Positions 1 through 32,079 of a stretch of DNA of 32,079 nucleotides are shown one piece after another. The notes under the pieces are model-generated. The model saw only the letters and a program-made list of their open reading frames with translations. It searched no databases and had not been told where the DNA came from. The DNA lies in IMG/VR virus record IMGVR_UViG_3300045988_103181, positions 1 through 32,079 of that record; one strand, 5' to 3'. The position numbers were made by a program, and so were the translations under genes. The stretch comes from a virus. The first letter of the stretch is position 1, and each line of letters opens with the position of its first letter.

Positions 1-1200
1 GAAACTTATTTCGGTTCTATAACCGGTTGGAGTTTAGAGACATTAAAAGGTAATATCTTAGAGCCTTTAAAAAAGTTTCTAGATGATATGAAATTAGAAA
101 AAGGAAGAGATTATATATTAAGGTGGCAGACTGATGAAAAGTATCTAGAAATATACAACATTAGATACTATTTCTTTGGTTTTAATAATGTACTTGCATT
201 TAATAAGATATTAGGTAAGCCTTTAATATTTGAATGGATAGATGAAAGTGCCAGAATATACTCACAGGATAATTTAAGAGAGCCATTTAATGAATTCCCT
301 GGTAGACAAGTATCTTATGCAGACCATCCTTATTTAAAGACTATACATTCATTCAATGTTGAGGGTGGGGAAAATCATCCATACAAAATTGACTACATAG
401 ATAAGAAGCCTTATGCTAAGCATTATTCTTTTTTCCCTTATGACAACCCTAAGATAAAAACAGAAGAAGCAATGCGAAAGGTATTAGAAATGTTTCCACC
501 TGGAAATCTAAGAGAACAAAAAATATTTAATAAATGGATACTTGCTACTGGCAGAGTATTCAATACTATAAACACTATAGATAGTCTTGATAATTATGCT
601 TTTAGAGAAATAGGGATAGGAATAGACTATGGTTCAGTCCATGCGACAGCATTTGTACCTATTGCTCTTGCTTATGATAAAATAAATAAGAAATGGGTAT
701 TAATAAGATTAGAGTATTACTACCATAATGCTGAAGAAGAACAAGATAACCCTACAACCGAATATTTTAGTAAGCAATTAAGACTATTCTTATTGTATCT
801 AAAAAGTGAATATGGGCAAGTGCCTATTACTACCATGGTATTAGATAGTGCCGCCGCTCACTTCCATAATAGATTAATTGCTGATAATATATCACATACA
901 TTAATCAATAAAAGCATGGATAATGTAGTTGAGGGAGTTCAATATATGCAATCTTTGTTTTATAAAGGATATCTGCTTATATATAAACAAAAAGCAATTA
1001 AGCATATAACTGATAGTGGCGAATTAATTTATAGTGGTAAAGATGATGGATTGCTTGAATTAGAAAGTTATAGATATGACTTAAAAGCAAGCACTAAAAG
1101 TGGTAAAGAAGCCTATGTAAAAGAGTTTGATGACCATATAGATGCTTTAAGGTATATCATAATTGAATTTAAAGAAACCGATAGAGCACCAGTAGTATAA
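1..1200 (+). CDS. terL: terminase large subunit, C-terminal continuation (gene starts at 31848 and wraps across the circular junction; 1-55 duplicates 32025-32079)
   Basis: Frame 1 from base 1 reads without a stop into the 88..1200 ORF. The N-terminal piece at the window end carries the Walker A motif GSTQSGKT. Size and layout fit a PBSX-type large terminase, about 458 aa in total. Confidence 0.85.
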   Translation, partial: ETYFGSITGWSLETLKGNILEPLKKFLDDMKLEKGRDYILRWQTDEKYLEIYNIRYYFFGFNNVLAFNKILGKPLIFEWIDESARIYSQDNLREPFNEFPGRQVSYADHPYLKTIHSFNVEGGENHPYKIDYIDKKPYAKHYSFFPYDNPKIKTEEAMRKVLEMFPPGNLREQKIFNKWILATGRVFNTINTIDSLDNYAFREIGIGIDYGSVHATAFVPIALAYDKINKKWVLIRLEYYYHNAEEEQDNPTTEYFSKQLRLFLLYLKSEYGQVPITTMVLDSAAAHFHNRLIADNISHTLINKSMDNVVEGVQYMQSLFYKGYLLIYKQKAIKHITDSGELIYSGKDDGLLELESYRYDLKASTKSGKEAYVKEFDDHIDALRYIIIEFKETDRAPVV

Positions 1201-1214
1201 AAGGAGTTGAATAT

Positions 1215-1736
1215 ATGGAAATGCAAGAAATTTGGAAAGATATCAAAAATTATGAAGGATTATATCAAGTCAGCAATTATGGGAAAGTAAAAAGTTTACC
1301 AAGAAAAGGAACACAAGCAAAAGAAGAAAGAATATTAAAAGTCAGTTATACTTATAATGGCTATGAAAGAGTTAATTTGTGTAAGAACAATAAAAATAAA
1401 CGATATTTAGTTCATAGATTAGTTGCGGAAACATTTATTCTAAATCCTAATGAATATCCTCAGATAAATCATATTGATGAAAACAAGCAAAATAATAAAG
1501 TTAGTAATTTAGAATGGTGTACTCGTTCTTATAACATTAATTATGGTAATAGAAATAATTGTTTGAATAAAGAAGTGTGGCAATATGATTTAAAAGGGAA
1601 ATTAATAAAAAAATGGAAAAGTACAATGGAAATACAAAGAAATTTAGGATTTAAAAATCAAAATATAAGTTCTGCGTGTAGAGGAACATACCATAAAGCA
1701 TATAATTATATATGGAAATACAAAGGGGTTGATTAA
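1215..1736 (+). CDS. HNH homing endonuclease (NUMOD4 motif plus HNH_3 domain), free-standing
   Basis: N-terminus WKDIKNYEGLYQVSNYGKVKS is a NUMOD4-like motif. The central stretch NGYERVNL...YLVHRLVAETFI...INHID..K.NN..NLEW resembles an I-HmuI-like HNH_3 domain. RBS AAGGAG lies upstream. Confidence 0.8.
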   Translation: MEMQEIWKDIKNYEGLYQVSNYGKVKSLPRKGTQAKEERILKVSYTYNGYERVNLCKNNKNKRYLVHRLVAETFILNPNEYPQINHIDENKQNNKVSNLEWCTRSYNINYGNRNNCLNKEVWQYDLKGKLIKKWKSTMEIQRNLGFKNQNISSACRGTYHKAYNYIWKYKGVD

Positions 1737-1953
1737 AATCGAAATTCGTTGCAAATCTACAAAAAGATATTTGTTTAAGATAGAAATTGAAGAATATTAT
1801 AAAAATCTAAAAAAAATGGGAATAGAAGTAGAAACTCCTTTGGTAATAGAATATCCTTGCCCTAAGTGTAAGATGATAGAAGTATATGAAATATATCCTA
1901 CTCATTACATACATATTAGAAGTTATAAAAGAGATGTTGACAATAATAAATAA
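1729..1953 (+). CDS. hypothetical small protein with CPKC zinc-ribbon-like motif
   Basis: 74-aa ORF overlapping the end of the HNH gene. No recognisable family. Confidence 0.35.
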   Translation: MIKIEIRCKSTKRYLFKIEIEEYYKNLKKMGIEVETPLVIEYPCPKCKMIEVYEIYPTHYIHIRSYKRDVDNNK

Positions 1954-1965
1954 TTATGCTATAAT
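1937..1965 (+). promoter_or_regulatory. sigma-A type promoter: TTGACA, 17 bp, TGcTATAAT
   Basis: Consensus -35 and extended -10 with a 17-bp spacer, read directly. It lies in the intergenic gap ahead of the portal operon and shares the 16-mer ATAATTATGCTATAAT with the promoter at 27172. Confidence 0.7.
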
Positions 1966-2073
1966 TTAAGAGATAGAAAAGTGCGAAAAAGTGTGTCGTA
2001 AACATAAGAAGCATATAGTTAAAGAGATAACTATATGTTTTTTATTATTTATACACATAGAAAGGAGTTAAAA

Positions 2074-2412
2074 ATGAGAACTCTAATAAAAAAAATAAGT
2101 GACATTTCATTGAATATTTTTGATAAAATTGTGGAAAAAGCACAAAAATTGAAAAAATATCTAATAAATAATAAGAAATGGACTTTATATTTATATTTAA
2201 ATGGTCAATGTATAGATAAAAGAAAAATAGATAAAGACTTTGCTCCTATGGGTAAGTTCTATGTAGTAAAAGTAAGAGGTATGAAACATTTACTAGGAAC
2301 TAATAGAAAAGTACAAATAGTAGTTCAAAGTTATAAATATAAATTGACTGATGAAAAGAAAAGAGAGGCTCATATTGAAACTCTAATATATGAGGGAGTT
2401 GATATTAAATGA
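2074..2412 (+). CDS. hypothetical protein (probable start at internal ATG with AAAGGAG RBS)
   Basis: ORF 2035..2412. An RBS precedes the ATG at 2074. Basic 112-aa product. Confidence 0.45.
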   Translation: MRTLIKKISDISLNIFDKIVEKAQKLKKYLINNKKWTLYLYLNGQCIDKRKIDKDFAPMGKFYVVKVRGMKHLLGTNRKVQIVVQSYKYKLTDEKKREAHIETLIYEGVDIK

Positions 2413-3773
2413 ATAATCAAGTAAGATTAAAATCAGCATACAATTATTTAGAGGCTCCATATATAAGAGTAGAGGCAACAGTAACTCAACCTGGTATAAC
2501 TAATGGGAAACCTAATATTTATAAGAAAAATGACTATATAATTGCTCCTAGTGGTAAAAAGGTTGCTACATATATAGTTAATCAAATATTTGGCTCAGAC
2601 TTAGTAACACAGACAGAGGGGTTATCAATAAATTGGTTAATGCCTACACTTAAAGAGAGCCTAGAATTAGCAGTATATGAAGAAGAGAGTTTTATATTAA
2701 TAAATAAGTTTGATAACAAGATATATCTAGAGTGTATCAAGAAATCAGACATACATGATTTAGTACAAAAATATGACAAAGTAATAAGCGGTACTATCAT
2801 ACAAGAGTTTGTTACTAAAGAAGATATATACGAACTTCATAGAAATATTAAGTTAGAGAATGGTATTACTTATATGACTATGGAAGTGTTTAAAGAAGAT
2901 AAAGGGGGTAAATTAATACCTGTTGATTTAGGAACATTTAATCTAAGAACTGGCAATGATTATATTCCTAAGTACATATTAAATTATGAAAATCTAATTA
3001 ATATAGATATAGGTCAGAATTTCTTTAAAGATAGTAAAAAATTCCTAAATGAAGAAATGGAAATATTCAACACCTTTGTTGATGAAATAGAAAAGACCAA
3101 AACTAAGATAGTAACAAGTCAACACTATCAAAGTGGAGACATAGTAACTAATTGGCAACCTGCCTCTAATCATTACAAAGTTGATACATTAAGTGTTGGT
3201 AAATTAGCAGATTACTTTACTTTATTACCTGGAGATAAAGACCATCAATTATTTGAATTTTTACAAGGTAATATTAGATTTAATGAATATATTAGTTCAT
3301 TTAAATTCTGTGATTATCAAGTAATTCAAATGGCTGGACTAAGCCCTGCAACATTTGGCTATGAAAAAGATGCTTATCAGAATGTTGATAGCATAGATTT
3401 AAGTAAGAATAATTCTGACATGACTATTGAGGCAATAAAGACACAAATAGAGCCTCAAATAAATCATTTATTAGAAAATGTTGTTAAAGCACAGCAAACA
3501 AATAATATACAAGTTAATCTAATACCTACCGAGTTAAATTGGGATTATGGAGCAAATGAGAAATTTAATGATATGAAGAAACTTCAAGTGTTAAGTAGAA
3601 TTCAAAGTGTTGGCAGTGTTCCATATAGTGTAAAGGCTAAGATAATAACACCTATCCTTAATAAGTTAATTGATGATGACTATGTAGGTAAGAATAGTAA
3701 GTTAATAGAAGAATTAATCAAGGCTAATAAAGAGGAAGAAGAAGAAATACAAGTTAAGTTTGGTGAGGTATAA
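2409..3773 (+). CDS. portal protein (SPP1 gp6-like)
   Basis: 454 aa. It sits in the position between the terminase region and the gp7-like minor head gene, with a GAGGGAG RBS. Size and gene order are typical of a siphovirus portal. Confidence 0.7.
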   Translation: MNNQVRLKSAYNYLEAPYIRVEATVTQPGITNGKPNIYKKNDYIIAPSGKKVATYIVNQIFGSDLVTQTEGLSINWLMPTLKESLELAVYEEESFILINKFDNKIYLECIKKSDIHDLVQKYDKVISGTIIQEFVTKEDIYELHRNIKLENGITYMTMEVFKEDKGGKLIPVDLGTFNLRTGNDYIPKYILNYENLINIDIGQNFFKDSKKFLNEEMEIFNTFVDEIEKTKTKIVTSQHYQSGDIVTNWQPASNHYKVDTLSVGKLADYFTLLPGDKDHQLFEFLQGNIRFNEYISSFKFCDYQVIQMAGLSPATFGYEKDAYQNVDSIDLSKNNSDMTIEAIKTQIEPQINHLLENVVKAQQTNNIQVNLIPTELNWDYGANEKFNDMKKLQVLSRIQSVGSVPYSVKAKIITPILNKLIDDDYVGKNSKLIEELIKANKEEEEEIQVKFGEV

Positions 3774-4744
3774 TGAAAGACCCATTTAGTTTATTTATAG
3801 AAGGTAGTGCTTACTATTCAAAGAATGAATATTATAAACTAATGTATGAAACTAAACGAGTATTCTTCGATTACCTATATAAGAATAAAACTCTAGCAGA
3901 GTTCAAAAAAGAAACAGCAAAGATATGGGAAAAGGTAAACCATAAATATATGGCTGAAAGAATAAAAGAACTTGAAGATATGATAATGGCTAGAGATTTA
4001 GAGGGAAATAAAATACTAAACCCCGATGCCGAATATAAACAAATATATGAATTAGCAAGTGAAAAAGTATTCCAAAATGTAGAGAAAAAATATAAATATA
4101 ATATTGATGAATATTATAAAGGCAGAAGAAAGACAGCAAACAAAAGTTATATAGATAGAGAAAGTTATTTATCTAAATTAGTAACCAAATACGATGAAGT
4201 GCAAGCAACTATACCATACCATAATAAAGATGGAAGTGTAAGAAGTTGGCACAACATTGCTGATTATAATTCAATGCTTTATAACACTAATCTTAATCAT
4301 GCAGGATGGAATAGAACGATGTACGATGCTAATTTATTAGAGAAAGAACTTTTATACTTACCAGCCCATACATTCGCTTGCCCTTTATGTATGCCTTATC
4401 AAGGTAAGGTATATGACAAAAATGGAGGAAGTGGATATACTTCTGATGGAATTAGATATTATCCACAAGAAGAAGCAATTGCTGGTGGTGTAGGTCATCC
4501 TAATTGTAGACACCAATGGACTATATATTGGGATAAAGACCAAATACAAGAAAATGATTATAATTCCGACAAGTGGCAAGAAGATTATGAAAAAAAGCAA
4601 AAGATACAAGCCCTACAACTAAAAAGAACTAAATTAAAAAATGATAAAAAGATATATGAAAATTTAGGAAATGGAAGTGAGGTAGATAAAACAAATGCTA
4701 AAATAAAAAAGATAAATGCTACTATAAAAGAATTAAATAAATAG
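3773..4744 (+). CDS. minor head / head morphogenesis protein (SPP1 gp7 / Mu F family)
   Basis: C-terminal region carries the HPNCRH and CPLC motifs characteristic of the Phage_Mu_F family. It directly follows the portal gene. Confidence 0.7.
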   Translation: MKDPFSLFIEGSAYYSKNEYYKLMYETKRVFFDYLYKNKTLAEFKKETAKIWEKVNHKYMAERIKELEDMIMARDLEGNKILNPDAEYKQIYELASEKVFQNVEKKYKYNIDEYYKGRRKTANKSYIDRESYLSKLVTKYDEVQATIPYHNKDGSVRSWHNIADYNSMLYNTNLNHAGWNRTMYDANLLEKELLYLPAHTFACPLCMPYQGKVYDKNGGSGYTSDGIRYYPQEEAIAGGVGHPNCRHQWTIYWDKDQIQENDYNSDKWQEDYEKKQKIQALQLKRTKLKNDKKIYENLGNGSEVDKTNAKIKKINATIKELNK

Positions 4745-4823
4745 ACCAATTGCTATTAAGTCTATAAAAGGTTAGCAGTCGCGACACACTTTTATCACTT
4801 CTAAAAAAAGGAGAATGATAAAT

Positions 4824-5372
4824 ATGAATTTTGATATTACTAAATATCTAAAAAACAAAGAGATTACTATAAGTAATGATGACCTAGATGTTTCTGCTAT
4901 GGAAAAAGACCTTTATAAAGGCTATACAAAGAATAGTGATATTCCTAAGGCTGATTATTCAGGATATGTAAAGAAAGAAGATTATACTAAACTTCAAGGA
5001 GATTATGCAAATCTAGAAACTAACTACAACAATACTGTCAAGACTTTAAGTGAAGCAAATGATAAGATGGGTAGATTAAGTCTAGAGAATAAACTCGTTA
5101 AGAGAGGTTTTAAAGAAGAAAACTTTGATGAAGTAGTTAAATTAAGGAATAGTCTTTATGCTGATGAAAAAGATGATGATAAAGCAATTGAGGGAATAGT
5201 AACTAGATTTAAAAATACATATTTCCCAGAAACAGAAAAGAAAAATAACATACCATTTACACAAGCACCTAATGAGGGTGGAGTAAATGGAAATAATGCT
5301 AATACTGGTAAAGATATAAAGATAACAAGAGGTACTAGCATTAAAGATTTAATGATACCTGTAACTAAGTAA
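4824..5372 (+). CDS. capsid scaffolding protein (DUF4355-like)
   Basis: Acidic, coiled-coil-rich 183 aa immediately upstream of the major capsid gene. The ATG at 4824 has better spacing from the AAAGGAG RBS than the ATG at 4815. Confidence 0.65.
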   Translation: MNFDITKYLKNKEITISNDDLDVSAMEKDLYKGYTKNSDIPKADYSGYVKKEDYTKLQGDYANLETNYNNTVKTLSEANDKMGRLSLENKLVKRGFKEENFDEVVKLRNSLYADEKDDDKAIEGIVTRFKNTYFPETEKKNNIPFTQAPNEGGVNGNNANTGKDIKITRGTSIKDLMIPVTK

Positions 5373-5412
5373 TTTTAGTTAAATATAGAGGAAAGAAAAG
5401 GAGGAAGAAATT

Positions 5413-6570
5413 ATGAATTTTACAGGAGTTAATTTAGACCTACAAGGTTTAATGAAAAGAACTTATGCTAATTTACTTTACAATTCTCAATTCTATAAAA
5501 TGCTAGACAGAAAATGGTTTGAAGTTGGAAGAACTGGCACTCCAATTATTGAGATTGTTAAGCAATTAGACACTGCATTAAATGTAAGAAATAATGTAGA
5601 AATCGCACAAGGAGGAATTACAAACGAACTTGCTACTTACAATTCAGTAAAAGTTGACTTAACTGAATTACCTATGGACTATTCATTTAGAGTAAGTCCA
5701 ATAGTAATGGGTAGTGGTATCGAAAGAGCAATCGAGGGACAAATCGAATTAAAAGAGGCTCAAATATCTAGACAAATCGACGTTTATGGCTTTAATAAAT
5801 TAAATGCTGATATTACAGGCTCTGCCGATGGTTCAATGGCTTATACTGATGGACAAATCACTAAATGGGCTCCAGCAAGTGGAACTGAAACTATCGAATT
5901 AATCAATGATTTAAAATCTAAATTATTTGATAGAAATATCTATGATGGATACCTATTAGGACTAAGTTCAACTGCTTATGCTTACTTTATCTCAAGTTTA
6001 ACATCTATTCTTAAATACGAAACAAGAGCAGGTGTTGAGGGTGTTGATATGGGACAAGTTGCTGATGCTTATGGTGTTAGTGTGTTCCAGATTAATAGTA
6101 ATGTAATTGAAAAAGATAAAGAAGGTAAAGATACAAATGTAGTTGGATACTTTGCTAATGAAGTTGGTACAGTTGGTGATACATTCTGGAGTTCATTTGC
6201 TCAATACAATGGTAACTTCCCTGGCTACCCAGGATACTTCGTTGTTGAGGGAAATGTAATGTTCGGAGCAAAAGTAGTAAGACCAGAAGCAGTTATTAAA
6301 TTAGTTGAAAGTATTCCAACAGTTGATGCTGGTTCATTCGATACTGGTAAAGTTGGACAAAATTATACTCAAAAAACAGCATTCGCTGGTACAGAAGTTG
6401 TTAAATATGAGGCTGGTGGACTTCCTGCTGGATTATCATTAAATGCAACATCTGGAGAAGTTACTGGAATACCAACAGAAGCAGGTTCATTCAATGTTTC
6501 AATCTATGGTGTAGATAAATATGGTAACTATTCTAATGCATTCAATGGAACAATTGTAATTGCTGAATAG
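5413..6570 (+). CDS. major capsid protein with C-terminal Ig-like (Big_2-type) domain
   Basis: 385 aa after the scaffold gene with a strong GGAGG RBS and high-expression codon usage. The C-terminus LPAGLSLNATSGEVTGIPTEAGSFNVSIYGVD is a bacterial Ig-like motif. Confidence 0.75.
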   Translation: MNFTGVNLDLQGLMKRTYANLLYNSQFYKMLDRKWFEVGRTGTPIIEIVKQLDTALNVRNNVEIAQGGITNELATYNSVKVDLTELPMDYSFRVSPIVMGSGIERAIEGQIELKEAQISRQIDVYGFNKLNADITGSADGSMAYTDGQITKWAPASGTETIELINDLKSKLFDRNIYDGYLLGLSSTAYAYFISSLTSILKYETRAGVEGVDMGQVADAYGVSVFQINSNVIEKDKEGKDTNVVGYFANEVGTVGDTFWSSFAQYNGNFPGYPGYFVVEGNVMFGAKVVRPEAVIKLVESIPTVDAGSFDTGKVGQNYTQKTAFAGTEVVKYEAGGLPAGLSLNATSGEVTGIPTEAGSFNVSIYGVDKYGNYSNAFNGTIVIAE

Positions 6571-6589
6571 TTAGAAAGGAAGTGAGAAA

Positions 6590-6970
6590 ATGCAATTTTT
6601 CACAATAGCAGAGTTCGAGGATAAATACCCAGACTATGCAAATGCTGATATTTCAACTTGGCAGATAGAAGCAGTAAGTGAGATGATTTTCTCACAAATA
6701 GGCTTAAGATATAGGGATGCTAGTTGGGATGCAATTAGTGTCCCTTTGCCTATTAAAAATGCTTCTATGGAACAAATGAGGTTTGTATTAGAACACGATA
6801 TTCCATTTGTTGATTTTGATAAAGATATAAAGGCAGGAACAATGAGTTCTCCTTTAAAGACTGATTATTCTACTTTAGCACTAAGAATACTTGCTAATAA
6901 TGGATATCTATATAGAGGTACACCAATGTCTAGTAATATGGCTCTTACTATACCATTTGGAGGCGAATAA
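6590..6970 (+). CDS. head-tail connector / DNA packaging protein (gp6/gp15-like)
   Basis: 126 aa in the position after the capsid gene with a GGAAG RBS, the conserved slot in SPP1-like gene order. Confidence 0.55.
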   Translation: MQFFTIAEFEDKYPDYANADISTWQIEAVSEMIFSQIGLRYRDASWDAISVPLPIKNASMEQMRFVLEHDIPFVDFDKDIKAGTMSSPLKTDYSTLALRILANNGYLYRGTPMSSNMALTIPFGGE

Positions 6971-6971
6971 T

Positions 6972-7292
6972 ATGTTTTTAGTAAATGGTATGAAAGCAAC
7001 ATTAAGACAATTTAATCGTGATGAAAATGATGAAATATTTGACGATACTAATTATAAAGAAGTTCCAATTAAATGTTGCCCTTTTGATTGCGAAAGTGCT
7101 ATAAGGTTCGGTATTTATACAGTACCTGAGGCTACTGGTTATTATCAAGTTGGAAGACTTGTTGATGTAAAAGCAGGAGACCAAATAATTTATCTAGGCA
7201 AATATGCCGATAATAAAGTTCATACAGTGTTAAAAGTTCAAGATAGTTGGATATTTAATAGAGTAGAAAATAAAATTATAGCGGTAAAATAA
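6972..7292 (+). CDS. head closure / head-tail adaptor protein (gp16-like)
   Basis: The ATG at 6972 follows a GGAGG RBS, whereas the track ORF begins earlier inside the previous gene. A 106-aa product is the typical size for this slot. Confidence 0.55.
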   Translation: MFLVNGMKATLRQFNRDENDEIFDDTNYKEVPIKCCPFDCESAIRFGIYTVPEATGYYQVGRLVDVKAGDQIIYLGKYADNKVHTVLKVQDSWIFNRVENKIIAVK

Positions 7293-7648
7293 TGGCTGAT
7301 AATGTAAGTGTTTCGGTAAAATGGGAACCTGGGTCAAAGATGGCTCTTATGAGTGCTCCTGATAAGATGATGTATGCAATTGCAAGACAGACACTTGATA
7401 GAAGTTTAGTTCATATTCCACTTAAAAGTGGTAAAATGAGACAAACATCAATGGCAGCAGGAATTAGAGGAAGCAATGGAAATTATTACATAGGTTCTTA
7501 TACTGATTATGCTAAATATGTATGGGTTATGCCTAGAAAAACACATTGGAGTGAACCTGGTACCTTTGGTAAATGGTACCAAGAAACATACAAAAAGTTT
7601 ATGAAAAATATAGTCAGTATTTCTATAAAGGAGAATGAATTGAAATGA
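7292..7648 (+). CDS. head-tail joining / HK97 gp10-like tail component
   Basis: 118 aa whose stop overlaps the next start (ATGA-type coupling), placed in the conserved morphogenesis gene order. Confidence 0.5.
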   Translation: MADNVSVSVKWEPGSKMALMSAPDKMMYAIARQTLDRSLVHIPLKSGKMRQTSMAAGIRGSNGNYYIGSYTDYAKYVWVMPRKTHWSEPGTFGKWYQETYKKFMKNIVSISIKENELK

Positions 7649-8094
7649 CAAGAGAGTTATTAGAAAAGAAACAATTAATCTTAATTAAATATCTTCAAAA
7701 TATAGTTAGTGGTTATACCACTGACAAATGGAAAATAAAAGCCGAATATTCAACAAATGATAATGACAGTAGGGTAATAGTCGTACAAGAACAAAGCGGA
7801 CAAAAACAAGTATTCTATGGCGATATATTGCCTATGTATAATTATTATATGATTGACATATATGGACTTACAATTAAAGAGTGTAAAGAATTATCTTTAT
7901 TAATAGGTAATCTAATAGGAAAATCGGAAAGAATAGAAGTTGAAAATAAAGAAACTAATAAATTGGAAAGGTGGCAAATTATATTTACTCAATATGTTAA
8001 TCCACAAGCAATAGAGTATATGGACATCAGAAGAGTTGGGTATAATTCTACTTTACAATGTATTATAAGTAAGATTTATGAAAAAGATTTATAG
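7645..8094 (+). CDS. tail completion protein (gp17-like)
   Basis: 149 aa positioned immediately upstream of the major tail protein gene. Confidence 0.5.
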   Translation: MTRELLEKKQLILIKYLQNIVSGYTTDKWKIKAEYSTNDNDSRVIVVQEQSGQKQVFYGDILPMYNYYMIDIYGLTIKECKELSLLIGNLIGKSERIEVENKETNKLERWQIIFTQYVNPQAIEYMDIRRVGYNSTLQCIISKIYEKDL

Positions 8095-8109
8095 AAAGGA
8101 AGTGTAAAT

Positions 8110-8583
8110 ATGAATGAATTTTATGTAAATAATAGAGAAGTCATCAAAAATTTAGGTTTAAATAATGGTACTAGTGCAGTCCCTGCGTTTACTCCTATGT
8201 GTACAACTACCGAGGTTGGTTTGACAACTGATTTCGAGCAACAAGACTGGTATGTGTTCTGCGATGCTATTCAAAGAAGTATAATTACTGGTGCTGCCAT
8301 CTCTATTGATACCACTGTTAAAATTGATATGAATAATGCTTCTATAGTTAAAATATTAGGAGATATTCATACATTAATCAAAGATGGTGCTGTTGCTCAA
8401 TTCAACAATCAATTAGTACAATTCGAATTATTAACAGGAGTTCAAGAGGGAGCATTGACTTATACTAAGTATAAAGTACCTTGTACTTTGAATTTTAGTG
8501 ATTTAGGCGGTGCTGCCGAAGATAGTGGCGAGTTTGCTTTGACTATTGTTGTAACTGGCAAAGGAGAAGTTGTAGCAGGATAA
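8110..8583 (+). CDS. major tail protein
   Basis: 157 aa with a GGAAG RBS, followed by a strong terminator. This is the canonical slot before the tape measure gene. Confidence 0.65.
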   Translation: MNEFYVNNREVIKNLGLNNGTSAVPAFTPMCTTTEVGLTTDFEQQDWYVFCDAIQRSIITGAAISIDTTVKIDMNNASIVKILGDIHTLIKDGAVAQFNNQLVQFELLTGVQEGALTYTKYKVPCTLNFSDLGGAAEDSGEFALTIVVTGKGEVVAG

Positions 8584-8587
8584 ACCT

Positions 8588-8625
8588 ATAAGGGTTGGGT
8601 TAAAAGCCCAGCCCTTTATTTTATA
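8588..8625 (+). terminator. rho-independent terminator (10-bp stem AAGGGTTGGG/CCCAGCCCTT followed by a T-run)
   Basis: Hairpin and T-run read directly from the sequence, immediately after the major tail protein stop. Confidence 0.7.
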
Positions 8626-8642
8626 ATAAGGAGGTGGAATAA

Positions 8643-9124
8643 ATGAATGGAGGAGAAGTCATCTTCAAGTTTAAAGGAGATGATAAAGACCTAGAAAAAA
8701 AGACTAATGGTGTCACTGGTAAATTGAAAGCAAGTACTGTCGCTCTTGGCAACTTAATGTCTAGTGCTATTGAAAAAGTCGGCAGTTCTTTGTTAGGACT
8801 TGGCAAAAATGCCTTGCAAGGTGTTGCTGATTTAGAGCAGAATATCGGAGGTGTAGAGACACTTTTCAAAGATAGTGCTGATACAGTTATAGAGAACTCA
8901 AAAAAAGCCTATACAACAGCGGGAATAGATGCTAATAAGTATATGGAGCAAATAACTTCATTTAGTGCTAGTTTATTACAAAGCCTAGGTGGAGATACTG
9001 CAGAGGCAGCCAAAGTCGGCGATATGGCTATTCAAGATATGGCAGACAACTCAAACAAGTTTGGTACTGCCATTGAGAATATTCAAAATGCTTATCAAGG
9101 GTTCGCTAAGCAGAATTATACGAT
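8643..9124 (+). CDS. tape measure protein, exon 1
   Basis: Ends ...NIQNAYQGFAKQNYT, which is the N-terminal half of the TMP motif AKQNYTMLDNLKLGYGGTKTEMERLL, conserved in my recollection of Firmicutes phage TMPs. The exon ends in a U (T at 9124). Confidence 0.75.
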
Positions 9125-9438
9125 AAAATTAATGTCTGCTTAATTAGTGATAATTAAGTAAGTGTATGTGAACCTTATCAAGGGTGTGAGATTAAAATAT
9201 AAGTAGGAAATGACTTGTTGAGATAATCTTGCTAACTGGGGAAGCCTAAGTCCAAAAGATATGGTTATCCAGTGCCAAGCCTAGAAATAGGAAGGTCAAA
9301 CGACTATGAGTTCGTTACTCAGTACAATATCTATTGATACGATATTGGAAGTGCATACTATCTCAAATGAGATAAAGATATAGTCTAATCCCACTTTTAA
9401 ATAAGTGTTAAAGTGCTAGGAAACTAGGGGTGTAAATG
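9125..9438 (+). ncRNA. group I self-splicing intron (ORF-less, 314 nt) interrupting the tape measure gene
   Basis: R-like element TCAAACGACTATGA at 9296-9309 and S element AAGATATAGTCT at 9375-9386, with P7 pairing GACTA/TAGTC. The upstream exon ends in U and the intron ends in G. Joining the exons restores ATG (M) and the conserved TMP motif. Confidence 0.8.
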
Positions 9439-10651
9439 GTTAGATAATTTGAAACTTGGTTATGGGGGAACAAAAACAGAAATGGAAAGATTACTTGCTG
9501 ATGCTGAAAAGATATCAGGAGTACATTATGACATTTCTAATTTAAATGATGTATTTAATGCTATTCATGTAATTCAAGAAGAATTAGATGTAACAGGAAC
9601 GACAGCAAAAGAAGCCTCTACTACTATAAGTGGTTCAATAAATAGTGCTAAGTCAGCATTTAGTAATTTCCTAAGTGGTGCAGGTGGAATTGAAGAAGTA
9701 ATAAGTACCTTTACTACTGCTGGAACAAATATATCAAATGCGATAGTAAAAATGGCACCTCAAATAATAACTGGTTTAACTACTTTATTAAATAATCTAG
9801 TACCTTTAATTAGCCCTTTACTTCAAGCGATATTACCAGCATTGATACAAGGAACTTCAACATTAATAATGGGGCTAGTTCAAGCATTGCCTGGTATTAT
9901 TCAAATATTAATGGGTATGTTGCCTACTATAATTCAAGAATTGGCAAATATGCTACCAGTTATACTTACTTCATTAATTCAAGGGTTAGTTATGATTATT
10001 CAAGAATTGGCTAATCAATTACCTATATTGATACCAGTTATAATAGATGCTATTCTTAGCACTATACCTATATTAATTGATAATTTACCTTTATTTATAG
10101 ATGCTGGTTTTAAATTACTAGGTGGTTTAATTTCTGGTATATTAAATGCTCTTCCAATATTGCTAGCCAGAGCAGGAGAAATCATTGTTGATTTAGTTGA
10201 ATATTTCAAAGGAATGCCTAAAATGATGTGGGATTGTGGTAAAAATTTAATACAAGGTCTTTGGAATGGTATTAAGTCTGCTAAAGATTGGGTACTTGAC
10301 AAGATAGCAGGTATAGGTAATTCAATAATGAAAAAAATCAAAGGAATATTTGGAGTACATAGCCCATCAACAGAGTTTGCATGGGTTGGTAAGATGAATA
10401 TGCTAGGTTTAGAAAAAGGTATGGAAGACATGAAAGGGCAAGTTAATTCAACAGTCGGAGGAATGTTTGATGATATGTTTAGTTTATCACCTAGCCTATA
10501 TGGAAGTTCAAGTACCAATTTAAGCCCACAAGTTAATGTAGTAGTAAATAATAATATGGAGCAAGACCCATTAGGACAAATGGTTAATAATATTAAGACA
10601 TTTAGCGGTGGCTCTAAAAATGACTATAATTATGGAATGGGAGGAGCATAA
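9439..10651 (+). CDS. tape measure protein, exon 2
   Basis: Begins (M)LDNLKLGYGGTKTEMERLLADAEKISGVHYDISNLNDVFNAIHVIQ, then a hydrophobic repeat-rich C-terminus typical of TMPs. There is no ATG or RBS of its own, because the track start is a TTG. Confidence 0.75.
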
Positions 10652-10653
10652 AC

Positions 10654-12144
10654 ATGAGTAGATTAAAAATGTTAATAAATAACGAAGAAGTAGTATGCAA
10701 TAAAGATTTTACTATAACAGAGGAGATGCTTGCTACTTCCTCTACCATTCTCAACAATTGCTATCCAAAAAGTTGGGAAAATGATAAAAATTATGTTTCT
10801 AGATTTTATTATCCTAAAGATTACTCAAAATGTAAGATATATAAAGATGATGTACTTGTTTTTTGTGGAGTAGTAAAAAATTCGGGGAACATAAGTCTTA
10901 ACCCTAGATATCCTCACTTTTGTAGTTTACAAATATTAGATTTTAAGACTTTACTTAGTGAGGGTGAGACTTTAGACTTCGTTATAAGTAATAAGACTAT
11001 AACTGAGGCAATAGAAATGATAATAGATGCAATTAAAGATTATGGGTTTGTATTAGGTAATATCAATATCTTTGGTGCTGATGATATAATTGGTGCTTAT
11101 TCAACACAGAATAAAACTGCTTACGATGTATTTCAATATTTGGCAGATATAACAGGCTCTAAATGGTTTACAAGACTTGTTGATGAAGATAAAGTTGCTA
11201 TTGACTTTTATGACCCTACATTAATGACAAGAGGGAAGAATATTGAATATAATGTTACTTGGTTTGAAGAAAATAATATAAATGACATTTCATTTAATTA
11301 TGGAAGTAGAGATTATAGAAATAAACAAATAATGCAATCTGATGAAGTGTATGCTAGCATAGATTATACTGAAACATTAATAGCAAATGGATATGATGTT
11401 AATTTCTTAACATCTTCTAATATAGGTAATGTAAGAAGTATAAGTGTTGATGGTGTACCTAAGACATTTGCTACCAAATCAGACAAAGAAATAGGAATAG
11501 ATGCAAATTTCTATTATACACCAGGCAAAAATCAAATAGAAAGTGAAGAAAATTATTCGGCTGGTGTTCAAATACAAATAGTATATCAACCTCTTGTAAA
11601 AGGTAGACAAATAGTGTATAATAATGATGAAGTAGACAGAGTAGCAAATCAAATAGGAAGAAGAGGAGTTATAGCAAGATATGAGAATAGAAACGATGTC
11701 CTTTCAAGTGCAGAACTTGATAAAGTAGGGCAATCTTATATCAAATATAAAGGCAGTGCAGAGGTTAATTTAAAGGTAGTAACCGATGATAAAGATATTT
11801 ACAATATAGGACAAATAGTACACTTTGAAGCACCTATAGAAGATTTAACACAAGATTATATGGTAAAAAGAAAAGAAATAAAGGTAATAAATACAACAGA
11901 CCAAGAAAAAATATTCTATACTTATGAACTATCAAGTTCGTTCAATAGTGAAAGAGCAATAAATTGGTTTGATAATCAAAGAAATAAAGCAAGTGGGAAT
12001 ATTCAAGAGGGTGAAACTATAACTAGAAATATTGATATAGAAAATTCAGCAAATATTATTTACAACAATTTAACAGTAAGTGAGATAAGTATAAATGGCA
12101 ACAACATTTTAAATTGTGTTTTAAATGCACCATTTATAAGTTAG
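10654..12144 (+). CDS. distal tail protein (Dit-like, siphovirus tail component)
   Basis: 496 aa immediately after the TMP gene. Assigned by the conserved TMP-Dit-Tal gene order. Confidence 0.5.
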   Translation: MSRLKMLINNEEVVCNKDFTITEEMLATSSTILNNCYPKSWENDKNYVSRFYYPKDYSKCKIYKDDVLVFCGVVKNSGNISLNPRYPHFCSLQILDFKTLLSEGETLDFVISNKTITEAIEMIIDAIKDYGFVLGNINIFGADDIIGAYSTQNKTAYDVFQYLADITGSKWFTRLVDEDKVAIDFYDPTLMTRGKNIEYNVTWFEENNINDISFNYGSRDYRNKQIMQSDEVYASIDYTETLIANGYDVNFLTSSNIGNVRSISVDGVPKTFATKSDKEIGIDANFYYTPGKNQIESEENYSAGVQIQIVYQPLVKGRQIVYNNDEVDRVANQIGRRGVIARYENRNDVLSSAELDKVGQSYIKYKGSAEVNLKVVTDDKDIYNIGQIVHFEAPIEDLTQDYMVKRKEIKVINTTDQEKIFYTYELSSSFNSERAINWFDNQRNKASGNIQEGETITRNIDIENSANIIYNNLTVSEISINGNNILNCVLNAPFIS

Positions 12145-12153
12145 GAGGTAAGT

Positions 12154-14064
12154 ATGACAGATGATTATAAAAAGAACATATTAGCATATTTATGTGGAAA
12201 AACAGAAAAACAAACAGGCTATGATGTTCCTGGAATTATAACAGCAGGCTTACATATAAACAATTTATATACTGAATTAGGAGCAATAGTAGGCGAATAT
12301 TTTTCTAGTATAGATAAAAATGTCGTGCATTTAAATGGATATAAGCAAGCCTTTAATAGCACCATAACTATTCTTTATGGTTATTCTGCTAATGACAGAC
12401 ATCCTAAGCAATATGGCTGGCTAGCATTAGTTGATGAAACATTTAAATTAATTCAAGTTATAGACACTTATTCAAGTGGTGTTGTTATGGGGTATGTTGA
12501 TGATTTAGAAATAGCAAACGATGGAAGCATTTACTTAATAGAAAGAAGATATGATAATGCTGAAATACAAAGAATAGTAACATTAAATAATATAGCAATC
12601 AAGCCTTTAAATTCTGATACCTATACTGCAAAAATAAAAAAAGCATACCAAATATCAGACCAAAGTGTAGAAGCAACGAATTTCTTATATCAAATAATAA
12701 AAAAACACCCTAATAAGAATAGTTTTTGTTTTGGTGGCTTCAAATATGGAAGTTCAAGCCCATATAATGTTGTTACTGAATTGGTAGACCAAGGAACAGG
12801 TTCGCCAGAGATAACTACATATAATTCTAGTGTAAGTGTAGTTGTAAAAGACTTATGGGCAAGTTGGGATAATGAAGATAATTTAGATTTTAGAATGGTA
12901 GGACATGACTTTGCAAATTATAATGAAACTTATTTATTAGATAAAAGCGGTAATAGTGTAAGTTCTACAAACATAAATGTTCCTATTACAACAAGTGGAG
13001 CATATATACCAAGAGCAGATATGAAAATGTTAACTAAAACAGATGTTTATTATTGCGGTTATGAATTAAAGTTATCAGAAAAAAGGGTGTATGTTATTTA
13101 TAGATTAAATGGAAATTCATACAAAAACATATATGCAAAAAATGAAGAATTTAAAGCATTTGATAGAAACGAAACTACCGAAAACAGATTTGTTGTAAGT
13201 GATGGTGAATTATTTTATTATGCTAGTATATATGTAGGTGATGAAACTAATTATAAAGTTAATTATGGAAGAGTAGTTGGTGATAAAGTATATTTAAATG
13301 AAGAATTTTTTACCATAACAGATTTGATATATGCTTTTAATATATTAACTATAATCAAAGTATATAATTTATATAATATGTTTTATCAATCAAAAGATAA
13401 TGGAACTTCTCATTTACAAATTTATAATGTTAATAACTACAATGGTTCTGCTTATTCAAATATAAATAGTATGGTGCCTAATCAAGGCGTGCTATATGAT
13501 GGAAAAGGTAACCCTATATTTGCACGAAACTTATATAATAAAACAATAACTGGAAGAACTACTCAAAGTACTATTGAGGTACCAAATAATTACTTAAATG
13601 ATAAAATTATAGCAAAAGAGAACTTATTAAGTGAAACTAATTCAATATTAATAAGTAATAGTCAGACTATAACAAAGAATATATATGAAACATTAAATAT
13701 AAATTTTATAAATACTTTGCAAATAAAGAATGATAATGATGAGGCTAATCCTATACTTAATCCAGTAGGGGCAAGTAGATTGAATAATAGTATATCAGAA
13801 ACAACTGATTATGATAATACTAAAGCATTAAAAATAAAAATCAATTATACCGATAATACTAATTATATACTTCAATTAAAAGAAAATCAAATTGATAAGA
13901 TTAGTGATACAAGTTATATGTATGACTTTGATATATACGCATCAAAAAGCATAACAAATATTCAAATAATAAGCAACGATGAAACTACAATTTATCAGAC
14001 TATAACTTCAACATTTGAAGTAGGTAAATTATATAACATTACTCAAATGGTGGAAATAGTATAA
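12154..14064 (+). CDS. tail-associated protein (Tal-like) / minor structural protein, probable baseplate and receptor-binding component
   Basis: 636 aa after the Dit-like gene. N/S/T/Y-rich C-terminal half typical of host-recognition proteins. Confidence 0.5.
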   Translation: MTDDYKKNILAYLCGKTEKQTGYDVPGIITAGLHINNLYTELGAIVGEYFSSIDKNVVHLNGYKQAFNSTITILYGYSANDRHPKQYGWLALVDETFKLIQVIDTYSSGVVMGYVDDLEIANDGSIYLIERRYDNAEIQRIVTLNNIAIKPLNSDTYTAKIKKAYQISDQSVEATNFLYQIIKKHPNKNSFCFGGFKYGSSSPYNVVTELVDQGTGSPEITTYNSSVSVVVKDLWASWDNEDNLDFRMVGHDFANYNETYLLDKSGNSVSSTNINVPITTSGAYIPRADMKMLTKTDVYYCGYELKLSEKRVYVIYRLNGNSYKNIYAKNEEFKAFDRNETTENRFVVSDGELFYYASIYVGDETNYKVNYGRVVGDKVYLNEEFFTITDLIYAFNILTIIKVYNLYNMFYQSKDNGTSHLQIYNVNNYNGSAYSNINSMVPNQGVLYDGKGNPIFARNLYNKTITGRTTQSTIEVPNNYLNDKIIAKENLLSETNSILISNSQTITKNIYETLNINFINTLQIKNDNDEANPILNPVGASRLNNSISETTDYDNTKALKIKINYTDNTNYILQLKENQIDKISDTSYMYDFDIYASKSITNIQIISNDETTIYQTITSTFEVGKLYNITQMVEIV

Positions 14065-14077
14065 AGGAGGAGATAAT

Positions 14078-14647
14078 ATGGCTAAAATAACATTTGAAGA
14101 CAAAGTGGCATTAAATGTTAATTCTGATATAGCAGATGTAAATAAGGTAAATGATAGTGATATGAACGAAATAAAAAATGTAGTTAATACAAATGATGAT
14201 AACACTACTAATAATTCAAATGCAATAGGAATTTTATCAAGTTTAAATACTACCAATAAGAATAATTTAGTAAGTGCAATAAATGAAGTTAATGATAATG
14301 ATGTATTAAAAGGAACATATTCTACTAATGAAACAAAAATAGGAACATGGATGGGAAAGCCATTATACAGAAAAGTATTAAGCACTGTTGGTCTTGCAGG
14401 AGAGACAAAAAAAGCAATCGCTTACAATATAACAAACCCAGACAAAATCTGGATAGTTGGTGGTTTTGCATATTCTGACCGAAGAGTAGAAACATTGCCA
14501 ATGGTTGGTTATAATGGCGATTTATCACAAAAAATTGATGTGTGGGTAGAAACAATAGAAAATGCAGTCAAATTATATTCTAATGGAGGTTGGGGTAGTG
14601 ATTGGACTTTCTATGTAATTATAAATTATACAAAAGCAACAGATTAA
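14078..14647 (+). CDS. tail fibre / receptor-binding protein
   Basis: N-terminus ITFEDKVALNVNSDIADVNKVNDSDMNEIKNVVN resembles conserved phage tail-fibre N-termini, followed by a N/T-rich linker and a globular C-terminus. Confidence 0.55.
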   Translation: MAKITFEDKVALNVNSDIADVNKVNDSDMNEIKNVVNTNDDNTTNNSNAIGILSSLNTTNKNNLVSAINEVNDNDVLKGTYSTNETKIGTWMGKPLYRKVLSTVGLAGETKKAIAYNITNPDKIWIVGGFAYSDRRVETLPMVGYNGDLSQKIDVWVETIENAVKLYSNGGWGSDWTFYVIINYTKATD

Positions 14648-14756
14648 ATGTAAAAAATGTCAATCACCTACTCTATCAAAAATATAATATCAAATAAACA
14701 TCAAATAGCCAAAACCCCTAAAAAATAAGGCTTAACATAGTAGAGTAGGGGAGTAG

Positions 14757-14774
14757 TTGACATATAATTGTCAA
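14757..14774. promoter_or_regulatory. 18-bp perfect palindrome TTGACATATAATTGTCAA (operator-like, contains -35 and -10-like hexamers)
   Basis: Palindrome read directly from the sequence, 17 bp upstream of the lysis cassette start. Confidence 0.5.
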
Positions 14775-14790
14775 ATAAAAAGGAGGAAAT

Positions 14791-14997
14791 ATGAACGATA
14801 CAATAGTAGTAGCACTGATATCTTTTCTAGGTACTTGTATAGGTTCTTTTGCTGGAATGAATTTAATCAAGTATAGAATTAATCAACTTGAAAAAAAAGT
14901 AGAGAAACACAATACTGTGATAGAAAGAACATATCGACTAGAAGATGATATTAAGTATATAAATGAAGAAATTAGAGAATTGAAAGAGAGGTGTTAA
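14791..14997 (+). CDS. holin-like protein, BhlA/UviB-type (single TM plus coiled coil)
   Basis: 68 aa with an N-terminal TM helix (VVALISFLGTCIGSFAGM) and a charged coiled-coil C-terminus, immediately upstream of the holin and endolysin. Confidence 0.5.
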   Translation: MNDTIVVALISFLGTCIGSFAGMNLIKYRINQLEKKVEKHNTVIERTYRLEDDIKYINEEIRELKERC

Positions 14998-15191
14998 GAA
15001 TGGATAAATTTAAAAAAATTAGTAAATATGTGCTTAATATATTAACTATAATTAATGCTCTAATCATAGGAATTGCTCCTATATGGAATATTAATGCAGA
15101 TAAGATAACTAATACCATAGCAGTAGTTATAGCAGTAATATCAACATATTTATTAGGAAATAAGGCAGTAAATAAGATAAAAGGAGAGTAG
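14991..15191 (+). CDS. holin (two predicted TM helices)
   Basis: 66 aa with two hydrophobic segments and a charged C-terminus, directly upstream of the endolysin. Confidence 0.6.
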   Translation: MLRMDKFKKISKYVLNILTIINALIIGIAPIWNINADKITNTIAVVIAVISTYLLGNKAVNKIKGE

Positions 15192-15196
15192 ATAAT

Positions 15197-16105
15197 ATGG
15201 AAATAATAAAAAAATTAGTACCAGAAAGCAAATGGGGAATAAAATGTCCTTATGAAATGACACCAACTAGAATAGTAGTACATAATACTGCAAACGATGC
15301 AAGTGCTAGAAATGAAATAGCATATATGACAAATAATGACTATGAAACATCTTTCCACTATGCTGTTGATGATAAAGAAATAGTACAAGGAATAGAAGAA
15401 AATAGAAATGGCTGGCATGCATCTGATAGTAATGGCAAAGGAAATAGAGAGGGAATAGCAATAGAAATATGTTATTCAAAATCTGGTGGAGAAAGATTTA
15501 TCAAAGCCGAACAGAATGCAGTTGACCTAATTGTTGATATATTAAAAAGATATGGTTGGGGAATTGACAGAGTAACAAAACACCAAGATTATGGAAATCA
15601 TAAATATTGTCCTCATAGAACATTAGATATGGGCTGGGATAGGTTCTTAAATATGATAAAGGCTAAATTAGAAGATAAACCTACTTCAAACGAAGTTAAT
15701 GTTTATTACAGAGTTAAAACTCAAAAACATGGCTGGCTTTCAGAAGTTAAAAACCTAGAGGATTATGCTGGTTGGGAGAATAGCCCTATAACTGGACTTG
15801 CTATAAGAGTAGATAAAGGTTCTATTAAATATAGAGTTCATATTAAAGGAAAAGGCTGGTTGCCATTTGTTACGGGTTATGATATTAATGATTTTAACAA
15901 TGGTTTTGCTGGTGATGGAGTAAATGCTATTGACTGTGTAGAATGTTATTATTACACACCTAATAATATTAGACCATTCAAAAAAGCAAAATATAAAATA
16001 AATAATTATCCTTATCAATATGATAATGAAACATCAAATAATCAAGATGGATATGCTGGGGTATATGGAGTTAGTGCTACTAAGTTTCAAATAACAATTG
16101 AATAA
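15197..16105 (+). CDS. endolysin: N-acetylmuramoyl-L-alanine amidase (Amidase_2/PGRP) with C-terminal cell-wall-binding region
   Basis: Amidase_2 motifs are present (VVHNTAN, FHYAV.D, GIAIEICY, YCPHR, i.e. His/Cys zinc ligands). The gene follows the holins. Confidence 0.8.
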   Translation: MEIIKKLVPESKWGIKCPYEMTPTRIVVHNTANDASARNEIAYMTNNDYETSFHYAVDDKEIVQGIEENRNGWHASDSNGKGNREGIAIEICYSKSGGERFIKAEQNAVDLIVDILKRYGWGIDRVTKHQDYGNHKYCPHRTLDMGWDRFLNMIKAKLEDKPTSNEVNVYYRVKTQKHGWLSEVKNLEDYAGWENSPITGLAIRVDKGSIKYRVHIKGKGWLPFVTGYDINDFNNGFAGDGVNAIDCVECYYYTPNNIRPFKKAKYKINNYPYQYDNETSNNQDGYAGVYGVSATKFQITIE

Positions 16106-16418
16106 AGATATTAAGATAATGCTTAAAATCTATAAAACAAAAGAAAGAGATTGGCTAGGCTATAAGATATATAGAAATACTCCATTAACAAGACATCATA
16201 TATTTAAAAGGGTATATGGTGGTGCAAACGATATATCTAATTATGCTTTATTAATAGAAAAATCTCATGAGGACTTGCATAGAATTGAAAAAATAGATTT
16301 ACAAGCATATAACGAATTAAATAATTTATTCAGAGAATTAAATGAAAGTATGCAACCTCCAAACGAAGAATATTACCAAAATGTAAGTAAAATATTAAAG
16401 AGAGTTAAAAAAAATTAA
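16098..16418 (+). CDS. small HNH-like nuclease domain protein (putative)
   Basis: 106 aa. TRHHIFKRVYGGANDISNYALLIEKSHEDLH has HNH-like spacing of His and Asn residues. Confidence 0.35.
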   Translation: MNKDIKIMLKIYKTKERDWLGYKIYRNTPLTRHHIFKRVYGGANDISNYALLIEKSHEDLHRIEKIDLQAYNELNNLFRELNESMQPPNEEYYQNVSKILKRVKKN

Positions 16419-16436
16419 CTCTTTTTTCTTTATTTT
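16402..16436 (+). terminator. rho-independent terminator (GAGTTAA/TTAACTC stem followed by a T-run)
   Basis: Hairpin followed by TTTTTTCTTTATTTT, read directly. It ends the late transcription unit. Confidence 0.65.
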
Positions 16437-16488
16437 ATAAGGGTTTATAAAGAAAATGTAAAAAAAATAAAAAAATTATTAAAATGTA

Positions 16489-16518
16489 TTGACAAATGTA
16501 TATACAATGTGCTATAAT
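16489..16518 (+). promoter_or_regulatory. sigma-A promoter: TTGACA, 18 bp, TGcTATAAT (early-region promoter)
   Basis: Consensus hexamers with an extended -10, read directly, ahead of a run of small early ORFs. Confidence 0.7.
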
Positions 16519-16551
16519 AATATTGTAATTAAGGAAAGGAAGAGATGAAAA

Positions 16552-16647
16552 ATGAATATGACAAAAGAACAATTTATTGAATATTTACACGCAACAAAAG
16601 GTTATACAATAGAAGAGGCTAAAGAAATGGCTGAAATTTATTATTAA
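16552..16647 (+). CDS. hypothetical 31-aa protein (small ORF not in track)
   Basis: Translates MNMTKEQFIEYLHATKGYTIEEAKEMAEIYY, with a GGAAAGGAAG RBS upstream. Confidence 0.3.
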   Translation: MNMTKEQFIEYLHATKGYTIEEAKEMAEIYY

Positions 16648-16662
16648 AAAGAAGGAACAATA

Positions 16663-16815
16663 ATGAAAAAAGAAATTAAGAAAGTTGAAAAATTAATAAA
16701 TAAGAAAGGTTATATACCAGTGTTAAATGGTAATGAAATAGTATTCATTTATAATAAGATAACTGGTAAAGAATATACACCTAAGTATAGTTTAATGATA
16801 GGAGGTGAATTATAA
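16663..16815 (+). CDS. hypothetical 50-aa protein (small ORF not in track)
   Basis: Translates MKKEIKKVEKLINKKGYIPVLNGNEIVFIYNKITGKEYTPKYSLMIGGEL. GAAGGAA RBS. Its stop overlaps the next gene's start. Confidence 0.35.
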   Translation: MKKEIKKVEKLINKKGYIPVLNGNEIVFIYNKITGKEYTPKYSLMIGGEL

Positions 16816-17051
16816 TGAGAACATTAAAAGAAATTAAAGAATATTTAAAAAATGCAGAAACTGAAGAATTAGTTAGCAAAAGAGGAAATAAATATCAAGT
16901 AGTAAAAGTAAGCAAAAAAACATTATATAGAATATTTGATTTTAAAAGTTTAAGAAAATCAATACATTCAATAGATTATAAATATATATACCCAGTTGTA
17001 TGGTTTGAAAAAGGCAAAAAAACAGAAGTAATAGTAATGGAGGAGAAATAA
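16815..17051 (+). CDS. hypothetical protein
   Basis: 78-aa ORF with a GGAGG RBS. Confidence 0.4.
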   Translation: MRTLKEIKEYLKNAETEELVSKRGNKYQVVKVSKKTLYRIFDFKSLRKSIHSIDYKYIYPVVWFEKGKKTEVIVMEEK

Positions 17052-17241
17052 TGAAAAAGATAATTAAATGGTTAAGAGATAATTTAGATAGAGATTTATA
17101 TGAATATTATGGAGTTAAGAAAGGAGAAAGAATATAATGAAAAAGTTTTTAAAAGAAAATAAAGGAGTAATTATATTCTATGCAGAATTAGTTATAATTA
17201 CATTAATAGTAGTAAACAATTTATAGAAAGGAAGTGATAAA

Positions 17242-17412
17242 ATGGCAAATGATGATATACTAAGAATAAGTTTATTAATATTGTTATCAGTTGTAATTGG
17301 AGCAATAATTACTTATGTTGGGTTTACTTATAACAGATATGATGTTAATAGAGATGGAAAAGTAACATCTGCAGATTATGTAGAAATTAAAAATTATATA
17401 ATGGAAAAATAA
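17242..17412 (+). CDS. 56-aa membrane peptide with dockerin/EF-hand-like calcium-binding loop (DVNRDGKVTSADYVEIKNYI)
   Basis: Small ORF not in the track with a GGAAG RBS. It has an N-terminal TM helix followed by a DxNxDGxVxxxD loop. Confidence 0.35.
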   Translation: MANDDILRISLLILLSVVIGAIITYVGFTYNRYDVNRDGKVTSADYVEIKNYIMEK

Positions 17413-17420
17413 AAAGGAGA

Positions 17421-18083
17421 ATGAAGATGAAAAAGAATAAAGAGGTAATGACTAGAAAAAGTTATAAAAGAAAAAAAGAAATAAATAAGGTTTGGGTTAA
17501 GGTTAAAAAAGTTTTGATAATATTTTTTATAGGTTTTATGTGTGGACTTGTATATAGCAACTTATTTATAGGCTCAGATTTAATTGCTAAAGCAGAGACA
17601 AGCGAAAGTAAGAAAGCAATACAAATAGACCAAAAAGAAGAAAAACCTCTCAAATCGCAAAAAAATGCCGAATTAGAGGGCTTGAAAAAAATAGAAGAAT
17701 TGTCAAATGAATGCACCTTAGATGAAGTATCTTGCAAAATTAAAAAAGTAGCACAAGATTATGGTGTTGATTGGATATTAGCAATTGCTATCTCGAAACA
17801 TGAAACATGGGACTATACATCTTATATATTCAAACATCAAAATAATGTTGGTGGTTTATGGAATGGTATAAAAGGTGAATTCTATAGTTATGAAACTTTA
17901 GATGCAGGTATAGAAGCCTATATATCTAATTTAAAACATAATTATTATGATGAAGGTCGCACAACAATAGAAACTATACAGCCTAAATATGCACCAATAG
18001 GAGCAAATAATGACCCTAATGATTTGAATAGTAATTGGATACCTGGTGTTACTAGAAGATATAAAGAATTAGGAGGGAAATAA
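17421..18083 (+). CDS. membrane-anchored peptidoglycan hydrolase, glucosaminidase (FlgJ/PF01832)-like domain
   Basis: N-terminal TM helix (VLIIFFIGFMCGLVYSNLFI). C-terminus DYGVDWILAIAISKHETW...NNVGGLWNGIKGE..YSYETLDAGIEAYISNL resembles a glucosaminidase domain. The likely start is the ATG at 17427, after an AAGGAG RBS. Confidence 0.5.
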   Translation: MKMKKNKEVMTRKSYKRKKEINKVWVKVKKVLIIFFIGFMCGLVYSNLFIGSDLIAKAETSESKKAIQIDQKEEKPLKSQKNAELEGLKKIEELSNECTLDEVSCKIKKVAQDYGVDWILAIAISKHETWDYTSYIFKHQNNVGGLWNGIKGEFYSYETLDAGIEAYISNLKHNYYDEGRTTIETIQPKYAPIGANNDPNDLNSNWIPGVTRRYKELGGK

Positions 18084-18355
18084 TGGAAGAATTTAAATTG
18101 CAGTTCTACTTCAATTTATATAAGAATACTTCTATGGATAGTAGAAATGATTTCAGAGCAAAGTTTCATAAGAGACATGGGGAGTTTCGTTATTTAAATG
18201 AATTGATAAGAATGATAGAAAATTATCAAATAAAAACATTTGGTTGTACTTTACATGAGGGTTATAACAGCAGATTAAAGCAACAGACAAATGCCTACCT
18301 AAGAGGAAGAGAAAGAAAGAAATCAAATGGAAGGAGGTGGAGAAATTATGAATAA
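18083..18355 (+). CDS. hypothetical basic protein
   Basis: 90-aa ORF. Confidence 0.35.
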   Translation: MEEFKLQFYFNLYKNTSMDSRNDFRAKFHKRHGEFRYLNELIRMIENYQIKTFGCTLHEGYNSRLKQQTNAYLRGRERKKSNGRRWRNYE

Positions 18356-18557
18356 TGTTTATATAAATTTAAAAGAAAAAAACATTTGTGACCCAATAAA
18401 TAATATATTTAAAAATCAAGATTTAGTATCTGTTGAGGAATTAGTTGATAAAATAGAAGATTATTATGCAGAAATAAAAAAGCAACAAGAAGAAATTGAT
18501 GATTTAAAAGAATATAAAAATCAATATTGTGAATTATACGACCAATATTGTAGATAG
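18348..18557 (+). CDS. hypothetical acidic coiled-coil protein
   Basis: The track ORF is 18327..18557. The ATG at 18348 follows an AAGGAGGTGGAG RBS. Confidence 0.4.
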   Translation: MNNVYINLKEKNICDPINNIFKNQDLVSVEELVDKIEDYYAEIKKQQEEIDDLKEYKNQYCELYDQYCR

Positions 18558-18565
18558 GAGAAAAT

Positions 18566-18724
18566 ATGAGAAAAAAAACAAAAACAAGAGTGTTAAATAT
18601 TAGACTTTCTGAATGGGAGTTTAATGAATTAGAAAAAGTAACAAAATTGACAGGGCAAAGTAAGACATCATTTTTAATAATGGCTATGCTTGAAAAAGCA
18701 CAAAAAATAAAAGGAGGTAAATAA
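18566..18724 (+). CDS. ribbon-helix-helix (CopG/MobC-like) DNA-binding protein, 52 aa (not in track)
   Basis: Translates MRKKTKTRVLNIRLSEWEFNELEKVTKLTGQSKTSFLIMAMLEKAQKIKGGK. The RLSEWEF..L.....GQSKTSFLIMAMLE stretch fits the RHH pattern (beta strand then two helices). Confidence 0.5.
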   Translation: MRKKTKTRVLNIRLSEWEFNELEKVTKLTGQSKTSFLIMAMLEKAQKIKGGK

Positions 18725-19113
18725 TGAAACTATTTAGATTTATGTCAAAAGAAGAATTCAATAAATACTTAAAAGGTGAGAAATTAATCAACGAGACAAG
18801 ACACATAGGTTATACCAATTCTAAAGGTTTTTGTTTTATGGATTTAGAAGATTATGAGCCTGAATATGCTTATCAATTTCTAAGTGGAATTGTAAGTACA
18901 GGAGTTTGTGTAGTATTTGAAACAAATGAAATTTTAACAAAAAGTTATGGAAGATATGCTGAACCTTATGGTGGTTTTTTTGATAGTTTTGTTTCTGATG
19001 AATATTGTATAGAAAAATATAGTAATAATGATTTTAGATTAATCAAATATTGCTATGATTTTGATGAAAAATGGTATCAAGATAAAGAATGGAAGTGGCA
19101 TCATGAAGTATAA
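18724..19113 (+). CDS. hypothetical protein
   Basis: 129-aa ORF with an AAAGGAGG RBS. Confidence 0.4.
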   Translation: MKLFRFMSKEEFNKYLKGEKLINETRHIGYTNSKGFCFMDLEDYEPEYAYQFLSGIVSTGVCVVFETNEILTKSYGRYAEPYGGFFDSFVSDEYCIEKYSNNDFRLIKYCYDFDEKWYQDKEWKWHHEV

Positions 19114-19381
19114 TATTAAATTAAGTAAAGGCAAAATAAATATAAATGGTAAAGAATATGATATATCAGATGAAGTAGCAGAGTTTATCATTTATGAAAC
19201 AAACACTAGAGATGACATAATACAAACAAGAGATGTATATAAAAGAACTATAGATAAAGCAATAAAATACATAGAAACTTGTAATCCTAATGTTGAGTTA
19301 CATAGTGAATTCTTAGATGAAAGTTACCTTTCTAATTATGGTGCAAAAGAATTATTAGACATATTAAAGGTGGTGAGATAA
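19103..19381 (+). CDS. hypothetical protein
   Basis: The track ORF is 19055..19381. The ATG at 19103 overlaps the upstream stop. Confidence 0.35.
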   Translation: MKYNIKLSKGKININGKEYDISDEVAEFIIYETNTRDDIIQTRDVYKRTIDKAIKYIETCNPNVELHSEFLDESYLSNYGAKELLDILKVVR

Positions 19382-19734
19382 TGAATAAAGAGATAGTTAT
19401 ATATAGACACAAAACAAATAAGAATATTTATCTTATAAAAAATTGGTATGTTTGTGGTGGAAGCCCTGATACTGATTGGTTTAAAGCAACCAATGATATA
19501 TATGAAGCAATAGAAAATTCGAAAAATAAAGATGGCAAAACAATAGAAGAAGCATATAACACCAGGGCATTTCCAGATGAATTAAAAGCAAAGATTATAG
19601 TAGATAAAGAGTTTGAATTTGATGGCTACAAAGGAATTTTGAAAAAAGAATTAGTATTTAAAGTATCAGATTTTGAAAAAATCACTTTAATAATAAAAGA
19701 AGATTTAGTAGAAAAGGTAGAGAGTGATGAGTAA
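19381..19734 (+). CDS. hypothetical protein
   Basis: 117-aa ORF with a GGTGGTGAG RBS. Confidence 0.4.
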   Translation: MNKEIVIYRHKTNKNIYLIKNWYVCGGSPDTDWFKATNDIYEAIENSKNKDGKTIEEAYNTRAFPDELKAKIIVDKEFEFDGYKGILKKELVFKVSDFEKITLIIKEDLVEKVESDE

Positions 19735-20202
19735 ATGGAAGAAAAATTATTCTTATTTAACCCTTTTAACATAAAAAGTATAAATGAAAAAGAACTTGCT
19801 AGTATGTATCAAGAAGTATTTAAAAAAATTATAGATGAACCTAATTCAATGTATCAATATGCACAAAATGTAGAAGTTTATTCTAATCTTAATTACATAA
19901 TAGGAGAAGTGATAGCAAGGCTTACTAAAGACATAATAGAATTAAAAACACAAATAGAAATAGATAGAGCAATAAAAACAACAGAGGAAAGAAAGAATTG
20001 GAATACCGAAAGAGATGGCAAAGCACCTGCTATGGCTTATTTTGAGGCTCTAGGAACTCGTTTTTGCCAAGAAGATATAAAGAGACTAGCAGATAAAGAA
20101 TGCTCGTTAAAAAGGTTTAAAAATGCTTATACAAGCACAGAAAATAAAATTAATGCTCTAAAAAAGAAATTAGAAAGTATAAAATATGAAAACAGTTTTT
20201 AA
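19735..20202 (+). CDS. hypothetical protein
   Basis: 155-aa ORF. Confidence 0.4.
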   Translation: MEEKLFLFNPFNIKSINEKELASMYQEVFKKIIDEPNSMYQYAQNVEVYSNLNYIIGEVIARLTKDIIELKTQIEIDRAIKTTEERKNWNTERDGKAPAMAYFEALGTRFCQEDIKRLADKECSLKRFKNAYTSTENKINALKKKLESIKYENSF

Positions 20203-20250
20203 TAATTAAGGGGGAGATATTAAAAAGATAATATTTCTTCTTTTTATATA

Positions 20251-20279
20251 TTGACATACCTACTTAAATGGTGTATAAT
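20251..20279 (+). promoter_or_regulatory. sigma-A promoter: TTGACA, 17 bp, TGtTATAAT (replication-module promoter)
   Basis: Perfect consensus hexamers with a 17-bp spacer and an extended -10, read directly. Confidence 0.75.
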
Positions 20280-20308
20280 CAATTTAGATAAGAAAGGTAG
20301 GTGATAAA

Positions 20309-20467
20309 ATGAAACTATTATTTAGATTTATGAAGAAAGCAGACAAGGATAGAAATAGAATAACTATACCACAATTTCTAATTAATAAATATGGTAGTGA
20401 ATTCTATTTAGAATTCTATGATGATGAAACTATTAAATTAGTACCAGTTAAAAAGGAGGAAAAATAA
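20309..20467 (+). CDS. AbrB/MazE/SpoVT-like swapped-hairpin DNA-binding protein, 52 aa (not in track)
   Basis: Translates MKLLFRFMKKADKDRNRITIPQFLINKYGSEFYLEFYDDETIKLVPVKKEEK. RITIPQFL is the signature loop of the AbrB fold. RBS AAAGGTAGGTG. Confidence 0.45.
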   Translation: MKLLFRFMKKADKDRNRITIPQFLINKYGSEFYLEFYDDETIKLVPVKKEEK

Positions 20468-21264
20468 TGGCAAAATTCAAAGTAAATAAAACAAAAGATT
20501 ACACTATAATGAGTAATTATCATTTAAAAGAAAAGAATATGAGTTTAAAAGCAAAAGGGCTATTAAGCGTTATGCTATCGTTACCAGATAATTGGGATTA
20601 TTCAATATCAGGATTAGTAGCGATTAGTTTAGAAAATGAAACATCAATAAAAAGTGCATTATCAGAATTAAAAAAACTTGGATATTTAGAAGTAATTAAA
20701 TTAATGCCTAATGAAAGTGAAACAGGAAGAATTGATTATATTTATAATGTTTATGAAAAACCAAAACAAGAGAGTGGAAAACAAGAGGTAGAAAAACAAG
20801 AGGTAGAAAATCTACCCCTAGAAATTCTAGAGGTAGAAAATCAAGGACAATTAAATACTAATAATAAATATAATAATATAAATATTATTAATACTAAAAA
20901 ACAAAATATAGATTATATAAATAATAATAGTAGTAGTATAGAGAAACGAGATACGATTTATGACTTCTTAGAACAAAACTTTGGAAGAACATTAAATAGT
21001 ATTGAAATTGAAATGATAAAAGAATGGAATGATAATGAATTAACTAGATATGCAATTAAACAAGCAGTATTAAATGGTAAATATAATGTTAAATACATAA
21101 ATACGATATTAGTTAATTATAGAAATAATTCCATAACAACAGTGCAACAAGCACAAGAGGAAGAAAAAGTATTTAAAAGCAAAAAAGAAATAAAAAAATC
21201 AAGAACATCTGCAATGGATGAAACAATTAAGGAGATATATAATGGAACAATTAAACTTCAGTAA
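20467..21264 (+). CDS. replication initiation / replisome organiser protein (DnaD-like C-terminal domain)
   Basis: C-terminal stretch LNSIEIEMIKEWNDNELTRYAIKQAVLNGKYNVKYINTILVNYRNN matches the DnaD/phage replisome-organiser pattern. The N-terminal winged-helix-like region contains internal tandem DNA repeats. Confidence 0.65.
   Translation: MAKFKVNKTKDYTIMSNYHLKEKNMSLKAKGLLSVMLSLPDNWDYSISGLVAISLENETSIKSALSELKKLGYLEVIKLMPNESETGRIDYIYNVYEKPKQESGKQEVEKQEVENLPLEILEVENQGQLNTNNKYNNINIINTKKQNIDYINNNSSSIEKRDTIYDFLEQNFGRTLNSIEIEMIKEWNDNELTRYAIKQAVLNGKYNVKYINTILVNYRNNSITTVQQAQEEEKVFKSKKEIKKSRTSAMDETIKEIYNGTIKLQ
20776..20842 (+). repeat. iteron-like direct repeats (AGAGGTAGAAAA x3, two of them as a tandem 15-mer ACAAGAGGTAGAAAA) inside the replication gene; candidate origin
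   Basis: Repeats read directly from the sequence. They encode QEVEKQEVE...LEVE. Confidence 0.5.
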
Positions 21265-21643
21265 AATAGTTAATGTATTAAGAATAGCCTATCCTTATTA
21301 TTTTAAAGATATGGAAAAAGAAAGCACAATTATGTTTAATCAACTATATTATAGCAAATTAAAAAAGTATGATTATATAGTGGTATCAAGTGCTATAAAC
21401 AAGATAATTGAAAAAAGTGAATTCATGCCTACTATAGCAGAAATATTAACAGAATGTGATAAAGAGACAAGGAGATTATACAAAATAAAAATAGATAAAA
21501 TGTATGCAAATGGTTTCTTTAAGACAGACCAAGAATATGGAAAAGCCTTACAATGGCTTTTTGAGGACAAGCCTATTGTTCCTAATTGGTTGTTAGAAGA
21601 AATCAATGGATATGAAGAAAAATTATTAATATCAAAAAAATAA
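21242..21643 (+). CDS. helicase loader/inhibitor, SPP1 G39P-like
   Basis: VNVLRIAYPYYF...DYIVVSSAINKIIEKSEFMPTIAEIL fits the G39P family pattern. The ATG at 21242 follows an AAGGAG RBS, and the track start at 21218 is upstream of this. Confidence 0.5.
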   Translation: MEQLNFSKIVNVLRIAYPYYFKDMEKESTIMFNQLYYSKLKKYDYIVVSSAINKIIEKSEFMPTIAEILTECDKETRRLYKIKIDKMYANGFFKTDQEYGKALQWLFEDKPIVPNWLLEEINGYEEKLLISKK

Positions 21644-21662
21644 ATAAAAATGTAAAATATAG

Positions 21663-21691
21663 TTGACAAAAATTAAAATAAGATGTATAAT
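21663..21691 (+). promoter_or_regulatory. sigma-A promoter: TTGACA, 17 bp, TGtTATAAT (recombination-module promoter)
   Basis: Consensus hexamers with an extended -10, read directly, about 30 bp upstream of the ERF gene. Confidence 0.7.
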
Positions 21692-21721
21692 TAAGAAGAA
21701 AATGAAAGGAGAACAAAGAAA

Positions 21722-22303
21722 ATGAAAGAAATAAATATTAAATTAATGAATATTCAACAAGAATTAAAAGCACCAAAAGGACAATATAATTCTTTTGGTA
21801 AATATGCTTACAGAAGTTGTGAGGACATATTAGAGGGAGTAAAACCTTTATTAAAAAAAGAAAAAGTAGTGTTAACAATAAGTGATGAACTTCAATATAT
21901 AGGAAATAGATACTATATAAAAGCAACAGCAACACTTATTGATACTGAAAGTGAGGCAACTATAAGTAATAGTGCTTATGCAAGAGAAGAAGAAACAAAA
22001 AAAGGAATGGATGGAAGTCAAATAACTGGAGCAAGTAGTAGTTATGCTAGAAAATATGCTTTAAATGGTTTATTTGGAATAGATGATAATAAAGATAGTG
22101 ATACTACTAATATTCAAAGTAAAGAAGAAAAAGAAGACAAAAAGGCAAGCCCTAAGCAAATAGAACTTATACAAAAATATTATCAAGGCGAAAATTTAAC
22201 TAAATTACTAGAAATAAATAACCTTGAAAAGTTAGAAGATATGTCTATTAATAAAGCAAGTGAAATATTAAATAAATTATTTGCAAAAAAGGAGGACAAG
22301 TAA
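21722..22303 (+). CDS. erf: ERF-family single-strand annealing protein
   Basis: NSFGKYAYRSCEDILEGVKPLL...YYIKATATLIDTESEA...AREEETKKGMDGSQITGASSSYARKYALNGLFGIDD closely resembles the P22 Erf core, as I recall it. Confidence 0.8.
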   Translation: MKEINIKLMNIQQELKAPKGQYNSFGKYAYRSCEDILEGVKPLLKKEKVVLTISDELQYIGNRYYIKATATLIDTESEATISNSAYAREEETKKGMDGSQITGASSSYARKYALNGLFGIDDNKDSDTTNIQSKEEKEDKKASPKQIELIQKYYQGENLTKLLEINNLEKLEDMSINKASEILNKLFAKKEDK

Positions 22304-22617
22304 TGAATAATTTAATAGTAAAAAAAGAAGATAATTATCAATTAACAGATACGATTATATCAGAATTGAGATTAATTGATGAAGAGGAAAAAGAATTAAA
22401 AGAGAAAAAAGAAAAGATAAGAGAAATCTTATTAAAAGAAATGGAAGATAAAAATATCTTAAAATTAGAAAATGAAAAGATTAGTATTACTTACAAAGCA
22501 CCAACAGAAAGAGAAACATTTAGAACAAAAGATTTTAAAAAAGATTTACCTGATTTATATGATACTTATGTAGAATTCACACCAGTTAAAAGTTCGTTAT
22601 TAATCAAGATTAAATAA
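22303..22617 (+). CDS. hypothetical coiled-coil protein
   Basis: 104-aa ORF. Confidence 0.35.
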   Translation: MNNLIVKKEDNYQLTDTIISELRLIDEEEKELKEKKEKIREILLKEMEDKNILKLENEKISITYKAPTERETFRTKDFKKDLPDLYDTYVEFTPVKSSLLIKIK

Positions 22618-23216
22618 TGCAAACTTGGACTATAGGTGATTATGTTATAGAATATTGGGAAGATAGTCATACATATTTAGTTAATGGAATTATTCTTCCC
22701 TCTATAACAACAATATTAAAAAAGAAATTCGGAAATAAGTATCAAGGGGTAGATGAAAGAATACTCGAAGTAGCAAGTCAAAAAGGTACAAATATGCACC
22801 AAGCAATTCAAGATTACGAAGAAGATGGTATAAATGACCTTAATAATAGAGAACTTCAAAATTACATATTTTTAAAGAAACATTATAAATGGCAAGTAAT
22901 ATCCTCAGAGATACCAGTAATATTATTTCTAGAGAATGTTCCAATAGCAGTAGGTAGATTAGACCAGATAATAGAAATTAATGGTGAAAGAGGAGTAAAT
23001 GATTTTAAAAGAACAGCCATTTTTGATAAAGAATATGTGGCATATCAGACTAATCTTTATAAGATAGCCTATGAACAAAGTTACCACATGCCTTTATCAT
23101 TTGTAAGCGGTACACATTTAAGAGAAGAAAAAAGAAAATTTTATAAATTGCCAGTAAATGAAGAAATAGCAATAAAATTAGTAAAAGAATATTTGGAGGA
23201 AAAAGAAGATGTATAG
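22617..23216 (+). CDS. putative PD-(D/E)XK-family nuclease (recombination exonuclease partner of ERF)
   Basis: N-terminus W.DSHTYLVNG..LPSITTIL...G...QKGTNMHQAIQDYEE and later acidic residues suggest a Cas4/RecB-like nuclease fold. It is adjacent to erf. Confidence 0.4.
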   Translation: MQTWTIGDYVIEYWEDSHTYLVNGIILPSITTILKKKFGNKYQGVDERILEVASQKGTNMHQAIQDYEEDGINDLNNRELQNYIFLKKHYKWQVISSEIPVILFLENVPIAVGRLDQIIEINGERGVNDFKRTAIFDKEYVAYQTNLYKIAYEQSYHMPLSFVSGTHLREEKRKFYKLPVNEEIAIKLVKEYLEEKEDV

Positions 23217-23373
23217 AAATAAATATTTATTAGAAGTAATAATTATAATCATAGTATTAGTTATAGCAATATTTGTAAGGAATATCCAAAAAAATAATTG
23301 TATAGAAAAGGGTGGCTCAGTAATAACTAACTCAATAGGTATCTATGAAAAATGTATATATGGAGGGAAATAA
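23209..23373 (+). CDS. hypothetical 54-aa membrane peptide (not in track)
   Basis: Translates MYRNKYLLEVIIIIIVLVIAIFVRNIQKNNCIEKGGSVITNSIGIYEKCIYGGK. Confidence 0.3.
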   Translation: MYRNKYLLEVIIIIIVLVIAIFVRNIQKNNCIEKGGSVITNSIGIYEKCIYGGK

Positions 23374-23555
23374 TGGAAGAATTAATTATATTAAGTATAT
23401 TTACTATGTCAGTGTTAGTGTATGAATTAATCAAAACAAAAAAAGAAAATAAGATACTTTATAATAATTATCAAACAGCATTGAAAATATTATCAGAATA
23501 TGACCCTAAGTTAAAAGAATATTTAGAAAGGGAGAATAAAAATGACACAAAATGA
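23373..23555 (+). CDS. hypothetical small membrane protein
   Basis: The track ORF is 23352..23555. The ATG at 23373 follows a GGAGGG RBS. One predicted TM helix. Confidence 0.35.
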   Translation: MEELIILSIFTMSVLVYELIKTKKENKILYNNYQTALKILSEYDPKLKEYLERENKNDTK

Positions 23556-23772
23556 AATGATAATTAAATATCTAAATGAACATGGAAGCATAACTACTTA
23601 TGAAAGTTATTCAAAATTATTTATAACTAGGCTTAGTGCCAGAATTTATGAGATAAAACATAAATATGGAATAGAGTTTGATGAAGAATGGGTAACAAAA
23701 AAGAATATTTATGGTAAAACTTGTAGTTTTAAAAAGTATATTCTAAAGAGAAAGGAAAAAGAAGATGTATAG
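23542..23772 (+). CDS. winged-helix DNA-binding protein (phage HTH_36-like)
   Basis: IIKYLNEHGSITTYES...ITRLSARIYEIKHKYGIEF fits the pattern of winged-helix phage regulators. Confidence 0.45.
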   Translation: MTQNEMIIKYLNEHGSITTYESYSKLFITRLSARIYEIKHKYGIEFDEEWVTKKNIYGKTCSFKKYILKRKEKEDV

Positions 23773-23965
23773 ATTTAAAAAAGAAAAATTTGATAAAATA
23801 AAATTAAATCAAGCAAAAATAGCAGAAGAAGTTGGAATAACTAGGCAGTACATGAATAGTATATATAATCAAGCAACATTATGCAAAAAAACAACAGCAT
23901 ATGCCATAACAAAAAGCATAGATAATAATGCTGAAATAAAAGATTTTTTTGAAGAGGCAAAATAA
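23765..23965 (+). CDS. XRE-type helix-turn-helix transcriptional regulator
   Basis: LNQAKIAEEVGITRQYMNSIYN is a classic HTH motif. Confidence 0.5.
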   Translation: MYRFKKEKFDKIKLNQAKIAEEVGITRQYMNSIYNQATLCKKTTAYAITKSIDNNAEIKDFFEEAK

Positions 23966-24474
23966 TGAGTATAAGAAGTCAATGGTGTGAGTTTGATAAA
24001 GAAACAAGAAAATACATAAAGAAAAGAGATAATAATAGATGTATCTTTTGTGGAAATAATGGGGCTTTGCAAATAGCACATATATTCTTATCAAGGGCAA
24101 AAGGTGGCAAAGGTTGCAAAGAGAATGGTGTTATGTTATGTATTAAATGTCATCAAGCATTAGATAATGGCAAAGATACTTCATTAAGAGACCAAATAAG
24201 TCGATTTTGTAGGTCACATTTAATCGAAAAAGAAAACATAATAGATTTATCTAGTTTGATGAAAACACTTAAATATGATAAAAAAAATAGTCTTAAAGAA
24301 AGAATTATAATACCAGAAGAAAAAAAAGAAATAAAAGATAGATGTAAAAATTGCAGATTATTAGAAAAAAGGCAAGTAAAAGGTAATTCAATACCTACAT
24401 ATTATTGTAGATATAGAAAAATAAGAATAACAAAAAATACAGAGGCTTGCAAAGATTTTAGGAGGATAAAATGA
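23965..24474 (+). CDS. HNH endonuclease domain protein with C-terminal Cys-rich region
   Basis: RCIFCG...LQIAHI...G...ENGVMLCIKCH matches the HNH motif (CxxC...H...N...CxxCH). A further CKNC...C cluster follows. Confidence 0.6.
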   Translation: MSIRSQWCEFDKETRKYIKKRDNNRCIFCGNNGALQIAHIFLSRAKGGKGCKENGVMLCIKCHQALDNGKDTSLRDQISRFCRSHLIEKENIIDLSSLMKTLKYDKKNSLKERIIIPEEKKEIKDRCKNCRLLEKRQVKGNSIPTYYCRYRKIRITKNTEACKDFRRIK

Positions 24475-24674
24475 AACTGGAAAAAATAAGCATATTTCAA
24501 ATGTGGAAATTGAAAAAAGAATTTCCTACGAGTAAGACTGAAAGAGAACAATTGAGAATACTAAAAAAAGATAAACAAGAAGATATAAAAGCATATTTAA
24601 TTATAATTAATTTATTATTATTAACAGCAATATTAAGTTATGTATTATATCTAATGTTGACTTATAAGTGGTAA
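24471..24674 (+). CDS. hypothetical membrane protein
   Basis: 67 aa with a C-terminal TM helix. Confidence 0.35.
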   Translation: MKLEKISIFQMWKLKKEFPTSKTEREQLRILKKDKQEDIKAYLIIINLLLLTAILSYVLYLMLTYKW

Positions 24675-24687
24675 GGAGGGAGAGTAA

Positions 24688-24924
24688 ATGAGTAGAGTAC
24701 ATTTAGGAATGGCAAGACCTATAAAACAATTTGTAAAAGATTATACAAAACTATTAAATCTTATTGATGAAATAGAAATGTATCCACCTGAAGACAAATT
24801 ACAAAAGGAATTATATATTGCAAGATTAAAAATAACATTTAATGATGCTTTAGTACAATTTAATAATATAAAAAACACACAAATAGAAATATTAGAGTGG
24901 GGAAGCGATGGTAATGAAATATAA
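24688..24924 (+). CDS. hypothetical protein
   Basis: 78-aa ORF with a GGAGGGAG RBS. Confidence 0.4.
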   Translation: MSRVHLGMARPIKQFVKDYTKLLNLIDEIEMYPPEDKLQKELYIARLKITFNDALVQFNNIKNTQIEILEWGSDGNEI

Positions 24925-25120
24925 ACTAAAAGATGGAGTAAACTTTAATTTAATTAATAAAAAATCAATAATAAAGTTTGATTTTGATTTATCAGATTAT
25001 TACAACAAAGAAACAAGAATATTTGAGTTTCCAAAAGGATATGTATCATTTAGTTTAATGAGTGATGTATTTAATTCTTTCTTATTTCCATTAGATTTAG
25101 TAGAGAAAGTAGATGATTAA
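24908..25120 (+). CDS. hypothetical protein
   Basis: 70-aa ORF. Confidence 0.3.
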   Translation: MVMKYKLKDGVNFNLINKKSIIKFDFDLSDYYNKETRIFEFPKGYVSFSLMSDVFNSFLFPLDLVEKVDD

Positions 25121-25219
25121 ATGTTTATATTATATATACCATTAATATTCTGGGGGTCAATTGGTATAGGAGGAGTTATAGGGTTAATTATGATGATAAA
25201 GGAGTGGAAAAATGAATAA
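25121..25219 (+). CDS. 32-aa hydrophobic micro-protein (not in track)
   Basis: Translates MFILYIPLIFWGSIGIGGVIGLIMMIKEWKNE, a single TM helix. Its end overlaps the start of the next gene. Confidence 0.25.
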   Translation: MFILYIPLIFWGSIGIGGVIGLIMMIKEWKNE

Positions 25220-25583
25220 AGAAATATTAGAAATAACAAAAAATTTTCATGACACATATGAAAAATTGGCTAGCGAATATGCTTACAAAACAAGAGAAGA
25301 TACCAAGGCGTTTGATATTAATTCAAACAATGGGAAACTTATGTATGCAACAGTTAATGAAATTGTAAGCCCTATTTTAAAAGAAAACCAAGAATTAAAA
25401 GATAATTGGGAAATGCTAAAACACAATCTTAAAGTAGTAATCAAGAGATATAATGACTATTGCAAAAAAAATAGTACAAATGAATTTGATATAGATTATT
25501 TAATTGCAGATACCACAATGAAAAATTATGCAGCATTTTTATCAATAGTAAAATATTTTGAAGGAAATGATAGTAATGAATAA
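25212..25583 (+). CDS. hypothetical protein
   Basis: 123-aa ORF with a GGAGTGG RBS. Confidence 0.4.
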   Translation: MNKEILEITKNFHDTYEKLASEYAYKTREDTKAFDINSNNGKLMYATVNEIVSPILKENQELKDNWEMLKHNLKVVIKRYNDYCKKNSTNEFDIDYLIADTTMKNYAAFLSIVKYFEGNDSNE

Positions 25584-25860
25584 AGAATTAGCATTAAGAA
25601 CATTTGCTTATTTAATTGGGCATTATAAAACACATGAAGAGACTACTATGAATAGTCAAGAAATAGAAGCAATAAATTATATACTTGATGAAAATGAAAG
25701 ATTAGAACACCAATGTCAAAAACAAAAAGAAGGAATTAATAAGGCAAGAGAAGAATTAAAAAAAGGACTTCATGAATTAGATACAAGAAGAAGGGAAGAA
25801 GTTTACATAGAACAATACATAGAAGAAGCATTAAATATGTTAAAAGAGGTATCAGAATGA
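25558..25860 (+). CDS. hypothetical coiled-coil protein
   Basis: 100-aa ORF. Confidence 0.35.
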   Translation: MKEMIVMNKELALRTFAYLIGHYKTHEETTMNSQEIEAINYILDENERLEHQCQKQKEGINKAREELKKGLHELDTRRREEVYIEQYIEEALNMLKEVSE

Positions 25861-26105
25861 GTAAAGTATTAATATATAGTCAAGAAGATTTAGACTTAAT
25901 TTTAGAACTTAAAAAAGAAGAAAACGAAGAACTACAACAAGAAAATAAACAACTAAAAGATAAACTATCTAAAATAGAAACATTAATAATAAACCACAAT
26001 TGTGATACTGGTGATATTTATTATAAGTATAATAGCAAATTTTTAAAAAGCGAATTAAAACAAAGAATATTAGAAATAGTATATGAAGAAGAAAGTAGAG
26101 AGTGA
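25857..26105 (+). CDS. hypothetical coiled-coil protein
   Basis: 82-aa ORF. Confidence 0.35.
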   Translation: MSKVLIYSQEDLDLILELKKEENEELQQENKQLKDKLSKIETLIINHNCDTGDIYYKYNSKFLKSELKQRILEIVYEEESRE

Positions 26106-26112
26106 TGATTAA

Positions 26113-26385
26113 ATGACTAGAGAAGAATTTATAAAGCAAAGATGTGAAATAGATAAAATAACAGAAGAAGAATTTGAAAAACGATACAGAGTTGTTAAAT
26201 GTAATTGTGGACAGCCTTATTGTAAAGGATATAGATGTCTTGATTTAGATGGTTTATTAAAAGAAAATCAAAAATTAAAAGAAGCAATAGATAAAATAAA
26301 CCATATTTTAAACAACCAAATTAATTATAGAGAGTTTGTGGATATCGTAAATGCCATTGAAGATGTAGTTAAAGAGGTGGGATAA
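26113..26385 (+). CDS. hypothetical Cys-cluster (CNCGQPYCKGYRC) protein
   Basis: 90-aa ORF. Confidence 0.35.
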   Translation: MTREEFIKQRCEIDKITEEEFEKRYRVVKCNCGQPYCKGYRCLDLDGLLKENQKLKEAIDKINHILNNQINYREFVDIVNAIEDVVKEVG

Positions 26386-26506
26386 ATGAGTATATATGAA
26401 GCAAATATAACTAATCCTAAAAAGCAATTAGAATTTTATAAAAATTTATCAGAACAATTACAACGAGAAAATAAAAAAATAAAGAAATAATAGGAGATGA
26501 TAAATA

Positions 26507-27004
26507 ATGAAGTTTAAAGTAGGAGATAAAGTAATATTAAATAAAAATATAAGAGATTTCAAGTATAGTCGTGGTTTTGTTGGTTATGATGAAATGGGAA
26601 CAATCAAAAGAATAGATGAATATCAAGAAATAAGAGTTGATTTTCCATCTTGTGACGATTGGAGAGGTTTAGAAAAAGAATTAATACTAGTATCATCAAA
26701 TAATAAAAAAACATTCTTTAAAAAACTACCAAATAACTATACAGGAACAATAGAAGTAGAGAATGGCTACATAATAGAAAAAGAAATACTTGATAAAGAA
26801 GAAAAAGAGTATTTAAGTGCAGTTATTAGACCATTTAGAAATAGGGTCGAATATATACAAAAAAAAGACATTATGAATGAATTTATTGAAATTGAATTAG
26901 ATAACGAATTTTTTAATTTGCCTGATTTTGAAAAAGACACTATGTATAAAGGCATGGAATTAAATAAAAAATACACATTAAAGGAGTTAGATTTAGATGA
27001 GTAA
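26507..27004 (+). CDS. hypothetical protein
   Basis: 165-aa ORF with a GGAG RBS. Confidence 0.4.
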   Translation: MKFKVGDKVILNKNIRDFKYSRGFVGYDEMGTIKRIDEYQEIRVDFPSCDDWRGLEKELILVSSNNKKTFFKKLPNNYTGTIEVENGYIIEKEILDKEEKEYLSAVIRPFRNRVEYIQKKDIMNEFIEIELDNEFFNLPDFEKDTMYKGMELNKKYTLKELDLDE

Positions 27005-27188
27005 TAGTTTTAATAGAAAAATAGAAAGAGAAAAAGAAAAGCAAAAATTAAAAGAAATACACAATACATACAATAGAAAGCCTAAAGAAATATGCCCTAA
27101 GTGTCATAAAAAAAGTTTATTTATGACTAACAGTAAAAATGAAGTATATTGTATACGATGTAATAATTTAGTTGCAATAAAGAAATAA
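26997..27188 (+). CDS. small zinc-ribbon protein (CPKC...CIRC)
   Basis: 63-aa basic protein with CxxC...CxxC spacing. Confidence 0.4.
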   Translation: MSNSFNRKIEREKEKQKLKEIHNTYNRKPKEICPKCHKKSLFMTNSKNEVYCIRCNNLVAIKK

Positions 27189-27200
27189 TTATGCTATAAT
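27172..27200 (+). promoter_or_regulatory. sigma-A promoter: TTGCAA, 17 bp, TGcTATAAT, followed by a 180-nt leader
   Basis: Read directly from the sequence. It shares the 16-mer ATAATTATGCTATAAT with the promoter at 1937. Confidence 0.6.
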
Positions 27201-27379
27201 AGGAAGTGGAAAAGTAGGAGAACAAGCAAAAACTAAAAATATTATTTTCTTATAGACATTATTCATTCCTTTCAGAGATATAAAATGTTTGTTCCCCAAT
27301 AAAATATTCTTTTATGAAATTATGGGTTTGCCTTTAGTGTGTTTGATAATTTCTAACTTTTTTAGAATTGGAGGATAAA

Positions 27380-27850
27380 ATGAAATATGAATTTATTAAA
27401 ATTGACTTAGATACTTATAAATTAGTTTATACTAGCAAAGATAAAAAAGAAGTATCTATTGAGTTCAAAAGAACAATTGAAATGGCTGAAAAACTGCAAG
27501 GAATAGTAGCAACTGCAAGACTTAATATGTATAAAGAATTAAGCAAACAAGGAATAACAAAAAATGACCTTATAATTAAAAAAGATGATGGAAAAGGTCA
27601 TATAACTTATGATGAAACTAACTATCAAGAATATGAAAAATTTTATATTCAATTAGAAGAGGCTATCATATTAAATGAAATGATAGAAAAATTATTTGGC
27701 AAGAACATAAAAGATTTATTTGATGATATGGGTATTGATAATATACCGGAAGCAGAACAACCTATGCAATTACAATTATTTAGTTCTAAATTAGGACAGA
27801 TTATTAACAAAGGACTAGATGATACTCCCAGTGAGGGAAATAAAGAATAA
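27380..27850 (+). CDS. hypothetical protein
   Basis: The track ORF starts at a TTG at 27368. The ATG at 27380 lies 5 nt after a GGAGG RBS. Confidence 0.45.
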   Translation: MKYEFIKIDLDTYKLVYTSKDKKEVSIEFKRTIEMAEKLQGIVATARLNMYKELSKQGITKNDLIIKKDDGKGHITYDETNYQEYEKFYIQLEEAIILNEMIEKLFGKNIKDLFDDMGIDNIPEAEQPMQLQLFSSKLGQIINKGLDDTPSEGNKE

Positions 27851-28208
27851 TTATAGCAAAAAAATAAGCAATAAAACAATATTTTGCTTTGCTTATCAAG
27901 AGGACTTAGACCAAGCCTATGCTTTTTATTGTAGTAGATATGAAAACATCTCATATAAAGAGTTTATGCAATTAGGGTTATTTGAATTTAAAAAGAAATT
28001 AGGGAGTGTACCTAAGACCGAACCTTTGTATGATATTATAAAATCAAGAACAATAAACATAGCAAGCATAAAAGATAAAGAAGAGCGGAAATATTGGAGA
28101 GAGTTAAGAAGAATTAATCAGATACCTCAAATATTTATACCTACAAAAGAAGTATTTGATAATTTAAAAGGAAGATTAAAAGAAACAAGTCAATTAGGAG
28201 GAAAATAA
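27819..28208 (+). CDS. hypothetical protein (start uncertain)
   Basis: 129-aa ORF. Confidence 0.3.
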   Translation: MILPVREIKNNYSKKISNKTIFCFAYQEDLDQAYAFYCSRYENISYKEFMQLGLFEFKKKLGSVPKTEPLYDIIKSRTINIASIKDKEERKYWRELRRINQIPQIFIPTKEVFDNLKGRLKETSQLGGK

Positions 28209-28453
28209 TGAAACATATTAATATTACAAATGCTGATATAGTTAAACAAATGACTGATGAACAAAAACACAATTTAGCAAATATTTGTATTGTAAATAAA
28301 ACAGAACCAGAAGAAGTTATTTCACTTATTAAAAATGTTGCAAATACAACCATAAATTTTGCAATAGATATATGTAATAATTATTTTAAAAGTCCTATTG
28401 GCAAAGAATATTTAAAAATGAGGGAAAATATAGAAAGAATAGGAGAAAAATAA
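28208..28453 (+). CDS. hypothetical protein
   Basis: 81-aa ORF with a GGAGG RBS. Confidence 0.4.
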   Translation: MKHINITNADIVKQMTDEQKHNLANICIVNKTEPEEVISLIKNVANTTINFAIDICNNYFKSPIGKEYLKMRENIERIGEK

Positions 28454-28455
28454 AA

Positions 28456-28869
28456 ATGGAAAAAGATTTAATTAAGTTTAATAAAAATATAACAAAGGTA
28501 ACAAAGGAAATAACAAAATATGAAGATGAAAAAGGAAATTATATGTTAATACCTACTGGACAATTATTATGTAATATAGAATATATGGAATTAGATGAAA
28601 TAAGTTATAAAAAAGCATTATTTGAAATGATAATTGATAAGGATGTTGAATATAATAAAATTACAATTACTAAGCCTGTAGATAAATATACTAAAACTAA
28701 AAACGAAAAGGACAAAGGTACTATCATAGATGCTGAAGTAGAAGTATCACAAGTATGGGTAGTTAAAAATGGTTTAGGTTTAACAAAGGCTTTTGCCAAT
28801 AAAGAAAAAGCCTTATCTTATGTAGAAGAAATCAATAATAAATATTTAGAAATGGCAGAGGTGAAATAA
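28456..28869 (+). CDS. hypothetical protein
   Basis: 137-aa ORF. Confidence 0.4.
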   Translation: MEKDLIKFNKNITKVTKEITKYEDEKGNYMLIPTGQLLCNIEYMELDEISYKKALFEMIIDKDVEYNKITITKPVDKYTKTKNEKDKGTIIDAEVEVSQVWVVKNGLGLTKAFANKEKALSYVEEINNKYLEMAEVK

Positions 28870-29093
28870 TGATTAAGGTATATAAAGAAAACAAAAGATT
28901 AAAAGAAGAAATGGAAGAATTACAAGCACGATATGATAGAATATGTAAAGCAGATAGAGCGGAAATATCTAATTTAAGTTATTATAATGACAGAATTAAC
29001 GAGTTAGAAAAAGAAATAAACAAACTAAAAAAAGAATTAACTGAATCATATGAAAAGAATTATGAATTAGCAAAAAAACTTAATAAAGAGTAA
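28869..29093 (+). CDS. hypothetical coiled-coil protein
   Basis: 74-aa ORF. Confidence 0.35.
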   Translation: MIKVYKENKRLKEEMEELQARYDRICKADRAEISNLSYYNDRINELEKEINKLKKELTESYEKNYELAKKLNKE

Positions 29094-29133
29094 TTATGAA
29101 AGATTAAAAGATATAATTAAGTAGGTGGTATAA

Positions 29134-29817
29134 ATGGAAATAGTATATAAAAAGGTAAATGATTTAATACCATACATAAACAATTCAAGAACTCATAGCG
29201 AAGAACAAATAAATCAAATAGTGGCAAGTATAAATGAGTTTGGCTTTACAGACCCACCATATAATATTGCTTATCAAGGTGTTAATGATAAAAGAACCAT
29301 TAAAAATGACAAAATGGAAGATGATGAATTTATAGATTTTCTTCAACAATCACTTATGGTATGTGATACTACTTATGTATGTTGCAGTTGGCAGTATGAA
29401 CATTTATTTAAAAAGGCTATGACTAATTTAGGAATGCCACCTAAAGCAATGATTGTATGGAATAAAGTTAATCCTGCTCAACATTTAGATAAATATTTTA
29501 AGCAACATGAAATAATATTTTATTATGGAAAGTTTGGTGGAGAAAAAACTTTAAGGGGAGATATATGGGAATGTAAAAGACAAAAAAATACAATACACCC
29601 CACTATGAAACCTCTTGAATTAATAGGAATGGCTTTAGAAGATAATCCAAATAAAAAGATAGTGTATGATGGATTTGGAGGTAGTGGTTCGACATTAATT
29701 GCTTGTGAACAATTAAATAGAAATTGTTATATGATGGAACTTGACCCTAAATATATCGATGTAATAATAAAACGATGGGAAGAATTTACTGGTAAAAAGG
29801 CAATTAAGTTAAATTAA
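29134..29817 (+). CDS. DNA methyltransferase, N6_N4_Mtase family (beta class: motif IV DPPY upstream of motif I FGGSGST), with ParB-like N-terminal motif
   Basis: DPPYN near residue 40 and FGGSGS near residue 185. The N-terminal 40 aa (VNDLIPYINNSRTHSEEQINQIVASINEFGF) resemble a ParB N-terminal box. Confidence 0.7.
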   Translation: MEIVYKKVNDLIPYINNSRTHSEEQINQIVASINEFGFTDPPYNIAYQGVNDKRTIKNDKMEDDEFIDFLQQSLMVCDTTYVCCSWQYEHLFKKAMTNLGMPPKAMIVWNKVNPAQHLDKYFKQHEIIFYYGKFGGEKTLRGDIWECKRQKNTIHPTMKPLELIGMALEDNPNKKIVYDGFGGSGSTLIACEQLNRNCYMMELDPKYIDVIIKRWEEFTGKKAIKLN

Positions 29818-29830
29818 AGGAAGTGATATT

Positions 29831-30217
29831 ATGGTAAAAGGAGATACACCAGCACAAGATAAAATTGATAAGAAACAATTTGAAAATTTATGTGGGCTTC
29901 AATGTACTTTATTAGAAATATGTGATTTCTTTGATGTTGAAGATGACACCTTAAATAGTTGGTGCAAGAAAACTTATGGAACTACATTTTCGGAAGTATT
30001 CAAGATAAAAAGAGGCAAAGGGCAAATATCACTTCGTAGAACTCAATGGAAATTAGCTGAAAAAAATCCTACAATGGCAATATTTTTAGGTAAACAATAT
30101 CTAGGACAAACTGATAAAGTTGAAACAACTGGAGAAATAAAAACTACTCCAACAATAAAATTAGAAGTAGTAGATAATAGTAAATTGGAGAGTGTGTTAT
30201 ATGATAATAAAGAATAA
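29831..30217 (+). CDS. terS: terminase small subunit (HTH type)
   Basis: LCGLQCTLLEICDFFDVEDDTLNSWCKKTYGTTFSEVF...GKGQISLRRTQWKLAEKNPTMAIFLGKQYLGQTDK matches, from memory, the conserved pattern of a Firmicutes phage terS family. RBS AAGGAAG. Confidence 0.6.
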   Translation: MVKGDTPAQDKIDKKQFENLCGLQCTLLEICDFFDVEDDTLNSWCKKTYGTTFSEVFKIKRGKGQISLRRTQWKLAEKNPTMAIFLGKQYLGQTDKVETTGEIKTTPTIKLEVVDNSKLESVLYDNKE

Positions 30218-30443
30218 TAAAAAATGTAATATCAAAATAAATGATAAAAATATAGAGCCTTGCAAATATTGTAATGATGAGCCAAAAATTATAAGACCAG
30301 AAAACTTTTTTAATAATCATTTAAATTTTCAAATATTTAATAGATATATATGTTTAATTGATTATAAATATAAGATTGATGAAAAATTTGAAATAAATTA
30401 TTGTCCTATGTGTGGGAGGAAGTTAAATGATAATAAAGAATAA
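30192..30443 (+). CDS. small zinc-ribbon protein (CKYC...CPMC)
   Basis: 83-aa ORF with CxxC...CxxC spacing. Confidence 0.35.
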   Translation: MCYMIIKNNKKCNIKINDKNIEPCKYCNDEPKIIRPENFFNNHLNFQIFNRYICLIDYKYKIDEKFEINYCPMCGRKLNDNKE

Positions 30444-30768
30444 ATACCACAACAAAAAAGTTACCTATAAAGGAATAAAGTTTGATAGTAAAAAAGAAAT
30501 GCAGAGATATAAAGACCTTGAATTATTAGAGAGTACTGATTATATATGTAATCTAGAACTGCAAAAAAAGTTCTTACTTCAAGAAGGATACACAAATGCT
30601 AAAGGTAAAAAAATAAGACCTATTTACTACATGGCAGACTTTTACTACTATGATTATATTGATAATAAATGGGTGGTAGAAGACACCAAAGGAGTTAGAA
30701 CAGAAGTTTATAAATTAAAGAAGAAATTATTTGAATATAAATATAATTTGACAATAGATGAATTATAA
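30427..30768 (+). CDS. DUF1064-family phage protein
   Basis: YHNKKVTYKGIKFDSKKEMQRYKDLELLE...LELQKKFLL...IRPIYYMADFYYYD...VVEDTKGVRTEVYKLKKKLF matches the DUF1064 pattern as I recall it. Confidence 0.55.
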   Translation: MIIKNKYHNKKVTYKGIKFDSKKEMQRYKDLELLESTDYICNLELQKKFLLQEGYTNAKGKKIRPIYYMADFYYYDYIDNKWVVEDTKGVRTEVYKLKKKLFEYKYNLTIDEL

Positions 30769-30769
30769 A

Positions 30770-31375
30770 AATCTGGGGGCTACTCTGGGAGACCTTATGA
30801 GTAGATAATAGGCTGTCAACCTAAAATTGAATGGTGGTTCGAGCCCACCCACTTGCTAAAGACATAATAATTAAGTATAATTTGACACATTTGAAAGATT
30901 ATTATTGTTGATAGTGTATGTGAAGTGTATTTGGATAACATACCCCCGCCATAAATGAATTATAATATTATGATATAATTAAATCGTGGGAAGCATACGC
31001 ACCATAAGAGTATGCAGGATAACTAGGAGTGAGGTGGGCTAGGTTATCAATTATTAATAAACAAAAGGATAATTTATAGGTAGTATACTGATGATGTATG
31101 CCCACTAATTTAATTAGGAGGACTTAATCGCTTATAAACGACTAGTTATATCATCAGTATAGTACTTATAAGTATAAAAGACTTAAAGAACCGATGCCTG
31201 ACTATGGTTTAGGGTGTCAGTAAACATTTATAAGTACTACTAAACCAAACCCCTTTATAAGTACTGCTATTAAGCAGTACACTGATAATATGCAAGTGTA
31301 GGTTAGGTTCGCCAATGCGGTACTATATTTCTAACAGGCTAACTACTTTAGAAAACTAGACATATTATTAGTGTA
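30770..31375. other. 606-bp ORF-free structured non-coding region (candidate cos/pac site and/or structured RNA)
   Basis: Stops in all six frames across a region of an otherwise gene-dense genome. It contains a GC-rich T-arm-like hairpin GGTGGTTCGAGCCCACC, a perfect 9-bp hairpin AGTACTGCT-ATTA-AGCAGTACT, direct repeats TTTATAAGTACT x2, and a long-range inverted repeat ATACTGATGAT/ATCATCAGTAT. Confidence 0.5.
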
Positions 31376-31414
31376 GTGTTTAATAACACTGGAAAGAAAA
31401 AGGAGGTGTCAGAA

Positions 31415-31657
31415 ATGGCAAAAAAAAGTAACACTGGAAAGAAAAAGGTTGATGTTATTAGTTTAGATAATAAGCCGGTTAATCCACAAGTTCAAGAGGA
31501 AAAAGTAGAAGTACCTACTAAGTTTGTTAAGGCTATGCCTAACATTCCGAAAACAGCGGAAAGTAAAATCAAATTAAATAATGGAAGAGTATATAAAGAC
31601 TTAGGCAATGGCTATGGTATGTATTCTGACAATGGGCAAGTATTTAGACTTAAATAG
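31415..31657 (+). CDS. hypothetical lysine-rich protein
   Basis: The track ORF is 31376..31657. The ATG at 31415 lies 7 nt after an AAGGAGGTG RBS. Confidence 0.4.
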   Translation: MAKKSNTGKKKVDVISLDNKPVNPQVQEEKVEVPTKFVKAMPNIPKTAESKIKLNNGRVYKDLGNGYGMYSDNGQVFRLK

Positions 31658-31666
31658 GAGGTAAAT

Positions 31667-31903
31667 ATGGAGTTTATTAAATTGAGAGAAGATAGATATT
31701 TAATCAAAGACAGCAATGGCTTGATTGTATCTAACGAAGAGAAACTAAAATTAGAAAAGAAAGAATTAATCATTAAAGATATAGAAAGTAATGAGTGTCA
31801 AGGAAAGACTACTCAGAGAATTGAAGAAATAGATAGGGAGTTGGAAAATGGAAACAAGTCTAAATCTAACACTATCAAAAAAGCAAAGTCAACTACTAAA
31901 TGA
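31667..31903 (+). CDS. hypothetical protein immediately upstream of and overlapping the terL start
   Basis: 78-aa ORF with a GGAGG RBS. It overlaps the terL start by 56 nt in a different frame. Confidence 0.4.
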   Translation: MEFIKLREDRYLIKDSNGLIVSNEEKLKLEKKELIIKDIESNECQGKTTQRIEEIDRELENGNKSKSNTIKKAKSTTK

Positions 31904-32079
31904 TATAATTAGCCCTAATCTAACTGAAATATATGTATTAGGAAGCACGCAGAGTGGCAAGACCTTTGATATATGTTTAGGGTGTATCTTATATGCACAA
32001 GCCCTGTATAATTATAATCCAAATGAAACTTATTTCGGTTCTATAACCGGTTGGAGTTTAGAGACATTAAAAGGTAATA
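31848..32079 (+). CDS. terL: terminase large subunit, N-terminal part (continues at base 1 across the circular junction)
   Basis: Translates METSLNLTLSKKQSQLLNDIISPNLTEIYVLGSTQSGKTFDICLGCILYAQALYNYNPNETYFGS..., with Walker A GSTQSGKT. A GGGAG RBS lies 7 nt upstream, and the frame is continuous with 1..1200. Confidence 0.85.
   Translation, partial: METSLNLTLSKKQSQLLNDIISPNLTEIYVLGSTQSGKTFDICLGCILYAQALYNYNPNETYFGSITGWSLETLKGN
32025..32079. repeat. 55-bp terminal direct repeat identical to bases 1-55 (assembly overlap of a circular molecule)
   Basis: Exact 55/55 identity read directly. Unique genome length is 32,024 bp. Confidence 0.9.

What the first reader, a model, noticed from the sequence alone, without database searches (positions are those of the whole stretch)
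9125..9438. ORF-less group I self-splicing intron splitting the tape measure protein gene
The + strand ORF 8643..9143 ends ...AYQGFAKQNYT-IKLMSA-stop. About 300 bp later, the next ORF (TTG start at 9449, no ATG or RBS) opens with ...LDNLKLGYGGTKTEMERLLADAEKISG. In Firmicutes phage tape measure proteins these two stretches form one contiguous conserved motif (QNYTMLDNLKLGYGG). Removing 9125..9438 joins ...ACG AT + G TTA GAT..., which recreates an ATG codon (Met) and the uninterrupted motif.

The excised 314 nt has group I hallmarks read directly from the sequence:
- R-like element TCAAACGACTATGA at 9296-9309.
- S element AAGATATAGTCT at 9375-9386.
- Perfectly complementary P7 strands, GACTA at 9302-9306 and TAGTC at 9381-9385.
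- CTGG...CCAG candidates for the P4 pairing.
- The last exon base before the intron is U (T at 9124), as needed for the P1 G.U pair.
- The last intron base is G (9438).

The intron has no internal ORF and no homing endonuclease. Group I introns in phage structural genes are uncommon, and I am not aware of a well-documented intron in a tape measure gene.
Basis: partly seen in the sequence, partly recalled or inferred. Interest (0 to 1): 0.85.

Follow-up and report, generated by a model that had tools for sequence, protein, structure and literature searches.

The report
Group I intron in tape-measure gene
A 314-base self-splicing RNA (a group I intron) that lacks its own mobility gene interrupts the tail tape-measure gene of a human-gut phage. 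The intron is real and its ends are exact, but it belongs to a widespread and already documented kind of element.

Summary
Window 9125..9438 is a group I intron of subgroup IA, splitting a 564-aa tail tape measure protein (TMP) gene (exons 8643..9124 and 9439..10651).

Evidence:
- Rfam RF00028 matches 9164..9408 at 48.6 bits (E 1e-9 for the whole window), 1.4 bits below its gathering score.
- Nearly identical phage contigs lack exactly these 314 bases and encode an uninterrupted 564-aa TMP.
- Sister contigs carry the same ribozyme (3 differences in 315 nt) with a 160-aa HNH homing endonuclease in the P8 loop. Others keep only fragments of that gene.
- A 13-sequence alignment gives 96.9% of cells paired and 27 pairs with compensatory changes.

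The window copy is most likely a derivative that lost its endonuclease. Splicing itself is inferred, not shown.

TMP introns are published for Bacillus cereus-group prophages, Lactobacillus phage JCL1032 and Vibrio phage ICP1. The same intron at the same site sits unannotated in Lactococcus phage 38502 and Streptococcus phage Str-PAP-1.

Two side findings:
- This phage lineage has three intron sites within 100 nt of the gene.
- The 5' strand of P3 is separated from J3/4 by two hairpins, a feature shared by a large class of phage introns.

Verdict: new member of a known kind, with modest interest.

The parts
8643..9124 (+). Exon 1 of the tape measure protein gene (codons 1-160 plus the first 2 nt of codon 161)
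   Evidence: ORF list. It is collinear with nt 1-482 of intron-less alleles. phrog_6900 'tail length tape measure protein' matches residues 10-205 of the spliced product in one stretch, E 2.7e-69.
9125..9438 (+). Group I intron, 314 nt, subgroup IA, with no ORF
   Evidence: RF00028 at 48.6 bits, E 1.3e-9. Exactly this stretch is missing from intron-less alleles. Covariation supports the fold. MFE -76.7 kcal/mol, z = -3.1 against shuffles. No ORF.
9439..10651 (+). Exon 2 of the tape measure protein gene, including the stop codon. It has no start codon of its own; the TTG at 9449 is an artefact of ORF listing.
9121..9138 (+). P1. Exon C9121, G9122, A9123, U9124 pair with the internal guide G9138, C9136, U9135, G9134, with U9137 bulged. 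The 5' splice site is U9124 paired as a wobble with G9134.
   Evidence: The three core pairs are invariant in 13 of 13 sequences, so they are consistent but carry no covariation. All 34 distinct introns found at this site have the exon sequence ACGAU. Intron-less close relatives have ACC, ACA or ACT.
9129..9133 (+). Candidate P10 guide (UUAAU) pairing with the first exon-2 bases 9439-9443 (GUUAG)
   Evidence: 90.8% of cells paired, but no compensatory change. This is weak support and an inference.
9141..9143 (+). In-frame UAA that ends translation reading from exon 1 into the intron. It lies inside the 5' strand of P2.
   Evidence: The homologous introns of phages 38502 and Str-PAP-1 also have an early in-frame stop.
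9139..9158 (+). P2 hairpin, CUUAAUUA-GUGA-UAAUUAAG, with a GNRA loop
   Evidence: Four of 8 pairs show changes on both sides, for example CUGCGUAA/UUAUGCAG in phage 38502.
9164..9169 (+). P3 5' strand (GUAUGU). It pairs with 9353-9358 (GCAUAC).
   Evidence: 100% paired in 13 of 13, with one U:A to C:G compensatory change. RNAfold's MFE structure predicts the same pairing independently. Across 54 distinct related phage introns, 48 are 6/6 paired, with 23 distinct fully paired combinations among the 29 unambiguous cases.
9171..9232 (+). Two hairpins inserted between P3 and J3/4. PA spans 9171-9185. PB pairs 9186-9194 with 9224-9232 and holds an inner hairpin 9201-9216 with the conserved loop AGGAAAUG.
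   Evidence: Compensatory changes in PA, PB and the inner hairpin. The motifs are shared by many IMG/VR phage introns.
9233..9296 (+). J3/4 (UAA 9233-9235) and the P4-P6 domain. P4 pairs 9235-9240 with 9268-9273. P5 spans 9245-9264. P6 spans 9274-9296 and has a GAAA loop.
   Evidence: P4 shows a U:A to A:U change in 4 of 13 sequences. P5 shows one compensatory pair. P6 is invariant. The Rfam alignment agrees.
9302..9306 (+). P7 5' strand (GACUA, within the R element). It pairs with 9381-9385 (UAGUC, within the S element) and forms a pseudoknot with P3.
   Evidence: Invariant in 13 of 13. It matches the RF00028 consensus ...GACUA and AAGAUAUAGUC.
9307..9346 (+). P7.1 (9307-9321) and P7.2 (9326-9346), the extra hairpins that mark subgroup IA
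   Evidence: Two of 5 pairs in P7.1 and 3 of 6 pairs in P7.2 have changes on both sides. All cells are paired.
9353..9358 (+). P3 3' strand (GCAUAC), immediately followed by P8
9359..9374 (+). P8 hairpin UAUCUC-AAAU-GAGAUA. In sister contigs the HNH endonuclease gene (528 extra nt) lies between 9368 and 9369.
   Evidence: Three of 6 pairs are compensatory. L005, L017 and L019 carry a 160-aa NUMOD4+HNH_3 ORF here. Nested deletion alleles exist in L025 and L010.
9389..9430 (+). P9 domain: P9.0 (9389-9391 with 9428-9430), P9 (9392-9407) and P9.1 (9416-9427, GAAA loop)
   Evidence: All 4 pairs of P9.1 are compensatory and P9 has one compensatory pair. This 3' part is about 90% identical to introns of Staphylococcus Twort-like phages that are annotated with intron-encoded endonucleases.
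9438..9438 (+). Terminal G (omega-G), the last intron base and the 3' splice site
   Evidence: G is the last base in all 34 distinct genuine introns at this site. The boundary is fixed by intron-less alleles.

Best explanation
Window 9125..9438 is a group I self-splicing intron of subgroup IA, of the phage type. It sits inside the most conserved N-terminal motif of the tail tape measure protein gene of a 32-kb human-gut siphovirus-like phage.

Inferred mechanism, following the standard group I pathway:
1. The late transcript folds so that exon bases C9121-U9124 pair with the internal guide 9134-9138 to form P1, with the U9124-G9134 wobble at the splice site.
2. An exogenous guanosine bound in P7 (9302-9306 with 9381-9385) attacks after U9124.
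3. The 3' exon is aligned by P10 (9129-9133 with 9439-9443).
4. The freed 3'-OH of U9124 attacks after the terminal G9438.
5. The exons join as ...ACG AU|G UUA..., recreating a Met codon and a 564-aa tape measure protein.

Ribosomes that read unspliced RNA stop at UAA 9141-9143.

The copy has no homing endonuclease gene. Sister genomes carry the same ribozyme with a 160-aa HNH (NUMOD4+HNH_3) gene in the P8 loop, and others keep only fragments of it. The window copy is therefore most likely a late stage of the invade, fix, decay cycle of homing introns. It has lost the endonuclease by deletion while selection on the essential tape measure gene keeps the ribozyme working. On its own it cannot move. 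It could still spread by recombination, or be mobilised in trans by the endonuclease of a co-infecting relative.

Shown: intron identity, boundaries, fold support, and the allele series. Inferred: actual splicing, the direction of endonuclease loss, and any mobilisation in trans.
For: 1. RF00028 matches 9164..9408 end to end over the model (positions 1-253) at 48.6 bits, E 1.9e-11 locally and 1.3e-9 for the window. It is the only RNA-family hit in the window.

2. Forty-two predicted proteins of 564 aa are 95-99% identical to the conceptual spliced product over its full length. Their DNA (L003, L004) reads ...TATACCAT|GTTAGATAA, an exact deletion of 9125..9438. Five full-length contigs of the lineage have no insertion in the gene.

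3. On 13 distinct introns from this site, 96.9% of cells are paired, against 33-42% when partners are slid. Twenty-seven pairs have changes on both sides, and 0 of 500 shuffles reach the observed values. RNAfold independently recovers P2, P3, PA, PB, P4-P6, P7.1, P7.2, P8, P9 and P9.1, with z = -3.1.

4. L005, L017 and L019 have the same ribozyme (3 mismatches in 315 nt) plus a 160-aa NUMOD4+HNH_3 ORF in P8 whose last codons are the P8 3' strand and J8/7. That endonuclease is 51% identical to the one in the homologous intron of Lactococcus phage 38502.

5. Nested deletions: L025 equals the L005 P8 region minus nt 33-487, L010 carries a different deletion, and the window lacks nt 11-537.

6. 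The same intron sits at the same site (ACGAT|...G|GTTrGATAA) in phage 38502 and Str-PAP-1. In all, 34 distinct versions were found in session loci, all with the ACGAU exon and a terminal G.

7. The host gene is a tape measure gene. phrog_6900 (E 2.7e-69) and nine other TMP families match, and the match runs continuously across residue 160/161. tblastn finds continuous homologues with 70-81% identity across the junction in 364 phage records.

8. The ORF-less form recurs in independent assemblies: 9 contigs of the lineage, including a MAG and human-gut metagenomes.
Against: - The Rfam score is 1.4 bits below the curated gathering threshold, so a standard annotation run reports nothing.
- P1 is short (3 invariant pairs plus one beyond a bulge) and shows no covariation. 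P10 is supported only by conservation.
- The P3 that Rfam models, using the strand adjacent to J3/4, forms only 3 pairs here. The fold works only with the upstream strand 9164-9169.
- No RNA data exist for this phage, so splicing is not demonstrated.
- The 4-nt P8 loop of the window copy carries no endonuclease remnant. For this allele alone, 'lost' cannot be told from 'never had'.
Confidence: 0.9

Rival explanations
1. The ORF-less form is ancestral. The ribozyme entered the tape measure gene without an endonuclease, and the HNH gene later invaded its P8 loop in sister genomes. This is the order of events proposed by Bonocora and Shub, cited as reference 55 in PMC10448857.
For: The window's P8 loop (AAAU) holds no endonuclease fragment. 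Ribozymes with and without the ORF differ by only about 1%, so either direction would be recent. ORF-less copies are the most common state at this site in the lineage: 9 of the 14 contigs in which the site is occupied.
Against: Two independent intermediate alleles keep both ends of the endonuclease cassette with internal deletions (L025/L037 and L010/L043), which shows that deletion is going on in this population. The endonuclease ORF ends inside conserved ribozyme sequence, and it is 51% identical to the endonuclease in the distant 38502 intron. That points to an old intron-endonuclease association that predates the split of these lineages.
Confidence: 0.15
2. The element is a decayed intron that no longer splices. 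This genome would be a defective phage, or one that makes its tape measure from two polypeptides.
For: The Rfam score is below the gathering threshold. The canonical P3 pairs poorly. There is no endonuclease and no expression data.
Against: The ribozyme differs at 3 of 315 positions from endonuclease-bearing copies. Every helix is intact, and diverged copies (L022, L026, L016) keep the pairs through compensatory changes, which indicates purifying selection. The same ORF-less allele occurs in at least 9 otherwise complete contigs of 31-34 kb. Exon 2 has no start codon or ribosome-binding site of its own. The low score is explained by a P3 arrangement shared across the whole class.
Confidence: 0.04
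3. It is not an intron. Two genuine adjacent genes are separated by a structured intergenic spacer, or the stretch is an assembly chimera.
For: Gene callers on related contigs predict separate 166-aa and 389-404-aa proteins.
Against: Intron-less alleles fuse the two frames exactly. Tape-measure profiles and hundreds of homologues run continuously across the junction. The covariance-model hit and the covariation support a ribozyme. The same structure appears in independent assemblies from JGI, ENA, Logan and a GenBank MAG.
Confidence: 0.01

Closest known systems
Endonuclease-bearing sister intron in the same phage lineage (L005 Logan SRR25477632; IMG/VR 3300045988_105304 and _081357)
   Same: Same insertion site and the same ribozyme (3 differences in 315 nt), in the same roughly 32-kb phage.
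   Different: It is 842-843 nt long because a 160-aa NUMOD4+HNH_3 homing endonuclease gene occupies the P8 loop. The window copy lacks those 528 nt.
Unannotated introns in the split 'tapemeasure protein' genes of Lactococcus phage 38502 (KX160204) and Streptococcus phage Str-PAP-1 (KP208803)
   Same: Identical insertion site (ACGAT|...G|GTTrGATAA). Homologous ribozyme: 75% identity over 96% of the 5' 241 nt for 38502. Same helices, kept through compensatory changes.
   Different: Both carry an HNH gene in P8 (864 and 859 nt in all). They lack the inner AGGAAAUG hairpin of PB. They are in cultured lactic-acid-bacteria phages. GenBank annotates two TMP CDSs plus an 'HNH endonuclease', not an intron. 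Str-PAP-1 has a second intron about 60 nt upstream (RF00028 at 82 bits).
TMP-IVS1, IVS2, IVS3a and IVS3b group I introns of Bacillus cereus-group prophages (Tourasse and Kolsto 2008, PMC2504315)
   Same: Group I introns of subgroups IA1 and IA2 in tape measure genes. There are several sites per gene, most copies lack a complete endonuclease gene, and the endonuclease decays by internal deletion that preserves the fold.
   Different: The tape measure proteins are different (over 1200 aa). The N-terminal motif query found no Bacillus phage hit, so the sites are different. Sequence relatedness to the window intron was not tested directly.
Vibrio phage ICP1 tape measure intron with an HNH-3 endonuclease (Barth et al. 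2023, PMC10448857)
   Same: A tape measure gene interrupted by an intron with an HNH_3-type endonuclease. Splicing was shown by RNA-seq and RT-PCR, and the endonuclease content varies between isolates while the context is unchanged.
   Different: The host is Gram-negative, the tape measure protein is unrelated, and the endonuclease is present. No sequence comparison was made here.
Annotated 'ncRNA' in the tape measure gene of Streptococcus phage MissG1 (OL774877)
   Same: An ORF-less group I intron (RF00028 at 69.4 bits) in the same conserved N-terminal motif of a homologous tape measure protein.
   Different: It is inserted 22 nt further downstream (after ...AAACTCGGT, 'site C'). It is a different ribozyme apart from the P6-P7 core.
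Classical phage subgroup IA2 introns (T4 td; Staphylococcus phage Twort orf142). This comparison rests on my own knowledge.
   Same: P7.1/P7.2 hairpins, a GNRA-capped P2, the J3/4-P4 motif UAAC-GGGGAA, R and S elements, and an early in-frame stop. The last 66 nt are about 90% identical to introns of Twort-like staphylococcal phages.
   Different: As I recall the td structure, P3 abuts J3/4 directly. Here two hairpins (PA and PB) lie between them.

Membership tests
Group I intron (Rfam RF00028) | Covariance-model score at or above the curated gathering score (50 bits) | tested here: not met
   48.6 bits, 1.4 bits short. E is 1.3e-9 for the whole window, and the match covers the full model, positions 1-253. 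The shortfall is explained by the P3 arrangement, which the model does not encode.
Group I intron | Conserved core: P3-P8 and P4-P6 domains with the P3/P7 pseudoknot, and R and S consensus elements | tested here: met
   All helices are present. 96.9% of cells are paired on 13 sequences, 27 pairs are compensatory, and 0 of 500 shuffles reach the observed values. P7 GACUA/UAGUC is invariant. The MFE fold agrees.
Group I intron | The 5' splice site follows a U that forms a G-U wobble with the internal guide in P1 | tested here: met
   The U9124-G9134 wobble is present in 13 of 13 sequences. The exon sequence ACGAU occurs in all 34 distinct introns at this site. The pairing is invariant, so it is consistent rather than proven by covariation.
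Group I intron | The last intron nucleotide is G (omega-G) | tested here: met
   G9438. G is the terminal base in all 34 distinct genuine introns at this site. The boundary is fixed by intron-less alleles.
Group I intron | Precise excision restores an uninterrupted host gene | tested here: met
   Intron-less alleles encode 564-aa proteins 95-99% identical to the spliced product. The tape-measure profile match runs continuously across the junction.
Group I intron | Guanosine-dependent self-splicing | not testable with these tools
   This needs in vitro transcription and splicing, or RNA from infected cells.
Subgroup IA | Extra hairpins P7.1 and P7.2 between P7 and the 3' strand of P3 | tested here: met
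   P7.1 spans 9307-9321 and P7.2 spans 9326-9346. All cells are paired, with 5 compensatory pairs. Assignment to IA1, IA2 or IA3 was not tested formally. 'IA2-like' rests on similarity to staphylococcal phage introns and on my own knowledge.
Mobile (homing) group I intron | An intron-encoded homing endonuclease gene | tested here: not met
   There is no ORF in the 314 nt. The HNH gene is present in sister copies. The window copy is a non-autonomous derivative.
Tail length tape measure protein (host gene) | Profile match and position in the tail gene module | tested here: met
   phrog_6900 at E 2.7e-69, phrog_58 at E 2.4e-66 and eight further TMP families. The gene lies after head and tail genes and before 496-aa and 636-aa distal tail genes. 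Pfam gave no hit.

The most novel reading that the evidence does not exclude
The window intron belongs to a large class of phage group I introns with an unusual core layout. The 5' strand of P3 is not adjacent to J3/4. It is separated from J3/4 by a conserved two-hairpin module: PA ('GAAC...GGGU') and PB, which often carries a conserved AGGAAAUG loop. Rfam's RF00028 consensus does not encode this layout, and I could not find it named in the searchable literature. If it is truly undescribed, it would define a structural subclass of subgroup IA introns with a new peripheral domain at the P3/J3/4 joint. It would also explain why such introns are under-called by standard annotation.
Probability: 0.2. 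Interest if true: 0.45.

Novelty: new member of a known kind. Interest (0 to 1): 0.3.

Why it matters
For this genome, the finding corrects the annotation. The 166-aa and 400-aa ORFs are one 564-aa tape measure gene, and default Rfam thresholds miss the intron.

More generally, this gut-phage lineage offers a compact natural series of one homing intron. At a single site there are empty, endonuclease-bearing, partly deleted and fully ORF-less alleles. Two neighbouring sites in the same 100 nt are also occupied in some contigs. That makes it a usable system for studying the intron homing cycle and co-conversion of flanking exon sequence in uncultivated phages.

It does not change what is known about group I introns or tape measure genes. 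Introns in tape measure genes have been published since 2008, and splicing was verified for phage ICP1.

Tried and rejected
1. The Rfam gathering scan of the window returned nothing. The E-value scan was needed to see the hit.

2. Rfam on endonuclease-bearing relatives (L001, L005, L006) did not detect the introns, because the ORF splits the ribozyme. It also missed the site A and site C insertions of L044.

3. The canonical P3, using the strand 5' of J3/4 (9225-9232), forms only 3 of 8 pairs in window-type introns. I rejected it in favour of 9164-9169.

4. I proposed that the ligated junction ...ACGATGTTAGA would be a DNA-free signature of splicing, because ACG was perfectly linked to intron presence in my sample. 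This was rejected: at least 120 IMG/VR contigs have intron-less tape measure genes with ACG at that codon. None of them is a close relative (76% identity or less).

5. I considered a second intron in the large terminase gene, because an HNH gene (1215..1736) follows ORF 88..1200. The ORF ends at a normal stop followed by a ribosome-binding site, and no group I signal is present. I treat it as a free-standing endonuclease gene.

6. Pfam gave no hit for the tape measure protein. PHROGs did.

7. Literature searches for a name for the P3/PA/PB layout ('P3.1', 'between P3 and P4') and for a paper on phage 38502 found nothing useful.

8. The host could not be named beyond 'Bacilli bacterium' MAG and human gut.
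Full report
**Observation**

The + strand ORF 8643..9143 ends ...AYQGFAKQNYT IKLMSA stop. A second frame is open from 9428 and reads ...LDNLKLGYGGTKTEMERLLADAEKISG. Deleting 9125..9438 (314 nt, 34% G+C against 28% for the window) joins ACG AT + G TTA. This gives a 564-aa product carrying ...QNYTMLDNLKLGYGG. No ORF lies inside the 314 nt.

**Is it a group I intron?**

At gathering thresholds Rfam reports nothing in the window. With E-value reporting, RF00028 (Intron_gpI) matches 9164..9408 over the whole model at 48.6 bits. The gathering score is 50. E is 1.9e-11 for the local scan and 1.3e-9 for all 32 kb, and it is the only hit.

The 3' 66 nt are about 90% identical to introns of Twort-like staphylococcal phages whose records annotate intron-encoded endonucleases. 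Nearly the whole 5' part aligns to Lactococcus phage 38502 inside its 'tapemeasure protein' region.

**Natural intron-less alleles**

A search with the conceptual spliced protein returned 42 predicted proteins of exactly 564 aa, 95-99% identical over the full length, on contigs of 24-33 kb. The DNA of two such contigs reads ...CAGAATTATACCAT|GTTAGATAATTT.... This is the window sequence with precisely 9125..9438 absent, and moving either boundary by one base does not reproduce it. PHROG tape-measure profiles (phrog_6900, E 2.7e-69) and tblastn hits in 364 phage records also run uninterrupted across residue 160/161.

**Sister alleles and loss of the endonuclease**

Contig L005 and the IMG/VR contigs L017 and L019 come from the same phage. 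They carry the same ribozyme (3 mismatches in 315 nt) plus 528 extra nt in the P8 loop. These encode a 160-aa NUMOD4+HNH_3 endonuclease whose last codons are the P8 3' strand and J8/7.

- L025/L037 keep nt 1-32 and 488-544 of that P8 region.
- L010/L043 carry a different internal deletion.
- The window keeps nt 1-10 and 538-544, leaving a tidy UAUCUC-AAAU-GAGAUA hairpin.

Such a nested series is what decay of a homing endonuclease gene looks like. The reverse order, an ORF-less ancestor later invaded by the endonuclease gene, cannot be excluded for this allele alone.

**Structure**

I aligned 13 distinct introns from this site, with P8 loops trimmed, and counted pairs for a manual model.

- 96.9% of cells are paired, against 33-42% when partners are slid.
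- 27 pairs have changes on both sides.
- 0 of 500 shuffles reach the observed values.

The helices are:

| Helix | Coordinates | Note |
|---|---|---|
| P1 | exon 9121-9124 with 9134-9138 | U9124-G9134 wobble at the splice site |
| P2 | 9139-9158 | GUGA loop |
| P3 | 9164-9169 with 9353-9358 | |
| PA | 9171-9185 | |
| PB | 9186-9194 with 9224-9232 | inner hairpin 9201-9216 |
| P4 | 9235-9240 with 9268-9273 | |
| P5 | 9245-9264 | |
| P6 | 9274-9296 | |
| P7 | 9302-9306 with 9381-9385 | |
| P7.1 | 9307-9321 | |
| P7.2 | 9326-9346 | |
| P8 | 9359-9374 | |
| P9.0, P9, P9.1 | 9389-9430 | |
| omega-G | 9438 | |

P7.1 and P7.2 place the intron in subgroup IA. P1 and P10 are conserved but show no covariation, so they are consistent rather than proven. 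RNAfold alone recovers nearly all of these helices (-76.7 kcal/mol, z = -3.1).

**An unexpected detail in P3**

The strand next to J3/4, which RF00028 treats as the 5' strand of P3, pairs with the 3' strand at only 3 positions. Instead, 9164-9169 pairs perfectly with it. This strand lies upstream of two hairpins, PA and PB.

A scan of IMG/VR with the J3/4-P4 motif gave 117 stretches. In 54 distinct introns the equivalent six-base strands are 6/6 complementary in 48 cases. Among the 29 unambiguous cases 28 are fully paired, with 23 different fully paired combinations, against a permuted mean of 3.5 of 6. The layout is therefore a class-wide feature and not a defect of this copy. It probably accounts for the sub-threshold Rfam score. 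I could not find a name for it in the searchable literature.

**Population context**

Contigs of this 32-33-kb phage show three insertion sites within 100 nt of the tape measure gene:

| Site | Position in CDS | Insertion lengths (nt) |
|---|---|---|
| A | after nt 405 | 363, 420, 864 |
| B (the window's site) | after nt 482 | 313-315, 387-388, 842-843 |
| C | after nt 504 | about 233-238, 796 |

All combinations occur:

| Sites occupied | Contigs |
|---|---|
| none | 5 |
| B only | 6, including the window and a 'Bacilli bacterium' MAG |
| C only | 2 |
| A + C | 2 |
| B + C | 5 |
| A + B + C | 3 |

When neighbouring sites are occupied, mini-exons of 78 and 22 nt are left between them. The intron nature of A and C in this lineage rests on precise insertion and group I-like sequence read by eye. 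Rfam did not call them. A site C intron in Streptococcus phage MissG1 scores 69.4 bits and is annotated as 'ncRNA' in GenBank.

Across all loci fetched, 34 distinct site B introns were found, 16 of them without a complete endonuclease gene. All have the exon sequence ACGAU and a terminal G.

In the lineage, every intron-bearing allele has ACG at the Thr codon before the splice site, and every empty allele has ACC, ACA or ACT. This fits the G9122-C9136 pair of P1, or co-conversion during homing. ACG also occurs in at least 120 intron-less tape measure genes of distant phages, so it is not a signature of the intron.

**Comparison with what is known**

- Tourasse and Kolsto (PMC2504315) described IA1 and IA2 introns at three sites in tape measure genes of B. 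cereus-group prophages, mostly without endonuclease genes. Their table also lists an intron in the tape measure gene of L. delbrueckii phage JCL1032.
- Barth et al. (PMC10448857) call TMP a 'frequently interrupted gene'. They showed by RNA-seq and RT-PCR that the ICP1 tape measure intron, which carries an HNH-3 endonuclease, is spliced.
- Introns in other phage structural genes are also on record, in capsid, tail, tail tube and terminase genes.

The window element is thus a new member of a known kind. It is an ORF-less copy of an intron family that already sits, unannotated, in two GenBank phages.

**Verdict**

The finding is real, its boundaries are exact, and its interpretation as a group I intron is well supported computationally (confidence about 0.9). 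Splicing is untested. The claim of rarity is wrong. Interest is modest (0.3). The allele series and the P3/PA/PB layout are the parts most worth a specialist's look.

Noticed in passing
window 1-55 and 32025-32079: An exact 55-nt direct repeat at the two ends of the window. This is the signature of a circular assembly, so the window is a complete 32,024-bp phage genome. ORF 88..1200, which matches large-terminase profiles only over residues 135-361, may therefore begin before the arbitrary start point.
   Followed up: partly
window 1215-1736 (+): A 173-aa NUMOD4+HNH_3+NUMOD1 endonuclease gene sits directly after the terminase ORF, with its own ribosome-binding site. It is 36% identical over about 100 aa to the intron-encoded HNH of the sister contigs. 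No group I signal flanks it, so it looks like a free-standing homing endonuclease gene. Whether it could mobilise the ORF-less intron in trans is unknown.
   Followed up: partly
L044 2640-3002 and 3412-3644; also L033, L043, L006, L040, L034, L035: Relatives of the window phage carry further insertions in the same tape measure gene. Site A lies after GAT|AAT (CDS nt 405) and site C after ...AAACTCGGT (nt 504), each with or without an HNH gene. Up to three insertions occur within 100 nt, leaving mini-exons of 78 and 22 nt. Rfam did not call A or C in L044. The site C element there looks like a different ribozyme type from the one in phage MissG1.
   Followed up: partly
L002 (Str-PAP-1) 1812-2098 and ORF 2219-2839: Streptococcus phage Str-PAP-1 has a second group I intron that its record does not annotate (RF00028 at 82.1 bits). 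It lies about 60 nt upstream of the site B intron, after ...NSNKMG, and is followed by an 'endonuclease' ORF that looks GIY-YIG-like by eye. This makes a fourth insertion site in the same conserved tape-measure motif.
   Followed up: partly
L016 (IMG/VR 3300031867_000879): A close relative of the window ribozyme (838 nt, with an HNH gene) sits in a different exon context...GGTAATTTTACGAT|...ATG|GATGGATAATTTAGGTGTAGCA. It shares only the ACGAT of the 5' exon. This may be an example of the same intron occupying a diverged target.
   Followed up: no
window 9201-9216, and many IMG/VR loci (L062-L158): The loop sequence AGGAAAUG of the inner PB hairpin is conserved across dozens of otherwise diverged phage introns, while its stem covaries. 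This suggests a tertiary contact, for example with one of the GNRA loops of P2, P6 or P9.1.
   Followed up: no
window 23965-24474, 29134-29817, 21722-22303, 20467-21264, 15197-16105: Other genes noted while annotating the window: a weak HNH-like ORF, an N6/N4 DNA methylase, an ERF recombinase, a DnaD-like replication protein and an amidase endolysin. All ORFs of 120 aa or more are on the + strand apart from two antisense ORFs that overlap + strand genes, and there are no tRNA genes.
   Followed up: no

Follow-up and report, generated by a model that had tools for sequence, protein, structure and literature searches.

A mosaic of portable hairpin modules between terS and terL of an uncultured phage: candidate RNA processing cassettes of a widespread family

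The gap between the terS and terL genes of the phage analyzed in this study is, on balance, probably a co-transcribed, sense-strand island of portable structured-RNA modules, two of which (modules B and E) would act as processing cassettes that release an enclosed RNA, here called the cargo. A novel structured RNA was among the readings that the original prediction had offered for this region, and the present data support that reading and sharpen it to sense-strand hairpin cassettes of a widespread family, the clamp-hairpins. The window, that is, the whole stretch of 32,079 nucleotides that was analyzed, is a complete circular phage contig of 32 kb with a GC content of about 28% and with every gene on the + strand. 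The terL gene spans 31848-32079 and resumes at 56-1200 across the contig ends, and the 55-bp terminal repeat inside it looks like an overlap left by the assembly of a genome that is circular or permuted. The portal gene and then a minor head protein gene follow the HNH endonuclease gene, and PHROG and Pfam scans of the window proteins detected no integrase or lysogeny module. The features of the gap and its neighborhood are collected in Table 1.

Table 1. Positions of the gap modules and of the neighboring genes in the window.
Feature	Coordinates	Strand	Remark
N6/N4 methylase gene	29134-29817	+	
terS-like protein gene (terS)	29831-30217	+	
Zinc-ribbon ORF	30192-30443	+	
DUF1064 / Holliday-junction-resolvase-like protein gene	30427-30768	+	directly 5' of the gap
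Whole non-coding island (candidate RNA island)	30769-31414	+	from the DUF1064 gene to the small ORF (ATG 31415)
Module A, portable, with tRNA-like piece	30769-30970	+	same module in loci L001, L006, L083, L085 and L102
Sigma-70-like promoter match TTGCTA-17-TATAAT (putative)	30853-30881	+	within module A; kept wherever module A occurs
Module X, local insert, two short hairpins	30971-31071	+	otherwise only in L137
Module B, canonical clamp-hairpin cassette	31072-31173	+	5' arm 31072-31098, 3' arm 31147-31173
Module C, hairpin	31160-31239	+	its 5' arm is the 3' arm of module B (TAGTACTTATAAG)
Boundary motif TTTATAAGTACT, two direct copies around spacer D	31227-31265	+	mark module junctions
Module E, core-diverged cassette	31261-31390	+	in every relative
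Shine-Dalgarno AGGAGG (31401-06) and ATG of the 80-aa ORF	31401-31417	+	11 nt past H2 of module E
80-aa ORF	ATG 31415	+	directly 3' of the gap; heads the string of small ORFs and terL
78-aa ORF	after the 80-aa ORF, before terL	+	
terL	start 31848	+	
HNH endonuclease gene	1215-1736	+	

As had been predicted, the region is free of sizeable ORFs: positions 30769-31375 form the longest stretch of the + strand that lacks ORFs of 40 aa or more (607 bp, vs 305 bp for the runner-up), and within it the minus strand has just three ORFs, of 32-45 aa. The true non-coding span extends past 31375 to 31414, as indicated by the Shine-Dalgarno sequence and ATG of the 80-aa ORF, which are preferred over an unlikely GTG start at 31376. 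The gaps elsewhere in the genome had been put below 150 bp, which was wrong, since gaps of 305, 244, 190 and 179 bp are present. The composition does shift as described, with a GC content of 0.30-0.34 vs 0.16-0.30 immediately upstream and a falling AT skew, and the shift is modest. Folded as a whole, the region reached -164 kcal/mol on the + strand (z = -3.8 vs shuffles) and -140 kcal/mol on the - strand (z = -3.4). Per module, the z values were -6.3 for B, -4.2 for E, -2.7 for C, -0.9 for A and -1.0 for X, so that the signal is confined to B, C and E, with no gain over shuffles for A and X. The proposed check with Rfam and ARAGORN returned no tRNA in the window and no Rfam 15 match at the gathering score, the E-value mode giving chance-level matches only, and no intrinsic terminator was found on the + strand between 30000 and 32079. 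The string AAACGACTAG, which had been likened to the R element of an intron core, is present at 31136-45 and not at about 31127, and the likeness to an intron core has no Rfam support. The same holds for ROOL, GOLLD, ribozyme clusters, group I introns and pRNA, all of which were considered and rejected.

The family was collected with the pattern TAGGTAGYA-N60-120-TRGTRCTTATAA, which matched 88 and 56 IMG/VR stretches and 50 stretches of a genome collection; about 23 of the latter were genuine, each on a short MAG contig from gut or rumen. The genuine contigs were labeled as uncultured Bacilli, Tenericutes, Acholeplasmatales, Erysipelotrichaceae or Clostridia, and about 27 of the 50 genome-collection matches and about 10 viral ones were chance matches without the helix. 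In total, 130 distinct members with at least 18 of the 24 arm pairs were obtained. The members fold as a single long hairpin, and the outer helix measures 23-25 bp in 79 of 121. This helix occupies 25 positions, namely 24 bp and one GxG mismatch that lies exactly 15 pairs below the cargo and leaves about 10 pairs on the proximal side, and the cargo is 10-100 nt long (median 55).

The pairing of the two arms was evident from covariation. In 66 diverse arm pairs, 96.1% of the cells were paired vs 75.1% after shuffling (none of 500 shuffles was as high), double-change cells numbered 336 vs 107, and the covariation score was 0.596 vs 0.187; slid controls paired at 52% or less, and in the family alignment the pairing ended sharply past position 28. 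The GxG mismatch is invariant in the family, and the neighboring pair switches between C-G and U-A (111:17) with 2 exceptions. The conservation of the proximal core is partly circular, since positions 7-15 and their partners were set by the search pattern; this circularity is reduced, though not removed, by module E and by one-sided matches in tandem arrays. An arms-only covariance model with a GAAA loop misaligned the copy in the window to the internal GCUUAUAAA at 16.8 bits and was unfit for family discovery. No cultured phage in INPHARED carried the element when the gap region and a canonical member were used as queries, and Rfam returned only tRNAs from 20 and 11 related loci. The element was not described in the literature found; the catalogue of Fremin et al. 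(PMC10690425) may hold it unnamed.

Several observations point to the family hairpins acting as sense-strand RNA. Besides the covariation, G.U pairs far exceed A.C combinations in the long helix (388:16) and in the upstream and downstream flank hairpins (168:35 and 191:30), and the neighboring ORFs are co-oriented with the hairpins in 915 cases and opposite in 98, which is about 9:1. Moreover, of 114 members, 35 have an intrinsic terminator no more than 250 nt downstream (23 of them within 90 nt) and 5 have one upstream; about two thirds of the members have no terminator nearby. The family hairpins themselves are followed by A-rich sequence in place of the U tract of an intrinsic terminator.

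The sequence 5' of the 5' core is complementary to that core, and the sequence 3' of the 3' core likewise, so that each unit is ordered as an upstream flank hairpin (H1), distal stem, cargo, distal stem and downstream flank hairpin (H2). The lower half of the long helix is built from the very nucleotides that serve as inner strands in H1 and H2. Flank helices of at least 8 bp were found upstream in 70% and downstream in 46% of the members, vs 5% and 3% with shuffled flanks, and where the core is polymorphic (Y/R), the pairing base in the flank changes with it (G-C 100, A-U 11, G.U 3). With 24-nt flanks, the long helix was favored in 93% of the members, by a median of 3.6 kcal/mol, and H1 and H2 are therefore latent structures.

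Complete, co-oriented tRNAs were identified by ARAGORN and Rfam inside four hairpins (Glu, Arg and twice Trp). About 14 further cargos contain T-loops, some of them without an acceptor stem or anticodon arm, and phage tRNA genes occur within 1.5 kb in about 20 loci. The members sit in long non-coding islands, at median distances of 150 nt from the preceding stop codon and 200 nt from the following ORF, and are often in tandem arrays of 2-4, with units of 90-150 nt separated by 30-45 nt. In 35 loci the hairpin is directly downstream of a minor head protein gene, and terL, terS, portal, scaffold, major head, HNH, resolvase and methylase genes were its other neighbors; in one locus (L118) the hairpin abuts a Shine-Dalgarno sequence and ATG. 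Neighbors were annotated with PHROG and Pfam on 73 neighbor-cluster representatives, and among the 25 commonest families no reverse transcriptase, Ro60, RtcB, transposase or recombinase stood out.

In the window, both cassettes carry the geometry of the family. Module E has all the features of a clamp-hairpin, namely H1 (31261-31280), a long helix (31268-31292 with 31361-31385) with about 10 pairs above its base, the mismatch G31277 x G31376 exactly 15 pairs below the cargo (31293-31360), and H2 (31375-31390), and its core sequence differs from the canonical one. Its long helix was predicted independently by RNAalifold from 11 homologues, with four compensatory pairs, and in L249 the cargo of module E is housed in the canonical core TAGGTAGTA...TAGTACTTA. 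H1 of module E corresponds to what had been described as a perfect 9-bp stem; the stem exists and comprises 8 bp, GTACTGCT at 31261-68 with AGCAGTAC at 31273-80, the ninth pair being A.A. The direct repeats that had been reported were also recovered, with slight corrections of position, at 31227-38 and 31254-65 and, as a variant, at 31165-75.

Module B has the GxG mismatch (G31083 x G31162) with 15 distal pairs and lacks intact H1 and H2. The long-range inverted repeat noticed earlier is real and was placed slightly off; ATACTGATGAT at 31085-95 pairs with ATCATCAGTAT at 31150-60. The cargo of 48 nt (31099-31146), with an AGGAGG at 31116-21, is identical in an unrelated phage (L123, 988-1079), upstream of terS, with compensatory changes at the base of the helix. 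The upstream partner strand of H1 was lost at the junction with module X and H2 was replaced by module C, so that the proposed resealing design is incomplete for this copy. Module C is effectively the downstream flank hairpin of B with an expanded loop, and it competes with helix B.

In module A, a hairpin (30780-30804) is followed by TAGG-CTGTCAA-CCTA (30809-30823), which resembles an anticodon arm, and by the T-arm-like GGTGG-TTCGAGC-CCACC (30833-30849), which the original prediction had placed correctly along with the CACTTGC after it; in addition, GGGGG at 30775-79 is able to pair with CCCCC at 30943-47. The module has no acceptor stem, its 5' sequence does not pair with CACTTGC, and the tRNA-like piece (30801-30850) scored 15.7 bits with Rfam RF00005, vs a gathering score of 29. 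A copy of about 95% identity is found in an unrelated context (L102, 2427-2597), where it is preceded by two family hairpins and, further upstream, by a 409-aa ORF that is likely an unannotated minor-head gene, and an intrinsic terminator is next. The promoter match in module A is an unproven, putative promoter, and promoter-like sites were not enriched over shuffles. A permuted or split tRNA, in which CACTTGC (30850-56) is the reverse complement of GCAAGTG (31293), was rejected, since GCAAGTG is at times replaced by GGAAGTG or GTAAGTG with no compensating change, and relatives devoid of module A still carry it.

The modules were exchanged among close relatives. With the DUF1064 protein as query, 80 IMG/VR loci were obtained, and in 10 relatives matched on the two flanking proteins (DUF1064 and the 80-aa ORF, both more than 90% identical), the gap varied from 322 to 727 bp and contained differing subsets of the modules. 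Module A was present or replaced, module B had two different interiors, three loci (L001, L002 and L009) carried additional hairpins, and only the final ~150 bp, with module E, was common to all close relatives. The modules join at boundary motifs that recur (TTATAGGTAG(Y)A, GTRCTTATAA and TTATAAGYACT) and that within the window are confined to the gap region; no target-site duplication was visible. A gap that is mosaic in such close relatives is neither a conserved DNA signal that spans the region nor a product of neutral drift; a neutral spacer, which had been named as the outcome if the region proved featureless, is countered by the same modules being shuffled among relatives.

These features suggest how the cassettes may work. 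A helix of more than two turns, with a mismatch at a fixed distance and latent capping hairpins, fits an RNase processing signal, and a helix of the RNase III type, of at least about two turns on the transcribed strand, is present as 24 bp with one mismatch. To our knowledge, the specificity of RNase III is not predictable from sequence. From the geometry and the flank complementarity we infer that the long helix would be the ground state and the signal for a double-strand-specific RNase, whose cut would free the cargo with the upper stem as a small stable RNA that may have a function of its own. The freed flanks would then refold, H1 into a 3'-terminal hairpin on the upstream mRNA and H2 into a 5'-terminal hairpin on the downstream mRNA, which in this phage would carry H2, the Shine-Dalgarno sequence, the small ORFs and terL. 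Recombination at boundary sequences that the modules share would move them from phage to phage. One role for all members is not guaranteed, since terminators are near only about one third of them and members lie far from start codons. A more far-reaching version, in which the family forms a distinct class of portable, 'self-sealing' excision cassettes whose ruler-like helix would let a double-strand RNase of the host excise small RNAs from the late mRNAs of the phage while the flanks re-cap the fragments, with spread by arm recombination, is put forward tentatively; the small RNAs would be tRNAs, acceptor-less tRNA mimics and other folds.

The three mutually exclusive, covarying helices could also belong to a cis-acting leader or bistable switch, in which H1, the long helix and H2 would pair as 1:2, 2:3 and 3:4 of an attenuator and would tune the stability or translation of the terL string with no small RNA released. 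Such a switch would suit module E, which is constant in the relatives and ends 11 nt before the Shine-Dalgarno sequence, and the hairpin of L118 that adjoins a Shine-Dalgarno sequence and ATG. We nevertheless hold it to be rather unlikely, because the members lie far from both neighboring ORFs (medians given above), many are found just ahead of terminators, at transcript 3' ends, tandem arrays occur, the cargos are unrelated to each other and include complete tRNAs, and the long helix is strongly favored, not balanced with its alternative. The mosaic itself raises the possibility of mobile or recombination cassettes at the DNA level, in which the palindromes at the boundaries, TACTACCT-TAT-AGGTAGTA and AGTACTTATAAGTACT, would serve as nuclease or recombinase sites or be MITE-like inverted repeats, with the RNA folds as a by-product. 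That near-identical phages differ in the presence of modules, with the joints at boundary motifs, that the same module occurs in unrelated phage contexts and that HNH and resolvase-like genes are frequent neighbors would agree with this. The excess of G.U over A.C in all three helices is unexpected for double-stranded protein sites, and the 9:1 co-orientation with genes, the asymmetry of the terminators, the missing target-site duplication, the restriction of the motifs to one genome region and the failure to detect a transposase or integrase likewise speak against it. Furthermore, the arms are inverted as in a MITE or transposon, but the flanks are complementary to the arms and are not direct repeats, and the genome has no dispersed copies. 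An origin as DNA cassettes alone is thus improbable, and recombination of DNA at the arms may coexist with an RNA role, as the means of spread.

A cos or pac site, in which the repeats and hairpins would form the binding region of the small terminase subunit and the site of packaging cleavage, was the first candidate of the original prediction, and the location between terS and terL and the repeated motifs agree with it; a DNA signal overlapping the conserved module E is conceivable in principle. The repeats turned out to be the bases and flanks of RNA helices, only about 150 bp are conserved among phages with near-identical flanking proteins (DUF1064 and the 80-aa ORF), and substitutions in this conserved part keep the RNA pairing through G.U intermediates. 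Family members also occur at non-packaging positions in other phages, and the 55-bp terminal repeat, with its likeness to an assembly overlap, falls in terL, which makes a packaging site very improbable. Hardly any weight is given to a degenerate tRNA gene, an attP core or neutral recombination debris. Module A does have anticodon-arm-like and T-arm-like hairpins followed by CACTTGC, and A and X fold like their shuffles. The proposed tRNA 3' remnant or attP core is a weak reading in view of the low tRNA score, the lack of an acceptor stem, the failure to detect an integrase and the single coding strand, and debris would not explain that module A is ~95% identical in an unrelated context or that B and E are under clear structural selection.

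Processing cassettes of this kind would have relatives among known systems. Known RNase III sites include the R-sites of T7, the sites of Bacillus phage SP82 and the stems that flank rRNAs in their precursors. Like such processing hairpins, the clamp-hairpins are sequence-related intergenic hairpins repeated in phage operons, with a helix of at least two turns that has an internal irregularity and may enclose a functional RNA, as in rRNA precursors, and the processed ends would, as proposed here, be left in mRNA-stabilizing hairpins. Unlike them, the family has a fixed 10 + GxG + 15 geometry, interchangeable cargos that include tRNAs and built-in alternative flank hairpins, and spans many unrelated uncultured phages, with cleavage a proposal in the present case. 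The pRNA of phi29 is a structured RNA of a Firmicutes phage that is linked to the head and packaging and has a long helix formed by its two ends. In contrast, the copies described here match no pRNA in Rfam, are multiple, mosaic and dispensable, and accompany terS and terL and not a phi29-type motor. CRISPR arrays and integron attC sites share palindromic boundaries between variable inserts and, for attC, a conserved stem base, an extrahelical base, a variable tip and strand specificity; unlike these, no cas or intI genes and no GTTRRRY boxes are present, and the inserts are structured and of irregular length.

The cabRNA of staphylococcal phages is an RNA of about 400 nt, hairpin-rich and RNase III-sensitive, that arises at the terS-terL boundary, is not conserved in sequence between phages, overlaps coding sequence and is defined by its activation of CBASS cyclases (PMC10686824). 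The gap shares the terS-terL location and the hairpin-rich character with cabRNA, with no match in sequence or architecture. YrlA, which is also present in phages, has a long stem formed by both ends and a tRNA-like domain with D- and T-loop elements, and the Ro60-binding motif of Y RNAs is GNCGAAN0-1G (PMC4201824). The long stem formed by the ends and, in some cargos, a tRNA-like domain recall these RNAs. Membership among them was rejected, since the stem consensus UUAUAGGUAGCAUAGAG lacks GNCGAAN0-1G and Rfam gave no match, and no TROVE/Ro60 gene was seen among the window proteins or the neighbor families listed (head, packaging, nuclease and methylase only). Taken together, the cassettes are rated as what appears to be a novel form of phage intergenic processing hairpins, absent from Rfam 15 and from the literature found.

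In conclusion, long gaps beside terminase genes are not to be presumed cos or pac sites, and the island represents a second type of structured RNA at the terS-terL boundary, besides cabRNA. If the proposed reading is correct, about 130 unannotated intergenic 'gaps' would become a family with testable cleavage sites, and the cassettes could serve as a natural template for RNA excision cassettes in synthetic biology. For the phages of uncultured, Bacilli-like hosts of the gut and rumen in which the family is found, it would provide a searchable architecture by which small RNAs, including tRNAs and their mimics, may be embedded in operons of structural genes with the mRNA spared.

The window ended in an exact direct repeat of 55 bp (1-55 = 32025-32079) that lies within terL, the gene split by the window ends. 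Because of this repeat inside terL, the window is taken to be a complete genome of approximately 32,024 bp, circular or circularly permuted. The GTDB contigs CAAHEL010000050.1 (L248) and USFF01000011.1 (L238) are whole phages near-identical to relatives of the window, and the MAGs to which binning assigned them carry the labels 'Bacilli bacterium HGM10818' and 'uncultured Tenericutes UMGS1658'. The binning gives a tentative indication of the host clade.

Features of the window
Feature	Position	Strand	Remark
terL	31848-32079 + 56-1200	+	459 aa; cut in two by the window ends
NUMOD4-HNH-NUMOD1 endonuclease gene, free-standing	1215-1736	+	directly 3' of terL
Next-largest ORF-free gap	9144-9448	+	305 bp
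Next-largest ORF-free gap	16419-16662	+	244 bp
Sigma-70-like promoter match (TTGCTA-17-TATAAT)	30853-30881		10/12 consensus positions; within module A

In module A, the part of the non-coding island that holds the tRNA-like piece, the sigma-70-like match begins directly 3' of the tRNA-like T arm and was kept in every occurrence of the module. In L102, another locus carrying module A, the predicted promoter would yield an RNA of approximately 100 nt with its 3' end at an intrinsic terminator at about 2616-2640. For the two next-largest ORF-free gaps of the window, weak hairpin matches were found at 16397-16453, which are probably terminators 3' of the lysis genes.

Several cargos at the tips of the family hairpins were tRNA-like, and members of note were L088 (2837-2944), L089 (88-170) and L096 (273-355). 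Some members, such as L088 with its tRNA-Glu, have no separate acceptor stem, and the uppermost part of the long helix takes its place; other members have D-loop and T-arm elements only, without an anticodon arm, and these cargos resemble mimics of the tRNA 'elbow' borne by a long stem. L096 scored 24.8 bits against the Rfam tRNA model. In the canonical H1 flank stem of the family, ACCU pairs with AGGU (e.g. L118, 3690-3712; L093, 1156-1173), which is the reported sequence preference of the Bacillus Mini-III RNase; the H1 of module E lacks this pairing.

The cargo of module B displays a Shine-Dalgarno-like AGGAGG (31116-31121), and several other cargos (L001, L160, L165, L167, L168 and L144) display pyrimidine tracts, such as CUUUUCUUUUC and UUAUUCUUUUCUAA, that are anti-Shine-Dalgarno-like or complement leader sequences rich in purines, for example 31393-31406 of the window. 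These features may hint at cargo function. Cargo B also contains GCTTATAAA (31132-31140), an internal copy of the motif ending the 3' arm, which misled the covariance model and through which a shorter alternative helix could form.

In relative L137, a terL-region protein (3519-5120) weakly matched intein splicing. With the endonuclease gene beside terL, the packaging module appears to be a gathering place of selfish elements.
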